Of a stretch of DNA of 64,000 bases, positions 1 to 64,000 are shown piece by piece. The first letter of the stretch is position 1, and each line of letters begins with the position of its first letter. Below the pieces are notes generated by a model, which worked only from the letters and a program-made list of their open reading frames with translations, did no database searches and was not told where the DNA came from. This DNA is from Candidatus Omnitrophota bacterium (GTDB lineage Bacteria > Hinthialibacterota > Hinthialibacteria > Hinthialibacterales > JAKPRU01), in NCBI GenBank assembly GCA_029570205.1, contig JAKQSI010000048.1:20857-84856 (forward strand). Direction: 5' to 3'. Position numbers and translations under genes: made by a program.

Positions 1-2
1 TT

Positions 3-68
3 TCCGAACAGGATCGTGCGCAGATTCTGGGCGGTACACTGCTGCGCCTGCTGGGAGAAAACTTATGA
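3..68 (+). CDS. 3' end of an upstream amidohydrolase-family paralog (partial, continues off-window)
   Basis: Frame 3 reads ...SEQDRAQILGGTLLRLLGENL*. This ending mirrors the ...SGNALRLLGH C-terminus of the next gene. The stop TGA (66-68) overlaps the next ATG (ATGA). Confidence 0.4.
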   Translation, partial: SEQDRAQILGGTLLRLLGENL

Positions 69-802
69 CTCTGCGACGAATCGACGTCCATGCCCATTAT
101 GGTCATTGGCCGTTTGCTTCAACCGACCACAGTTTTCCTGCGCTGCTGGCAATGGTACACGAAGCTGGGATCGACCAGTGCTGGCTGTCATCCGCGAAAG
201 CGATTACGGCCGATTTGGTTGAAGGCAACCGTGAATTATTCGAAAGGATTGAGTCACATCCCGAACTGGCAGGCCAGGTGGTTATCAATCCGCATTTTGT
301 CCGCGAGTCCATTGAAGAGATTAACAAATATGTGAATCATCCGCAGTTTGTCGGATTGAAGACTCATCCGACGTACTGTGCAGAGAGTTGCGACAGTCGT
401 GGGTATCGCGAGATATTCGATGCCTATTCGCGAATATCCGACAAGCCCATCCTGGTGCACTGTTTTCTGTTGGGGGAAGCGCAGGCATTGATTCGCATGG
501 CGGCGGATTTCCTGTCGTTGCCGTTTATTATGGCGCATCTCGGGGGGGCGGAATGGAAAGCGGCGGTCGAGAGTGCGGCGGATATCAGCAATATCTATTT
601 CGAACCGGCGTGCAGTTTGCCGTTGGCCGACAAGATTGCGTATGCGGTGCGATGCGCCGGACCGGAACGTTTCCTGTTCGGAACCGATCTCACGTTACTT
701 GATCCGTGGTTCAGTATCGGGATGGTTGAGTCCTCCCAAATCAACGAGGAAACGAAACACTTGATTTACTCCGGGAATGCTCTGCGATTGTTGGGTCACT
801 GA
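65..802 (+). CDS. amidohydrolase-2 / TIM-barrel metal-dependent hydrolase family protein
   Basis: 245-aa ORF. N-terminal 'IDVHAHYGHWPF' resembles a His-His metal-binding motif. 'MAHLGG' and 'FGTDL' resemble the downstream conserved His/Asp motifs of amidohydrolase_2. Confidence 0.55.
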   Translation: MTLRRIDVHAHYGHWPFASTDHSFPALLAMVHEAGIDQCWLSSAKAITADLVEGNRELFERIESHPELAGQVVINPHFVRESIEEINKYVNHPQFVGLKTHPTYCAESCDSRGYREIFDAYSRISDKPILVHCFLLGEAQALIRMAADFLSLPFIMAHLGGAEWKAAVESAADISNIYFEPACSLPLADKIAYAVRCAGPERFLFGTDLTLLDPWFSIGMVESSQINEETKHLIYSGNALRLLGH

Positions 803-830
803 CGTTGTGTTGACAGTTGAGGGTGAACGG

Positions 831-1640
831 TCATTCGGTGGGGAGCTTTTCGCGAACGACGGAACCCGGAGGAGAGATTTCCGAAAGGACCTTTTCGAGG
901 AATCCGGGGAAAATCGGCAACGGTCTCAGCAGATCCGTTCGGACAAACAGGGCATAACGACTGGGGGCCTCAAAACGGCTGATGACCCGCAATTCAGGGA
1001 TGGCCTTGTCGAGACCGTAATCCCGCAGAACCTTCTCCGCCTCCCCTTCCGGCAGCCCGGCGGCATCAATGGTTCCGGCGAAAAGATGATGAACCACTTC
1101 CCGCGCGCTTCCCAGCGCCCGAACCGGGGTCTCCTCCGGTCCCAGACCGGCGCTGCGCAATAGCCCGTTTTGCGCCCCTCCGCCCAGGGGAAACGCCAAG
1201 TCGATTACCCCGACGATTTTGCCTTTCAAATCCGCCATGCTCTTGATGCCTGTCTGCCTGGTTGTAAGCAGGGTCGCCCCGTTTACCGCCGGGATTACCG
1301 GATCGGTCCAGGTGAGAAAAGGAACGTAGTTTGTGCCGATTGTTGCCAGGAGGAATTGATATTCCCCGATAACCACATCCGGCTTTCGTAGAGCGACCTG
1401 TCCGGCGACCTGCGACCAGGGCATGGAGGTTTCATCCGACCAATGGATCCTCGCCGCGCGGTCCAAAGCCGTCGTATTCCACACCTGGATGACCTTGTGC
1501 CGATCGGGGGGAAAAACATCCGGGGTGGCACACGGCGGCACAGGAGCCACAAAAATCCGAAAAATGCGGGGAGGTTCCTGCGCCCGGGCGGTCAGGGACA
1601 AGAAAACAAAAATAATGATCCCTTTCTGAACAACGTTCAT
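831..1640 (-). CDS. periplasmic ABC-transporter substrate-binding protein (PhnD/SsuA-like, phosphonate/phosphite type)
   Basis: 269 aa with an N-terminal signal peptide (MNVVQKGIIIFVFLSLTARA). Two-lobed SBP-like composition. The family assignment is from pattern only. Confidence 0.4.
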   Translation of the reverse strand: MNVVQKGIIIFVFLSLTARAQEPPRIFRIFVAPVPPCATPDVFPPDRHKVIQVWNTTALDRAARIHWSDETSMPWSQVAGQVALRKPDVVIGEYQFLLATIGTNYVPFLTWTDPVIPAVNGATLLTTRQTGIKSMADLKGKIVGVIDLAFPLGGGAQNGLLRSAGLGPEETPVRALGSAREVVHHLFAGTIDAAGLPEGEAEKVLRDYGLDKAIPELRVISRFEAPSRYALFVRTDLLRPLPIFPGFLEKVLSEISPPGSVVREKLPTE

Positions 1641-1673
1641 CGGACTTTTCTTTTGTTGTGTGGCATAGGTACT

Positions 1674-4037
1674 TTACCGCATTTTGTCATTTCGACCGAA
1701 GTCAGTAGGGGCACGTTGCAACGTGCCCCTGCTTCCACACACCGGCCTCTCTTTGCTGTTCAGATTCTGCCATACGGCAAACGGGCAATGTGGCGGCTGG
1801 TGAAGATCCGGGTCTGCCTGATACAAATCCGCCACGGCGATCTGGGCATTTTTCAACCATTCGGTATCCCGAACGGGGTCTGCCACCCGAAATGTCCAGA
1901 GGCCGCTCTGACGGATTCCGAATAATTCCCCCGGACCACGCAAACGCAAATCCTGCTCCGCAAGGTAAAACCCATCCCGCGACTGTTCCAGCACTTCCAG
2001 TCTCTGTTTGGCAAACGTGCTGATGTTCGATTTTGTTACCAGGACGCAATAGGATTTTTCCGTTCCTCGTCCTACTCTTCCCCGCAACTGATGCAGTTGG
2101 GCCAGGCCGAAACGGTCTGCTCCCAGCACAACCATGACGGTCGCCCGTGGGAGATCCACACCGACCTCTACCACGGTTGTCGCAACAACAAGGTCCAAAT
2201 CTCCCTCGGCGAGCGCACGCATAACCTCGTTTCGCTCGTCGGCCTTGAACCGCCCATGCAGAAGCGCAATCCGCCGGTGGGAGAACTCCGACTGCGATAG
2301 AGTCTGATAGAACTCTTCCGCCGAGGGATATGCGCCGATCTCATCTCCGGGATCGATTACCGGACAGACCACATAAGCCTGTTGGCCAAGGGCCAGTTTT
2401 TTATCGACAAATTCCCAGACCTTATCGATCTTGTCCCAGGTAGTCCAGCGGGTTCTGACAGGGGGTCTTCCGGCCGGCAGTTCGTGGATCTCGGAAATAT
2501 CCATATCGCCGTACCATGTCAGGGCCAGCGTTCGCGGGATGGGGGTTGCGGACATCAGAAGCAGATCGGGCCGGGTTCCCTTTTCCACCAGCCTGGATCG
2601 TTGCGCAACACCGAACTTGTGCTGCTCGTCGATGACCACCAGTCCAAGGCGATCGAACTCGATTCGCTCTTCAAAAAGCGCATGGGTTCCGATGACAATA
2701 TTCAGAGACCCTGCTTCCAGCGCCTGAAGGATCGGTTTCCGTGCCCGCTCGGTCATTCCGCCGCGCAAGGAAGCCACACTCAGTTCGGGGATGTTTTTCT
2801 TGAGTCGCAGGAAGGTGTTGAGATGCTGCTCGGCCAGGATTTCCGTGGGGACCATCATGGCCGCCTGATATCCGCCGGCAGCAGCCAGGATCAACGCGTA
2901 GAATGCCACGACGGTTTTTCCCGATCCGACCTCCCCCTGCAATATCCGGTTCATCGGAGTGGGATTGAGCATGTCCTGCTGGATTTCCCGCACGGCGCGC
3001 ACCTGATCGCCGGTCAGCTGAAACGGCAGAGCCTCCACGTAACGCGCCGGCCATGTTGCCGGGATTCTCTCGGAAGTCGCCACCCTACTCCCTCCGGGAG
3101 AGGAAGAATCCGGCCCGCTCTCCGATGCTAATGGATCGGGAACCGGCGGAGCGTGTTGCACCCCCTGCGCAGACCGGATGGCAGATCGACTTTGGGCGAG
3201 CCGCCATCGCAGCTGAAAGAATTCCTCGAAAATCAGACGATGGCGGGCAGCGATCCATGCGCCCGTGGAGGGCGCTCGAAACGCATCCGCATCTTCCTCC
3301 GGCAACTGCTCAAACAGGTCGGGGTCGTTTCCTGCTGCATTGATGGTCGGTACGCCATCCGCAGGTTCCGGCTGGTGAATAACTCGCAGGGCTTCTCCTA
3401 ATGTCGGCAGGGAATACCGAGCCAGAATGTCCAACGGGAGAAATTCCAGCGCTGGAGGAACATATTTCTCCAGCGCCGAGCCGATCATGGCCCGGAGGTG
3501 TTTTTGTTTCAGACCTTCGGTAAGCGGGTAAAGCGGAAGAATCCTGCCCTCGGTGTCCTCCTCATCGGATTCATCCACCCATTCGATCTCAGGGGAGGTC
3601 ATTTTCAAGGTGAAGTTCCGGTCGTCGAGTTTTCCGAAAAGGCGGAGACGTGCCCCCGGACGAAGTTTGTCTTTGAGATAGGCCTGGTTGAACCACACGG
3701 CCGCCACAGAGGTCCCGCCCGTATCAATCACCGCCTCTACGATATTACGCACTCGGCTGTGGGGACGGGCGCGGCGGGCGTAAACGGAATTGACTGTGCC
3801 CTGAATAGTCACGGACTTTCCGGGTGTCACGGCCGCGAGAGACCCGACCACACGCCGGTCTACGTATGCTCGCGGCAGATGCCACAGCAGGTCATAGAGG
3901 GTTTCAATCCCCAGTCGGGCCAGAATGGAAGCACGCCGGGGACCGACCCCCTTTACATACTGCACAGATGCCAAAAGAGGCTCCAGAAGTTTGCGAGCCT
4001 CCATATCCGACACCGAGTCAGCCATTCCTCGAACCAT
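1674..4037 (-). CDS. recG: ATP-dependent DNA helicase RecG
   Basis: N-terminal helix-hairpin region (LLEPLLASVQYVKGVGPRRASILARLGIETLYDLL), Walker A GSGKTVVA, DEQHKFGV (DEAH-like box) and SAT motif are in RecG order. The start is probably the MADSV methionine at 4025. Confidence 0.85.
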   Translation of the reverse strand: MVRGMADSVSDMEARKLLEPLLASVQYVKGVGPRRASILARLGIETLYDLLWHLPRAYVDRRVVGSLAAVTPGKSVTIQGTVNSVYARRARPHSRVRNIVEAVIDTGGTSVAAVWFNQAYLKDKLRPGARLRLFGKLDDRNFTLKMTSPEIEWVDESDEEDTEGRILPLYPLTEGLKQKHLRAMIGSALEKYVPPALEFLPLDILARYSLPTLGEALRVIHQPEPADGVPTINAAGNDPDLFEQLPEEDADAFRAPSTGAWIAARHRLIFEEFFQLRWRLAQSRSAIRSAQGVQHAPPVPDPLASESGPDSSSPGGSRVATSERIPATWPARYVEALPFQLTGDQVRAVREIQQDMLNPTPMNRILQGEVGSGKTVVAFYALILAAAGGYQAAMMVPTEILAEQHLNTFLRLKKNIPELSVASLRGGMTERARKPILQALEAGSLNIVIGTHALFEERIEFDRLGLVVIDEQHKFGVAQRSRLVEKGTRPDLLLMSATPIPRTLALTWYGDMDISEIHELPAGRPPVRTRWTTWDKIDKVWEFVDKKLALGQQAYVVCPVIDPGDEIGAYPSAEEFYQTLSQSEFSHRRIALLHGRFKADERNEVMRALAEGDLDLVVATTVVEVGVDLPRATVMVVLGADRFGLAQLHQLRGRVGRGTEKSYCVLVTKSNISTFAKQRLEVLEQSRDGFYLAEQDLRLRGPGELFGIRQSGLWTFRVADPVRDTEWLKNAQIAVADLYQADPDLHQPPHCPFAVWQNLNSKERPVCGSRGTLQRAPTDFGRNDKMR

Positions 4038-4122
4038 CCTCCGGAATCAGGACCATTGTATGGGCGATCGGCTCATAAGGGGATGGGGAGATATCCGCTC
4101 TCAACAAATCCGGCCCCGCGAA

Positions 4123-6429
4123 TCAAAGAAGGTTGTACTTTCCCCCCAGACCAAGAAAGCGCAACAGAAATCGAATGGTGTAGTCTTCGTCCCGATCCAG
4201 ACGATTCCGATGTTCCAATTCGACAATCGCCTGAAAATCATGCAGGTTCCGAATAATGCTCAGGCGGCTCTTTCGGAGAATACTCTCATCCGCATCGTAT
4301 CGTTGACCGAGACGGAGTGAATATTTTTCGGATAATTTCAGTTGCGTATTCCAATACAACTCCTCCTGGCTGTCCACATCGATCAGTTCGTCCTCGAACG
4401 TGTTGAATCCGATACGGGAACTCCACCGGGCAATCGGTCGAACATCCACATAGACGTTGCTGGATCGTACCGTGCTGTCGTCGATGTCGTACCGGAGGTT
4501 GTTTCCGAGGGCAAACCAGTTTACCGGCGCCAGTTCGAATTCCTCGAAATAATCCGTGTAGCGATGATCGTCGGAATCCGCCTTGTCGTTGATGTAGGAC
4601 AGGTTATCGAAACGGAGATTCTCATCCGGGAAGTAATCGTAGGCGCTGCCCATGGTCAACCGGGCCAGCGTGTGAGTACCGTCCGGGGCCTTTCGCTGAA
4701 GCTTCGTATTGACCCGCGCGGATATACGGTGGAAAGTAGCGCGGAAGTCGTCAACATCGTCGATATACGGGAACCGATCACGCGGATCGACATCCAGGCC
4801 GATTTCCTCGAGATCCGTGTCCGGCTGAAAATAATCATATCCGAGAATCGGCTCGAACACGAAGCGCATTTTCCCCCAGGAACCCCCGGGATCGAAATAG
4901 GCAATGGATCGTGTACCGAGTTCGGTGCCGGTCTCAAGCATCCCACGGAACTCATCGTCAAATTCTTCATTTGCCAGGGCACGAGTCCGGCGGACCGGGT
5001 CGGAATAATTGGTCCCACGGTATCCGAGATAGGGCTGTAAGTACCAGCCGTATGCGAGGTCGAAGGGAGAGAAAAGCCGTAATTCGGCGTCGGTTCGCTG
5101 AATCTCTTCGATGTAATTGGTTTCATCCTTGGCGGAATGTCGGGGTTGATACCCCTGTTCGCGCCGGGCATCGTCATAGGCAACATGGGCGTCCAGATAA
5201 AGGCGCGTATCCATGAAGCTGGACGGCATCAAATCCCAGCGGGCCTGGGGAAGACGCTCGGTTCGTGGCAGCTGGCTGTAAAAGTAATCCTCAAGGTATT
5301 TTGTCCCGGTAACCCGGATTGTTTGACGATCCCAGCTCTTGGATACGGAGAGATCGGAGGGATAGTCCCGTTCGAGTTCATCGGAGGAAACACCGCGCAT
5401 CTCCATGACACTATCGAAATCTTCATTGAACTCAAAATCGGAAGAGCGGTGGAACCGGCTTCGCACGGTGATATCATAAGGGAGTGTCTGTCGGTAGTAC
5501 CCGTCGAGCCGATACCGATCGTCATCTTCAAAAAAATCGTCATCATCCGCATCACGCTGGCTCACCCCATACCATCGGATTCTCCCGTCCGGCCCGCCTT
5601 CACCGGGGAAATGAAAGTTCCAGGATGCCCCATACCCATACCCGACGTCCGAGAAGGTATCGCCGAAGAATGCGAGACGAAGACGGGGGTCCAGGTGTAC
5701 AATCAATTTGTGCATCGTGGTGAATCCCAGATGTCCCAAACTGGCGGCGCCGAAAATGTAGGCAATCCGAGGTCGGGCCAGGGAACGGGTAAAATAAGGC
5801 AAGTATCCCAGCGGGAAACCGTTCTGTACCCACCAGATGTCATACAACCAAAATCGGTCGCCCGGCAGAACAGTCATGGTGTCGTATTCAATGTAATAAT
5901 GGGGAACCGGCATGTCGCAGGTGGTGACCGTTCCGTCGAGAATGGTGTATTGGTCGATCATCTTCGGTTCGGTGGCTCCCCGGGGGATGTTGCCGGGGAC
6001 CTCCTGACGGATGACTTCTTTGCCGGTGATGTATAGTTCGGGGTCGATATAGGAATGTCTCAGGTTATAGAGGCGGGCTTCCTCCTTTTCGAGGTCGTAA
6101 ACCACCTGGTCGGCTACCATCAGCCGACCGTTGTCCCACATTCTGACATCTCCCTGGGCGCGGATCTGCTGTACATTCTGATCCACAACGACTTCGTCGG
6201 CGGTGATCGAGCGGTCTCCATAGACGACATTTGCCCGTTCATCTTCCCGACTCTTGATAATCAGCACACCTTCATCGCCCAGGTATTCCGCATCCCCGTG
6301 GCATTGAATCGGAATAGGAACGGGAAATGTGAATTCAGCGGTGGCATCCTCCTGCGCCCGGGTTGAGGAGGGGAAAATTGCCAAGCCGATGAAAACAGGA
6401 AACCACAGGCAAAATCCCGTCCGGACCAT
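4123..6429 (-). CDS. lptD: LptD/OstA-like outer-membrane LPS-assembly protein
   Basis: Signal peptide (MVRTGFCLWFPVFIGLAIFPSSTRAQ) begins at the internal ATG 6427-6429. It has an OstA-like N-terminal beta-jellyroll (DEVVVDQNVQQIRAQGDVRMWDNGRLMVADQVVYDL). The long C-terminus is aromatic- and Gly-rich, consistent with a beta-barrel. The ORF track extends to 6693, but the upstream part lacks a signal peptide. Confidence 0.55.
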   Translation of the reverse strand: MVRTGFCLWFPVFIGLAIFPSSTRAQEDATAEFTFPVPIPIQCHGDAEYLGDEGVLIIKSREDERANVVYGDRSITADEVVVDQNVQQIRAQGDVRMWDNGRLMVADQVVYDLEKEEARLYNLRHSYIDPELYITGKEVIRQEVPGNIPRGATEPKMIDQYTILDGTVTTCDMPVPHYYIEYDTMTVLPGDRFWLYDIWWVQNGFPLGYLPYFTRSLARPRIAYIFGAASLGHLGFTTMHKLIVHLDPRLRLAFFGDTFSDVGYGYGASWNFHFPGEGGPDGRIRWYGVSQRDADDDDFFEDDDRYRLDGYYRQTLPYDITVRSRFHRSSDFEFNEDFDSVMEMRGVSSDELERDYPSDLSVSKSWDRQTIRVTGTKYLEDYFYSQLPRTERLPQARWDLMPSSFMDTRLYLDAHVAYDDARREQGYQPRHSAKDETNYIEEIQRTDAELRLFSPFDLAYGWYLQPYLGYRGTNYSDPVRRTRALANEEFDDEFRGMLETGTELGTRSIAYFDPGGSWGKMRFVFEPILGYDYFQPDTDLEEIGLDVDPRDRFPYIDDVDDFRATFHRISARVNTKLQRKAPDGTHTLARLTMGSAYDYFPDENLRFDNLSYINDKADSDDHRYTDYFEEFELAPVNWFALGNNLRYDIDDSTVRSSNVYVDVRPIARWSSRIGFNTFEDELIDVDSQEELYWNTQLKLSEKYSLRLGQRYDADESILRKSRLSIIRNLHDFQAIVELEHRNRLDRDEDYTIRFLLRFLGLGGKYNLL

Positions 6430-6577
6430 CGCGCGGGCAGAGTACGCCTGGGGAACCACGCGGTTGGATGAGATTCCGGTCACAGGCATCAACCCGATAA
6501 ACAAAAGATTCTCTCTTCTACCATAGGCGTTCACCGGCGTCAATTTCCATGCGTTCGGATTTTGCGGGGAAAGAGGC

Positions 6578-7090
6578 TCATTTTTCCGCAAAGGTTCCCA
6601 GGATTTCCCCGTAATAGACCCGATGAAGGTCCGCATTCGGGTAAGCGGACTGCATGATCTCCTCGGCCAGATGTCCCGCCCGGATGTCTTCATAGTTGAC
6701 CACCACGCACTCGTAGCAGATTTCGCATTCCACGATGGTAGGGGATTTCACGAATTTTCCCGGAGCGGGTGTGATTTTGCATTCGGCGAATTTGTCTTTC
6801 TCTCTGCCGGATCGGCTGCCGCAGATCATGGTCACCTGCTCCATCCCCGGCGCGGGAACATTGACGGTGAAATCGCCGGTTGCCTCGATACAGCCATAGG
6901 TATACCTGGACGGACGCACCAAGACCGTGAAAATCGGCTTTCCCCAGACCACACCGACGGTTCCCCAGCCGATGGTCATCACGTTCGGTTTCAGGTTCCG
7001 GTCGAGGGAAGCCAGCAACAACCCGGCGCTTTCAAGCCTTTGCAGAGTCACATCCAGCAGATGGGTGTAGGGAACCTCGATCTTCGCCAT
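6578..7090 (-). CDS. flavin reductase-like (FMN-binding split-barrel) domain protein
   Basis: 170 aa. 'NVMTIGWGTVGVVWGKPIFTVLVRPSRYT' matches the flavin-reductase-like domain core. Confidence 0.55.
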   Translation of the reverse strand: MAKIEVPYTHLLDVTLQRLESAGLLLASLDRNLKPNVMTIGWGTVGVVWGKPIFTVLVRPSRYTYGCIEATGDFTVNVPAPGMEQVTMICGSRSGREKDKFAECKITPAPGKFVKSPTIVECEICYECVVVNYEDIRAGHLAEEIMQSAYPNADLHRVYYGEILGTFAEK

Positions 7091-7184
7091 ATTGCTTACC
7101 TCCCAAAGTCTGCTATGGACCTTTTCGGAACACCCCGTTTCGGGGTAATGAGCAATGAGACAGGGAATTTCCTTTCAATTCAAG

Positions 7185-7262
7185 GGAGATCCGTTGATGA
7201 GACCGAGAATCGCTCTTCCTCTTTCCGTTTGGTACGGGTTGAAGTAGGATTCTGAGGATAAC
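7185..7262. repeat. left copy of an ~80-bp imperfect direct repeat bracketing the low-GC island
   Basis: GGAGATCCGTTGAT...TCCTCTTTCCGTTTGGTACGGGTTGAAGTAGGATTCTGAGGATAAC. Two perfectly shared blocks of 14 and 15 nt plus a 20-nt near-identical core, with a divergent 18/24-nt spacer. The second copy is at 11833-11915. Confidence 0.6.
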
Positions 7263-7389
7263 CTGGAGACAATGTGGCATCCATGGTGTCCAGGAAGCGG
7301 GAGAAGACGCGGTAGGCAAATTATGGCATGGCGTGAGATGAACAGAGCCAGATGTGAAATAACCGAATAGAAACGGAAGGGATTCGCCA

Positions 7390-9222
7390 ATGAGGATCTC
7401 ACACATCAAAATCCACAATTTTCGGAGTATTCGAGAATTGGAAATTGTTTGCAGGCCCTTGATGATTCTGTTGGGACCAAACAACCACGGGAAGTCAAAT
7501 GTTCTGGCCGCTCTGGAGTTTTTCCTTACCCCTGGCGAGAAGGTCGAAAGATCGGATCTTTTTGATTTCGACTCGCGCAAGGATGAGCAAATCTGGGTTG
7601 AAGTCGAATTTCGGGAATTGACGCGCCAGGAGAAGACGACTTTTAAGAAGTACCTTCTGAGCGACCAAAGCCTTCGGGTCAGAAAGACGGCTACGTTTGA
7701 AGGAGACAAGCCGACATTCCAGTATCAGGGTTGGCTGGAAGAACCAAGGGTGGAGTGGCTTAGAGCTGACAATGCTGGAGATTATACGAATCGGGAGAAT
7801 ATTGGGGGAACCGGTTTGAAGGATTATATCCCAGCCTCGGGTAGATTGAGTAAGGCCAAGGTTGAAGAAGCGCAGCAAGCCTACTTTGCCGAACATCGCG
7901 AAGAATTGACGTTGGACCTTGTCTTTGAATCAGGAAACTTCCTCGGTCAGAAAAGTGTGGGCGGTGGCGTGCTGCCAGATTTCTATCTGGTTCCGGCTGT
8001 GCGTGATCTGTCCGACGAAACCAAGATCAAGAGCACAGCGCTATTGGGTCGCTTGGTAAATCGGGCAGTTCAGATCATGAGTGAGACGGACCCAGCATTC
8101 CTCGAAATTCAGAAACAGTTGGAGAAACAGATTGCACGACTGAATGAAAGGGACGTGGATGATCAACCGAAGATAGAACAGATTCGGGAAATTAAGTCTG
8201 GTCTGGAGGGCGAGCTGAAATCTTGGGACGTGAAGATTGACCTCCAGATCGAAACCCCCTCCATTGACAAGATTTTTGAACTGGGGACCTATTTACATCT
8301 CGATGACGGAATTCGCACCTTGGCCGAAAAGAAAGGCCACGGTCTCCAGCGTGCCCTGATTTTCGCACTGCTAAAGACATGGGCAAGGTTTGTCAGGTTA
8401 CAAACAGAAGAAGATAGTGGCGGGGAAACAAAGCCGCGAGTGAGTTCCGATTCGGTTTACTTCGCAATTGAGGAACCCGAACTATTCCTTCACCCCCAGG
8501 CGCAACGAGAATTGGCAACATCCTTGGCGATACTGGCCGAAGCCGAAGGATGTCAGGTGTTCGTTTGCACACACTCCAGTCATTTTGTTGATATGGAGCA
8601 ATATCAAAGCATCTGTCTGATCTCAAAACACAACCCACGGGAAGGATCGACTGTGCGTCAGTGCACACAGGACCTTTTTCCCGGAGACGACAACAAGGTC
8701 AAGAAAGATCGTCTGAATATGGCCTACTGGATCAATCCTGATCGTGGCGAAATGTTCTTCGGACGCAAAGTTATCTTTGTGGAAGGTCCCACAGAGAAAA
8801 CAGTGATTCCGTTTCTCGCTCGGAAAATGGACATTTTCGACAATGCGGTTTCTATAATAGACTGCGGTACAAAGCACAATCTTCCACTTTACATGACAAT
8901 CGCCAAGGCCTTCGCGCTCGATTACGTCGTTATCCACGATGAAGATCCGCTGCCCGACCCGATTCCCAACGATTGGCCCGATGACAAGAGAAAGGCGAAG
9001 AAAAATACGTTTGATCTGAATGCCACCATCCAATCATTGCTGGACGGCTCCCAAGGAAAAGTGCTCATGATCTCGCCGGATTTTGAGGAAGTTGCAGGCA
9101 TATCAAAGAGTCAGGGGGATAAGGTTGGCAAACCTCTTGCCGCCTTGCAGTATTTCGAAGACAAGTCCACGGAGAGCATTCCTGAGAGAATTCGAGAGTT
9201 GGTTCAGACCATATATGAGTGA
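7390..9222 (+). CDS. OLD-family (overcoming lysogenization defect) ATP-dependent endonuclease: N-terminal ABC-type ATPase + C-terminal Toprim
   Basis: 610 aa. Walker A 'LLGPNNHGKSNVL' at residues ~27-39. Signature/Q-like 'GHGLQRALIFALL'. Walker B/D-loop 'VYFAIEEPELFLHPQAQ'. C-terminal Toprim 'VIFVEGPTEKTVIPF...IIDCGTKHNL...YVVIHDEDP' (E, DxD). RBS GGAAGGG before the ATG. Confidence 0.75.
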   Translation: MRISHIKIHNFRSIRELEIVCRPLMILLGPNNHGKSNVLAALEFFLTPGEKVERSDLFDFDSRKDEQIWVEVEFRELTRQEKTTFKKYLLSDQSLRVRKTATFEGDKPTFQYQGWLEEPRVEWLRADNAGDYTNRENIGGTGLKDYIPASGRLSKAKVEEAQQAYFAEHREELTLDLVFESGNFLGQKSVGGGVLPDFYLVPAVRDLSDETKIKSTALLGRLVNRAVQIMSETDPAFLEIQKQLEKQIARLNERDVDDQPKIEQIREIKSGLEGELKSWDVKIDLQIETPSIDKIFELGTYLHLDDGIRTLAEKKGHGLQRALIFALLKTWARFVRLQTEEDSGGETKPRVSSDSVYFAIEEPELFLHPQAQRELATSLAILAEAEGCQVFVCTHSSHFVDMEQYQSICLISKHNPREGSTVRQCTQDLFPGDDNKVKKDRLNMAYWINPDRGEMFFGRKVIFVEGPTEKTVIPFLARKMDIFDNAVSIIDCGTKHNLPLYMTIAKAFALDYVVIHDEDPLPDPIPNDWPDDKRKAKKNTFDLNATIQSLLDGSQGKVLMISPDFEEVAGISKSQGDKVGKPLAALQYFEDKSTESIPERIRELVQTIYE

Positions 9223-10220
9223 TATTGCGTGAGCCCAACCGGAAAGCGATTTATGCAATGCCCGTTAATATGGACAAACCACATCTTTGGAAAGCAGACA
9301 TCGGGCGTTCCGTCGATTTCTACAACGACTGGTTCATGCGGTTTGCTCCGAAGGCATATCGAGATACCCGACAGGAAACAACCCGACAGGTGGAAGCCGC
9401 ACTCCGTTTGACTGGCAATCTAACCGACATTTCCCCGGAAACACTGTCACAGCATCCGGAGATACTTCCCATTTTTCGCATGGCAACTGCTCCGCCTATC
9501 GCTCGTGACAGATTGATAGGGCTTGCGTCCATCTCACCAAACCTCGTGAAGAACATGGAACTGAACCGGCGCATTCCTCCGAATATGGCGAACCAGAGAG
9601 TTGCAGACGAATTGGGACGAATCGGCTCTCTTATTCGGAAACTGGCCGATGCTGACATTCTTCCTTGGCTTGAAGACGAACATGTGCCAAAGAAGGCTGT
9701 CGTTCACCGCGCGGCAACAGTCATCGCGGATCGACTCTGTGGAGCGTCTGCAGATCCTATTATTCGAAACGCTCAGGAAAGACGCCAACTTGCGTTTATT
9801 CAAGACTGGCTTGAGAAGCGTCAATACCGAAATATAAAGCCCTCGATGGTCTCCGACTTCCGGGAAATGGAACCAGCCACTTTCTCCTTTCACCTCAACG
9901 CGCCCGTGACGCTCGAAGGTGGCCAAACTCGGATCAATATCCCCATTGATGTCGTGATCATGCCAAAGCAACGCAAGAGAAACCTCTTGCCGATTTTGAT
10001 TGAATGCAAGTCAGCGGGCGACTTCACGAATACAAACAAGCGCCGCAAGGAAGAAGCCATGAAGATTACCCAGCTACGATCCAATTATGGAAAGGATGTC
10101 TGCTTTATCCTATTCCTGTGCGGCTACTTCGACAGCGGTTATTTGGGTTATGAAGCCGCAGAGGGATTGGATTGGGTTTGGGAACATCGGATTGACGACC
10201 TGGTTTGCTTCGGAATTTGA
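9219..10220 (+). CDS. putative Type II restriction endonuclease (PD-(D/E)xK fold; possibly XamI/SalI-like family)
   Basis: 333 aa. The GTG start overlaps the upstream stop (GTGA); the first ATG is at 9258. Candidate catalytic core 'IDVVIMPKQRKRNLLPILIECKSAGD' (D...ExK) near the C-terminus. The gene immediately precedes and overlaps a DNA MTase gene. The family call is tentative. Confidence 0.45.
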   Translation: MILREPNRKAIYAMPVNMDKPHLWKADIGRSVDFYNDWFMRFAPKAYRDTRQETTRQVEAALRLTGNLTDISPETLSQHPEILPIFRMATAPPIARDRLIGLASISPNLVKNMELNRRIPPNMANQRVADELGRIGSLIRKLADADILPWLEDEHVPKKAVVHRAATVIADRLCGASADPIIRNAQERRQLAFIQDWLEKRQYRNIKPSMVSDFREMEPATFSFHLNAPVTLEGGQTRINIPIDVVIMPKQRKRNLLPILIECKSAGDFTNTNKRRKEEAMKITQLRSNYGKDVCFILFLCGYFDSGYLGYEAAEGLDWVWEHRIDDLVCFGI

Positions 10221-10222
10221 AG

Positions 10223-11803
10223 ATGAGACACCTAGAACAGCAGGAAGAGCGACGCCTTGCCCTTCAGACGCAGCTTGATGCGATGAAGACTCAAGCGGAA
10301 AGAAATCGCTTTGGGCAATTTGCCACACCGACCGCTCTAGCTGTCGATATTCTTGAATATGCAAAAACCATATTCCCCAGAGAGATGCCCGTTCGCTTTC
10401 TCGATCCGGCAATTGGAACAGGCTCCTTCTATTCCGCCTTTCTCCGGGTGTTTGGCAACACAACCGCACAGTGGGCAGTGGGCTATGAAGTTGACAAGCA
10501 TTATGCATTTCCTGCGCGGCAATTGTGGGACGCGTATCCACTCGATATTCGTGTTGATGATTTCACCAAGTCCGATCCTCCGATCGAGGAGGCAAGCAAG
10601 GCGACACTCGTGATCTGCAATCCGCCCTATGTTCGTCACCATCATATAAAGTGCACTGAAAAGGAGCGCCTTCACAGTATTCTCTTGATGAATCACGGAA
10701 TTTCTCTCTCTGGACTGAGCGGTCTTTATTGTTATTTCCTTTGTTTATCAAAGAAATGGATGGCACATGATGCGATTGCAGGATGGCTTATCCCCAGCGA
10801 GTTCATGGACGTGAACTACGGAAGAGCCGTGAAGGAGTTTCTGCTGGATCATGTGACATTGCTTCACATCCATCGTTTCTCACCGGAGGACACTCAGTTC
10901 AGCGATGCGCTGGTTTCTTCCGCTGTCGTATGGCTCAAGAACGCCACACCGCCACAAGGTCATCATGTCAGATTTTCTCTTGGCGGTTCACTACTAAGGC
11001 CTGTCAATGAGCAGACGTATTCTATTGATGTCTTATGTAAAATAGGCAAATGGACCTCCCTTCCACAGGCACACAGTCAAAGAAGTCTTGGCAGGCCCAG
11101 ATGGATCATCGGTGATTTCTTTGATGTCAAAAGAGGAATTGCCACCGGTGCCAATGACTTCTTTGTGTTGTCAGCCGAAGAAGCACTCCGCCGGTGCATT
11201 CCGCAGGAATTTCTTGTCCCGATTCTGCCCAGTCCACGATACCTCAAGTCCGACTTGATTGACGGCAATGAAACAGGGATTCCCCAAATTGAAAAACAGG
11301 TCTTCTTGTTCTCAAGTGAGTTATCTGAAGAACAGATTCAGAGACAGTATCCCCCTGTCTGGAGATACCTTCAGGAGGGACATGAACAGGGAATTCCTGA
11401 ACGGTACATCTGCCGGAATCGTGATCCCTGGTATTCCCAGGAAAAGCGAGCTGTTGCACCATTCCTTTGCACCTATATGGGCCGCTCAAGTCAACAGGAG
11501 AACTCGAAGCCTTTTCGGTTCATTCTGAATCGATCTCAGGCAATTGCCGGAAACGTTTATTTGATGCTTTACCCCAAATCCTGGGTCAGAAAGAGGATGA
11601 TAGAAGACCCCCATCTTCTGGAAGAGGTTTGGCGTGCTTTCAACACGATTCCTATTGAGAGTCTTCTTGGGAATGGGCGGATTTATGGCGGTGGCCTCCA
11701 CAAGATTGAACCCAGAGAATTGCTCTATGCACCTGCGGGGTCGCTTGCCTCACTTTTTCAGCATAACATCGATCCGCGTAGTGTTCAGACGACCCTTTTT
11801 TAG
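10223..11803 (+). CDS. gamma-class N6-adenine-specific DNA methyltransferase (Eco57I/TaqI-like)
   Basis: Motif X 'FGQFATPTALAVDIL', motif I 'FLDPAIGTGSFYSAF' and motif IV 'NPPY' in gamma order. It has a long C-terminal target-recognition region. A TTG at 10205 is an alternative start overlapping the REase stop. Confidence 0.8.
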   Translation: MRHLEQQEERRLALQTQLDAMKTQAERNRFGQFATPTALAVDILEYAKTIFPREMPVRFLDPAIGTGSFYSAFLRVFGNTTAQWAVGYEVDKHYAFPARQLWDAYPLDIRVDDFTKSDPPIEEASKATLVICNPPYVRHHHIKCTEKERLHSILLMNHGISLSGLSGLYCYFLCLSKKWMAHDAIAGWLIPSEFMDVNYGRAVKEFLLDHVTLLHIHRFSPEDTQFSDALVSSAVVWLKNATPPQGHHVRFSLGGSLLRPVNEQTYSIDVLCKIGKWTSLPQAHSQRSLGRPRWIIGDFFDVKRGIATGANDFFVLSAEEALRRCIPQEFLVPILPSPRYLKSDLIDGNETGIPQIEKQVFLFSSELSEEQIQRQYPPVWRYLQEGHEQGIPERYICRNRDPWYSQEKRAVAPFLCTYMGRSSQQENSKPFRFILNRSQAIAGNVYLMLYPKSWVRKRMIEDPHLLEEVWRAFNTIPIESLLGNGRIYGGGLHKIEPRELLYAPAGSLASLFQHNIDPRSVQTTLF

Positions 11804-11832
11804 TTCGTTCAGATCGGCTTCTCCGAATTCCC

Positions 11833-11915
11833 GGAGATCCGTTGATCACCACAGACCCGCCCTTCCGCATTCCTCTTTCCGTTTGATACCGGTTGAAGTA
11901 GGATTTTGAGATAAC
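11833..11915. repeat. right copy of the ~80-bp imperfect direct repeat
   Basis: GGAGATCCGTTGAT...TCCTCTTTCCGTTTGATACCGGTTGAAGTAGGATTTTGAGATAAC. It lies between the MTase stop and the glgP start. Confidence 0.6.
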
Positions 11916-11955
11916 GAATACAGGGAATTGGTTTTTCCATGGAGGATTGAAAAAC

Positions 11956-14505
11956 ATGCTTCGAAAATTCGTGGTCGCGCCACGTATTCCGGATTCGCTG
12001 AAACGGGTCCGGGAAATCGCTTACAACATCTGGTGGAGCTGGGACAAAGAGGCCATTGAACTGTTTCGCCGCCTGGACCGGATCCTCTGGGAACAATGCT
12101 ACCAGAATCCCGTTCGGATGTTGGGCTGCCTTTCGCAGGAGCGATACGAATTTCTTGCGAACGACGAAAGCTATCTCTCCCACCTGGAACGGGTGGCCGC
12201 GAAACTGGATGCTTATCTGAAGGCGCATACCTGGTTCGGCGAACAATCCTGCCCCATCAAGACATTTCGAGTTGCCTACTTCTCCGCCGAGTTCGGTCTG
12301 ACCGACTCTCTGCCGATCTACAGCGGCGGTCTCGGAATCCTTGCCGGCGACCATCTGAAATCCGCCAGCGACCTGGGCATTCCCCTCGTGGGAGTCGGGC
12401 TGCTTTACCGGCTGGGGTATTTTCGTCAGTACTTGAGCGTGGATGGCTGGCAGCAGGAGCTCTACCCGGAAAACGATTTCTACAACATGCCGGTGGAACT
12501 GGAGCGTGACGACAAAGGAAATCCGCTCCGAATTTCCGTCGAATACCCTCAAGGAGAGGTCAAAGCGCAAATCTGGCGGGTCAATGTGGGACGGGTCAAA
12601 TTGTACTTCCTGGACACGAACATTGAGGAGAACGCGCCGGAGAGCCGCCCCATTACGGGGCAACTTTATGTAGCCGATCAGGACATGCGGATTCGCCAGG
12701 AAATCATGATGGGGGTGGGCGGAGTGCGTGCCCTGCGTGCCCTGGGGATATCCCCCATGGTGTATCACATGAACGACACCCACCCGGCATTTCTGGCTAT
12801 TGAACGCCTTCGCGAAGTAATGACGGAGCACAAATTAACCTTTGAGGAGGCCTGTGAAGTAGTCACCGCCGGAACCGTCTTTACCACCCACACCCCGGTC
12901 CCCGCGGGCAATGAAACCTTCCCACCGGAATTGATCGACCGCTACTTCTCCACGTTCTATCCTCAGCTCACTCTCAACAGAGAAAGATTCCTCGCACTCG
13001 GTCGGATCGATCCGCACAACCGTGCCGAACCGTTCGGCATGACCGTGATGGCCTTGCGCCTTTCAGGAAGACACAACGGAGTCAGCCGTCTGCATGGTGA
13101 GGTCGCTCGGAAAATGTGGAATCCGCTCTGGAAAGATGTTCCGCAGGCCGAGATCCCTATCATGCACATCACCAATGGTGTGCATATCAATACCTGGATC
13201 TCTAATGATCTGGTGGGGTTGTATGATCGTTATATCGGTCCTCGCTGGACGCTGACCCCGGCGGATCAGAGCATCTGGAAACGGGTGGACCAGATTCCCG
13301 ATGCGGAATTGTGGCGGACGCATGTCCGACGGCGTGAACGGCTGGTCGCGTTTGCGCGACGGCGTTTACGGATGCAATTGACAAAACGGGGCGCACCCCG
13401 CGCCGAAATTGAGCAGTCCGATGAGATCCTGGACCCGGAAGCCCTCACCATCGGATTTGCGCGACGATTTGCCACGTACAAACGCGGAACACTGCTGTTC
13501 ACCGATTTGAATCGACTGAAACGAATCCTCTCTAATCCGGAACGGCCGGTCCAGATTATCTATTCCGGAAAAGCCCATCCCGCCGATAACGCCGGAAAGG
13601 AACTCATTCGACAGGTCATCCAACATGCACGCACAGAGGATTTTCGCCGAAGAATTGTGTTTCTCGAGGACTATGATGTGAAAGTTACCCGATACCTGGT
13701 CCAGGGCGCCGATGTCTGGCTCAATACACCCCTTCGGCCCATGGAGGCCAGCGGAACCAGCGGCATGAAAGCCGCGGCGAATGGGGCGCTCAACATGAGT
13801 ATCCCCGACGGCTGGTGGCCGGAGGCCTACGATGGAACCAACGGCTGGACCATCGGGCAGGGCGAGGACTACTCGGACCGGAATTACCAGGACCGGGTCG
13901 AAAGTCAGGCCATCTACGACATGCTGGAAAAAGAAGTCATCCCCATGTTTTACAACCGGGGATCCGACAATATCCCGCGTGAGTGGCTGAAGGCGATGAA
14001 ATCCACTTTGCGCACCATCTGCCCCGTGTTCAATACCAACCGGATGGTGAAAGAATACATGGAACGCTCCTACCTCCCATCGGCGACACGGTGGGCACAT
14101 CTCACAGTCGATGACATGGCCCGCGCAAAGGCGTTGGCTGCCTGGAAACAGAAAGTCTCTTCCGAATGGAAAAATCTCAAAATCCTTCATGTCGAAACGG
14201 ATATGCCGGAGAACGTGGAGGTCAACGTCTCTTTTGTGGTTTCCGCCGAAGTGCAGCTGGGCGGATTGGCCCCCAAGGACGTCGCGGTGGAACTGTACTT
14301 CGGACCGTTGGACTCCCAGGGGAATATCGCCTCAGCGGAGGTCGCTCCGATGACTCTCCAGCACACGCTGGGCGCAGGACGCTATAAGTTCAATACGCTG
14401 GTATCCTGCTCCACCAGCGGTCAACATGGCTACACAGTCCGCATCCGGCCCTCGCATGAGGATTTGTCCAGCCGGCACGAAACCGGCCTGCTGTGCTGGT
14501 ATTGA
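11956..14505 (+). CDS. glgP: alpha-glucan (glycogen/maltodextrin) phosphorylase, alpha-glucan-family type
   Basis: GGAGGA RBS 9 nt before ATG 11956. N-terminal DUF3417-like region (IWWSWDKEAIELF). PLP-lysine motif 'EASGTSGMKAAANGALN'. ~850 aa. Confidence 0.8.
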   Translation: MLRKFVVAPRIPDSLKRVREIAYNIWWSWDKEAIELFRRLDRILWEQCYQNPVRMLGCLSQERYEFLANDESYLSHLERVAAKLDAYLKAHTWFGEQSCPIKTFRVAYFSAEFGLTDSLPIYSGGLGILAGDHLKSASDLGIPLVGVGLLYRLGYFRQYLSVDGWQQELYPENDFYNMPVELERDDKGNPLRISVEYPQGEVKAQIWRVNVGRVKLYFLDTNIEENAPESRPITGQLYVADQDMRIRQEIMMGVGGVRALRALGISPMVYHMNDTHPAFLAIERLREVMTEHKLTFEEACEVVTAGTVFTTHTPVPAGNETFPPELIDRYFSTFYPQLTLNRERFLALGRIDPHNRAEPFGMTVMALRLSGRHNGVSRLHGEVARKMWNPLWKDVPQAEIPIMHITNGVHINTWISNDLVGLYDRYIGPRWTLTPADQSIWKRVDQIPDAELWRTHVRRRERLVAFARRRLRMQLTKRGAPRAEIEQSDEILDPEALTIGFARRFATYKRGTLLFTDLNRLKRILSNPERPVQIIYSGKAHPADNAGKELIRQVIQHARTEDFRRRIVFLEDYDVKVTRYLVQGADVWLNTPLRPMEASGTSGMKAAANGALNMSIPDGWWPEAYDGTNGWTIGQGEDYSDRNYQDRVESQAIYDMLEKEVIPMFYNRGSDNIPREWLKAMKSTLRTICPVFNTNRMVKEYMERSYLPSATRWAHLTVDDMARAKALAAWKQKVSSEWKNLKILHVETDMPENVEVNVSFVVSAEVQLGGLAPKDVAVELYFGPLDSQGNIASAEVAPMTLQHTLGAGRYKFNTLVSCSTSGQHGYTVRIRPSHEDLSSRHETGLLCWY

Positions 14506-14582
14506 GGATTTGCGCAGGCGGGGAGGGCGATAGTGTGGATCATGGCCGGGACGTCCATGCCACGGTGTGGCACGAACCGGTA

Positions 14583-17066
14583 CTAGCCTTCTACCTTGTC
14601 CTCCAGCAAGTTCAACTCCTCTACAATTTCCCACCCACCTTTTGGAGTAACTCGGATCGTTTTAATCTCATGTGGGGATACAGGAAACGAAATCTCACGA
14701 TTCCAGTACGGAAAACGGACAACTACCGTTCCCTCTTTGCCCTCGGATTCGTATCCCCGAAGGACTACTGTATCGTCATCCTCGGCTATTTTCAGAACAG
14801 TCGGGACAAAATGTTCGCTGTCGCACTCGGTAAATGAGGCGGACAGCGGCAAATCCCCCGAATGCGCGGATTCCTGGTGAAGCCACAGAGGTTCGTTCAA
14901 TCCCCATGCCTTTCGCGGGATATGCGCACCCTGCCAGGGACCGGAATGCGGCACCAGGACAAATCGTATAGTTTGCTCGCCCAAATCCATGTAACGAATC
15001 GGCTCGCTTGTATCGACACGGGCCGGATCATGGTGCGCGTAAGCCGGGCTGCGAACCAGCGATATCCGCAAAGTCTTGTCCAGGACATCGTAGCCGAACT
15101 TGCAGTCATTGATAACCGAAAAGCCATAAGGAACGGACTCATCGTTTATCGTCATTCCGTTGCCGGTTAAATCAATCCAGGATTGTCCCGGTTCCTCATT
15201 CCCAGTCTTCGTGCGCTCAATACAGCCGTAGGGAACATCAAAGGTTGCTTTCCCGCCCACTATTCTCGTCTTGAAGGCAATCTTGAGGAAGCGGTAGCAT
15301 TCCTGCCAATTCAAGTGAAGCGTTGCATGAATATCGGGAATATCGCGGTACAGGCTCAAATGAACCTCAGCGGTTGACCGATTGTATTCATAGGTTATTC
15401 GCAAAGTTGCCATACACGGCCCGGAGTCGAGTATCCGAATTGATTTCAGTTGAAATCGGCCGTCTTCAACGCGCCAGCCGTCAATCCCGTGGCTCCAGGT
15501 ATCGGATTGGTCCGCCATCACACAGAGCGAAAGGCCGCGCTCCAGCGTCTCCACCTTGTTCTTCTTATCATACAGGGAAACAACTTCGCCGGATTGCCCA
15601 TCAACGCGAATCCGCCAGTAGTCGTTTTCTAATAGTCCCGGTTTGATGTGCAGCATTCGCTTGCTTTCCTGTTTGCGGGCCGTGCCCGGCAACGGAATTC
15701 CGCGGTAGGTTCGATATCCCAATCCCGGGACATCGGCAAGAAACAGAAGATCGCGATTCCCAACTTGCTGACCCACGATGTCTTGTGATGGAATCTCCTT
15801 CCCCGAATCATCCACAATGCGCAGGAATCTTCCAAGGAAGTGCTTTATAGAGGATGGAACCCGGACGGGTGACGTGATCCGCCATGGTAATGGATTAAAG
15901 ACAACCATATTCCGCCCTTCGCCCGTTGTGTCGATCCGCTTTGCGATCTCTTGGATTACACGATTACGGATCTTGTCGGTAGTGAATAATACGGAGCCGT
16001 ACGCATTCCGCACATCCTGATATGCCGCTTCAATGCTCGTTCCCGCAAGGATATCGTGAAACTGGTTGCACAGTACTGTCTCCCAAGCCTCCCGGATACT
16101 TTCGCGCCGGTCCGGCAGATTTTGCAGAACCGTACCGACAGCCGACCACCGCTCCGCCTGCATAAGCGCGTGTTCGCACTGGCGATTCAGTCTCTTGACT
16201 TCGGAGTGCGAGGTGTAACACCCGCGCGCATGATGCTGCAAGTCGGTTCGAACAACGGGAAGGCTCTCTGTGCAAAGAGTCTCCGTTAGACATTGGTAAT
16301 AGCGGCTGAGAGTGCTGAAGCAAATCGGCGGATTATTTCGGTCGCTCTGAAGATCCTGGATAATGCGAATGCACTTCTTTGTGGGGCCGCCACCGTGGTT
16401 TCCGATTCCGAAGAAGAACATCTCGTGCCGTTGGTCCGGATGCCGGTATGGTCCGGGTTGCAGTTCGTGGAATCGTTTCTCCAGACCCTCCGGGAGTACA
16501 TCATAGCAAATCGGTATGCAGCCGGCGAGAACACGACTGCCATCCCGTGCTTCCCACTGGAAATGCAGGTACGCATATTTCATTTCGGTATCCGGCGCCG
16601 GTCGCATATAGGTATAGGTAGAGAATCCGGATTTCTTTAATATCTGCGGCAACGTCCCCGTGTGGCCGAACGCATCCGGATTGAATGCTTCGGTTACCGT
16701 AAGGCCGAAATGTGTTCGAAAGAACCGCTGTCCATACAGGCCATGGCGCACGAGCGATTCACCGCCGGGGATGTTGCAGTCCGGCTCGACAATCCAGCCG
16801 CCGACTATGTTCCAGCGACCCTCTCGAACGCGATCCTGAATTTCCATGAACATCGGGGGATCGATTTCGAGTATCCATTTATAGAAGGCGGCGGAACCGG
16901 CAATAAAGCAAAGGTCCGGCGTCTCTTTCATTCGGTCCAGCGCTGATCGGAAGGTCGCGCGGATTTCCTCGTAGCCCTCCTGCCATCGCCAGAGCCACAC
17001 GGGGTCGATGTGTCCGTGGCCGATCGCGTGATAGGTAATTGTGTCGGATGTCGCGGCCTCTGTCAT
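14583..17066 (-). CDS. glycoside hydrolase family 38 alpha-mannosidase
   Basis: N-terminal 'HAIGHGHIDPVWLW' GH38 metal-site motif. ~830 aa. Start chosen at MTEAATS (GGAG 5 nt upstream). The ORF track extends to 17120. Confidence 0.75.
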   Translation of the reverse strand: MTEAATSDTITYHAIGHGHIDPVWLWRWQEGYEEIRATFRSALDRMKETPDLCFIAGSAAFYKWILEIDPPMFMEIQDRVREGRWNIVGGWIVEPDCNIPGGESLVRHGLYGQRFFRTHFGLTVTEAFNPDAFGHTGTLPQILKKSGFSTYTYMRPAPDTEMKYAYLHFQWEARDGSRVLAGCIPICYDVLPEGLEKRFHELQPGPYRHPDQRHEMFFFGIGNHGGGPTKKCIRIIQDLQSDRNNPPICFSTLSRYYQCLTETLCTESLPVVRTDLQHHARGCYTSHSEVKRLNRQCEHALMQAERWSAVGTVLQNLPDRRESIREAWETVLCNQFHDILAGTSIEAAYQDVRNAYGSVLFTTDKIRNRVIQEIAKRIDTTGEGRNMVVFNPLPWRITSPVRVPSSIKHFLGRFLRIVDDSGKEIPSQDIVGQQVGNRDLLFLADVPGLGYRTYRGIPLPGTARKQESKRMLHIKPGLLENDYWRIRVDGQSGEVVSLYDKKNKVETLERGLSLCVMADQSDTWSHGIDGWRVEDGRFQLKSIRILDSGPCMATLRITYEYNRSTAEVHLSLYRDIPDIHATLHLNWQECYRFLKIAFKTRIVGGKATFDVPYGCIERTKTGNEEPGQSWIDLTGNGMTINDESVPYGFSVINDCKFGYDVLDKTLRISLVRSPAYAHHDPARVDTSEPIRYMDLGEQTIRFVLVPHSGPWQGAHIPRKAWGLNEPLWLHQESAHSGDLPLSASFTECDSEHFVPTVLKIAEDDDTVVLRGYESEGKEGTVVVRFPYWNREISFPVSPHEIKTIRVTPKGGWEIVEELNLLEDKVEG

Positions 17067-17253
17067 TGTATCTCCGAAACCCTTTTGTGCCATGTAAAAC
17101 ACCTTGCACCGATGATACATAGACCCGGTGAATTAAGGAAAGGATTCCCCACAAGCATGGATCTCTTTACTGCACTAAACATTCCGGGCCGACTGTTCTA
17201 TCCTATCGCTGTCGGTGTTTTTCGGATTTACCCCCTCGGTAAGGAGAAAGATT

Positions 17254-18426
17254 ATGAATCATAACATTTTATTCGTCGCTGTCGCAGCAGGACTGGTTGT
17301 GTCCGCCTGTGGCGGTGCAGAGAAGAAGTCCGCCGATGTCCCCGCATCGCAGAATGCCCGGGTAATCAAACATGTGGTTGTCTACGGCGAGCCGGGCCGG
17401 TTCGGCGGATGGCCCGCGAATCACGGAATCTGGTCCTGGGACAATGAGATCCTTGTCGGATTCAGCAGGGGCTACTACAAAGACCTTGGCGATCGTCATC
17501 ACATCGATCGGGAAAAACCCGAGGAGCACCTCTTTGCCCGCAGCCTGGATGGCGGCGAAACCTGGAGTGTTGAAGATCCCTCGGATGTGATTATCCCCGA
17601 GGGAGACGCGCTTCACGGGATTCGACCTCCGCATCTGACACCGATTCCATTCAAAGACTGCCCGGGCGGCATCGATTTCACTCACCCGGATTTCGCGATG
17701 ACCCTTCGCATGACGAGTGTCGATGCCGGGCCATCCCGCTTCTATTACTCGTACGACCGCGGCCATCACTGGGAAGGTCCGTTTCGATTACCTTTGTTCG
17801 GGCAATCGGGTGTTGCGGCACGCACCGACTACATTGTAGATGGAAAGCATGAATGCATGTTGTTCCTCACGGCGGCAAAGGCCGATGGAAAAGAAGGGCG
17901 ACCCTTCTGTGCGCGGACCCGCGATGGAGGAAAGACATGGGATTTTCTTTCGTTTATCGGCCCGGAACCGAAAGGCTTTTCGATCATGCCGGCCGCTGTG
18001 CGCCTGTCGGAAACCGATATTCTGGTAGCGCTGCGTCATCAGGAAGAAACGAGACGTTTTATCGAAACGTACATATCGCACGACAACGGCAGATCGTGGA
18101 ACTACCTGAATACGCCCGTACCCGATACCGGTGAGGGAAATCCGCCCAGTATGATCAAACTGCGCGACGGCCGAATTTGTCTCTGCTATGGCTATCGTGC
18201 CAAGCCGTTTTCAATCTGCGCGAAATGGAGTCGAGATAACGGGAACACGTGGAGCGACACCGTCGTTCTGCGTAATGATGGCGCGAGTCGAGACATCGGC
18301 TACCCACGAATGGTCCAAAGACCCGACGGGAAAATTGTCAGCGTGTACTATTTCTGCGACTCATCCGCTCCGGAACGCTATATCGCGGCAACAATCTGGG
18401 ATCCGGGCGCTGAGCAAACGAATTAG
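17254..18426 (+). CDS. exported BNR/Asp-box repeat exo-alpha-sialidase-like glycosidase (lipoprotein)
   Basis: AAGGAGA RBS, then MNHNILFVAVAAGLVVSACGG lipoprotein signal. Four Asp-box motifs (SLDGGETWS, TRDGGKTW, SHDNGRSW, SRDNGNTWS). Confidence 0.65.
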   Translation: MNHNILFVAVAAGLVVSACGGAEKKSADVPASQNARVIKHVVVYGEPGRFGGWPANHGIWSWDNEILVGFSRGYYKDLGDRHHIDREKPEEHLFARSLDGGETWSVEDPSDVIIPEGDALHGIRPPHLTPIPFKDCPGGIDFTHPDFAMTLRMTSVDAGPSRFYYSYDRGHHWEGPFRLPLFGQSGVAARTDYIVDGKHECMLFLTAAKADGKEGRPFCARTRDGGKTWDFLSFIGPEPKGFSIMPAAVRLSETDILVALRHQEETRRFIETYISHDNGRSWNYLNTPVPDTGEGNPPSMIKLRDGRICLCYGYRAKPFSICAKWSRDNGNTWSDTVVLRNDGASRDIGYPRMVQRPDGKIVSVYYFCDSSAPERYIAATIWDPGAEQTN

Positions 18427-18474
18427 ACGAGGCGTTTTCCGCAGGTATCTACCAAGGAGTCAGGACGGTCCATA

Positions 18475-21400
18475 ATGAATAGATCCATACCACTCAGCAT
18501 TTGCTTAATTATCGGCATTCTCAGTCAGCGCCTTCATGCGGACGGTGTGCAAGCCCGTCTGAACAACACTGCCGACAAGGAACAGTATGTCAGTGCCGTA
18601 ACCCGGGGAGAGGGATATATGCCGTGGCAGAAACCGGGTATCTCCGATGCAGAGCAGGCTTTCCGCATGGAGATAGAGAACATGAAGGACGAGTATCTTG
18701 CCGCCCGGACCACGGTCGAGCATCCCGTTTTGCTCACGAAGGAAAACCTCGAACGTGCCCGGCGGAACATTGAGCAAAATGACTCTGCTCGAAACTGGTT
18801 TGCCGGTCATAAACGACTGGCGGATGCCGTGGCAAGCCGCCCGAATGGCTATGTGGAGAACATGATCAGTGAATTGACGCCCGCGAACACGTACGGATTT
18901 ACCTGCCCGAACTGTGTCGGTAAAGACTCCCAGGAATGCGCCGGTTCTTCCCTGATCGACTGGTCGCCGGATAACCCGGATGTGATCCGGTGCCGGCGGT
19001 GCGGGCAGGTTTATCCCGACGAAAAATATCCGGAGACGGCCGTTTTACGGTGCCCTCGAATGGGGCAGGAGTTTACTTATTACTTGAATGACCGGGAGCG
19101 CCTCCATCCGGACGACCGAACCGGACAATATGCCTGGCATTGGGTCGGCTACCCGATGCACATCAGTTTCTCCGGTGTCGTGCGCACTGAGAAGTGCGAA
19201 TATATGTTGACCGCCTTGCGAAGTCTGGCGCTTGTTTATGCGCTTGAGTCGGATCCGAAATATGCCGCACCGGCTATTGAAATATTGACCCGGTTGGCGC
19301 ATTGTTACCGAAATTGGCTATATCACGATTACTGGGACACAATCGCAGATTGCGATCCACTGTATGCCGCCTGGCATGACCGGGAGTTGCCGTTGGAGTG
19401 GAAAAGACATCTATGCGCCAATGCGTTTGCGAATGATTCTCTCGACAAGGCCGCCATGCTTCAGGGATATTGGGGGGCCGGAAGATACCATCCCAGTACG
19501 GACAACATCGGCGTTCTTGCGTCGATCTGTCTTGCTTACGACCTCCTTTACAATGCGTCGGATACCCAGGGTAATGCACTATGGACTTCGGATATGCGTT
19601 CGATAGTCGAGCGGGATCTGATTCTCGAATGGGAACTCGGCGCGGAACCGTATCTGGGGGGGCACAACAAAGCAGAAAACAGCAATAATAAGGCGCCCCG
19701 CATCTATCACGCGCAGGCCGCTGTCGCAAAATGCCTCGGCATTCCTGTCTTGGCAGATACCGCGTTGCGCGGATATCAGGTAGTGAGGGACGAGTCGTTT
19801 CTGAATGATGGATTCAGTACGGAAAGTCCGTCTTACACAGACATGTACCTCTCCGAATTGCTTTGCATTCCGGAGGTTCTCTATGGATTTGTCTGGCCGG
19901 ATGGGTACTCCGGTCGGGACGGTAAGGTTGATCTGTACAGAACCGATACGCGCTTGCAACTGATGTACCGTTCCGTCGTCGATCAGCTGCGCCCCGATGG
20001 GCGGTTTCTTCCATTATCGGATACGAATGAACAGTCCGGCCCGAGCGCGGGTATAATCGAGATCGGGCTTGCGCGGTACCCGCAATGTTTCGAGTCGCGC
20101 CTTCCGGGAAGCCTGTTCGCCGGCCTCCCCACGGAATATGGGATCTTCCATTTCAACTCCCTGGTTTTTTCCGCGCCCTCGGATCTGGTTATGCCGGAGA
20201 TATTGTTCCCCGCATGGATGACAGCGATTCTTCGCCACGGGGCCGGTCCTCTATCCTCCGTCGCGGCCTTTCCTTTCAACCCCGAGGGTGGCCATCGCCA
20301 CGATGACAACCTGGCGTTATTCTACGTGGATTGCGGCCGGACAATTCTGGGCGATCTTGGCTATGTCGGCGACATGCCGGTTAACGCATGGATCAAGAGC
20401 AGTCTCAGCCACAATCTGGTGATCGTTGATGATAAAGGACAAGTACAGAAAGGTCGCCGTCCGTCCCTGTTCATGATGGCGACGTCCCCGGGCATTTCGG
20501 TTTGTGAAGCATCCTCGAATGGCATCTACGAATCGTGTAGCGAATACCGCCGTCTGATTGCCATGATCAAAGGGCCGGATTCGCATTCTTTTCTTGTAGA
20601 CATATTTCGAGTAACGGGTGGAGCCAAACACATCTACCGCATTTTCAGCGAACTTGCTTCCAGTGATGTTGCCGACGCTTCTCTATCGTTTGAGGGCCTC
20701 TCCATGCCGGACGAACCGCCGCTGCCTCAGGTTGGCGGAAGCCTGGAGCGCGAAGATATATTCGGATTGCGCGATGTCCGCGCTGCGGATAATCCGCCTC
20801 CGTCCTGGAGTGCGGTTTGGCAGGAGACGGATCGGCGGTACCGTCTCCGAATGCTGTGTCCCGTGCATCGCGTGGAGGCATCGAACGGCCCCGGACAGAG
20901 AACGCTTAGCGAGTCCGGTCGGCGAGTTCGCTATGTCGACTCGATCCGTCAGGGCGAGAACCTGCGCAGCACCTTTGTAGCGATTCACGAACCATGCGGC
21001 GGAAATGGTAATCTGCCGATTCTCGCCGCGGAACGGTTAGAGGTTCCACCGAGTGCGGGAGAGAAAGCCATCGCGATCAAAATCCTGTCTACTTGGGGTG
21101 AATATCTTATTTTGAGCGAATTCGCGGAGGAAACCATTGTGAAGGACATCCGCTTCCAGGGTCGATTTGGCGTGTATTGCAGGCCGTCCGGTGGATCGAA
21201 TTGGCTATTCGCATTGGGGGCGAAGACCCTGATCCAAGAAACATTCGGCTTTTCCGATATGCCTGCGGAGTGGCACGGAGGCGTAGAGAATAATTCGGAG
21301 AGTGTGGTCGTTTCCACAACAGCGAGGCCGGCAAAATGGCCTGATGAGTCGAAAGAGGTCCGGAATTATCTGATCGCATCCGATGGCAAGTACACGACGG

Positions 21401-21507
21401 GATTTCCAGTCGGTGAAATACGGGAAAAGGAAATTCATACAACGCGATTTCCGTTGCCGCCATTGGAGACATTCCAGGTATTTGCGGTACAGTACATAAA
21501 GGAATAG
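18475..21507 (+). CDS. secreted heparinase II/III-like polysaccharide lyase family protein
   Basis: 1010 aa with a signal peptide. Alpha/alpha-toroid-like N-terminal half and a beta-rich C-terminal half, with 'HNLVIVDDKGQ' typical of the heparinase II/III C-terminal domain. Assigned from pattern only. Confidence 0.35.
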   Translation: MNRSIPLSICLIIGILSQRLHADGVQARLNNTADKEQYVSAVTRGEGYMPWQKPGISDAEQAFRMEIENMKDEYLAARTTVEHPVLLTKENLERARRNIEQNDSARNWFAGHKRLADAVASRPNGYVENMISELTPANTYGFTCPNCVGKDSQECAGSSLIDWSPDNPDVIRCRRCGQVYPDEKYPETAVLRCPRMGQEFTYYLNDRERLHPDDRTGQYAWHWVGYPMHISFSGVVRTEKCEYMLTALRSLALVYALESDPKYAAPAIEILTRLAHCYRNWLYHDYWDTIADCDPLYAAWHDRELPLEWKRHLCANAFANDSLDKAAMLQGYWGAGRYHPSTDNIGVLASICLAYDLLYNASDTQGNALWTSDMRSIVERDLILEWELGAEPYLGGHNKAENSNNKAPRIYHAQAAVAKCLGIPVLADTALRGYQVVRDESFLNDGFSTESPSYTDMYLSELLCIPEVLYGFVWPDGYSGRDGKVDLYRTDTRLQLMYRSVVDQLRPDGRFLPLSDTNEQSGPSAGIIEIGLARYPQCFESRLPGSLFAGLPTEYGIFHFNSLVFSAPSDLVMPEILFPAWMTAILRHGAGPLSSVAAFPFNPEGGHRHDDNLALFYVDCGRTILGDLGYVGDMPVNAWIKSSLSHNLVIVDDKGQVQKGRRPSLFMMATSPGISVCEASSNGIYESCSEYRRLIAMIKGPDSHSFLVDIFRVTGGAKHIYRIFSELASSDVADASLSFEGLSMPDEPPLPQVGGSLEREDIFGLRDVRAADNPPPSWSAVWQETDRRYRLRMLCPVHRVEASNGPGQRTLSESGRRVRYVDSIRQGENLRSTFVAIHEPCGGNGNLPILAAERLEVPPSAGEKAIAIKILSTWGEYLILSEFAEETIVKDIRFQGRFGVYCRPSGGSNWLFALGAKTLIQETFGFSDMPAEWHGGVENNSESVVVSTTARPAKWPDESKEVRNYLIASDGKYTTGFPVGEIREKEIHTTRFPLPPLETFQVFAVQYIKE

Positions 21508-21586
21508 ATCCGAAACAAGACGATCCCCTCGTGCATTCCAATGCGGACCCGGCAATTACCTGATCGACACGAGTCGCTTGGAATTC

Positions 21587-23293
21587 CTATAATTTCGTAA
21601 CTTCTACATAATCCATTCCGACCGTCGTGCCGGCCACGGACAGCCATGTCTCCAGCCTTGTGTCCCCCGCCTGGAGAGGTACGGAATCGAATAGACAACT
21701 TGTTTCGCCTGCCGGGGCCGATCGGCTCAGCATAACGTCGGAAAGCCGCAAGGAAATCTGCGCTGTTTCCTCACGCGCGCGAAATAGGCACTGAATGCGA
21801 TACGCGCCACCTTCGACTACCTTTACCTCCCAATGTCCCAGGGAATCCTCGCGCCATCCTGCACGTGGACCGCGCCAATCCTGCCGGGTCAGCACAGTCG
21901 GATTCTCGTATGGCGTGCCCAGGAAGATACGTGGCGGAAAATTACCATGCGTTTGCGTAACATCCAGGAGCCAATCCTCGTAGCCGGATCGCATGTGTGA
22001 GACAATGGTATCGTTCTCCTTTGCGATGTCGAATTGTTCTCCCGGATCGTTTAACAGGTCGTAGAGTTCATTTCCATTCACTAATTTGTACCTGTCGGAT
22101 ACGGCCGCGCAATTCCGGTATAATTCCGGAACGTCGCCTCGATGCCATTGGAAATAGAGAGTCCTCTCAGGAAAAGATCCGTGTCGATGTGTCATTAAAG
22201 GAAGAAGACTCGTGCCATCTATCGGATTCGAATCGGGAACAGGAATCCCGCAGAGATCCAGGAGAGTCGGCAGGATATCGATATGTGCGGCGAGACGGCC
22301 TATTGTCTGACCTGCCTGGAATGTGCCCGGCCATCGAATGAAAAACGGTACGCGGATACCCCCCTCATAAACGCTGCCTTTCCGGCCACGCAAACCGGCC
22401 GTGTATCTCGGCTGCTGGGGGCCGTTGTCTGTCATAAAAATGACAACGGTGTCCTCAGATAGATTCAGATATTCAAATCTCTTGAGGAGTTTCCCGATGT
22501 TCTCGTCGATGTTCTCTACCATTCCGTATACTTTGGCGGTTTCCTCATCTAACCCCATGGTTACATACGGTTGAAAATAGCGTTCGTGGATCTGAAGTGG
22601 CGCATGAGGAGCATTCGTGGCCAGATACACAAAAAAGGAACGATTACGGTTCTCCTCGATAAAGCGGATAGCCGCATCCGTAAAAATATCCGTACAATAG
22701 CCGGTTGTCGAAACCGGCTTTCCATTGTGTTGGAGAACAGGATCGAAATAGTTACTTCCCCATGGAGGGTCGGAAGGCTGGCAGATTCCGCCGCCGTTAT
22801 GAACGAGGGCTTCCTGGAAACCACGATCGATGGGCCGCATCGGATAGTTGTCGCCGAGATGCCATTTGCCGAAAATGCCGGTACGGTAACCGTGCGCAGC
22901 CAGGACTTGCGGCAGGGTTGTCTCATCGGGGTGCATCATGGCTCGTCCCAGGTAGGTATCCAGGACACCGGTTCGATAGTTGTACCGTCCGGTCATGAGG
23001 CTTGCCCGTGTCGGAGCGCAGACGGGCGAGACACAGAATCGGGTAAACTCTGTACTCTCCGAAGCCAGCCGGTCGAGATTGGGAGTACGAATGTATTTAT
23101 TCCCATGGCAGCCGAGGTCGCCATAACCGTGGTCATCGGTAATTATCAGGACGATATTCGGTTGTTGCGCGGTGTCGGTCCGTCGATTTCCGCGTGTCTG
23201 GGCGGCGAGGATCCGGGGAGCGGACAGGGTCATCCCCAGGGCGCACGTTCCCCGGAGAAGTGTTCGGCGGGTAAGGGTATGGGGCCGGCTCAT
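21587..23293 (-). CDS. Tat-exported sulfatase (formylglycine-dependent arylsulfatase family)
   Basis: Twin-arginine leader (LTRRTLLRG...). 'NIVLIITDDHGYGDLGCHGN'. 'CVSPVCAPTRASLMTGRY' (C-x-P-x-R FGly motif). Confidence 0.85.
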   Translation of the reverse strand: MSRPHTLTRRTLLRGTCALGMTLSAPRILAAQTRGNRRTDTAQQPNIVLIITDDHGYGDLGCHGNKYIRTPNLDRLASESTEFTRFCVSPVCAPTRASLMTGRYNYRTGVLDTYLGRAMMHPDETTLPQVLAAHGYRTGIFGKWHLGDNYPMRPIDRGFQEALVHNGGGICQPSDPPWGSNYFDPVLQHNGKPVSTTGYCTDIFTDAAIRFIEENRNRSFFVYLATNAPHAPLQIHERYFQPYVTMGLDEETAKVYGMVENIDENIGKLLKRFEYLNLSEDTVVIFMTDNGPQQPRYTAGLRGRKGSVYEGGIRVPFFIRWPGTFQAGQTIGRLAAHIDILPTLLDLCGIPVPDSNPIDGTSLLPLMTHRHGSFPERTLYFQWHRGDVPELYRNCAAVSDRYKLVNGNELYDLLNDPGEQFDIAKENDTIVSHMRSGYEDWLLDVTQTHGNFPPRIFLGTPYENPTVLTRQDWRGPRAGWREDSLGHWEVKVVEGGAYRIQCLFRAREETAQISLRLSDVMLSRSAPAGETSCLFDSVPLQAGDTRLETWLSVAGTTVGMDYVEVTKL

Positions 23294-23327
23294 GGTTAGC
23301 CTCCTGGGCGGTCTGTTATTTGCCGGG

Positions 23328-26228
23328 CTATTTCAACGATTCCAGTTTTCGGTCGATCCGTTCAATCAGTTCCGCGACGTGGTGTCGTTCCTGCATAAGA
23401 ATGTCCGGATCTTTCGTGTATTCGGTCAGGCTTTGCGCCAGGGTATCGGGGACAGCGAGAACGGTTGCAGCTTCATCCGTCAAAGCAAGAATATCGGAAG
23501 ATAGTTTTTTCCTGCCGACGAGCGCATCGAGCCTCTCTTTCAGTAGATAAAGGTACTCATAATCCTCTATTCCGTCCCGGATGAGCGCCAGGCGGAGAGA
23601 GGCAAGCAGCGTTTTATCCGGGCCGGGGTAGATCAAATGGCCGTCTCCATTGTGCCGGGTAAACGTATGGGAATTCCAGGAAATCTCGGGCCATCGTTTA
23701 CCGGAACGAACGGCGTCGAGCAGCGCGGGGTCGTCCAACGGCACAATCTCGCCGGTGGGTTCGACCGCCAGATTACTCCGCCACAGGTTGATTGCGTAAT
23801 ACAGAAATCCGGTGACCCGATACTTCCAGGTCTGCCAGAAGAGAATGCGCTGGTCGATTCCCTGGTAGTCGGTAAAGAAATTGGCATACGGATGTTTTGG
23901 GGCAACACAGACGTACCACCAGATCTCATCGCCTGCGGCCTGGCGCGCACGGCAGGTTTCTTCCTTATATTGGGAAGTCAGCGGAACGTAAATATCCACG
24001 CTCCCCGCCAGGGCCTCGCACGGCGGCTCTGTTGTCGCCCGGCGAAGGCCCGGATAACGCGAGCCTAGAAGATCGAAGATGTTTCGGATAGTCGGATAAT
24101 CTTCTTCATTCGGCTCATCAAACGAGTAACAATAGGCGATATCCAGCAGTCCCTTCTCTTTCAGGAACGGATAATAGTCATCGAAGAACGCCAGAATCTC
24201 TTTTTCCACTTCGGGAGTCCAGGCAATTCCCCGTGGGATATGTTTTACGTTATACGCCGTCATTCCCCGTTCCAAACAGAACGGGATATCTTCCTTTCGA
24301 GGATTCGGCTCCGATGAGTAGATGTTGGTGGGATTGAGGCGGTAGGACAGTAAAAATTCATAATAGTTCCTCAACAGATCCTGTGGAATATCCCCTTGGA
24401 TTCCGTACCAGGATTTGATTTCGCTTTCAAAGAAAGCAAACGCGGTTGTCAAATGCATCTTTCCCAGCGCAAAATTGTACACATGGACATTCAGGGGTAC
24501 GGTTCGAGGGGCTTTCCCCGCGGCCCGGATTTCGATTTGCCCTTCATAGACTCCGGCGGGAATGGCCTGGGAAACATGAACGGTTAGCCAAACCGGTTGA
24601 TGGGTTCCGGCAGGAACGGAAAACTCGCGATAGGGCAGCAGTGGGTCGGGTAGGGAACCGGTCAGGTCCGGTACGTATTCCGGTTCCCGGCAGGGAACAA
24701 ATCCGACCGGGTTTAAGTTGATGTCCTGCGAGAGAATCACGGCTTTGCGATCTTGAGATATCAAGTCACTCACCCGAACGGAAACATCGTTTAATTCTCC
24801 GGTTATCGGCCAAATGGTGAATTGAGCGGATTCATATTCGTTTTGGGCGAGTTCAATTGCTACGGACCCGTCGACGATGCCCGGTGGGGTAGCGGATTGT
24901 TCCACTTTGAGCATCGGAGAATACACAAGAACGGCAAAATCCGACGGCTCACGATTCCGGGCGAGGTCGTGCAATCGGGTCTGAACAAGAATCGTGGTAC
25001 GGCGGACATCCCTGGCCACTTCCGCGGCCTGTTGCGGAAACTGTTGCCACCGATCGAACGAAGGAGAAGGTGTAGCGAAATAGTCTTCCTGTTCCTTCTT
25101 GATCTCTTGAACCCGGGCCAGCACGCTGTTCCCCCGCTCAAGAATCTGCGCTGTGTCAAACGTGCCGGAAGCGGATTCCAGCTCTGCCAATGCGGCCCGA
25201 AGATCGCTCGTGTCTATCTCCGGCGGAGATCCCGCTTCGATGGGAAAAAGGCCGGTAGAATAAAGCGGATATTTCTCCGGCTGCAACATCATTTCCAGTC
25301 GAATCGACTCGGCATCGCTGGGAAGCGAAACGGGAATGGCCGTCTCGTAAGGTTCCCGGCCATAGTATTGGATTGTCTGTTCGGCGCGGATAGTTCCCCC
25401 CTGCTCACGTTGCACCTCCGTCACAATGCGCACATTCAGTTCATTCTGCTCGCTCGGAAGCAGTGTCATGCGCAGGATATGCGAACCGGGGAAAGTCGGC
25501 AGCGCATCCAGTGCGATCAGGCGCGGGCCTTGATGGGCAAACAGGATCGCACCGAACCGATCGGGGGCATAAAATGTGCCTCGGACCCGTGACCAGGAGA
25601 TCAGTTCTTTTCCCCCGTAATTTCCCCGGCATACATTGAATCCCCAATAATGTTCCATTCCCTCTTCGGCAGCGCCTTCCAGCCCGTTAAACGGAATTGC
25701 CGCTTCGACCGTGTATCCGTACTCCCAACAGAGAACTTTGGCGGTCAATTCAATGTTCCACGACAAGTCACGAGGTTCGTAGCCGATGATCTTCTGGTCG
25801 AGCCACGCGCCATTTGTGTTGATCTGAATCTGATAATAATCCGGCGTGTCCGACGAGGGATTCATGAAGATTTCGATGTGATCGTCCCGCCACAGATCGC
25901 GATGATCGCGCTCGGTTTGATCGCTCTGCGGAGGTCGGTTCGAGAAACACATGATCCCCAGGTAAAGATTGGCTTCATCATAGGCGAGGCGGGCCACCGT
26001 TCGGTCCTTCGCCGGTTGCGTGCCGTTCAGCCCGACAAACTCGTGCAGGGGCGTGGCCTGGAGCCAGCATCGGTCCTCCAGATTGCCGTCGATGACCGGT
26101 GCGGCGCATCGGTTTATTGTCACATACGGCTGATCGCCGGTTTCGTCATCCGATGCGGAAACCAGGCTTGCCGCACACAACAGCAATGTGAGATACAAAC
26201 TGGATCGATTCCATCGAAGAAAGTTCAT
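23328..26228 (-). CDS. secreted glycoside-hydrolase-like protein with N-terminal CBM9/DOMON-like module and DUF4091-type C-terminal region
   Basis: Signal peptide MNFLRWNRSSLYLTLLLCAASLVSA. 'VIDGNLEDRCWLQATPLHEFV' resembles CBM9-like modules. ~965 aa. Domain names are recalled from pattern, not searched. Confidence 0.4.
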   Translation of the reverse strand: MNFLRWNRSSLYLTLLLCAASLVSASDDETGDQPYVTINRCAAPVIDGNLEDRCWLQATPLHEFVGLNGTQPAKDRTVARLAYDEANLYLGIMCFSNRPPQSDQTERDHRDLWRDDHIEIFMNPSSDTPDYYQIQINTNGAWLDQKIIGYEPRDLSWNIELTAKVLCWEYGYTVEAAIPFNGLEGAAEEGMEHYWGFNVCRGNYGGKELISWSRVRGTFYAPDRFGAILFAHQGPRLIALDALPTFPGSHILRMTLLPSEQNELNVRIVTEVQREQGGTIRAEQTIQYYGREPYETAIPVSLPSDAESIRLEMMLQPEKYPLYSTGLFPIEAGSPPEIDTSDLRAALAELESASGTFDTAQILERGNSVLARVQEIKKEQEDYFATPSPSFDRWQQFPQQAAEVARDVRRTTILVQTRLHDLARNREPSDFAVLVYSPMLKVEQSATPPGIVDGSVAIELAQNEYESAQFTIWPITGELNDVSVRVSDLISQDRKAVILSQDINLNPVGFVPCREPEYVPDLTGSLPDPLLPYREFSVPAGTHQPVWLTVHVSQAIPAGVYEGQIEIRAAGKAPRTVPLNVHVYNFALGKMHLTTAFAFFESEIKSWYGIQGDIPQDLLRNYYEFLLSYRLNPTNIYSSEPNPRKEDIPFCLERGMTAYNVKHIPRGIAWTPEVEKEILAFFDDYYPFLKEKGLLDIAYCYSFDEPNEEDYPTIRNIFDLLGSRYPGLRRATTEPPCEALAGSVDIYVPLTSQYKEETCRARQAAGDEIWWYVCVAPKHPYANFFTDYQGIDQRILFWQTWKYRVTGFLYYAINLWRSNLAVEPTGEIVPLDDPALLDAVRSGKRWPEISWNSHTFTRHNGDGHLIYPGPDKTLLASLRLALIRDGIEDYEYLYLLKERLDALVGRKKLSSDILALTDEAATVLAVPDTLAQSLTEYTKDPDILMQERHHVAELIERIDRKLESLK

Positions 26229-26453
26229 ATTCGTGTCCATTCGGGTCTTGAGGATTTTCTCAAAAGGATATCGCAAAATCGCAGATGTGACAGGCCTTTT
26301 TGCGCCGTACAAGTTCAATTGCAAAAATTGGTTTCCCGGAATCAACCGCAGGAACGACCCAACCCAGATTCGTCGTCAATGTTCGTAAGTGGTTGATTTT
26401 AATGATGTGAGTCGCCATTATCGGCGCCACTTTCTGTATTTCTGCTTGGTGCG

Positions 26454-26484
26454 GGGATGTCGGGTCACACGACAATCCATCCCC
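26454..26484. other. stable hairpin (7-bp GGGGATG/CATCCCC stem, 17-nt loop) inside a 670-bp gene-free interval
   Basis: Sequence inspection of 26454-26484. Confidence 0.3.
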
Positions 26485-26910
26485 AAACTCCCGTAAATCT
26501 CCCGGTGTTTCGCCTCCACCACCTTCCGCACCTCCTCACTTACCTCGACCCCGTGAAATCCTCCTGCCCGCTCAGAGCCGTTTCGCACGGAACAACGCCG
26601 GTCGCGGACGCGGCGACAAATCCCCCCTAGCGACGCCAGCCCCTGTGTCCGGTGTCCGCACCCCTCTCCCAGGCCAAACCGTGACGAATTTGGGCTATGA
26701 CAGAATCCCATTCTGCCGGCCCAATTTGGACGCGAAGATATTTGCAAAAAGCGGATTGTGGACTATTATTATAGAGACGGAGATGGAATGGCGCTTTTCG
26801 GAAGGATCGGCTTTGCCGGATGAATCTTTGGGATTGTTAAGATTCGTTGTGTCGAAGCCGATATTTTTCCTGAATTAGTCCGTCCGGATTTTTGGCTCCG
26901 GTTTACGACA

Positions 26911-28308
26911 TTGAAGGATTCCATGGATTCGAAACATTCCGGGTACAGCTCGGCTCCCACCGCGAGGAGGATGTTTTCGCCTCACGAGCGGCTGTATTTC
27001 ATGGTCAAGAAAGATGTTAAGCAGCTCTTGGAGACGGGGCGGAAGTATTTCAATGAGGGAGATATCGAGCAGGCGATCAAGCAGTACCGGAAAGCCCTGG
27101 ATGTGGATGCCGGCTGTGCCTTGACCCATTTCAATCTGGGATACGCATATCATGAGGAGGGGCGCTATGAACATGCGCGGGAGTCCTATCTGAAGGCGAT
27201 TGAACTGGAGCCGACCTGTTCGCTTTTCCTGGAGCATCTGGCTCGGCTGAATTTCGAAACCCTCGATTACCAGGAAGCGATCAAGTTGTTCAACCGAGCC
27301 TCTCTGGTCGGTCCGATCCAGCCTTTGAGCCTGGGTCTCTGGGGCCGTGCCTTGTATGAGTCCGGTTTGTATGAAGAGGCCATCGCGGCTTTTGAGAATC
27401 TGCTCTCGCGTGAACAGCATCCGGCCATACAAGTCGGGGGATTGTTCTGGCTGGTGGTGGCGAATTTGAAGCTGGACCGGATTGCACAGGCCCGGGTTCT
27501 TGCGGAGGAACTGCTGAAAGCGCCGGAAATCGAACAGAAAATCCTGCTGGACCTGGGCGAGCATTTTTTGCGGGTCAGGTGTCTCGAATTGGGCCGGGCC
27601 ATTTTTGAGCGGCTCGCTGTGGAACATGAGGAGTTGGTCATTGCCCGGATGCGCCTGGAGGATATCCGCAGCCTGGAACAGAAGATCTACGAGACTCTTC
27701 CGAACCTTTTTGAAGGGGATGAGGAACGAGTCCTTCACAATTGCAGCACGTTGCGCAATTTCGGAAGTGATAAAATCTCGCGGGCGATGATTTCTTTACT
27801 GGATTCCTCCTCCCCGCTGATTCGCGAGGCGGTCCTGGATTACCATACGGCGTATGGATTCGATATTGTGGAGCAGGCGGCTCCTTTTCTGCATGATCCG
27901 GTTGATTTTGTCCGGCTCAAAGCGGCGGAGTATCTCGACAAATTGGATTCTCCAAAACACACGCCCCTGTTCCTTCCGCTGTTGGAGGATGAGAAGAGCG
28001 CCATCCGCAAAATGGCGGCGGGATTCCTGGCGCGCCATGGAACCATGGAACACCTGCCCCGCCTGGAAATGCTGTATCCCGGCGATGAGGACGGCAACGT
28101 GCGGATTGCAATGCGGGAAGCGATCTTCAAAATTAAGCGTCGCCACCAGGAGCGGGTAGATGCCATGGCCAACATGACCGTTGTGACCGAGCCGGAAGAG
28201 GTCGAATCCCCGCAATGTGTCTGGCGATCCAAGCCGTTTCGACTTGTCGAGGTTCTAGTCGTGCTGTACCTGATCTACAAGATCCTGTACCCGATTTTTT
28301 TCGGGTGA
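26911..28308 (+). CDS. TPR + HEAT/PBS-lyase repeat protein with C-terminal transmembrane anchor
   Basis: TPR-like repeats (AIKQYRKALDVDAGCALTHFNLGYAYHEEGRYEHARESYLKAIELEP). HEAT-like repeats (IREAVLDY..., VRLKAAEYLDKLDSP, IRKMAAGFLARHG). Terminal hydrophobic helix LVEVLVVLYLIYKILYPIFF. Confidence 0.6.
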   Translation: MKDSMDSKHSGYSSAPTARRMFSPHERLYFMVKKDVKQLLETGRKYFNEGDIEQAIKQYRKALDVDAGCALTHFNLGYAYHEEGRYEHARESYLKAIELEPTCSLFLEHLARLNFETLDYQEAIKLFNRASLVGPIQPLSLGLWGRALYESGLYEEAIAAFENLLSREQHPAIQVGGLFWLVVANLKLDRIAQARVLAEELLKAPEIEQKILLDLGEHFLRVRCLELGRAIFERLAVEHEELVIARMRLEDIRSLEQKIYETLPNLFEGDEERVLHNCSTLRNFGSDKISRAMISLLDSSSPLIREAVLDYHTAYGFDIVEQAAPFLHDPVDFVRLKAAEYLDKLDSPKHTPLFLPLLEDEKSAIRKMAAGFLARHGTMEHLPRLEMLYPGDEDGNVRIAMREAIFKIKRRHQERVDAMANMTVVTEPEEVESPQCVWRSKPFRLVEVLVVLYLIYKILYPIFFG

Positions 28309-28443
28309 ACGGGGTATTCCCGGTTGGCTCTTTGGTGCAATCCCCAATAAAATAGTGATTTGCAGTTAATCAAGATCAACGATCGTTTACAGGAACGCAG
28401 TTCATTCCGGGATTGAACAAAGCATCCTCCAGAGGTCATTCCC

Positions 28444-29397
28444 TTGCGAATCATCTTCACCGGTCGGACAAAACGAAGGACGCAGGCGGGGTTGCATCTA
28501 ATGGATGGTTTTCGACACGCGGGATGCAGAGTGAAGTGGTTGCGTACCACTTGGTTTGAACAATTGTTCGGTCCGAAAGGGTTGATTGCCCGAGCGAGGC
28601 GGTTCCGACCGGACATGCTCTTTCTCTATACCCACAAACCATCTTTACCCATGGTCGAGTCCTTATTGGCTGACGGAGTTCCCATGTTGTTCTTTTTGCC
28701 TTCAATCCATCGTGAACCGGAACCGGAGATTCTCGACTTGGCTCGAAAAAGCACCATCTTTTTTATCAACAACCAGGGGCAACTTGATTTCTTTCGTGAG
28801 GCGGGATGTCAAGATGTTCGTTTCCTGACTCAGGGATTCGATCCCGGCACACATTATCCTGATCCCAATCCGCATCCTCGGTGGCACAGTGAGGTAGCCT
28901 TTATTGGAAAATGCCGCCCGGGCGATGGGCGATCGGCTGTCATTGAACCGCTCGCCCGCCGGTGGGATGTGAAATTGTATGGTTTGGGATGGGACGAAGT
29001 CGGATTACGCGCCGCACGGCGTGTAGTGTATCCGCCGCAATACCGCGCAATCTGCGCTGCCGCCGCCATCATTCTGGGAGTGGACACTCAGCCGGATATC
29101 CCTCTCTGTTTCTCCAACCGGACCTGGCTCACTCTGGGCTGCAAGGGTTTTCTTCTGACCAGCTATGTTCCACAACTGGAAGAGTTGTTCGAAAATCACA
29201 AGCATCTGGTGTGGTATCGGTCTCCCGAAGAATGTCAGGAAATGGTCGAGTATTACCTGGCCCATCCGGAAGAGCGAAAACGGATTGCACAGGCCGGGCA
29301 TCAACTGACGTTGCAGAACTACACGTACGATCACATTGCAAAACGGATTCTGGATGCGTTTTACGAGAAGATGGGCATCCCGCCCTCCCCGGCTTAA
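28444..29397 (+). CDS. CgeB-like (DUF3880/glycosyltransferase-group-1-like) glycosyltransferase
   Basis: TTG start. 317 aa. The C-terminal half (VKLYGLGWDE...WYRSPEECQEMVEYYLAHPEERKRIAQAG) resembles spore-maturation CgeB-type GT domains. Confidence 0.45.
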   Translation: MRIIFTGRTKRRTQAGLHLMDGFRHAGCRVKWLRTTWFEQLFGPKGLIARARRFRPDMLFLYTHKPSLPMVESLLADGVPMLFFLPSIHREPEPEILDLARKSTIFFINNQGQLDFFREAGCQDVRFLTQGFDPGTHYPDPNPHPRWHSEVAFIGKCRPGDGRSAVIEPLARRWDVKLYGLGWDEVGLRAARRVVYPPQYRAICAAAAIILGVDTQPDIPLCFSNRTWLTLGCKGFLLTSYVPQLEELFENHKHLVWYRSPEECQEMVEYYLAHPEERKRIAQAGHQLTLQNYTYDHIAKRILDAFYEKMGIPPSPA

Positions 29398-30119
29398 CGA
29401 GATTCGTTCTCATCCCTGACCTCCAACACCGCCAGGTACTCCAGGTCAAACGGCCAGAGAACATCCAGAAAAGACCGGACGATTCTGATCCGCGCAACGG
29501 TTCGAAACCCCACCGATTCAATCTGCGGAAGGAGTTCCGCACGAGTCCGGTATTTCTTTGTTCGCCACTCGATTCCAAACACATGCGCAAACAGCAGTTT
29601 CAGCGCCCGCCAGGGACAGAAGGTTCGCAAGTGCTGCGACTGGGCGATCAGGTATCGCCTGGTCACACGCCGGAATTCGCGCAGGACTTCCAGGCGGATT
29701 TCCTGCGGGAGAAGGCTCAGGAACTTGAAAGATAGAACCGCATCGAAGGTTTTATCCGGGAAGGGCAAGGCCGTTCCATCCAACTGCACCAGGTCGAATG
29801 CTTTCCGAATGCCCGCATATTTCTCCAGGCAGACTTGCATCATCTCCAGAGAGATATCTCCGCCGACATATTCCATGCGTTTGCGGATGACAAATTCGGT
29901 CCATCTGCCGGTCCCACAGGGGATATCCAGTACTCGGCTTCCATCAGGGAGAAGACGCAGTGCTCTGTCCAACGCTTTCTGTGTGGAGCGGTTGTAACGA
30001 GCGAGTGAAGGCGAACCGAATTTCCGGTCATCGTAAGTCCGGGCGGCCTCGGCGTCGCGGTAGTGGTATTTTCTGAAATACTCTTTTGTCATGCTTTTCA
30101 TCCTGTCTCCGGTTGGCAT
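29394..30119 (-). CDS. class I SAM-dependent methyltransferase
   Basis: Motif I 'VLDIPCGTGRWT'. Motif II-like 'FDAVLSF'. 241 aa. Confidence 0.55.
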   Translation of the reverse strand: MPTGDRMKSMTKEYFRKYHYRDAEAARTYDDRKFGSPSLARYNRSTQKALDRALRLLPDGSRVLDIPCGTGRWTEFVIRKRMEYVGGDISLEMMQVCLEKYAGIRKAFDLVQLDGTALPFPDKTFDAVLSFKFLSLLPQEIRLEVLREFRRVTRRYLIAQSQHLRTFCPWRALKLLFAHVFGIEWRTKKYRTRAELLPQIESVGFRTVARIRIVRSFLDVLWPFDLEYLAVLEVRDENESR

Positions 30120-31297
30120 GGCAAAAAATGATCTCCCTGTGGATCGAACCGTTCAAGGGAGAAGATATGACTGAGACGATAGTGCGCCGGCTGTCGCGTA
30201 TCCCAAATCAGTCTTCCTCTCTGTTCAGAAGGGGTTTCCAGAATCATGGCGACCGGAGTTTCCCGGATCTGCTCTCTCATGCTTTTCTCAACTGCGCTGC
30301 GCCAGATCTCGCGCAGCTCGGTTGGAGAGCCTGTCAGATCCTCTCCACGAAGTCCTTCGGGCAAATCCGGGCCGGAAATCCATTCCAGAATCCGCCCCGC
30401 ATCGTATTTTCGATCCATATAAACCAGTCGTGTGTCCGATTGGACCGTGCGGAAATACGTGCGGTTCTCGCAGCATTGCCCGGCGACTGTCGCAATGCGT
30501 CTTTCCATACGCTTCCGGTGAACCTTGTCCCACGAATCCCGAATGGACCGACAGAGGAGGCTTTCGGATGATGCATACACAGCGGCCAAGTCTAACCGCT
30601 CCCTCCGGTCGTAGTATGCGCTGAAGTACTCCAGAACCTCCGAAATGTCCTCGGTTCGCCGCTTTATATCCCCCGGCCAGAGAAATCGGGATCGGTGAAA
30701 GTCGATGAAATAGAACCGCATTTCATCCGGATCGATCAGGATATTCCCGGGATTGAGGTCGCCATGATACACGTTGACCTCGTGTATTCTTCGGACTGAG
30801 GCGAGAATCCTTGTCAGGACCAGGCTGACCTGTCGTCGAGCGGATTCCCCCCGTTCCTGAAATTGTTCAAAACTCCATGTGCCCAGAGTTTGGAGATTGG
30901 ACGGGGACCGGATAACCAGGACATTTTCCACCTCGAACGGGAGCTTTCTTCGAATCCCCACGGCAACAAGATCGTTAACCGGTACCCCGGCGCCTTGAAG
31001 TTTCAGCATAATTCGGGCTTCGCGGCTGGCGGGCGGTGTGCGGAACAGGTAGCGAATGGAATTGCGTTTGTATGTTTTTACGTAAATCGCGCTGGTTGCG
31101 CGGTCGCCGGGGAGTCGCCGGATGCTTTTGTGCCCGGAATCCTTGATCGTAGAGGTGTCTTCCGGCCGGTCATCCGGGCGGGAGAGGATCGTCAGAATCC
31201 GCCGCGCCGACTCCAATTCGGAGCGTGGAACACGCCATACATAAGGTGGTTCCACCACGCGGACAAGAGGAAAGCGCTTATGTCCCCACACGGGCAT
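30098..31297 (-). CDS. lipopolysaccharide kinase (Kdo/WaaP/InaA) family protein
   Basis: Catalytic loop 'YHGDLNPGNILID' and 'YFIDFHRSRF'. It overlaps the upstream methyltransferase gene by 22 nt. Confidence 0.55.
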   Translation of the reverse strand: MPVWGHKRFPLVRVVEPPYVWRVPRSELESARRILTILSRPDDRPEDTSTIKDSGHKSIRRLPGDRATSAIYVKTYKRNSIRYLFRTPPASREARIMLKLQGAGVPVNDLVAVGIRRKLPFEVENVLVIRSPSNLQTLGTWSFEQFQERGESARRQVSLVLTRILASVRRIHEVNVYHGDLNPGNILIDPDEMRFYFIDFHRSRFLWPGDIKRRTEDISEVLEYFSAYYDRRERLDLAAVYASSESLLCRSIRDSWDKVHRKRMERRIATVAGQCCENRTYFRTVQSDTRLVYMDRKYDAGRILEWISGPDLPEGLRGEDLTGSPTELREIWRSAVEKSMREQIRETPVAMILETPSEQRGRLIWDTRQPAHYRLSHIFSLERFDPQGDHFLPCQPETG

Positions 31298-31366
31298 CTT
31301 CCCGGCTGATTATCCTTTGCGCGTTGATTGGCAACTTTTGTGTGCCGAAAGTCTGTGATTCGCATC

Positions 31367-31549
31367 TTACGGCTTTCTCATGGATTTTTCATCCTGAGCC
31401 GATTGCCCCTTTTTTCGGCGCAGCACGGCATCCCGAAGGATGAACTCGATCTGGGCATTGACACTTCGCAGTTCCTGCTCAGCCCATCCGCAGATATCCT
31501 CCCATAACTTAGGATCGAGACGCAAGAGGAATTGTTTTCGCTCTGCCAT
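31367..31549 (-). CDS. ribbon-helix-helix (Arc/CopG-type) small DNA-binding protein
   Basis: 60 aa. 'KQFLLRLDPKLWEDICGWAEQELRSVNAQIEFILRDAV' fits a beta-strand + two-helix RHH pattern. Confidence 0.4.
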   Translation of the reverse strand: MAERKQFLLRLDPKLWEDICGWAEQELRSVNAQIEFILRDAVLRRKKGQSAQDEKSMRKP

Positions 31550-31559
31550 CGGTTTCTTG

Positions 31560-32441
31560 TCACGGATAAAGCGTTCCGGTGTTCACGATCGGCTTTGCGG
31601 ATTCCTCGCCGCACAAGACCACCATGAGGTTGCTGACCATCGCCGCCTTGCGTTCGTTATCGAGGTCAACGATTTTCTTTTCGCCGAGGAGCGTCAGGGC
31701 CATTTCCACCATTCCCACCGCGCCTTCCACAATCTGCTGACGTGCCTGCACGACTGCGCGCGCCTGTTGCCGACGCAGCATGGCTCCGGCGATCTCGGAG
31801 GCATACGCCAAGTGGCTGATGCGCGCTTCAATTACCTGGACTCCGGCGTGGCCCAGACGTTCCTGCAATTCCCGCTGCAAGTCATGGTTGACATCTTCTG
31901 TTCCCCCGCGCAGGGTTAACTCATTCGGGTCCGTCGAATCGTAATGATACCGGCCTGCCAGGTTGCGGACTGCCGCCTCACTCTGGGTGGACACGTAATC
32001 GGAGTAATCGTCCACGTCAAACAGCGCCTGCGCGGTGTTCTCCACTCTCCATACCACGACTGCCGCAATATCAATCGGATTCCCGCTCTTGTCGTTCACT
32101 TTCAACTTGTCGCCGTTCAGATTCCTTGCCCGAAGGGAGATTTTCTTGACCGACATGAACGGGTTCCGCCACCAGAAGCCATTCTTTTTGACCGTTCCCT
32201 TGTAATCGCCGAACAGCACCAGCGCCGCGGCCTCATTGGGCCAAAGCACAAAGAATCCGAGGGTCATCAGAATCGCGGCAATCAGCGGGACCGGGATCCA
32301 CAGCCACGGTTTCGGTGCGCCCCGACCCTGGACCGCTATGATCCCCTCGATGAACAACCATACAAAAAGGGCATACGCCAGCACAGTGATCGCCAGCATC
32401 CTCCATCCCGAAACCGCCTCACAAGTCTTCTCGTTCGTCAT
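31560..32441 (-). CDS. SPFH/Band-7 (stomatin/flotillin-like) membrane protein
   Basis: Two N-terminal TM helices, then an SPFH core (NGDKLKVNDKSGNPIDIAAVVVWRV...) and a coiled-coil C-terminus. Confidence 0.65.
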   Translation of the reverse strand: MTNEKTCEAVSGWRMLAITVLAYALFVWLFIEGIIAVQGRGAPKPWLWIPVPLIAAILMTLGFFVLWPNEAAALVLFGDYKGTVKKNGFWWRNPFMSVKKISLRARNLNGDKLKVNDKSGNPIDIAAVVVWRVENTAQALFDVDDYSDYVSTQSEAAVRNLAGRYHYDSTDPNELTLRGGTEDVNHDLQRELQERLGHAGVQVIEARISHLAYASEIAGAMLRRQQARAVVQARQQIVEGAVGMVEMALTLLGEKKIVDLDNERKAAMVSNLMVVLCGEESAKPIVNTGTLYP

Positions 32442-32468
32442 TCTATTTCTCCGAGAGATGATATGGTT

Positions 32469-32489
32469 ATGATATCAATTCAATATCAT
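32469..32489. promoter_or_regulatory. perfect palindrome ATGATAT-N7-ATATCAT in the divergent SPFH/prepilin promoter region (candidate operator)
   Basis: 7-bp inverted repeat with a 7-nt spacer, about 25 nt upstream of the SPFH start codon. Confidence 0.3.
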
Positions 32490-32652
32490 ATCGCAGAATT
32501 GGTCCTCGCGCAAGAGGCGAGTTTTTTTCTCCTTTCTTGCCTTGCGAAAGCCTCCGATTCTTTGATTCCATCACACCAGCGATTATGATATATCCGGCAC
32601 AAAAAATAACCCGAAGTTTCAGATTGCTTTAAGAAGATAAGGAGGATTCTTG

Positions 32653-33246
32653 GTGCGCATGAAATCCGGATTTACCCTGATTGAGCTGCTGATCGTGGTG
32701 GCTATTATCGGCATTCTGGCAGCGATTGCCGTTCCGAATTTCCTGAATGCGCAGACACGGGCCAAAATTGCGCGGGTAGAAGCGGATGCGAAAAACATCA
32801 GCACCGCCATTGAATCTTATCGTTTGGACACAAACGAATACCTGCCCGACGCCCGGTCCGGGCTGTATGTGCATTTTTCATTGAATTGGGAGGACTATCC
32901 CTCGTCCGGGAAACACCTCACCACGCCGGTGGCCTATATGTCCTCCATTCCGTTCGACCCGTTCAGCAGCAAAGTCAAATTCGAGGGATGGACTCCGATC
33001 CAGAATGCCGAACAATATCAAAAGGCGATGTTCTTTCTGAACCGGAAGTACAATGAGGGTATCAATTCCTGGGAGCCGGGACTGCCGTTTGAGCATCTAT
33101 TCAGGGGCGCGCAATGGCACCTCTATTCCGTGGGACCGTCCGTTGATTACGGATTTCGGGAGCAGATGACCGCCTGTTGGATGATTCCGTACGATCCAAG
33201 CAACGGGCTGACCAGCCGTGGGGGGATCTGGAGGATCGGGCCGTAA
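32653..33246 (+). CDS. prepilin-type N-terminal cleavage/methylation domain protein (type II secretion/type IV pseudopilin-like)
   Basis: GGAGGA RBS. Leader + 'KSGFTLIELLIVVAIIGILAAIAVPNFL' class-III signal. ~195 aa. Confidence 0.65.
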   Translation: MRMKSGFTLIELLIVVAIIGILAAIAVPNFLNAQTRAKIARVEADAKNISTAIESYRLDTNEYLPDARSGLYVHFSLNWEDYPSSGKHLTTPVAYMSSIPFDPFSSKVKFEGWTPIQNAEQYQKAMFFLNRKYNEGINSWEPGLPFEHLFRGAQWHLYSVGPSVDYGFREQMTACWMIPYDPSNGLTSRGGIWRIGP

Positions 33247-33320
33247 CGATTGGGGATTGCGAATTGAGGTCCGAAAATCGCAGACCCGGCATCGGAGTAT
33301 AATCGCAGAGCCAAGCCGTC

Positions 33321-33340
33321 ATTCCGGCGCAAGCCGGAAT
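33321..33340. terminator. hairpin ATTCCGGC-GCAA-GCCGGAAT (8-bp stem, GNRA loop) between convergent prepilin and hemL genes; a second ATTCC-(N8-9)-GGAT-like hairpin follows
   Basis: Sequence inspection. There is no T-tract, so intrinsic-terminator status is uncertain. Confidence 0.25.
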
Positions 33341-33358
33341 CCAAGCCAGTGGATTCAG

Positions 33359-34687
33359 TCAATCCGTCTCTTTTCCCAGCTCATTCAATTGATTTTCCGG
33401 TGTCTCCGCCAACTTGGCAAAGACGTCCTCCGCTATTCTTACTACTCGCTGAAGCACGGGTAATGTGTGCGCCGTGCTGATAAACATGGCCTCAAATTGC
33501 GAGGGAGGCAGCAATATCCCCTCATTGCACATCAAGCGCCAGAATGCCCCGAAAAGCGCGGTATGGCTGGTCTTGGCGGACCGGAAATCCGTGACCGGCC
33601 TGTCGGTGAAGAAGACGGTCATCATGGAGGCGACCCGGTTGCAGGTCACGGGCAAACGCGCCTCTTTGGCGGCGGTTGTGATTCCTTCGGCAAATGTGGA
33701 GGACTTTTCCTCCAGGTCATCATACAATTTCGGGGTTTTGAGAAGAGAAAGTGTGGTGATTCCGGCGGCTGTCGCCAGGGGATTTCCACTGAGTGTTCCC
33801 GCCTGGTACACATCCCCGGACGGGGCAATCCGGGACATGATCTCGGCCCGGCCTCCGTAAGCGCCCACCGGCATTCCGCCGCCGACAATCTTGCCCAACG
33901 TAGTGAGATCCGGCAGTACACCATAGCGCTGCTGCGCACCCCCTAACCCGACCCGAAATCCGGTTATGACCTCATCGAAAATCAGCAGGGTCCCTTCCTT
34001 TTTGGAGAGTTCGCGCAACGCCGTGAGATAGCCCTCTTGCGGAGGAACAACACCCATGTTGCCTGCCACCGGCTCGATGATATGCGCGGCAATCTGCCCC
34101 TTATGTTCCGCATAAACTCTTTTCACTGCCTCAATATCGTTGTAAGGAACCACAAGGGTGTCTTCTACCACGGAGGGCGGAATCCCCGGTGTCGCGGGAA
34201 TGGAGAGAGTTGCCATGCCGGAACCGGACGAAGCCAGCAGGGCATCTACGTGACCGTGATACCCGCCCGCGCAGATCAGAATCTTGTTGCGACCTGTGAA
34301 AGCCCTGGCAAGACGGATGGCGCTCATGGTCGCCTCGGTTCCCGAATTCACCAGGCGAACCATTTCGATAGATGGAACCATCGAGACAATCATCTCGGCA
34401 AGTTCCAATTCCCGCTCTGTCGGGAGACCGAAACTCAAGCCGCTCTTAACCGTCTTCTGAACAGCCTCCACAACCTGCTTGTGGGCATGACCCAGAATTA
34501 AAGGCCCCCAGGATCCTACAAAGTCGATATACTGATTCCCATCCACATCCGTGACATAACACCCTTTACCACCGGCAATAACCGGAATACTCCGGCCCAC
34601 GGCTTTCCCCGCGCGGACAGGACTATTCACGCCTCCGGGGATCACTTTCTGAGCTCGCCGGTGGATTTCTTCAGACGAATTTTTCAT
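33359..34687 (-). CDS. hemL: glutamate-1-semialdehyde 2,1-aminomutase
   Basis: 'AQKVIPGGVNSPVRA' N-terminus. PLP-lysine region 'LIFDEVITGFRVGLGGAQ...DLTTLGKIVGGG'. 442 aa. Confidence 0.9.
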   Translation of the reverse strand: MKNSSEEIHRRAQKVIPGGVNSPVRAGKAVGRSIPVIAGGKGCYVTDVDGNQYIDFVGSWGPLILGHAHKQVVEAVQKTVKSGLSFGLPTERELELAEMIVSMVPSIEMVRLVNSGTEATMSAIRLARAFTGRNKILICAGGYHGHVDALLASSGSGMATLSIPATPGIPPSVVEDTLVVPYNDIEAVKRVYAEHKGQIAAHIIEPVAGNMGVVPPQEGYLTALRELSKKEGTLLIFDEVITGFRVGLGGAQQRYGVLPDLTTLGKIVGGGMPVGAYGGRAEIMSRIAPSGDVYQAGTLSGNPLATAAGITTLSLLKTPKLYDDLEEKSSTFAEGITTAAKEARLPVTCNRVASMMTVFFTDRPVTDFRSAKTSHTALFGAFWRLMCNEGILLPPSQFEAMFISTAHTLPVLQRVVRIAEDVFAKLAETPENQLNELGKETD

Positions 34688-34930
34688 TGTTCACCTGCCA
34701 TGAAGCACATCGCTTACTGACTTTCGCACTGGGGCCTTCCGCGCTCCTCGACCCCTCGGTCCGATGGATTCAATCAATCGGCCTGGTTATGCTCATTCGG
34801 AGTCTCAGATTATGATTATGATAAAGACCACGCCAGGATAGTATATGGTCTCTCGGATTCTTGTGCAGCGAACACCGGCAAGATTGTCCGGGATCGGCCG
34901 GCGTGTCAAACAGGGGAATCTCAACCGATT

Positions 34931-35572
34931 ATGACGCGATATCCGCTCATGCTGGAACTGACAGGTCGAACCTGCCTCGTTGTCGGTGGAGGAGCCGTGG
35001 CGTTGCGCAAGATCCGGGCACTTCTTTCTGCCGGAGCCAGAGTGCGAGTGGTTGCGGAAGAAATCATTCCGGAGTTGCGTCTTTGTGCGACAAACCCGGA
35101 ATTGGAATTGAAAACCGGACGCTATGAGTCCGGCGACATGGAAGGGGCAGTCCTGGCGATTTCCGCAGCGGACGATCCGGAGATCAATCGACAGGTGTCT
35201 GAAGATGCGGACCGGCTTGGAATTCCCGTGAATGTGGTCGATGATCCCAAACTATGCACGTTCACCGTTCCCGCTGTTCTTCGACGCGGAGACCTCCTTA
35301 TCGCGGTTTCGACAGGCGGGAAGTGCCCAGCGTTATCTGTCCATATTCGGAATGTCCTTGAACATCGGTTCGGACCTGAGTACGCTGCCTATGTGGATTT
35401 TCTGGGCCGGATGCGAGAGTGGATCCGCGCTCAGTTTCCCGATGACCCCGTCATGCGCAGGAAAGCAAATCGGAAACTTGTTGAACTCGATTTGCTTGAC
35501 GATATTACCCGGGACATGGAAACCCGGGCGGAAGAGAAAGTGAAACAATGCATCTTGTCCTTATCGGATTAA
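34931..35572 (+). CDS. sirC: precorrin-2 dehydrogenase / sirohydrochlorin ferrochelatase (SirC / CysG N-terminal-domain-like)
   Basis: Rossmann 'CLVVGGGAVALRKIRALLSAGARVRVVA'. 213 aa. Context is in the tetrapyrrole cluster. Confidence 0.6.
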   Translation: MTRYPLMLELTGRTCLVVGGGAVALRKIRALLSAGARVRVVAEEIIPELRLCATNPELELKTGRYESGDMEGAVLAISAADDPEINRQVSEDADRLGIPVNVVDDPKLCTFTVPAVLRRGDLLIAVSTGGKCPALSVHIRNVLEHRFGPEYAAYVDFLGRMREWIRAQFPDDPVMRRKANRKLVELDLLDDITRDMETRAEEKVKQCILSLSD

Positions 35573-36804
35573 GCCACAAAACGGCTCCGATTGCCGTTCG
35601 CGAGCGGGTGGCCTTTACTCCCGAAGATCAGGAAACCGCACTTCTTCAGTTGAGAAAACATGAGGATGTAGAGGAGTGCATGATCCTCTCGACGTGCAAC
35701 CGGACGGAAGTCCTTACGGTGTTCCGCGACGGTTGCACCGCGCCCGATCTTCCGGTTCGGTTCCTTTCGAAGCAGAAAAACATCCCCATGGAGGAGTTGC
35801 AGGAACATATTTATACCTTCATAAATGCCGATGCCGTGGAGCATCTGTTCCGGGTTTGTGCGGGATTGGATTCGATGGTCGTGGGGGAAACACAGATCGC
35901 CTCACAGGTGAAGGACGCCTATTCCATGTCATGCTCCTGCCGGTGCAACGGGCGTCTTTTAAACCGTCTTTTGCACTGCGCTTTCGCGGTGAGCAAGCGG
36001 GTTCGCACCTCCACCGATATCAGCAAGGGTAGCCTTTCGGTGAGTTTTTCCGCTTGTGATCTCATTCAGAAAAGACTGGGGGACCTGAAAGAAAGAACCG
36101 CCTTGTTGATCGGGGTGGGCGAAACGGGACGACTTGTGGCACGGGACCTGGTGGAGCGGGGAATCGGACGTCTGAGAATCACCAACCGCACGTTCCATCG
36201 CGCACAGGAATTGGCCGGGGAACTGGGGGCCGCGGCTTTTCCTTTCGATCATTTACGGGAACAAATCGTTCAGGCCGACGTTCTTGTCTCCGCGACTATG
36301 GCTGAAACGCATATCCTGACCAAAGCGGATTTCGAAAAGATTGTCTCCGGCCGATCCAATCCCCTTGTGTGTATGGACTTGGGGGTTCCCAGGGATATGG
36401 ACCCGCGCATTGGTCAATTGCCGAATGTCTTGCTGTACAACATTGACGATTTACAAAGTATCGTAGAGGAGAATCGACGCAAACGGCACGAGGAAATCCA
36501 CAAGGGATACAGCATTGTCCGGGAGGAACGGGAAAACTTTGTCGATTGGTTTCGAACGCATCGTGCAGCTCCTGCCATCGAGGAACTTCAAAACATGTTG
36601 GAGCAGCTCCGTGCCTCGGAGATGGAGCCGTTGAAAACCATCCTTCAGAGCAAAGACTATGAGATGGTGGACCTGGCGACAAAATCCCTGATGCGAAAGA
36701 TCCTTCATCATCCGATTCTCCACCTGAAAGAAGCGGCCAGGCAGGAGGATCCCTGCGGGCAAATCCGCCTGATCGGTGATATTCTGGGAATACATGACGA
36801 TTAA
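35548..36804 (+). CDS. hemA: glutamyl-tRNA reductase
   Basis: 'LVLIGLSHKTAPIAVRERVAF'. Catalytic Cys region 'ILSTCNRTEV'. NADPH Rossmann 'LLIGVGETGRLVARDL'. Confidence 0.9.
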   Translation: MHLVLIGLSHKTAPIAVRERVAFTPEDQETALLQLRKHEDVEECMILSTCNRTEVLTVFRDGCTAPDLPVRFLSKQKNIPMEELQEHIYTFINADAVEHLFRVCAGLDSMVVGETQIASQVKDAYSMSCSCRCNGRLLNRLLHCAFAVSKRVRTSTDISKGSLSVSFSACDLIQKRLGDLKERTALLIGVGETGRLVARDLVERGIGRLRITNRTFHRAQELAGELGAAAFPFDHLREQIVQADVLVSATMAETHILTKADFEKIVSGRSNPLVCMDLGVPRDMDPRIGQLPNVLLYNIDDLQSIVEENRRKRHEEIHKGYSIVREERENFVDWFRTHRAAPAIEELQNMLEQLRASEMEPLKTILQSKDYEMVDLATKSLMRKILHHPILHLKEAARQEDPCGQIRLIGDILGIHDD

Positions 36805-37780
36805 CGCTTCTCTTCGAATTGGAACACGCGGCAGTCTTCTGGCCTTGCGGCAGACCGCGCAGGTCCGTGGCGCGCTCATTCGCGCGCATCCCGATTTGTG
36901 CGTGGAGATTTGTATTATCAAGACGACAGGCGACCGGGTTCAAAACACACCGTTACCGGAACTCGGAACCCAGGGGATTTTTACGAAAGAAATCGAGACA
37001 GCGCTGCTGAACGGGGAGATTGATGTGGCGGTCCACTCCCTGAAAGACCTGCCGACTCAGATGCCGTCCGGACTGGCGGTTCACGCGATCTGTGAGCGGG
37101 TCTGCCCTCTGGATGCGCTGATTACGCGGGATGGGGTGACATTACGGGAAATGCAACCGCATTCCACAATCGGGACCGGCAGTGTCCGCCGTCGGGCGCA
37201 GCTGCTTCGGCATCGTCCGGATTTGACTCTGGTGGATTTGCGCGGGAACCTCGATACGCGCCTCAAGAAGGTCGATTCTCCCGGCGCTCCCGATGGCGCG
37301 ATCCTGGCGTGCGCGGGATTGCACCGAATGGGATTGGAGCCTCGAATCACAGAGGTGTTTGACAGTCGGATTATGCTACCTGCGCCGGGGCAGGGGGCAG
37401 TCGCTGTCCAGGGCCGAGCGCAGGATGAAAAAACCGCCGGGATTCTCTCGATCCTGGAATGCCGGAAAACCCGTGCGGCGATCACCGCAGAGCGTGCCCT
37501 GATGCAGCGGCTCGGCGGGGGATGTCATGTCCCACTCGGTTGCCTGGGACAGATTGAGAATGGCGGCCTGACGCTGGAGGCCGGTGTGTTCAGTTTGGAC
37601 GGAACCGCCGCTGTGCGGATGTGTCTTTCGGGGGATCCGGATCAGGCGAAAGGGATCGGTATCCGTCTGGCCGAACAGATGCTCGCCGAAGGCGCGGAAG
37701 AAATTCTCGACGCCTGTGACCGGACCCTTCATTCGGGAACATGGCAAACACCCTCCATTCATTCCGAGGAACGATCTTGA
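36794..37780 (+). CDS. hemC: hydroxymethylbilane synthase (porphobilinogen deaminase)
   Basis: 'LRIGTRGSLLALRQT'. 'AVHSLKDLPT'. Dipyrromethane Cys region 'GGGCHVPLG'. Confidence 0.9.
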   Translation: MTINASLRIGTRGSLLALRQTAQVRGALIRAHPDLCVEICIIKTTGDRVQNTPLPELGTQGIFTKEIETALLNGEIDVAVHSLKDLPTQMPSGLAVHAICERVCPLDALITRDGVTLREMQPHSTIGTGSVRRRAQLLRHRPDLTLVDLRGNLDTRLKKVDSPGAPDGAILACAGLHRMGLEPRITEVFDSRIMLPAPGQGAVAVQGRAQDEKTAGILSILECRKTRAAITAERALMQRLGGGCHVPLGCLGQIENGGLTLEAGVFSLDGTAAVRMCLSGDPDQAKGIGIRLAEQMLAEGAEEILDACDRTLHSGTWQTPSIHSEERS

Positions 37781-39288
37781 CCGGAAAAGTGGCATTGGTT
37801 GGAGCCGGTCCCGGCGATCCGGGGCTGATGACAATTCGAGGACGCGAATTGCTGTCCCAGTGCGATGTTGTAATCTACGATGCGCTGATTTCTGACTGTA
37901 TCCTGAATGTTACGCCGAAATCGGCCCGCCGCATTTATGTCGGCAAACGGGCCGGTCAACAGGCAAAACCACAGGAGGAAATCAATGAACTCATGATTCA
38001 AGAAGCCATGGCCGGCCGTTTTGTGATCCGTTTGAAGGGCGGCGACCCGTTCCTGTTCGGTCGTGGCGGTGAAGAAGCGCTGTACCTGGCCGAACATGGA
38101 ATTGCTTTCGAGGTTGTGCCCGGAGTGACCGCGCTGACTGCTGTCACGGCGTATGCGGGGATTCCGGTGACGGAACGGGACCTGAGTTCCTGCCTGATTG
38201 TGGTTACCGGCCACGAGGATCCCGCGAAGGGTGAATCCGCAGTGGATTGGTCGCGTATCGCCCAGACACCCGGAACCATCGTGCTGTTCATGGGTATCCA
38301 CAATCTTTCGGGGATTGTCCGCACTCTCATGGCTTCGGGCAGAGAGGCGTCTACTCCCACGGCGGTGATTCAGTATGGGACCCTGCCGGAGCAGCGCACG
38401 GTGGTCGGTACGCTGGGTGATATCACGGCACGGGTGGAAGAAGCCGGTGTGGAAGCGCCCGCGCTGGTGATAATCGGCGGGGTGGTCCGTCTTCGCGATC
38501 GCTTGAATTGGTTTGAGAGTCGCCCCCTGTTCGGCAAAACGATCGTGAACACGCGGCCCAGTGACCAGTCGGCGGAACTCTGCAAGGCGCTGTCCGATCT
38601 GGGGGCCTTGGTGATTTGTTTGCCGATGATTCGGATTGTCCCGCCGGAGGACCCGGAACCCCTGCGAAATGCTGTCAGGGGTCTCGACAGATACGACTGG
38701 ATTCTATTCACCAGCAGCAATGCGGTGGATGCCTTTTTCGAAGCGCTTTTCAAGGAAGGTGCGGATGCACGTCGCCTGGCGGGATGCCGCATTGCCACAG
38801 TGGGAACAAAAACGGAGGAAAGCCTGCGCGAGCGCGGAATTATCGCCGATCATACGCCGGAGCAATTCTGCTCGGATGCCCTGTTTCAGTCCCTTCATGA
38901 GCGTGAGAGCCTGGCGGGCCGACGGGTACTCTGTCCCTGTTCGAGCATTGCACCGAGCCATCTGGAGAACCGGCTTCGCGCGGCGGGCGCGGTGGTAGAC
39001 CGTGTGGATGCTTACGCCGTTGTTCCGGAGAATCCCGAAATGCCTGCCTGGGAACGGATGCCGGATGCGTTCTTATTTGCCAGCCCCTCCGCGGTGACCC
39101 ATTTCGCAGACTGGGCGGGGAAAGATCGCCTGGACAAGTTCATGGGACACTCGATTTTTGTTTCCATCGGTCCGGCCACCAGCAAGCGCATGAACGCCCT
39201 CGGTATCCCTGTTCAAATCCAGGCGGAGGATCACAACGCAGAGGGATTGGTCAAGGCGCTGGTGAGGTATTTTGGGAACTCCTTGTGA
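37741..39288 (+). CDS. cobA-hemD: fused uroporphyrinogen-III C-methyltransferase / uroporphyrinogen-III synthase
   Basis: N-terminal SUMT domain ('VALVGAGPGDPGLMTIRG', 'GGDPFLFGRGGEE'). C-terminal HemD-like domain from about residue 265. 515 aa. Confidence 0.8.
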   Translation: MANTLHSFRGTILTGKVALVGAGPGDPGLMTIRGRELLSQCDVVIYDALISDCILNVTPKSARRIYVGKRAGQQAKPQEEINELMIQEAMAGRFVIRLKGGDPFLFGRGGEEALYLAEHGIAFEVVPGVTALTAVTAYAGIPVTERDLSSCLIVVTGHEDPAKGESAVDWSRIAQTPGTIVLFMGIHNLSGIVRTLMASGREASTPTAVIQYGTLPEQRTVVGTLGDITARVEEAGVEAPALVIIGGVVRLRDRLNWFESRPLFGKTIVNTRPSDQSAELCKALSDLGALVICLPMIRIVPPEDPEPLRNAVRGLDRYDWILFTSSNAVDAFFEALFKEGADARRLAGCRIATVGTKTEESLRERGIIADHTPEQFCSDALFQSLHERESLAGRRVLCPCSSIAPSHLENRLRAAGAVVDRVDAYAVVPENPEMPAWERMPDAFLFASPSAVTHFADWAGKDRLDKFMGHSIFVSIGPATSKRMNALGIPVQIQAEDHNAEGLVKALVRYFGNSL

Positions 39289-39485
39289 GGGTAAGATATT
39301 TCACACCGAGAACAGGAGCAAGAGAATGATTCAAGCCTGCCTGGATGCCGCGGTGAATTGTCGGCACAGCCGCATTTGGGACCGCAGGGCCAGGCTGGTG
39401 TGCCCGCCCTCTTTTCTTCTCCCGATTCCGGCTCGTGCTGAAACGACGGCAACGAAGCTTCACTTTTCTCTCCCGATGTTTTGTC

Positions 39486-41012
39486 TTATGGCACAAACCT
39501 CAAGGAATAAAGATCGGCGTCTTTAAGATATACTTTCATGCGCACTGTCTGCCCGGAAAGATGCGACACATCAGGACCGCCTTTCCATGCGACAGTTCCT
39601 TCAATCGTGTCACCGAACAACGGGACACAATCGTCCATGGCGTAACCCGCAATCGGCTGCCCCTCCTGATTCTGCAATTCCACCTGCATCATCCCCGCGG
39701 CGGATGCAGAATAGTTCATCACCAGCCGATTCCCCTTGAAACGGAACGGTTTTGTCGTCATGAGTCCGCCGGAATAAGGGCCGTTTACCGAGACAAAGCC
39801 ATCCGTTCGCAATGTGCAGCGCAAGAGGTGATGGGAGGGCTGCGCATAATGTTGGGAATAATAGATGGACATTTCGGTTTCCCCGGTGGGGACGACGCCT
39901 TGGGCGGCCATATTGGTACGTGACACCCAGTTGCCCGGATCGGGGCCGGGGCGGAAAAACCCTTCCATGAACCTTGTGTAGCAGGAACTGTTGCCGCGAA
40001 TGCTCATGAATACCCCATCGGCGGCGTCCGAACCGTATTTGGCATGGACCCCGGTGGCTCCTGCCTGGTTCTCATTCAGGACCCGGCGTTCCGGCATGAA
40101 CCGCATGGGAAACGCAATATAAATATGCGGAGCATGGAAATATGGATGGGTTTGATTTGTATAGAGATGCTCGGCAGGAGTCGTGGTATTCACGATATCG
40201 CCATTCGGGAGGCGGATGGTGTATTCGTTCGCATGAGCGAATGGGACTCGATACGACAGCGGCTGCGCATCGGACCATTGAATAAAATCATCCGAGGTCG
40301 CCCGGCGGATGGAACGAACACCGTCCACGAATTTCCGGAAGTAGCAAACATAGCAACCCTCCGTTTCGCTCCAGAAAGGGACATTCTGTGAATCGAATTC
40401 GCCGTGTCGGTCATGGGTAAGCACAGGCTTCTCGTGCCATTTCTTCCAATGAATCCCATCGGCTGAATCGAAGGCGGCCAGTCCTCCATCCACAGACCCC
40501 AGCGCTTTGTATTTTTGCTCCTTTGGCACATCCGGATGCGTATCGAGGAACGGCGCGAAATTGTGCGTTCCCTCGCCGCGAAGTATGACATTGTTCTCTC
40601 GTGTACCGTTGATTTCATAAAGTCCCAGGTTGGGGCGCTCCCAGTGGATACCGTCGGAGCTTTCCGCCATACAGGTCACTTCCGCATCCGCCCGGTCAAC
40701 ATCGGGAAGGCCCCGGTAATACATCCGGTAGCGGTCACCGTCCTGGAACACCGTAAAATAGCCGCAAAACAGTCCTTCCCAGGGTCGGTCGAGCGAAAGA
40801 GCAATGTTTGCCGGTTGAGGCGAGTGCAGTTTCAACTCCGCGCCATCGAGCGTTTCAATCAGGAAATCATCCACAAACAGTTCTCTGCGGGAGCCAAGGT
40901 CGAGGCTATCTCCAAATGCCGGAACAAAGTCCAAGAGCAGCACGAACAAAAGAAAATATGACCGAATCATGATGGCTCCTTTCAGATGACGGGTTTTTTT
41001 CAATCTCCTCAC
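39486..41012 (-). CDS. secreted beta-propeller glycoside-hydrolase-like protein (GH32/43/130-clan-like; family unresolved)
   Basis: Signal peptide MIRSYFLLFVLLLDFVPAFG. 'RRELFVDDFLIE' N-terminal motif. Recurrent 'DGIHW' blades. Confidence 0.3.
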   Translation of the reverse strand: MRRLKKTRHLKGAIMIRSYFLLFVLLLDFVPAFGDSLDLGSRRELFVDDFLIETLDGAELKLHSPQPANIALSLDRPWEGLFCGYFTVFQDGDRYRMYYRGLPDVDRADAEVTCMAESSDGIHWERPNLGLYEINGTRENNVILRGEGTHNFAPFLDTHPDVPKEQKYKALGSVDGGLAAFDSADGIHWKKWHEKPVLTHDRHGEFDSQNVPFWSETEGCYVCYFRKFVDGVRSIRRATSDDFIQWSDAQPLSYRVPFAHANEYTIRLPNGDIVNTTTPAEHLYTNQTHPYFHAPHIYIAFPMRFMPERRVLNENQAGATGVHAKYGSDAADGVFMSIRGNSSCYTRFMEGFFRPGPDPGNWVSRTNMAAQGVVPTGETEMSIYYSQHYAQPSHHLLRCTLRTDGFVSVNGPYSGGLMTTKPFRFKGNRLVMNYSASAAGMMQVELQNQEGQPIAGYAMDDCVPLFGDTIEGTVAWKGGPDVSHLSGQTVRMKVYLKDADLYSLRFVP

Positions 41013-42482
41013 TCAGTCCGAGAAACTTCCTGTTTCCACGGCACAAGGTAGCACGACACCGGCCAACGGGTAACAGAAATCCGTCGTCTTCCCTTTCGAA
41101 TGACCTGGATTCCGGCTTTCGCCGGAATGACGCCGGGGGAGAGCGGGCGTCCCGCCTTCAGGTTGATCTTCCTGACGCAAATGCTTTCTAATTCCAAGAA
41201 TACCCCACAACCCGGCATAGACACTCCAGAACAGAAAAACCGGTTCCAGCGGGACACGAAACCGGGCGCGGGCGAAGTAAATTAACACCGCCAGGATGTG
41301 AAAGAAAACTACAAGGTGCATCGCGCGGCTGTTTGGAATCTCTCGCCAAAACAATACCCCACCGCAAATCGACAGGATCAGAAACAGCCAATTCCAATCT
41401 ACCGTTATTAGTCGCATACGCGGAAAAAGGGCAAATCGCAAATCATATCCCTGGTCTCCCATCGGCCAGACCGGAATTCCCGGCCTGAACAGATACACCA
41501 GCTTGCGCCATGTATCTACCAGCGTCTGGCCGGGATGATCGAGGATGTAGCCCAGACCCAGCCGAAAAAACAAACGGCTTTCCTCTACCTCATTCAAATC
41601 CGTCCGGGCGCGGATCGCCTCTTTTTCGCCGGTAGACCAATACGAATATCCGGCATGGTGACCGATATAAAAATTAACGCCGCCATTTGTAGAGATAGGA
41701 ACGAATGCGTGAAGGATCAGCGCATTGCGAATTGTCCACGGAACCATCGGAACACAAAACAGAAGAAAATGAAGACACCATCGCCCCATCCGCCATCTCC
41801 ATTGTCCCCCTTTCTTCCCGCCGGGGAGACACCGCGCATCCGCATAGAAAAGGGCCGGGAGATAGAATACCGCTGCGGGACGAATGAGCGCGAGAATGCC
41901 CAAAAGAAAAGCGGACCATGAACAAAAAGCAGGACGGTGTGAACATCCGCAAAGGAAGAGAAGAAAAAGCAGCAGCAAAAATGTAAAAAGAGTCTCGGTA
42001 AGAACAATCCCTGCAAGGAAAATATGACTTTCATAAATCGCGAGCAGTAGCCCGCTGAGAACCGGAACTCCCCTCCGTATAAGTAGTCGTTGTTCCTTCT
42101 GCAACAGAACGGCCCCAAGCAGATAAAGAAGAACACAAGACCCGGCCGACAACACCCCCTGCACAACGCGCACAACCGTCCAGTTCCTTCCCACAGTCCA
42201 ATAAATCGCAGCAAGAAACAACGGGTATCCGGGGGGTCGGTAAGCCAGGTACTCGGGCGACATGGCGAGACCGTGCCCTCTCAGGAAATTGACCGCCGCA
42301 CGGTCGTAATCTTCCATGTCTGAAAACAACGGTGGATGCGGAGCAAACGCAACAAAAAGTCGCGGAAGGAGGGCCACAAGGAAGAGGCCGGCGGCTGTCC
42401 GGAAATGTTGGCTTTTCATAACCAGGTGGAAATACAGCCTCTTAATCGCCTCCTTCAAACCGGGGCGGCGGTATCGGAACAA
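41013..42482 (-). CDS. GT-C membrane glycosyltransferase, family 39/83 (ArnT/PMT-like)
   Basis: More than 10 predicted TM helices. 'FSDMEDYDRAAVNFLRGHG' DE-containing first periplasmic loop, typical of ArnT/PMT. Confidence 0.55.
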   Translation of the reverse strand: MFRYRRPGLKEAIKRLYFHLVMKSQHFRTAAGLFLVALLPRLFVAFAPHPPLFSDMEDYDRAAVNFLRGHGLAMSPEYLAYRPPGYPLFLAAIYWTVGRNWTVVRVVQGVLSAGSCVLLYLLGAVLLQKEQRLLIRRGVPVLSGLLLAIYESHIFLAGIVLTETLFTFLLLLFLLFLCGCSHRPAFCSWSAFLLGILALIRPAAVFYLPALFYADARCLPGGKKGGQWRWRMGRWCLHFLLFCVPMVPWTIRNALILHAFVPISTNGGVNFYIGHHAGYSYWSTGEKEAIRARTDLNEVEESRLFFRLGLGYILDHPGQTLVDTWRKLVYLFRPGIPVWPMGDQGYDLRFALFPRMRLITVDWNWLFLILSICGGVLFWREIPNSRAMHLVVFFHILAVLIYFARARFRVPLEPVFLFWSVYAGLWGILGIRKHLRQEDQPEGGTPALPRRHSGESRNPGHSKGKTTDFCYPLAGVVLPCAVETGSFSD

Positions 42483-42485
42483 GCC

Positions 42486-42640
42486 ATTGCAACCTTTGGA
42501 TCAGACCGGGTACGTGTTTTCTCGCAATACGGTAAATCTGTCTGTAGTCCAGTTTATCATACTCATGGCTTACAACATTCCGCAATCCGATGATGTCTTT
42601 CCCAGGCCGCGCCTTCCTCACAGACTACCAATACATCCAC
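42486..42640 (-). pseudogene. HepT (DUF86) toxin C-terminal fragment, out of frame with the MNT remnant
   Basis: The +1 frame encodes ...GLRNVVSHEYDKLDYRQIYRIARKHVPGLIQRLQWL, containing the HepT R-x4-H-x-Y catalytic motif. Stops lie upstream in this frame, so only ~50 codons are open. Confidence 0.45.
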
Positions 42641-42799
42641 ATCGCTGTCCGGGCGAAACGCATCGGTCAAAACCGAACCGAAAAGAGAGAACTCCTTTAT
42701 CCGCCACTTACGGCAGAACTCTTCGATGCGACCAAATGGAATATCTACACGAGCGCCACCCACGGCTTGATCTCCGGATTGACGATTGTTTTTTCGCAT
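42563..42799 (-). pseudogene. truncated MNT (minimal nucleotidyltransferase) antitoxin remnant
   Basis: 'LFGSVLTDAFRPDSDVDVLVV' GS...DxD nucleotidyltransferase core is intact. The protein stops about 20 residues short of typical MNT length. Confidence 0.5.
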
Positions 42800-42917
42800 C
42801 TCACTTTCCGTACTACACGAGAAGAGTTACAGGGATAGACAACCTGTTTCGGAATCCTCGGGGGCGATCCATACCGAACGAATCGCCCCCGATCATGATC
42901 TCTTACTTCCTGGAAAT

Positions 42918-44732
42918 CTACTCTTCCCAACCGGTCTTAGTCGGCTCGATGTAGATTTCTTCCGGGACCTGCATTTCCGGACTGATCGGTTCCTCCAGAT
43001 GAACATGGAGCGGTTTCGGCAAGACTTCGCTTAAGTTCTCTACATCCTGAAACGGGCTGCTGTCGTCGGTTAACTCGAACGGCAGGTACGCCCACTGTTC
43101 AAGAAACACCGAACCTTCCGGGATCTTGATCAGATGCTGCGGATTGTTGCTCCCATACGGATAGACAAGGGCGCGTGTCCAATACAGCCACGGTCCGACC
43201 GTGATATATAAATATGGGTTCAGCGTTCTCAGTTTTGCCGTCAGGCCGCTGTTCAGATATTCCATTTGAATCCCCGCGTAGCCGCAATCCTTTGCGCGAT
43301 CGAAAAACGCTATCCAGGGGGTATCATCCGGCATGATCCACTCGGTCAGGTCGGGGTAATCGACAATGCGTCGGGTTTCCGCTTTCCCCTGCCGGGCATC
43401 CCACCAGGCTGCCTCATCGAAACATTCCCGCGCAAACACCACTTCCGAATTCCGGATTACCTGTACCGTTACATTATTTCGGACATGGACCGTGGAACGG
43501 AATGTGAAATATGGCAATCCGTCATAAAATTTGTAGACAATCGAGCACATCAATTCAGGCATCAGCGGCATTTCTCCCCACTGCCGAATAATCAACGCTA
43601 CAGGTCCCCGGACTTCCTCTCGTTCGTAGTCATACTTGCCCGGTTCCCAGTCCGAGATATGCACCCAGGCGCGCGGCGGGGCATACGCGCCGGGGTTCCA
43701 TTGAATCGCCCCGTTCGTCTCTTTTTTATGCACAAACTTGTATTCGGGTTTCGACTTGATAATCAGTTCATCAAGCATCCCGTTCATCTTGTGCATTTTC
43801 AGGTGGTAGAAATCATTCTCAATTACTATACCGGGCGAATTACCGGACACTTTCAGTGTGCTGGGGTAGCTGGGCGCTTTCGCATCGGGATTGTTATAGA
43901 ACACCAGGTACACACCGGAGGATTTCGCCTCCGCCGAGGCCATGAACAGAACGGTTGCGCAACGGGTGGGAACCATCATCTTCGGCAGAAGTTCTCCCTT
44001 GGCGTTGTAAGCCGGGGGATCGGTCATATTCACTTCATGAAAGTCGATCACCTGGCTGGGGATTTCCTGATGCGTGCGGGCTTGACAATCGTATTGAACC
44101 ACGCGGATTTCCCGCGCCGGATCCCGAATGGTATCGGGGTACATCAACATCGTGAGTTCGACCGGCTCGCGGGTACGTCGAATCCCCTCCGACTCGGTCA
44201 CTACGGCGCTTTGGTAATTTTTCCAGGCCGGGTCCCAGTAGCCGCCGTTTGCCGGAGCAGCGGCGGTTGCTTTTCCCTGGTAAAGGTTCTTTGGATTGTC
44301 TCCCAATTGCAGCGTAATCTCCACCTCGTAGCTCTTACCGTTTTCCCAGTCCATCCGCCCATAAAGCGTCGGATTTGAGTACACTTTTTTGACGTGCGGG
44401 TCCTTTACCCGGTAGGCCAGAGCCATACGCCGCCATTCCTTGGGGCGGTTCGGATCCGGCGTTTCCCCTTCATCCACAAGGAAATAGTTCCGTTCCGGTT
44501 CCGAGTTAATTTTGATTTCCTTAACGGAAATCGTATCGGGCTTCGGAAGATTCAATTTCGCCGTGTAATGATAATAGGGTACGGCTACAGTGGGTGTATG
44601 AATCTCGAGATCGGTGATGTTCAGCGACTCGGCCGCCCGGACTGTTCCCGAACCGAAAACGATCAGGCCGATACAGATTCCCCAAACGCCGATGATCGAG
44701 AATCCGGTTCGCATGGTATTTCTTTTTCTCAT
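42918..44732 (-). CDS. secreted hypothetical protein (604 aa), no recognisable family
   Basis: Signal peptide (MRTGFSIIGVWGICIGLIVFGSGTVRA). Beta-rich composition. Confidence 0.4.
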   Translation of the reverse strand: MRKRNTMRTGFSIIGVWGICIGLIVFGSGTVRAAESLNITDLEIHTPTVAVPYYHYTAKLNLPKPDTISVKEIKINSEPERNYFLVDEGETPDPNRPKEWRRMALAYRVKDPHVKKVYSNPTLYGRMDWENGKSYEVEITLQLGDNPKNLYQGKATAAAPANGGYWDPAWKNYQSAVVTESEGIRRTREPVELTMLMYPDTIRDPAREIRVVQYDCQARTHQEIPSQVIDFHEVNMTDPPAYNAKGELLPKMMVPTRCATVLFMASAEAKSSGVYLVFYNNPDAKAPSYPSTLKVSGNSPGIVIENDFYHLKMHKMNGMLDELIIKSKPEYKFVHKKETNGAIQWNPGAYAPPRAWVHISDWEPGKYDYEREEVRGPVALIIRQWGEMPLMPELMCSIVYKFYDGLPYFTFRSTVHVRNNVTVQVIRNSEVVFARECFDEAAWWDARQGKAETRRIVDYPDLTEWIMPDDTPWIAFFDRAKDCGYAGIQMEYLNSGLTAKLRTLNPYLYITVGPWLYWTRALVYPYGSNNPQHLIKIPEGSVFLEQWAYLPFELTDDSSPFQDVENLSEVLPKPLHVHLEEPISPEMQVPEEIYIEPTKTGWEE

Positions 44733-44760
44733 GCTCTTTCCTCCTTATTTGCCTGTGTTG

Positions 44761-45798
44761 TTATTCGCCGATTATGACGGTTTTGCCGGTTTCGCGTGCT
44801 TTTCCGGCTGCCTCCCAGATTGCAATCGCGCTTTCCATAATCATGGGCGACACTCCCGGTCCTTTGCCCCGCACGTAATCATAGAAATGTTGCAGGGTAA
44901 TGATGGAGGAAGGCCGGGTGTGTTTATTCTCGTAGTGCGCGTAATAAGTGGCTCCCTCGCTGACCGTGTACAGTTCAAAAACCGTATTCGGTTTTCGGGG
45001 AGCGAGTTCTCCGATCACTCCATCGCTGAATGTAACAATCGCTTTCCACCCGGCATCCCCTTGCTCGCATCGGACAGAAACGGGTTTCCGTTCACCGGTC
45101 ATCATCAACATGTGTGAGATCGGGTGGATATCGCCCGCGATATTGGTGCCATCCCAGCCGGTGCTGGTAACTTTTGTCAATCCACGGTCGTCAATCTTCG
45201 ACTTCACCTGCAATCCCGGCTCGCTGAACAGAAGAAACGAGGCGGACATCAAGGGAACTTCTTTCTGTTGGGCCAGTTCAATCAATTGATGTGCCTGGCT
45301 CGCCGTCGCAGCAAGGAACTTATCCACAAACATCGGATGCCCCGCCTCCAGGCATTTGGAGACCAGCTCCAAATTGGCCTCGCCTTTGCCGCCGGTATTC
45401 ACCAATACGACACAGTTGCACTTTTCCAGAAGTTTCTCCAGCGTGTCGCACTTCGCGATTTTCTTCGGCTCTCGTGTGATAGAAAGAAACGCATCGGCTC
45501 CTTCCGGGCCGGCATGACAATAAACAGCGGAAATCTGCATAAATTTCCACTCCGGCCACGCGGGCGGCAACTCTTTCGAGAACAACAAATCATGCGCCAG
45601 ACCACTGAGGTATTCCTTGGATTTCTCTTCGGAAATAATAGACGGACCGAACATGAAACTGTGATCTTCTTTGGCCGTTGTGAGAATCACGCCGATGCGC
45701 ACATCCTCCAGCGGGGCGGTAATCCCGTGCGGGATGACCGTCATCACCAGCGACAGTCCGACAATGCTCTGCAAAACCCGAATGCGATAGCCTGTCAT
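44761..45798 (-). CDS. exported Gfo/Idh/MocA-like oxidoreductase-fold protein
   Basis: Signal peptide. 'VVLVNTGGKGEANLELVSKCLEAGHPMFVDKFLAAT' resembles the Gfo/Idh/MocA Rossmann + EKP-like segment. Confidence 0.3.
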   Translation of the reverse strand: MTGYRIRVLQSIVGLSLVMTVIPHGITAPLEDVRIGVILTTAKEDHSFMFGPSIISEEKSKEYLSGLAHDLLFSKELPPAWPEWKFMQISAVYCHAGPEGADAFLSITREPKKIAKCDTLEKLLEKCNCVVLVNTGGKGEANLELVSKCLEAGHPMFVDKFLAATASQAHQLIELAQQKEVPLMSASFLLFSEPGLQVKSKIDDRGLTKVTSTGWDGTNIAGDIHPISHMLMMTGERKPVSVRCEQGDAGWKAIVTFSDGVIGELAPRKPNTVFELYTVSEGATYYAHYENKHTRPSSIITLQHFYDYVRGKGPGVSPMIMESAIAIWEAAGKARETGKTVIIGE

Positions 45799-45979
45799 TG
45801 ATCTGTTCCTCCTCAGGTTTCGTTTCAGAAATTGAATTCGCTTTTTATTCTATTACGGTACGCTCTGTCCGTCCAGCGGGTCGTCTTTGCATGGGAAGAG
45901 CCATGCGGAGAGGGTGAATCCCCAACCTCCGGATATACGAAGGGGTTGAATCTAATTAACTTATCTCCCTACCGAATCC

Positions 45980-47284
45980 TCACTGATCTTCGGGAAAGGG
46001 GGTCTCCGTCACGAGTTCGCTTTCCTCCCTCTCGTTCGGCAAGAGATGGCCCACACACAGGAGATTGTCCCTCACGTAGCGACTCAAGGTTGAGGAAAGT
46101 TCCTCGGAAGTGATGGACTGAATCATGTCGGGATATCGAACCACACTCTCGATATCGCCCAGAATCCGGGAGGACCCATAGGTGTGACTGATGGAAGAAA
46201 CCGTCTCGTTCGAAAAAGCGTAATTGGCAAGCGCAATCTTCTTGCCGCGCTCGAGTTCCTTTTCATCGGGCGGGGTGGAGGACAGACGATGCAGCTCGTC
46301 CAGGGTGCGTTTTTCGACTTCCGGGAGATTCTTCTCATCAGTTGCCGCTTCGGTCACAAACAGTCCGGCTCTGACTTGAGACCAGCAGGAGGCGCTGATC
46401 GAGGAAACCAGCCCCAGTTCCTCTTTCAGCAGGGTATATAAGCGGGACGAGCGGCCCTCTCCGAGCAGAATCGACGCAAGGTCCAGGATCGCCTCATCGC
46501 GGGTTCCAGCAATTCGCGGGGTGGGATACCCCAAAAGAAGATAGCTCTGGTTGACGGGCATGTGCAGATCGAACGTTTGGGGCGAGTCGATCATCTCGAA
46601 AGCGCCGTTTGTCACACCACAATTGGAGGGAGACATTCCCTCCAGGAGATGTTCCAGCCGGTCCCGGACCTCGTTGCGGTCCATGTCGCCCACAGTCACC
46701 ACCGTGATATTCTCCGGGGTGTATTTCGTGCGCAGAAACTCCAGGAAAACCTCCCGGTCAATTCCGGCCAGACTCTCGAATGTGCCCAGGATATTCCGGC
46801 TGTATGGGCATCGAGCATAGGCTGTTTCGTCGAATTTCTCGCAGAACCTGGACCAGGGCGTATCTTCGTGGCGCTTGATCTCCTCGTAGATTACCTGTCG
46901 CTCGCTTTCGATCTCGTGGGGATCGAACAAGGGAAACCGCAAGGCATCGATCAACACTTCCATGGCCCGCTGCCCGCCGCTAGAGGGCACCACAACATAA
47001 TAATGTGTGTAATCCCAGGCGGTGGCGGCGTTGTTGTATCCGCCGAGACCCTTGATCGCACGATCCATCTCGCCGACTCCCAGGTTTTTGGTTCCTTTGA
47101 AAAACATGTGCTCGTAGAAATGGGACAGCCCGAGATATTCTTCGGGTTCTTCCGCCGCCCCCACGGAAACCCAGACATCAATGGCGACAATGGGCACAGA
47201 GGAGACCTCTTTTGAGATGAACGTCGCCCCGCAAGAGAGGATATCCTGACGGTATGGCAGTAATGGATTTGTGAATAAGGACAT
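45980..47284 (-). CDS. M16 family zinc peptidase (insulinase/pitrilysin-like)
   Basis: Inverted zincin motif 'HFYEHMFFKG' (HxxEH). Start chosen at MSLFT, which leaves a 38-nt gap to the upstream gene. Confidence 0.7.
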   Translation of the reverse strand: MSLFTNPLLPYRQDILSCGATFISKEVSSVPIVAIDVWVSVGAAEEPEEYLGLSHFYEHMFFKGTKNLGVGEMDRAIKGLGGYNNAATAWDYTHYYVVVPSSGGQRAMEVLIDALRFPLFDPHEIESERQVIYEEIKRHEDTPWSRFCEKFDETAYARCPYSRNILGTFESLAGIDREVFLEFLRTKYTPENITVVTVGDMDRNEVRDRLEHLLEGMSPSNCGVTNGAFEMIDSPQTFDLHMPVNQSYLLLGYPTPRIAGTRDEAILDLASILLGEGRSSRLYTLLKEELGLVSSISASCWSQVRAGLFVTEAATDEKNLPEVEKRTLDELHRLSSTPPDEKELERGKKIALANYAFSNETVSSISHTYGSSRILGDIESVVRYPDMIQSITSEELSSTLSRYVRDNLLCVGHLLPNEREESELVTETPFPEDQ

Positions 47285-47321
47285 GCTTCGATTCAATTCC
47301 TGCAGGAAGATTTGGGAGAAA

Positions 47322-47609
47322 TCAAACAGGAATCCTGGAGCGCGATTCCCGTTTGATCGCCGATTTGCGGTTGCGTTCGACACAATCACGCAAATATAGA
47401 TTGATCAGTTGCTGATAGGGAATCCCTGTCTCTTCAGACATGCCCTTGAAATAATGGATGATATCCACTCCAAGACGCATGGTGACTTGCCTTTTGAGGC
47501 GGCTCGCATGGGGATCCTTGTTGCCCTTCATCGTGGAGAAATCATACTCTTTTCTCGTGGTTCGCATCTCGCATAGATTTTGCTCTCTTTTTAAGTTGAT
47601 TTTCCGCAT
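47322..47609 (-). CDS. BrnA-like (COG3514/DUF4415) RHH antitoxin
   Basis: 'RQVTMRLGVDIIHYFKGMSEETGIPYQQLINLYLRDCV' closely follows the BrnA pattern (vTlRLDxDVvxwFr...GrGYQTxINxvLRdyl). Locally low GC. Confidence 0.55.
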   Translation of the reverse strand: MRKINLKREQNLCEMRTTRKEYDFSTMKGNKDPHASRLKRQVTMRLGVDIIHYFKGMSEETGIPYQQLINLYLRDCVERNRKSAIKRESRSRIPV

Positions 47610-47613
47610 CGAC

Positions 47614-47934
47614 TTAACCCGGTTCCCGAATCTGCAGGATTTCCTCTTCGAACCACTCCACCTGTTTCTTCCCGTAGATTGGAAGAACCCAGCGAGTGTG
47701 GTGGGCGTAAGGACGACCCGGCTTAATATCGCAAATCGAAAGAGCCTGGATCAGCTCCTGATATTCGGTATCGTTTGCTATGTTTATTCGGATCTCAAAT
47801 CCTTTCTTGTATTTTTGTTTCTTGGATTCTCTCAAAAATCTTTCGTGAATGCGATGTCTGATTCGACCGCCTTTCCTGTAATACTTTTTTATGATCCTTA
47901 TTGCGCCGCGCCGTTTCATGGGTGCTTTTTTCAT
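47614..47934 (-). CDS. small basic hypothetical protein in toxin position upstream of BrnA-like gene (not recognisably BrnT)
   Basis: 106 aa. K/R-rich N-terminus (MKKAPMKRRGAIRIIKKYYRKGGRIRHRIHERF). 4-nt spacing to the downstream antitoxin gene. ~40% GC. Confidence 0.35.
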   Translation of the reverse strand: MKKAPMKRRGAIRIIKKYYRKGGRIRHRIHERFLRESKKQKYKKGFEIRINIANDTEYQELIQALSICDIKPGRPYAHHTRWVLPIYGKKQVEWFEEEILQIREPG

Positions 47935-48168
47935 GATTCCGATATCTCTTCAAACAGTTTGTCCCGCCTTTGCATCACGGGGCAATTCTATAATCCTCTT
48001 TCCGGTCCTGTCAATCTCGGATTTCGGGCGTATCTGTACCGGGGCGGGGCACAGACCTTCCCCGGCGACTCATTTCGTCACCTGTCACACCGATCCGGCA
48101 TGACCTCCCTCTCCTTCCGGGAGAAGGGCCGGGGTGAAGGAATCCGACACGCGGCATCGCTCCTGCGA

Positions 48169-49011
48169 CTACTTCAGAAACTCCGCGTAGTTCGGGGCTG
48201 CGTCGCCGGGGACATCGCCGAACGTCCAGTTCAGCGCCTTGACAATCATGCCCTGGAACATCGGCATTTCCCACACATCCTCACGGTGTCCCAGGGGGGA
48301 AATAAAGACACGACCTTTTCCGTAATTGCTGCACCAGGTAATCGGGTACGGCGGAATCTGGTAGGCATCCCCTTCCATGCCCGCTGTGTCCAGCATCAGC
48401 AGAATGTGCATGTTTTTGCCGAGGTTGATGTTTTTGTTCACATAGTACTCATCGATCATGCGGAACTCAACCGGCAGGCCAACTATCGCCGGGAATTTCG
48501 GATCGACTACCTTAATCGTCGTATACTGCTGCTTTCCGTGGGTCAGGAACTCTCCGCCCATCATGGTCGTAAACTCTTCATTTCCATGGAATGTATCGGT
48601 CACGGTATGCGAACCGAAAAATCCCCCACCCGCGCGAATCCAGTCCAGCAGTTCTTTCCGGCCCTGTTCGGTCATCACGGAACCGCTGTCTTTCTCGCCG
48701 GGCTGAGTCAAATCACCCGTGGTGTAAAACATCACTGTGTCGAAATCCGCCAGGTTCTTCGCGTTAATTATCCCGGCATCCTTTGTGCAGATCACGCGGA
48801 ATCCGTTCTTTGCGCCCAGCTCCACCATGATCTGCTCCGAGTGGCTCAGCCGATCTCCATTGCGTTGCACCACACTGTGTTCAAAACCGGAGGATTTTGT
48901 CAGATATAATACCGTCCGTTCCCGTTTGTTCTCTTTTGCATCCACTGTTCCAGACATGGTCATCAGCGCTCCTATCGTCGTTACCAGGGCAAGAACTCCG
49001 AACCTTTTCAT
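48169..49011 (-). CDS. ThuA-like (class-I glutamine-amidotransferase-fold) exported protein
   Basis: Signal peptide MKRFGVLALVTTIGALMTMSGTVDA at the internal ATG. 'VLYLTKSSGFEHS...FDTVMFYTTGDL...GGGFFGSHTVTDTFHG' matches the ThuA/trehalose-utilisation domain pattern. Confidence 0.5.
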   Translation of the reverse strand: MKRFGVLALVTTIGALMTMSGTVDAKENKRERTVLYLTKSSGFEHSVVQRNGDRLSHSEQIMVELGAKNGFRVICTKDAGIINAKNLADFDTVMFYTTGDLTQPGEKDSGSVMTEQGRKELLDWIRAGGGFFGSHTVTDTFHGNEEFTTMMGGEFLTHGKQQYTTIKVVDPKFPAIVGLPVEFRMIDEYYVNKNINLGKNMHILLMLDTAGMEGDAYQIPPYPITWCSNYGKGRVFISPLGHREDVWEMPMFQGMIVKALNWTFGDVPGDAAPNYAEFLK

Positions 49012-49244
49012 TGTGAACACCTCTTCGCTTGAAATGATGGAATATCCAACAAGGAAGTATAAACCAAGCGCAGGGGCAAGGCATGCCTTGCCCCTGCGCG
49101 ATACCGAACCGGCAGGATACCGGGACCATGCGAAATACCCCTCGCCCTTACCCTCTCCCAGAGATTCTGCCCCCCATAATTTCCGCAGTCCCCAATCTGT
49201 CCCTCTTCCCTCGAACTTCCCGCCATTCTGCGCCATGATTTCGA

Positions 49245-50786
49245 ATGGAAGAACGAAGGTTCCGTATTGCATTCATGATGACCACGAACGCCCGGCGAAA
49301 TCTCATCCCGGCAGCCCTCCATTTCCTTCTGCCGTTGATGGTCTATTGGCTCACCCTTCTGCCGGGAACCGGGTATCGCGGCGACACCGCCAAGTTTCAG
49401 TATCTCGGCAAGATTCTCGGGATTCCGCACAGCACCGGCTATCCGCAGTATCTTCTGCTCAACCATCTCATGGGTCTGCTACCCTGGAAAGAACCGGCGT
49501 ACGGACAGAACCTGCTTTCCGCGCTGTTGGGTGCAGGAGCAATCGCGCTTCTGTTTTTCGTGTTCCGGCGGGTCACAGGGGATACGCTGATTGCCTCCGC
49601 CGCCGTTCTGCTTCTGGCGTTCAGCAGACTGTTTTGGGGCCAGAGTATCGTGGCGGAGGTTTATGCCCTGCAGATGCTCTTCTTTGCGGGTATCATGTAT
49701 TGCGCAGTCCGGTGGCAGCAGGAAAGGGAATCGCGTTGGCTTGCAGCAACCGTGTTTCTTTACGCTTTGTCGTTCGGCAATCACGCCAGTTCGATCTTTT
49801 GGCTGCCCGGCCTGTTTTTATTTATCGGAGATGTGGACCGTTCGGCGCTGCGCAGACCGGGATTCTGGGGTATGTGCATCGGTTTTGCAGCGCTTTCTCT
49901 GTCCCAATATGCCTATCTGTTTATCCGCTCGCGTTCGGATTGTCCTTATATCGAAGTCGGCATTCGAACTGCCGGCGACTTCATCCGTTTCGCCCTGGCA
50001 ACCAAATTCCACGGACGCATGGTGGGGTTTTCCTGGCATGATTTGTGGTATGAGCAAACCCATTGGTTTGTGTCGCTGTTCTATTTTCAGTTCTTCTCGG
50101 TCGGGTGTTTTCTTGCAGCGGTCGGACTGTGGGAATGTTTCTGCAAGAACCGCCCGTTATTCTACCTGACTTTTCCGGCGTTTTTGTTTAATGCCCTTTT
50201 CGCGCTCGGGTATCGCGTAGATGATGCCGCCGTATTCGCGCTCCCCTGTTTTTTTCTGGCGGCATTCTGGATCGCGGTGGGGATGCAGGAAGTGGCGGAG
50301 CGGTTTCTGCGGAGATGTTGGCGCATACTTTTCTTTTTGCTGATTCCGGTGTTGATGGTCTCCAATTGGTCGCTGGTGGATCAGAGCAAGAACATCCTGG
50401 CCCAGTTGGCCACGGAACGCATTGTCCGGTTTGTTCCTCCCGATAGTGTGCTGGTCACTGAGGTTTACCAGGCAGCGCACTATTTCCGGTATCATCTGTG
50501 GGCAAAAGGAATCCGAAAACCGGATGAGAATATCTTCGTGGCTCAGGAATGGCGACCGGAACAGCTGGCCGCCTACCTTGCGGGACAGTCGCCCCTGGTG
50601 GAATGCGGGATGGAAATCCCGTTGGGGCTGCACCCGTTTTTCGCCGACTGTCCGCTGCTGTTCAAAATGAAAGGCGAGAAGTTCGAGCCGGTCTTGTTTT
50701 TTGATTATCCCAATGGTTTGCGGGAACCCGTTCTTTTCGAGCGCGTAACCGAATCGCAGGGCGTGAACACCAGCCGATCCTTTTGA
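49245..50786 (+). CDS. DUF2723-type GT-C membrane glycosyltransferase-like protein (TMEM260/GT117-like)
   Basis: Polytopic N-terminal domain with 'GDTAKFQYLGKILGIPHSTGYPQYLLL' and 'YALSFGNHASSIFWLP' motifs typical of DUF2723. Soluble C-terminal domain. Confidence 0.45.
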   Translation: MEERRFRIAFMMTTNARRNLIPAALHFLLPLMVYWLTLLPGTGYRGDTAKFQYLGKILGIPHSTGYPQYLLLNHLMGLLPWKEPAYGQNLLSALLGAGAIALLFFVFRRVTGDTLIASAAVLLLAFSRLFWGQSIVAEVYALQMLFFAGIMYCAVRWQQERESRWLAATVFLYALSFGNHASSIFWLPGLFLFIGDVDRSALRRPGFWGMCIGFAALSLSQYAYLFIRSRSDCPYIEVGIRTAGDFIRFALATKFHGRMVGFSWHDLWYEQTHWFVSLFYFQFFSVGCFLAAVGLWECFCKNRPLFYLTFPAFLFNALFALGYRVDDAAVFALPCFFLAAFWIAVGMQEVAERFLRRCWRILFFLLIPVLMVSNWSLVDQSKNILAQLATERIVRFVPPDSVLVTEVYQAAHYFRYHLWAKGIRKPDENIFVAQEWRPEQLAAYLAGQSPLVECGMEIPLGLHPFFADCPLLFKMKGEKFEPVLFFDYPNGLREPVLFERVTESQGVNTSRSF

Positions 50787-51697
50787 CGCGACACCACACC
50801 ATGGCCCCGAAACACACAGCGCCGTCCCCCTTTCGTGGAGGAGGCCAACTCCCGAATCCTGTCGATGATGTCCAGAGTCGGGTGAAGGTCCGGCGCGATT
50901 TGGCCGAGCAGGCGCCGCACAACACGCCGTTGATCCGCCGCATAAAGAGAAAGGAACCCCACCCTGGACACGGCGATCTCGTGACCTGTCCACTGAGCGA
51001 ACCGCTCCAGCCATTGCGCATCCGCCAAATCATGGGCTTCCGTTTCCAGTCGCGCGATATCCGCCAGCCGTGCCAGCGCCTCACGGACACGCGGATTGAT
51101 CCTCTCTAACCGGGGCAGGATTTCATGCCGAATAAAGTTCCGGGTCAGATTGAGATCGGCATTGCTCTCATCGACCCGGAACGGGCATTCCCGTGCCTGA
51201 AGAAACTCCAGAACCTCGTTTCGTGTCACATCCGACAGGGGGCGGACAACTCGGCAGTTTTCAATAGTCCATACCGGCGCGATACCGGCCAGCCCCTCGA
51301 TCCCGCTGGAACGCACAATGTGATGAAGGACTGTCTCCGCCTGGTCGTCCAACGTATGGCCTGTGGCGATGCAGGCGCAACGGTATCGCCGAGCCAGGCG
51401 AAGGAGATAGTCATAACGCTCGCGGCGGGCGACGGCTTCAAGGTTCTCTTTTTCTTCAGCGGCGAATTGAGCAACAGCGATTCGTTTTCGATGAAATGGA
51501 ATATCGAGTGATATCACCCGATTTCGGATAAACCGCTCGTCCTCATCGGAGCATTCGCCCCGCAACCCGTGATTCACATGCGCCGCACGCAGCGCCCAGC
51601 CGAACTCGTGCGACAACGCATACAGCGCTAACAGCAGCGCGGTCGAATCCGGCCCTCCGGAAACAGCAACAAGGACGCTCTCACCCGGAGCAATCAT
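50705..51697 (-). CDS. tilS: tRNA(Ile)-lysidine synthetase
   Basis: PP-loop 'VLVAVSGGPDSTALL'. 'HVNHGLRGE'. The first ATG is at MIAPGE. The ORF stays open upstream to 51919, so a non-ATG start is possible. Confidence 0.7.
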   Translation of the reverse strand: MIAPGESVLVAVSGGPDSTALLLALYALSHEFGWALRAAHVNHGLRGECSDEDERFIRNRVISLDIPFHRKRIAVAQFAAEEKENLEAVARRERYDYLLRLARRYRCACIATGHTLDDQAETVLHHIVRSSGIEGLAGIAPVWTIENCRVVRPLSDVTRNEVLEFLQARECPFRVDESNADLNLTRNFIRHEILPRLERINPRVREALARLADIARLETEAHDLADAQWLERFAQWTGHEIAVSRVGFLSLYAADQRRVVRRLLGQIAPDLHPTLDIIDRIRELASSTKGGRRCVFRGHGVVSRQKDRLVFTPCDSVTRSKRTGSRKPLG

Positions 51698-51887
51698 TTC
51701 ATATCGCTGAATGGTGGATTGGATTTTGCCCAGTGTTCGCTCGATGATCGGCTGTGGTGCGGTTTCTTTCCCTCCCCAAGATTGGGGAGGGTGCAGGGCA
51801 GGGTTGATCGGTCCGAGCGATTCAACCCCCTCTGTGTCTCCAATCTTGGGGGAGAAATCTTGCGGAAAGACTCGTTCCGAGACAGCC

Positions 51888-52946
51888 TCACGACTCTTCC
51901 GGCGCGGTTTCCTGGACATGAACGATCTCCCGGAACGTGATGTTCATGCGGTTAAGCGCGATAAGGCCCGCAATAATCATCGGGACAATTTGCGAAAGCC
52001 ATAGAACAATAGCAAACGCAGAGGCCTTATCGGCCGATATATTATACAGCTCAATCAGCACGGCCTGGGCCGCCAAGTGGTAAATCCCGACATATCCGGG
52101 GGCGCTCGGAAGCGCCACGGCGAGGCAAATTGCCACCATGGTCAGAATCGCCCCCATAAAGGAAATCGTATCGGACATCCCGAACGCCTGGATCATCACA
52201 TACTCCGACCAGCCCAGGAGCAGCCAAACCAGCAGGGTCAGGAATGCAGTCCAAACCAGTGATGCCGGACGGCGAAAAGTGGAAAGTCCACGCTCGAATG
52301 AGACGGTCATTTCCAGGATTTTCCGGCGCAACGGACGTCCCCAGATCTTTTCCGGAAATGGTCGCGTTATCCATTCGACAATTCCCCGGGTCCATTCCGG
52401 CAGATAGGTCAGAAACAGCAGCGCCGCCGCCGCGCCGGCCACAAATACCACGGAGGCTTTCCCGCCGGTTTCAATAATCAGCTGCAAGTTGCTCCGTTCC
52501 TCAATCCGAGGAGGCGCAATCAGCAAGACCGCTCCCAGCGCTACCAGAATCCCCGCAAAATCAAAAAATCGCTCCACAACCACGGTGGCCAGCACTTCCG
52601 TAAATCGGCGCTGTCCTTTTCGAGCCAGCACAAAGGTCCGGATCAATTCCCCGGCTCGCGCGGGTAATACGCTGTTCCCCATGAAGCAGATACACATCAG
52701 CGCAAACAACCGCCCGGTCGGCTCGTGCGGTTTACCCAGAAACGACCGCCAGCGCAACGCCCGAAAATAAATGGAAACAAAGTTCAACAGAATGGAGGGA
52801 ATAAACAGGATATAGGAAACGGAAAGGACCGTCTGGAAAACATCACCCCAACTGGTGAACTCCTGAACCTGTCGGTTGAAAAAATAGAAACTGATTACGC
52901 TGATAATCAGCCCAACCCAGACTTTGACATCTTTCAGCATGTTCAT
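51888..52946 (-). CDS. UPF0104 / lysylphosphatidylglycerol-synthase-TM-region-like flippase-domain membrane protein
   Basis: ~8 TM helices. 'ALRWRSFLG' and 'NSVLPARAGELIRTFVLARKG' motifs of the LPG-synthase TM family. Start at MNMLKDV, which overlaps the larC stop. Confidence 0.5.
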   Translation of the reverse strand: MNMLKDVKVWVGLIISVISFYFFNRQVQEFTSWGDVFQTVLSVSYILFIPSILLNFVSIYFRALRWRSFLGKPHEPTGRLFALMCICFMGNSVLPARAGELIRTFVLARKGQRRFTEVLATVVVERFFDFAGILVALGAVLLIAPPRIEERSNLQLIIETGGKASVVFVAGAAAALLFLTYLPEWTRGIVEWITRPFPEKIWGRPLRRKILEMTVSFERGLSTFRRPASLVWTAFLTLLVWLLLGWSEYVMIQAFGMSDTISFMGAILTMVAICLAVALPSAPGYVGIYHLAAQAVLIELYNISADKASAFAIVLWLSQIVPMIIAGLIALNRMNITFREIVHVQETAPEES

Positions 52947-52947
52947 C

Positions 52948-54162
52948 CTATTCCCCTGAATCGGCGTTGGAGGATTCGTAGGCCCGTTGGGCCGCTGCCA
53001 GGATTTCAAGTAACGGCTTTCCGGTCTCGCGATGGATACGCAGGCAATCCTCGTACTCCGGCTTGAATCTTCGTTCCACTCCGGCTCCCCAAACGGCTTT
53101 ACCACGCACTGTCCCGAATGATGTTTGGACTGTGACCTCTTTGCGCCGCAGAATCCGCCGCTCGACCCGATGCATTCGAACCCCGACCGTCGTACTCTCG
53201 CGAAGCGCCAGCTGAGCCAGGTCCTCCTCACGGCCTGCCGGAGCCAACACAGTTACCAGCGTACCGGGACGGTTCTTCTTCATGTATACCGGGGTGAACA
53301 TTACGTCCAATGCTCCTGCGCGAAATGCATCCTCCATCAAGACACCGAACAACTCCGGACTCATATCGTCAATCTGAGTTTCAATGACTGTCACCTCATC
53401 CGATGTCTCGGAATCGGCTGTCCCGACGAAAACACGCAGTATATTTGGAAAGCCGACATCCTCCAGGTCGCCGGCTCCGACACCGACACCCGTGAGTTCC
53501 AAGGACGGCATCCGTTCACAAGGTTCCGCGAGAGTCTTTACCGGCGCAGCCCCATCGACTGTAACCAGGTTCCCCCGGTATGGCCCGGCGGCAATTCGAA
53601 ATCCCTGCAACAGGCGTGTAACGGCAGGTCCGGGAACCAACTCCAAACCATCGCTGTGACCTGTACGAACCTCCGAAACAAGCAGTCGTTCGATTCCCGA
53701 AAGATAAAACGCGGCAACGACAGCGGCGATCTCCGCAATCATTCGATTCGATAACGGCACGGCGGAAACCGTCTTTCCCGACGAAATGGCCTCCGCTTCG
53801 ACCAAATCTTTGAGGGCTTGAATGACAGGGGTACGAACCGGCTCCGGCAAGTTCCCAAGGGCAGAATCCGAGAGTTTCTCCCTTTCGGGCATGTTCAGAA
53901 AAACCCGCATCGCGGCGATTCCATGTTTCTCTACCCGGCGATATTCCATCCTTAAATCGGGGATTGCCGACGAACGCAGCAGGGATTCCAGGTCATCAGC
54001 GGATACTCCCTGATCCACCAGCGCACCAAGGAGCATCCTGGCCGAAAGTCCGTAAAAAGTCTCAAGATAAGCAATTTTCACCGTTTTTAACCTGTCCGCG
54101 ATATGAGCATAAGGGAAGAAACACGGTCGAACCAGTGTGCCAAAGATGCCTGAAATGGGCAT
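52948..54162 (-). CDS. larC: LarC-family nickel-insertion protein (nickel-pincer nucleotide cofactor biosynthesis; DUF111)
   Basis: N-terminal 'KIAYLETFYGLSARMLLGALVDQG' (DUF111 start). C-terminal CTP-binding-like domain. Start chosen at MPISG; the ORF track extends to 54411. Confidence 0.5.
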   Translation of the reverse strand: MPISGIFGTLVRPCFFPYAHIADRLKTVKIAYLETFYGLSARMLLGALVDQGVSADDLESLLRSSAIPDLRMEYRRVEKHGIAAMRVFLNMPEREKLSDSALGNLPEPVRTPVIQALKDLVEAEAISSGKTVSAVPLSNRMIAEIAAVVAAFYLSGIERLLVSEVRTGHSDGLELVPGPAVTRLLQGFRIAAGPYRGNLVTVDGAAPVKTLAEPCERMPSLELTGVGVGAGDLEDVGFPNILRVFVGTADSETSDEVTVIETQIDDMSPELFGVLMEDAFRAGALDVMFTPVYMKKNRPGTLVTVLAPAGREEDLAQLALRESTTVGVRMHRVERRILRRKEVTVQTSFGTVRGKAVWGAGVERRFKPEYEDCLRIHRETGKPLLEILAAAQRAYESSNADSGE

Positions 54163-54355
54163 GTCAAAGAAAACCCCTTTACGGTCTTGTAAAATACGCC
54201 GGAGAATGGTATATTGTTGCTTGAAAGGTGGGGCCACGGCTCCGCCTTTTTCCTTGTTCGCCTCTGGAATCGCTACGGAGGAAACAGGATCATATCGGAT
54301 CGTATGCCCAAAAAAAACATCAGAATCGTGATCCGATCCCCGGAGATTAGGAATT

Positions 54356-55978
54356 ATGAGCAGCAAAGATGTCGTTGATATCCTGGAGCGCATCAGCCTG
54401 GAAAAAAACATTCCACTGGACTCGCTTTATGACGCTTTGGAGTCCGCCCTGATTACGGCAAGCAAAAAAATGCTCGATCCGGAGATCGACGTCACGGAAG
54501 CGGAAATCGACCGGGAAACAGGTGATTTTCGCGTATACGCCACCAAGACGGTCGTGGAAGAAGTAACCAATCCAAACCTGGAACTCGCCCTCAGTGAGGT
54601 ACAGGAAGAAATCCCCGACATAGAGCCGGGCGAGGAACTGACGGTGGATGTTACGCCGACCGATTTTGGCCGAATCGCGGCTCAAAGCGCCAAGCAGGTG
54701 ATTACCCAACGTATTCGGGAAGCCGAACGGGAAATGGTCTATGACAAGTATAAGAACCGGGTCGGCGAACTGGTGATCGGAACCGTGCAGCGCCATGAGA
54801 AAGGAAACGTGATAGTGGACTTGGGGGGTGCGGAGGCCTGTCTGCCGCGTTGCAACATGGCTTTCGGCGAACGATTCCGGTACGGCGAGCGAATCAAAGC
54901 GATCATCTCCGAGGTTCGTGACGTGCGGAAACAACAGGCAAAAGAGTCTGCCCCAACCGGCCACCATGACCGTCGCGACAGGGATCAGGTCCCGAAAGAT
55001 GCCTTGGTGATCCTTTCCCGCAGAAGCCCCCAGCTGGTGATCAAATTGTTCGAGCAGGAGGTGGCGGAGATGCGTGAAGGAACCGTTTCCATCCGCCTCA
55101 TTGCCCGCGAACCCGGAAAGCGCAGTAAAATCGCCGTCCTCTCCTCCGATAATAACGTCGATCCGGTCGGCGCCTGTGTCGGCATGAAAGGCTCGCGTGT
55201 TCAGATGGTCGTTCAGGAACTGCGCGGGGAAAGAATCGACATTGTTGAATACAGCGACGATAAACGCCGATTTGTTGCCAATTCACTCAAACCGGCGGAG
55301 ATCGAAAGCGTGGAACTGAGCGAGGATGGGCGGCGGGCATTGCTTGTCGTGAAAGATGAAGAATTGTCTCTTGCCATCGGGAAAGGCGGCCTGAATGCCA
55401 TGCTTGCATCTCGCCTGACCGGCACGGAAATCGATATCATATCGGTCTCCCAGCTTGCCGAACGAGAAGCGGAAGCCAAAAAGGAATTGCTGGAACTGCC
55501 TTCGGTCCACGATGCCGAGGCGGAAATCCTCATGGGAAAAGGACTGCTTTCGGCAATCGATATCGTGGAATATGGCCTGGAAGAACTGAAAGCGCTGGAA
55601 GGCATGTCTGAAGACACTGCGGAGAAAATCTATCGCGAGGCATTACGGGAAATCGGGGAACTGGAACCGGAACCCGAAGAGTCCGAAGAACCTCAAGAAC
55701 CCGGAGAACCCGAAGAATTTGAAGGACCCGGAGAACCTGTAGAACCCGAAGCGCTGGAAAAATCCGAAAAACCTGAAGAAAAAGGAGAAACGGGAGAAAC
55801 GGAAATCGAGTCAAACGACGATCTTGCCGAGGAACAAATCGAAGACACACCGCAAGAGGACGAAATGGAGCAGATGGACGAGACGGAAGATGAAGATGCG
55901 GATAACGAGGACATGGCGACGCCTGAAAATCTCGACGAGGATATGAAGGATCAGCCTGGCTCCATCGGAACGGCCTGA
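54356..55978 (+). CDS. nusA: transcription termination/antitermination factor NusA with long acidic C-terminal tail
   Basis: N-terminal domain, S1 (ELVIGTVQRHEKGNVIVDLGGAEACLP), two KH domains, and one HhH-like region. Then ~120 aa of E/P/D-rich low complexity. Confidence 0.9.
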   Translation: MSSKDVVDILERISLEKNIPLDSLYDALESALITASKKMLDPEIDVTEAEIDRETGDFRVYATKTVVEEVTNPNLELALSEVQEEIPDIEPGEELTVDVTPTDFGRIAAQSAKQVITQRIREAEREMVYDKYKNRVGELVIGTVQRHEKGNVIVDLGGAEACLPRCNMAFGERFRYGERIKAIISEVRDVRKQQAKESAPTGHHDRRDRDQVPKDALVILSRRSPQLVIKLFEQEVAEMREGTVSIRLIAREPGKRSKIAVLSSDNNVDPVGACVGMKGSRVQMVVQELRGERIDIVEYSDDKRRFVANSLKPAEIESVELSEDGRRALLVVKDEELSLAIGKGGLNAMLASRLTGTEIDIISVSQLAEREAEAKKELLELPSVHDAEAEILMGKGLLSAIDIVEYGLEELKALEGMSEDTAEKIYREALREIGELEPEPEESEEPQEPGEPEEFEGPGEPVEPEALEKSEKPEEKGETGETEIESNDDLAEEQIEDTPQEDEMEQMDETEDEDADNEDMATPENLDEDMKDQPGSIGTA

Positions 55979-56130
55979 ACCGGTCCATTCCGAAACAGAC
56001 CGAGGCGTCTATTGCCCAATCGACTTTGGGGCACACTGATCTGCTGACTCGGCGCGCCAATTGCAGATGGACTTGTTTCGATCGTTCCGGCTGCATGTGT
56101 GAGTGATCCGCACGGAGGTTGCAAGTAAAG

Positions 56131-58767
56131 ATGCGAATTAACCAGATAGCACGTGAGTACCACTTGGACAACAAGGATATTATTGCTTTTCTCTCCTCCA
56201 TCGGACATAGCGGGAAAAGTCACAGCTCCAGTATTGACGAGGACTTGCAGAAACGGATCCTGATTCATTTCGGTGTGATAGAAAGCCTCGAAGAGGAAGA
56301 ACCCCAGAAGACAAGCAAATTCAAACGGGTAAAACGCCCCAAGGGATGGACGCCGAAGCCGGCCGAAGAAAAGGAAGTTGAGGCACAAGAAGCCGAATCG
56401 GTAACCGTTAAACCTCCAAAAGAAAAACCATCCCTGGGAATCAAGGCCCCTTCCAGACTCGCTGAAGCCAAACCCAAAGAAAAACCGGTCGAAGCAAAGA
56501 AAGAACCGGAACGAGAGGCCGAGCCGAAAGAAAAACTGCCTGTAGCAGAAGAAACAAAAGCCGTCACACCGGAGGAACCGGAGATTGCACAGCCCGGGAA
56601 AACCAAACCGGTAATCCAGGTTGAGTCGGTAACTTCCCAACAGCAAGTCACCGACACGGAAAGAATACAGGTCTCTGACCGCGGGGTAGAGCCATTCGAA
56701 GAGAAGCTGCCTCCCGGACCGAAGGAGCTCTTCCCCCAAGTTCCGATTGAGGTAATTCCCGAGAAAACCGCTCATAAAAAAGCAAAAGCGCGTAAGGACG
56801 CCGACGAAGCCATCCGAAAAGAAATACAGAAACTCAAACTGAAAACAAAACGGGGCGCCGAGCCGACCAAGGTGATTGCCGGACCCATCGATCGTCGCAT
56901 GGGGCATGGAATCCCGAAGGGCAAAAGCAAGAAAGCCTGGAAACGATCCAAGCGTGAACGACAGGAAGCCCAGTTGGCGGAAGAACTCGAACAGATCGAA
57001 CATGATCGCACCACTCTGAGAATCCACGAAGCCACAACGGTAGCCGATATCGCTAATGGATTGGGAATCACCCCGGCGGAACTGATCTCCAAACTGGTTC
57101 AGCTGGGAGTCATGGCCACCCTGAACCAGCGCCTGGACTTGGACACCATCCAAATCATCGCGGATGAGTTCGGTTTCGGCATCGAACAAGTGGACCTGTT
57201 CGAGGCGGGATTGTTCAATTACCTGGGGGAAGAGGAAAAAGATCGGGAAGACCAGCTGGAACCTCGCCCCCCTGTTGTTACCGTTATGGGACATGTGGAC
57301 CACGGCAAGACAAAACTCCTGGATGCCATCCGGAAATCCGATGTGGTCTCCGGGGAAGCCGGTGGAATTACCCAGCATATCGGCGCGTACGATGTCCGAA
57401 CGCCAGGAGGCCGGATTGTCTTTGTCGATACCCCCGGTCATGAGGCATTCACCTCCATGCGGGCACGCGGCGCGATGATTACCGATATTGTCGTCCTGGT
57501 GGTGGCAGCCGATGACGGTGTCATGCCCCAGACCGTTGAGGCAATTCACCACGCCAAGGCGGCGGAAGTCCCCATTATTGTGGCAATCAACAAAATCGAT
57601 CTCGCCGGAGCGAATCCCGACCGGGTCAAACAGCAGCTCGCCGAGCATGGCCTGATCCCCGAAGAATGGGGCGGAAAAACTATGTATGTGCTGTGTTCTG
57701 CCCTCAAGCGTGAAGGGATCAATGATCTTCTGGAGGCCATCCTGCTGCAGGCAGAGGTAATGGAATTGAAAGCGAATCCCAAAGCCAGACCGCGCGGAAC
57801 CATTCTGGAAGCCCGCCTGGAACAGGGGCGTGGCCCGGTAACAACGGTACTGGTGGAACAGGGAACGCTTCATATCGGCGATCCGTGCATTGCCGGGGTT
57901 TATAGCGGACGTATCCGGGCGATGTACGATAATCGCGGCGAGCCGATCCACGAAGCCGGACCGTCCACTCCCGTCGAAATTCTGGGGCTGGAGGATGTTC
58001 CGTCGTCCGGAGACCCGTTCGTTGTGGTTCCCAGTGATTCCGAGGCAAAACAGATCAGCGGTCGGCTGCAACAATTGCAGAGAGAACGGCAACTTCAGAA
58101 AGCCAAACGGGTGACCCTGGAAGATCTCCATGCACAAATCCAGGAAGGCAAAATCAAGGAATTGAATTTGATCGTGAAGGGGGATGTTCAGGGTTCGGTT
58201 GAGGCGCTGTGCAGCAATTTGGAGAAAATCGAAAGCCAGAAAGTTCAGGTTCAAATCATTCACAGCGGGGTGGGAGCGATCAGCGAATCCGATATCATGC
58301 TCGCTGCCGCGTCAAACGCTCTTGTGATCGGCTTCAATGTGCGGCCCACGCAGCGGGCGGAGGATCTCGCTCGGCAGGAGGGCGTTCAGGTTCGTACCTA
58401 CCGGATCATTTACGATGCCATTTCCGCAATTCGGGATTCCATGGCCGGTCTTCTGGACCGGACATTTGAGGAGAACCTGCTCGGACGGGGCGAAATCCGC
58501 GAGGTGTTCCGCACCGCCAAAGGATTTTCAATTGCCGGGTCTTATGTCCGGGATGGCCGGCTGAATCGAAATGCCAACATTCGAATCATTCGGGATTCGG
58601 TGGTGGTTCACGAAGGCAAACTGGCCTCCCTGCGCCGTTTCAAGGACGATGTTGCCGAAGTGCCGCAGGGGATGGAATGCGGGATCGGCGTGGAACGATT
58701 TAACGACATTCGGGTCGGCGATGTGGTTGAGTGTTACGAAATGAAAGAAGTTACGCCGACCCTGTAA
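56131..58767 (+). CDS. infB: translation initiation factor IF-2
   Basis: Lys/Glu-rich N-terminal region. G-domain '[16 protein letters not shown]', 'DTPGHEAF', 'NKID'. C-terminal beta-barrels. Confidence 0.95.
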
Positions 58768-58803
58768 CTGGAGACGCTTTTTCGTTCCCGGTGGAAACCG
58801 CCA

Positions 58804-59088
58804 ATGACCTATCTTGGCCTGTTGGAAGTAGCGATCCGTATTCCAGGCTCCGACAGCCTGAAGGCCAAACGGCATGTTCTCCGAAGCCTGAAGGATCGCA
58901 TTCGCAGCGGGTTTAATGTCTCGTTCGCAGAAACCGGCGAGATGTCCACCTGGCAGCGGGCCGATTTGGCCGCCTCGGCGGTCGCTGCAAACCGGCACAA
59001 AGTAGAAGAGGTTCTGCACCGGGTATTGCGGATCATACAAAATAACCCGGACGTTGAGGTGCTGGAATCGCATATTGAAATGTTTTGA
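58804..59088 (+). CDS. DUF503 (YlxP-like) protein
   Basis: 94 aa in the conserved position between infB and rbfA. 'IRIPGSDSLKAKRHVLRSLKDRIR'. Confidence 0.65.
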   Translation: MTYLGLLEVAIRIPGSDSLKAKRHVLRSLKDRIRSGFNVSFAETGEMSTWQRADLAASAVAANRHKVEEVLHRVLRIIQNNPDVEVLESHIEMF

Positions 59089-59134
59089 CATCCTGTCCAG
59101 GCGGAAGTGGTCCGGTGAGGTGAGGTGTAGATCA

Positions 59135-59521
59135 ATGCGTACAAAATCTTCGTATCGAATCTACCAGGTCAATGCGCTCCTGAAAGAGGAAATCGGCAAG
59201 ATTCTGTTGTACGAAATGCGGGATCCGCGCCTGGAGGGAACCGGTATCACGGAAGTCCGTACCAGCAAGGACCTTCAGCACGCCCAGGTGTTTTTCACCT
59301 GCCCGGGCGACAAAGAGGATCCGCGTGTTGTGATGGAAGCGTTGGACCACAGCGCCGGGCATATTCGTCATGTCCTCGGTCAGCAGGTCCGTCTTAAATA
59401 CATCCCGGAGCTTCGGTTCACTATCGATGATTCGTACGACCGAGCCGACCGGATTCTGGAGATTTTGCAACATGTCGATCTTGGCCATGAGGAAGAGAAG
59501 TCGTCCGACGGAGGACTATAA
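59135..59521 (+). CDS. rbfA: ribosome-binding factor A
   Basis: 'RIYQVNALLKEEIGKILLYEMRDPRL...VTITEVRTSKDLQHAQVFF' KH-like RbfA core. Confidence 0.85.
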   Translation: MRTKSSYRIYQVNALLKEEIGKILLYEMRDPRLEGTGITEVRTSKDLQHAQVFFTCPGDKEDPRVVMEALDHSAGHIRHVLGQQVRLKYIPELRFTIDDSYDRADRILEILQHVDLGHEEEKSSDGGL

Positions 59522-60455
59522 GAACCTGGATGGGGTTCTGAACATCGACAAGCCGCCTGAAATGACCTCTCATGATGTGGTCGATGCGGTCCGGCGTATC
59601 GCCGGGATTCGCAAGGTGGGCCATACCGGCACACTCGATCCCATGGCGACGGGCGTGTTGCCCCTTTGCCTGGGGAACGCCACCCGTATTCAGGAATTCC
59701 TCGTTGCCCAAAACAAAGAATACCGAGTGCAGATGCGCCTGGGGATTACCACGGTTACGCAAGACACCAGCGGTGAGATTGTGGAAGAACGGGATCTGGG
59801 TTCCATCGACGAAGATATTGTGCGGGAGACTCTCCAGCGGTTCGTGGGTCCGCAATCCCAGATCCCGCCGATGGTTTCAGCCAAACATCACAAGGGAAAA
59901 CGCTTGTATGAGCTGGCCCGTAAAGGCGTGGAAGTGAAACGTGCCCCATGCAAAATCACAATTTATGAGTTGGAAATCGAGAACATCGCCCTGCCCTATG
60001 TCACGTACCGGGTTGTATGTTCCAAGGGAACTTATATCCGAACCCTGTGCCACGATTTGGGGCGCGAGTTGGGAACCGGCGCCGCCATGTCGGACCTGAT
60101 CCGAACTCGCTGCGGGGCGTTCACCATCGAAAAGGCCGTCGCGCTCGAAAGCATGAAAAACCCGGAGGATGTCCGGCAGCATCTGGCTTCCATGAGCGAA
60201 TCCCTGTCGAATATGCCGTCTGTGCTGGTCGGGCACGAGGGCGCACAGAGCCTGGGGGCCGGTCGCGCGTTACTGGGGGTCTCTGTGGCGCGAGTTTCCG
60301 CACCCTTCGAGGCCGGGGACCGGCTGCGGATCCTTGATCGCCAGGGAGTCTTGCTGGGGGTGGGGGAGGCGCTTTTTCCCTCCGACCAGATCAACGGCAT
60401 GGGGGGAAATCTGCGTGTTGTAAAGCCGGTGAAAGTTTTCTTCGGCCAGAAGTAA
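59487..60455 (+). CDS. truB: tRNA pseudouridine(55) synthase TruB (with C-terminal PUA domain)
   Basis: 'GVLNIDKPPEMTSHDVVDAVRRI..KVGHTGTLDPMATGVLPLCLG' catalytic Asp motif. It overlaps rbfA by 35 nt. Confidence 0.9.
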   Translation: MRKRSRPTEDYKNLDGVLNIDKPPEMTSHDVVDAVRRIAGIRKVGHTGTLDPMATGVLPLCLGNATRIQEFLVAQNKEYRVQMRLGITTVTQDTSGEIVEERDLGSIDEDIVRETLQRFVGPQSQIPPMVSAKHHKGKRLYELARKGVEVKRAPCKITIYELEIENIALPYVTYRVVCSKGTYIRTLCHDLGRELGTGAAMSDLIRTRCGAFTIEKAVALESMKNPEDVRQHLASMSESLSNMPSVLVGHEGAQSLGAGRALLGVSVARVSAPFEAGDRLRILDRQGVLLGVGEALFPSDQINGMGGNLRVVKPVKVFFGQK

Positions 60456-60548
60456 TGGCTTATCCCTCGCCCGAATGGAGAGAGCGTGGTATAATAAACA
60501 ATTCCGGGTGACGACATCTGTCACCCTCTCCCGAAAGGAGGTGAAAAG

Positions 60549-60818
60549 TTGTCTATTACGGTTGAACGCAAGCAGAAAGTGATCGAAGAGTATCGAGTCC
60601 ACGACACGGATACCGGCTCGCCGGAGGTTCAGATTGCCATTCTGTCCGAACGGATTGCAAATCTGACCGAGCATTTCAAGTCGCACAAAAAGGACCATCA
60701 TTCGCGTCGTGGATTATTGATGATGGTCAACCAGCGTCGCCGATTGCTGGATTATCTGAAGGAGCATCAGATCGATCGGTATCGCGCGATCATCAGCAGA
60801 CTTGGATTGAGACGTTAA
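60549..60818 (+). CDS. rpsO: 30S ribosomal protein S15
   Basis: TTG start after a GGAGGTGA RBS. '[35 protein letters not shown]'. Confidence 0.9.
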
Positions 60819-61131
60819 AGAATCTGTGGAGGAGAACGAGTCGATTTACGGGTACTGGGCGGACTGAATCTATTCCGTTGTTGGGTTTTTTCAGGCACCC
60901 CGATTAGGAGGACGGATCTCGGTTCGAGGTCTTTCATCCTAGTCAGGGTGCAAACGAGAAAGTTCAACATGCCCCCCGCCTCCTTCTCCTCCACTTATCA
61001 GGTTATCGCATCTGTGGTTAGTTCGCTTGGGGTTTATCGCCAATAGAATGCGTGAAGGATCAGGGATACATGAAACCTGAATCCGATTGGACCTTACAGC
61101 CTTTCCCACCGAAACCGCTAACCGGAGCCGA

Positions 61132-61170
61132 CGGCATTGGTTTGTCCGTATTGCGTATTCGCAATGCCCG
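61132..61170 (+). promoter_or_regulatory. structured hairpin in pnp 5' leader (candidate RNase III / autoregulation site)
   Basis: CGGCATTGG...ATTGCG-TATT-CGCAAT...GCCCGG nested inverted repeats 30-70 nt upstream of the pnp start. The position is analogous to the known pnp leader hairpin in other bacteria. Confidence 0.3.
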
Positions 61171-61202
61171 GCACACATCACAAATAAACGGAGGAATACC
61201 TC

Positions 61203-63545
61203 ATGGCAATACACACGGTGACCCGTGAAATCGCGGGTCGTACACTGACTTTGGAAACCGGCCGACTGGCGAATCAAGCCGGCGGTGCGGTTGTCGCCCG
61301 CTACGGCGACACAATGACCTTTTCCGCCGCTACTATGGCGGCTCCACGTGCGGGAATCGATTTCTTTCCCCTCACCGTGGATTATCGAGAACAACGTTCC
61401 GCTGCCGGGAAGTTCCCCGGTGGGTTTTTCAAGCGGGAAGGACGTCCCGCTGACCGGGAAACCCTCATCTCCCGGTGCATCGACCGGCCTCTCCGGCCGC
61501 TTTTCCCGGAAGGGTTCAATAACGAAGTCCAGGTCCTCGCTCAAGTCCTCTCGTTCGACAATGAAAACGATTCCGACATTCTGGCGATGATCAGCTCATT
61601 CGCCGCCCTGGAAATCTCGGAAATCCCTTTCAACGGCCCCCTCGCGGCTGTCCGAATTGGAAAAGTCAACGGAGAGTTGATCGTCAATCCGACCATCGAG
61701 CAGATGCAGGCAGGGACCCTGAACCTCACGATTGCCGGGAAACGCAACTCCATCCTGATGGTCGAAGGCGGAGCGAACGAAGAACCGGAAGAGACGCTTC
61801 TTGCGGCATTCGACTTGGCGCTGGAAACCATGACCCCTGTCCTGGATATGATTGAGGAACTCCGCTCCCTCGCGGGAAAACCCAAAGTGCCCGTTGATCC
61901 GCCGGTTTCTCTTCAGGGACTGGAGACAAGAGTCTGGGAGATCATCGGCGACCGGTTCCAGCAGGCCAACGAGATCAAGGACAAACGCCAGCGACAGGCA
62001 GAACTCGACAATCTGTGTGCGGAAGCTGTCGAGAAAATACTGGAAAGTCACGAGCGGGAGTTTGCCGCCACACTGCCGGATAATATTGCTACCCGCGAGG
62101 CAGTCGAACAGATCGCGACTCACCTGACCGGAAAAGAGACCGCTCGCCTGGTCGCACAGGTCAAAGAGGCATTCGGGAATATCGAAAAACGCGAATTGCG
62201 AAGATTGATCCTTGAAGAACATCGCCGTTCCGACGGCAGGGCGCTGGATGAGATTCGGCCGATCTCCATTGAGGTAGGGATGATCCCGCGCACACACGGT
62301 TCCGCGCTCTTCACACGAGGCCAGACTCAGACCCTGGTGACCACAACGCTCGGCACAACCTCGGACGAGCAGAAAATCGACGGCCTCCTGGAAGAGTATT
62401 ACAAGCGATTTCTCCTGCACTACAACTTCCCGCCGTATTGTGTCGGTGAAGTTCGTCCGATGCGCGGACCGGGCCGACGGGATATCGGGCATGGGGCGCT
62501 TGCCGAGCGCGCCATCGAATCGCTTCTACCGGACCATGAGCAGTTCCCATACACCATCCGTGTTGTCTCCGATGTGATGGAATCCAATGGATCCTCTTCC
62601 ATGGCTACGGTGTGCGGCGGGTCATTGTCTCTTATGGATGCCGGTGTGCCGATTAAACGGGCTGTCGCCGGAATAGCTATGGGACTCGTGAAAGAGGGTG
62701 ATAAGTCCGCCATCCTGACCGATATCCTTGGTGTGGAAGATCACTTGGGCGATATGGATTTCAAGGTGGCCGGAACCAGTGAGGGAATCACCGGGTTCCA
62801 GATGGATTTGAAGATCGAGGGGATCAGTCGCGAACTGCTCGCTTCTGCTCTCGAACAGGCTCATCGCGCAAGACTTTTCATCCTGGATCGCATGAACCAG
62901 GTGATCGACAAAGCACGCTCCGAATTGTCGCCTTTCGCGCCGCGTATTCAGGTCCTGATGATCCCCGTTGACCGGATTCGGGATGTGATCGGGCCGGGCG
63001 GCAAGATGATCCGCCAGATTATCGCCGAGACCGGTGTGAAGATCGATATCGACGATGACGGGCAGGTGATTATCGCCTCTGTAGATGAGGAAGCCGGACG
63101 GCGTGCGCGCGAGTGGATCGAGACGCTTGTGGAAGAAGTCGAGGTTGAAAAAGTTTACAGGGGAAAAGTGACCCGCCTGATGAATTTCGGCGCGTTTGTC
63201 GAGATCCTGCCCGGCAAAGAAGGTCTGGTTCACATTTCCGAATTGACCGAAGGCCGTGTGGATGAAGTGCGGGATATTGTGAAGGAAGGGGATACCATTG
63301 ATGTTAAGGTGATTGAAATCGACAGTCTTGGAAGGATCAACCTCAGCAAGAGGCTGGCAGAACGCGATCTGGGTATTACGCCGGAATCTCAGTGGCGTGA
63401 GTCTCGTCCCCCGCGTCCTGACCGTGACCGTGGTCGTTCGGGTGGTGGCGGTGGCCGGGGAGATCGCCGGAATAGCGGTGGCCGCAACGACCGGGGTGAT
63501 CGGGGTGGCCGAGGTGATCGAGACCGAGGCGACCGCCGTCGCTGA
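61203..63545 (+). CDS. pnp: polynucleotide phosphorylase with C-terminal RGG/RD-rich tail
   Basis: Two RNase PH domains, KH (IPVDRIRDVIGPGGKMIRQI), S1 (GKVTRLMNFGAFVEI). Then ~45 aa of R/G/D-rich tail ending GRGDRDRGDRRR. Confidence 0.95.
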   Translation: MAIHTVTREIAGRTLTLETGRLANQAGGAVVARYGDTMTFSAATMAAPRAGIDFFPLTVDYREQRSAAGKFPGGFFKREGRPADRETLISRCIDRPLRPLFPEGFNNEVQVLAQVLSFDNENDSDILAMISSFAALEISEIPFNGPLAAVRIGKVNGELIVNPTIEQMQAGTLNLTIAGKRNSILMVEGGANEEPEETLLAAFDLALETMTPVLDMIEELRSLAGKPKVPVDPPVSLQGLETRVWEIIGDRFQQANEIKDKRQRQAELDNLCAEAVEKILESHEREFAATLPDNIATREAVEQIATHLTGKETARLVAQVKEAFGNIEKRELRRLILEEHRRSDGRALDEIRPISIEVGMIPRTHGSALFTRGQTQTLVTTTLGTTSDEQKIDGLLEEYYKRFLLHYNFPPYCVGEVRPMRGPGRRDIGHGALAERAIESLLPDHEQFPYTIRVVSDVMESNGSSSMATVCGGSLSLMDAGVPIKRAVAGIAMGLVKEGDKSAILTDILGVEDHLGDMDFKVAGTSEGITGFQMDLKIEGISRELLASALEQAHRARLFILDRMNQVIDKARSELSPFAPRIQVLMIPVDRIRDVIGPGGKMIRQIIAETGVKIDIDDDGQVIIASVDEEAGRRAREWIETLVEEVEVEKVYRGKVTRLMNFGAFVEILPGKEGLVHISELTEGRVDEVRDIVKEGDTIDVKVIEIDSLGRINLSKRLAERDLGITPESQWRESRPPRPDRDRGRSGGGGGRGDRRNSGGRNDRGDRGGRGDRDRGDRRR

Positions 63546-63595
63546 GATGCGTCGATTGTCCGCGACCCTCTCCCCCCAAGTTTGAGGGAGACACA

Positions 63596-63643
63596 GAGGG
63601 GGTTGAGTTTCTTGGAGTTATATTTCCTCACTCAACCCTCTCC
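63596..63643 (+). terminator. hairpin downstream of pnp (13-bp imperfect stem GAGGGGGTTGAGT/ACTCAACCCTCTC)
   Basis: Inverted repeat 50 nt after the pnp stop. No clear T-tract. Confidence 0.25.
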
Positions 63644-64000
63644 TGAAAACAAGATCATTAAATCAGGGAGGGCGATGCTTCCGCCGAGCCGATTTTCTTA
63701 TTGCTCGCGGCTTGGCAGGAGCCTCGTCTTCCCTTCGTGTCCCGCCCGCATTTACTGATACAGCCCCCAGTTTTCAACGCGGCTGGTTCCTCCGACAAGG
63801 ATCGTGACTTCCTTGAACAGCCCCGCAATCTCCCATCCGAAGGGTCGTTGATTCCCAGCTCGCCAACAGCCTCAAACGGATCAAATATCGGCGATGTCTC
63901 CTCCCCCGACTCAATGTGAAACACCGCCCATACTTTCGTTATGGATTTCACGATCCATCTACCGTTCTCCATATAAAAGTCGCCCAAACATGGAATTGCG

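Follow-up and report, generated by a model that had tools for sequence, protein, structure and literature searches.

An OLD-family ATPase-Toprim gene at the head of a SalI/XamI-type restriction-modification pair, and a sister lineage carrying the pair alone

An OLD-family gene, encoding an ABC-type ATPase fused to a Toprim nuclease domain, heads a Type II restriction-modification (R-M) pair of the SalI/XamI type in the window (the whole 64-kb stretch of DNA analysed here), and its relatives recur within restriction operons of several other types. It is reasonably probable (about 0.6) that this OLD clade is a portable accessory of restriction, which would act as an autonomous back-up layer beside the R-M cassette. 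The three genes are co-oriented, with open reading frames at 7390-9222, 9219/9258-10220 and 10223-11803, and the stretch that they occupy has a GC content of about 0.49 (0.487-0.506 in the genes) against 0.557 in the left and 0.546 in the right flank, which bears out the lower GC first reported for this island. Its features are the following:

7185..7256, no strand assigned, left copy of a direct repeat: GGAGATCCGTTGAT, a 17-nt variable spacer and a 41-nt core
7292..9227, + strand, OLD cassette, present in the window and missing in the sister lineage: 98-nt leader, OLD reading frame and 5 nt after it
7390..9222, + strand, OLD-family ABC ATPase-Toprim nuclease (predicted), 610 aa, Class-1-type by sequence (Pfam, PADLOC, motifs)
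9223..9257, + strand, 35-nt spacer between OLD and REase, homologous to the sequence directly preceding the REase in the sister lineage, which lacks OLD
9258..10220, + strand, Type II restriction endonuclease (REase) of the XamI/SalI family, 320 aa (333 aa from the alternative GTG at 9219), matching RE_XamI
10223..11803, + strand, gamma-class N6-adenine methyltransferase (MTase) of the Eco57I family, 526 aa, matching Eco57I, MTase_II and M_Eco57I_C
11834..11910, no strand assigned, right-hand copy of the repeat; the phosphorylase gene begins 36 nt further on, at 11947

The earlier note had described the three products as a 610-aa OLD-like protein with an ABC-type ATPase head and a Toprim tail, a 333-aa PD-(D/E)xK REase-like protein and a gamma-class m6A MTase, and all three identities are upheld by profile matches and motifs, the length of the second being more likely 320 aa. 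In the OLD protein, Pfam matches comprise AAA_15 (1.3e-38, residues 1-400), AAA_21 and OLD-like_TOPRIM (3.6e-15), and the top PADLOC model is 'Old' (9e-66). Its N-terminal ABC-type ATPase keeps Walker A, Walker B and the H-loop (GPNNHGKS at 29-36, EEPE at 361-364, THSS at 394-397), and its C-terminal Toprim domain keeps the conserved Glu and the DxD metal site (VEG at 464-466 and HDED at 516-519, both aligning with the Class 1 OLD of Thermus scotoductus, TsOLD, 6p74, which is the nearest solved relative at 8e-30). All the catalytic motifs are invariant across an alignment of 24 sequences; the protein is full-length with these motifs intact, and nuclease activity is predicted for it. The clade is nearly missing from viral contigs, with one full-length match in IMG/VR.

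The REase matches RE_XamI (PF09572) at 1.8e-111 over profile positions 2-256 of 256 and the PADLOC model REase_II at 3e-108, and by inspection its PID (242-244) and ECK (262-264) fit a candidate PD-(D/E)xK site (D244...E262-x-K264); no relative of solved structure was found for it, and the fold is a prediction from sequence. A GTG at 9219 does share nucleotides with the OLD stop codon (GTGA), as had been pointed out, but the translational overlap read into it is probably an artefact of start choice. Nearly all of the best 120 homologues are 320 aa long (SalI is named in some sources), the REase_II alignment begins at residue 16 and the NCBI annotation of the source contig also gives 320 aa, so that the likely start is the ATG at 9258, which leaves a 35-nt spacer after the OLD stop. 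The MTase is recognised by Eco57I (1.2e-11), MTase_II (3.3e-127) and M_Eco57I_C, and in it motif I (DPAIGTG, 61-67) comes before NPPY (133-136), as in gamma-class enzymes. This cognate-type MTase adjoins the REase, its ATG standing 2 nt past the REase stop rather than the 3 nt first given, and the same pairing, REase then MTase with a 2-nt gap, is found in the XamI relatives L101-L104. The probable target of the pair, as predicted from family membership, is GTCGAC, which occurs twice in the 64 kb against 19.8 +/- 4.7 expected from shuffles or 16.3 from a Markov model, other palindromes being depleted too; such scarcity fits long exposure to a SalI-type enzyme.

OLD, REase and MTase are probably read from one transcript, because they are co-directional, lie 35 nt and 2 nt apart and show no visible terminator. 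No terminator-like site was seen in the OLD-REase or the REase-MTase junction. Against a single transcript, the OLD-specific leader of 98 nt could hold a promoter of its own; a sigma-70 promoter scan returned 2 sites against 4.5 expected and is uninformative for the host organism.

Evidence on the modularity of OLD comes from a sister lineage, in which two contigs (L105 and L106) carry the same R-M pair (amino acid identity of 92.5% for the REase and 81% for the MTase) between the same repeats and flanking genes (flavin reductase 94%, GlgP 93%), without OLD. BLAST blocks of L105 match window positions 5258-7257 and 9233-14512, and some 63 non-homologous nt (L105 2049-2111) stand in place of the 1.94-kb OLD segment of the window. 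OLD is therefore a separable 1.94-kb module at this site, and the R-M pair, intact without it in the sister lineage, does not need it. The spacer at 9223-9257 aligns locally with the upstream sequence of the L105 REase with a score of 12 (shuffles, 6.1 +/- 1.2). For the OLD leader (7292-7392) a homology with the sister REase leader was rejected, the score being 9 against a shuffle mean of 10.2. In this regard, the three closest XamI loci examined (70-77%) are also REase-MTase pairs without OLD. A recent horizontal acquisition had been deduced from the low GC, which does stand; it is doubtful for the R-M pair, because a sister lineage diverged by about 15% in DNA has the pair at the same site. 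No sequence is common to the six closest OLD genes on either side of the gene, which means that OLD is not a discrete element of recognisable ends.

The island is bracketed by an imperfect direct repeat of about 75 bp, in which the left and right copies agree at 14/14 positions of a 14-nt block and at 38/41 of the core. It occurs in two copies only within the 64-kb window, and two copies also flank the R-M pair in L105; the repeat is absent from the earlier account of this DNA. An RNA origin was considered and rejected, since no Rfam match reached the gathering score in the window and a snoRNA match (E 0.22) is at chance level; there are no tRNA genes. No empty site free of R-M was recovered from 78 further phosphorylase loci (43-60% identity), which lack common synteny.

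A survey of OLD loci, covering cluster representatives with a simple ORF caller, placed the window gene among relatives with a marked tendency to lie in restriction operons. All four informative close relatives (69-71% identity) stand directly upstream of Type II or Type III R-M genes: OLD is followed after 33 nt by a D12-class MTase (MTase_II 1e-87) and, 11 nt further, an HNH REase (REase_II 5e-48) in L099, after 16 nt by Type III Mod and then Res (MTase_III 2e-176, REase_III 5e-139) in L006, and after 205 nt by Type III Mod in L098. Among 76 more distant loci (35-57% identity), 19 have OLD closely packed with, and on the same strand as, the genes of a restriction-type system, the hosts being Type I, Type III, BREX and DUF1156-methylase operons, with the orders HsdM-OLD-HsdS (2-nt gaps in L022 and L024), Mod-OLD-Res, BrxC-PglX-OLD-PglZ-BrxL and SNF2 helicase-OLD-DUF1156 MTase-DUF499; OLD was also found between two halves of a PglX-like gene. 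The embedded gene has the orientation of its host operon in every case, and the window OLD, co-oriented and tightly spaced at the head of a restriction operon, is of the same kind. In a neighbour-joining tree of the clade the Type III and BREX contexts are scattered throughout. This repeated presence in tight co-oriented blocks with unrelated restriction systems sustains the earlier view that OLD is more than a chance neighbour. Conservation of the OLD-REase-MTase order, on the other hand, did not materialise: none of 80 other OLD loci shows it (no XamI REase by blastp), nor do the three close XamI loci or the sister lineage. In this sample the exact OLD-XamI pairing is confined to one population. 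Bacteroidota OLDs have a conserved 343-aa partner with no Pfam or PADLOC match; its reading as an REase with an upstream methylase was discarded, the upstream genes being variable (SIR2/pAgo-like, HerA, MTase).

In the reading that we prefer, a SalI/XamI-type cassette would have been long resident between the flavin reductase and glucan phosphorylase genes, with the repeats of about 75 bp around it, and the 1.94-kb OLD cassette sits between the left end of the island and the REase start in the window lineage. The OLD module would move among Type I, II, III, BREX and DUF1156-methylase/DUF499 operons, whose proteins are mutually unrelated, and since no partner protein is conserved it is most likely an autonomous second layer and not an REase subunit. 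We infer its trigger and substrate, and any synergy with restriction, as follows: the ABC-ATPase may respond to a sign of phage infection (for instance DNA ends, DNA of aberrant structure or in replication, or an anti-defence protein), upon which the Toprim nuclease would cleave DNA or tRNA and halt an infection that got past restriction. Linkage would bring joint expression and inheritance with the first-line R-M. A guardian or anti-anti-restriction role may be suggested for OLD by the kind of analogy that published papers draw from PrrC and PARIS, described as guardians of R-M (PMC12707154). Against such a role, co-transfer alone can cluster defence genes. Moreover, Type II enzymes are not known to be hit by DNA mimics of the Ocr type, which makes a trigger like that of PARIS less likely here.

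How far the linkage reflects function is the point on which other explanations differ. It is somewhat improbable that an independent single-gene Class 1 OLD simply landed beside the R-M pair, with no functional interplay and with embedding as a by-product of defence-island dynamics at the operon scale, R-M cassettes being good vehicles because they are addictive and horizontally mobile. Mere co-inheritance would account for the 31 of 76 clade members (~40%) that stand alone, which make the association with restriction frequent and not obligatory, as well as for the restriction of the exact pairing to one population, the stand-alone R-M cassette of the sister lineage and three relatives, and the lack of a partner kept across contexts. 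It fits poorly, however, with the precision and tightness of the insertions (into the hsdM-hsdS junction with 2-nt gaps, between mod and res, between PglX-like halves), with an orientation that is always that of the host and with an R-M headed by all the informative close relatives, given that chance neighbours would be expected in mixed orientation and with bigger gaps. At the opposite end, it seems unlikely that the clade is a dedicated companion of restriction of any type, which would read a common signal of failed or bypassed restriction (e.g., unmethylated replicating DNA or unprocessed DNA ends) in Type I, II, III and BREX-like hosts and kill or arrest the cell with no specific partner.

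A direct help to restriction is quite unlikely: OLD would act as an exonuclease or nickase that destroys the linear fragments left by cleavage with the REase or with Type I/III enzymes, standing in for phage-inhibited RecBCD and preventing repair or recombination of restricted DNA. Such a role is suggested by the 5'-3' exonuclease activity and plasmid linearisation of P2 Old and T. scotoductus OLD in vitro and by the tie between P2 Old activity and RecBCD loss (PMC10568477), TsOLD being the closest solved relative of the window protein, and by the association of the clade with several types of DNA-cleaving systems. However, the hosts include BREX, for which no DNA cleavage is known (PMC10568477), P2 OLD has lately been described as a tRNase effector that responds to ssDNA hairpins and, in recB cells, to aberrant DNA (10.64898/2026.07.10.737580), the phenotype of E. 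coli YbjD does not require its Toprim domain (PMC13261556), and the substrate of OLD cannot be read from its sequence.

Class 1 OLDs are widespread, yet reviews present them as isolated genes with an unclear cellular role, and here a large clade of them turns up again and again inside operons of Type I, II, III, BREX and related systems. One Type II cassette found with and without OLD at the same chromosomal site constitutes a natural test pair, giving a handle on whether embedded OLDs cooperate with restriction or merely travel with it, in a minimal three-gene system that is far simpler to take apart than BREX or Type I. Were the linkage a matter of co-inheritance only, the finding would be a routine defence-island observation.

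The earlier note held the architecture to be undescribed, which is not so for its kind, as embedded ABC-ATPase/Toprim and OLD-ABC genes (10.1101/2024.01.29.577857, PMC12839542) and an OLD-family gene that shares a mobile unit with a Type II R-M (PMC2875022) are already published. Modules of ABC ATPase and Toprim are embedded in Type I R-M, BREX, DISARM and Hma, and one of them, HEC-04, defends alone (bioRxiv 10.1101/2024.01.29.577857), whereas TOPRIM-linked OLD-ABC genes of BREX and BREX-related loci have been termed 'backup suicidal effectors' (PMC12839542). The window OLD resembles HEC-01/HEC-04 (Payne et al. 2024) and the OLD-ABC/TOPRIM genes of the NAR 2026 study in the nesting of an ABC ATPase and a Toprim within methylation-based operons; HEC-04 is not among the best 25 PADLOC matches listed for OLD, and membership of the same family is not established. 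Krishnan et al. 2020 (NAR) reportedly describe OLD-ABC conflict systems. The hosts in published surveys are Hma, BREX, DISARM, Type I R-M and BREX-related systems, whereas here the host is a two-gene Type II R-M and those of close relatives include Type III; these contexts, together with the natural pair with and without OLD, extend the published work on embedded modules.

Among single-gene systems, the Class 1 OLDs (P2 Old, TsOLD 6P74, E. coli YbjD) are similar in length to the window protein (610 aa) and likewise have no helicase, reverse transcriptase or separate Toprim partner. Class 1 is defined by genes that stand singly, away from other defence genes (PMC10568477, PMC6755086); the window OLD, in contrast, lies 35 nt upstream of an R-M pair whose operon it heads, and its clade is often within restriction-type operons. 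A Class 2 (Gabija) assignment does not suit it, with no helicase gene in 7185-11915 and GajA structures matching residues 1-83 only. PrrC in EcoprrI and PARIS (AriA/AriB) also couple an ABC-type ATPase to a nuclease in association with restriction; PrrC, however, has an anticodon-nuclease domain kept inactive by its Type Ic partner, whereas the window OLD has a Toprim effector and no conserved partner, and PARIS consists of two proteins, whereas ATPase and Toprim are here fused in one 610-aa reading frame, of which the AriA model covers the ATPase part alone (5e-43, residues 1-400). The PluTI unit of Photorhabdus is a mobile unit that joins a Type IIF R-M to an OLD-family gene and a helicase (PMC2875022; plu0597 helicase, plu0598 OLD-family) between direct repeats, as in the window. 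Its OLD-helicase pair would be Gabija-type in today's naming and its repeats are short and IS-derived, unlike the window locus, which has no helicase and carries OLD directly upstream of the REase. Finally, the locus is like the SalI/XamI R-M systems in its RE_XamI match, REase-MTase order, 2-nt gap and gamma-class Eco57I-type MTase, but it differs from these relatives, and from the sister lineage, by a third gene, OLD.

Between the flavin-reductase and glucan-phosphorylase genes lie three ORFs, all running in the same direction and bracketed together by an imperfect direct repeat.

Features of the island and its borders (window coordinates, strand, description)
6578-7090, minus strand: flavin-reductase gene, left neighbour of the island
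7185-7256: left copy of the imperfect direct repeat
7390-9222, plus strand: OLD ORF, 610 aa (Pfam AAA_15 1.3e-38, AAA_21, OLD-like_TOPRIM 3.6e-15)
Second of the three ORFs, plus strand: REase ORF (RE_XamI 1.8e-111 over the whole profile; PADLOC REase_II 3e-108)
Third of the three ORFs, ATG at 10223, plus strand: Eco57I-type MTase ORF (PADLOC MTase_II 3e-127)
11834-11910: right copy of the imperfect direct repeat
11947-14505, plus strand: glucan-phosphorylase gene, right neighbour of the island

The top PADLOC model for the OLD protein is 'Old' (9e-66). Among solved structures, the Class 1 OLD from Thermus scotoductus comes closest (6p74, 8e-30); matches to Gabija GajA structures are confined to residues 1-83. 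Both the ATPase motifs (Walker A GPNNHGKS at 29-36, EEPE at 361-364 and the H-loop region) and the Toprim motifs (the Glu in VEG at 464-466, HDED at 516-519) are intact, every one of these catalytic motifs corresponding to invariant columns in an alignment with 23 homologues. In the MTase, motif I lies N-terminal of NPPY, the gamma-class order. The profile matches and motifs therefore bear out the gene content described in the earlier note (OLD, REase and gamma-class MTase), and the island is indeed low in GC (0.49 versus 0.55-0.56 outside).

The observation as a whole was confirmed, with corrections at the junctions. It is true, as had been pointed out, that a GTG (9219) overlaps the stop codon of OLD, but the REase probably starts at ATG 9258, because nearly all of its homologues among the best 120 matches have 320 aa, the PADLOC REase profile alignment begins at residue 16 of the GTG-started protein, and the NCBI annotation of the source contig (L002) also gives 320 aa. 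With this start, the OLD-REase spacer is 35 nt. The MTase ATG does come right behind the REase stop, at a distance of 2 nt instead of 3. No terminator-like hairpin was found in the OLD-REase or the REase-MTase junction; a sigma-70 promoter scan of the locus was uninformative, and we infer that co-transcription of the three genes is likely.

The same sequence is also present on several metagenome and MAG contigs. Searching with the phosphorylase led to two sister-lineage contigs (L105 and L106), which share with the window 93% identity in the phosphorylase, 94% in the flavin reductase, 92.5% in the REase and 81% in the MTase. The alignment blocks of L105 cover window positions 5258-7257 and then 9233-14512, skipping the OLD region, and this contig therefore carries the R-M pair in the identical position, flanked by the same two repeats, but lacks the OLD gene. 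The stretch from ~7292 to ~9227, comprising the OLD ORF and a 98-nt leader, is replaced in L105 by ~63 unrelated nt, and homology restarts ~30 nt before the REase ATG. A sister lineage with the R-M pair but without OLD shows OLD to be a separable module, which was either gained in the window lineage or removed precisely from the other one. Judged by the same comparison, the R-M pair does not appear to be a recent arrival, since it predates a DNA divergence of ~15% at a shared site, which goes against the recent acquisition proposed earlier.

In the direct repeat, a variable spacer separates a block matching at 14/14 positions from a 41-nt core with 38/41 identical positions, and no further copy occurs in the 64 kb. 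It matches no known RNA family, and the window contains no tRNA genes. Both lineages have this ~75-bp repeat on either side of the R-M island (copies at ~1939-2000 and ~4714-4815 of L105), and it resembles the long target duplications that the Kobayashi laboratory reportedly described for R-M insertions; no empty site confirming a target duplication was found, the 78 further phosphorylase loci sharing no synteny.

XamI is an isoschizomer of SalI, and several homologues of the REase are named SalI in their sources. The site GTCGAC occurs twice in the window, compared with 19.8 +/- 4.7 expected from shuffles and 16.3 from a Markov model. This scarcity fits a long exposure to a SalI-type enzyme, a result that is supportive only because several other palindromes are depleted too. 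Relative to the Markov expectation for the 64 kb, several 6-bp palindromes are missing or almost missing: GGGCCC (0/10), CATATG (0/7.4) and GCATGC (1/12.8) in addition to GTCGAC (2/16.3). This may point to exposure to a number of Type II specificities. Elsewhere in the window, positions 55670-55795 hold a tandem 9-nt repeat (GAACCCGAA-like, at least 11 units) which, if coding, would give an acidic Glu/Pro-rich repeat.

The order OLD-REase-MTase is not conserved in its exact form: an XamI enzyme is missing from all 80 OLD loci taken from GTDB species genomes, and the three closest XamI homologues examined (70-77% identity) belong to REase-MTase pairs and nothing more (OLD at 0/3). A generalised arrangement of OLD with R-M genes does recur, and strikingly so, among the OLD proteins most closely related to that of the window (69-71% identity). 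At locus L099, OLD is followed after 33 nt by a D12-class Type II methylase and, 11 nt later, by an HNH Type II REase; at L006, a Type III Mod comes 16 nt after OLD, and then Res; at L098, a Type III Mod follows 205 nt after OLD, at the contig end. A neighbour-joining tree groups the window OLD with these three and with L100 and L005, two loci that count as uninformative: the L100 contig stops just past OLD, and L005, with no co-oriented partner seen, holds only ~100 nt upstream of OLD.

The OLD clade comprises >2,900 matches and is nearly absent from viral contigs. Contexts were surveyed at 76 genome loci (35-57% identity), grouping same-strand genes at gaps of <=100 nt, clustering the neighbour proteins and annotating one representative per cluster.

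Contexts of OLD relatives at the surveyed loci
31/76: OLD alone
16/76: other partners
10/76: conserved uncharacterised 343-aa partner (Bacteroidota)
7/76: Type I operon, HsdM-OLD-HsdS and variants (2-nt gaps in loci L022 and L024)
5/76: SNF2 helicase / DUF1156 methylase / DUF499 operon
4/76: Type III operon, Mod-OLD-Res in three and OLD after Mod-Res in locus L020
3/76: BREX operon, BrxC-PglX-OLD-PglZ-BrxL

In the tree, the Type III and BREX contexts are dispersed across the clade, which indicates repeated context switching.

Several of these loci have features of their own. Two genomes without close relationship, those of a Bacillota MAG (L028, 5677-12167) and of Tepidimonas fonticaldi (L030, 6112-11782), have OLD between two ORFs corresponding to the N-terminal (1-929) and C-terminal (967-1558) halves of a PglX-like BREX methylase, which at L048 (2635-7935) is a single 1766-aa ORF; either OLD has been inserted within the methylase gene, or the single ORF at L048 is a fusion. 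L030 and L095, two regions of the same Tepidimonas contig separated by ~21 kb (NZ_VJOO01000006.1, 92753-110537 and 71012-88838), have the same BREX-OLD layout with identical locus coordinates; they represent a large duplication or else a repeat created in assembly. The Bacteroidota OLDs (~40% identity; L062, L063, L067, L068, L070, L072, L077, L082, L090 and L094) are followed at <=7 nt by the 343-aa protein (for example L063, 9801-10832), which has no Pfam or PADLOC match; the genes upstream differ (SIR2/pAgo-like, HerA, Type II MTase), and the pair may represent an undescribed two-gene OLD system. At L020 (1057-9893) and L021 (3994-9893), OLD lies 42 nt downstream of Metallophos (SbcD-like) and 902-aa SMC/AAA_15 (SbcC-like) genes, which in L020 come after the Type III Mod-Res in one co-oriented block. 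Finally, L008-L017 carry one OLD protein (57% identity) on many contigs, beside a divergent BrxC/PglY-like DUF6079 gene and with four distinct downstream contexts starting within ~0.5 kb of its stop; this OLD seems to border a variable region.

The earlier note regarded the architecture as undescribed. The concept of OLD-like modules embedded in restriction systems is already known. A 2010 paper reported a Type IIF R-M system that travels together with a helicase and an OLD-family gene (PMC2875022). ABC-ATPase/Toprim modules nested within Hma, BREX, DISARM or Type I R-M systems were described in 2024 (10.1101/2024.01.29.577857), and a 2026 study (PMC12839542) interpreted TOPRIM-linked OLD-ABC genes, located in BREX or BREX-related loci of no fewer than 1,242 taxa, as 'backup suicidal effectors'. 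In the literature searched, no account was found of Type II or Type III operons headed by a full-length OLD of the Class 1 type; these contexts and the natural plus/minus-OLD pair are extensions of the known concept.

The interpretation in the earlier note is partly supported, by the recurrent OLD/R-M linkage in relatives and not by the exact OLD-XamI order; the back-up role against anti-restriction that it proposes is a hypothesis. The R-M pair is most likely a complete, autonomous first-line defence, and OLD an autonomous sensor-effector that would gain from joint expression and inheritance with it. By analogy, the ATPase part may sense some phage-associated cue and then unleash the Toprim nuclease on DNA or tRNA, thereby halting phages that escape restriction; from the trigger onward, this is what we infer from related systems. 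Two rival explanations have to be weighed, namely that OLD is co-inherited with the R-M pair without any interplay, or that it is a helper exonuclease destroying restricted DNA while RecBCD is blocked. Two of the analogues are P2 OLD, described as a tRNase whose triggers are ssDNA hairpins and aberrant DNA (bioRxiv 10.64898/2026.07.10.737580), and the embedded HEC-04, which gives defence by itself (bioRxiv 10.1101/2024.01.29.577857).

The other analogues for the proposed action of OLD are PARIS and PrrC (PMC12707154). PrrC is held by its partner EcoprrI on a physical leash, whereas the OLD module has no partner conserved across its many host operons, which argues against a leash of this kind and for an autonomous sensor-effector.
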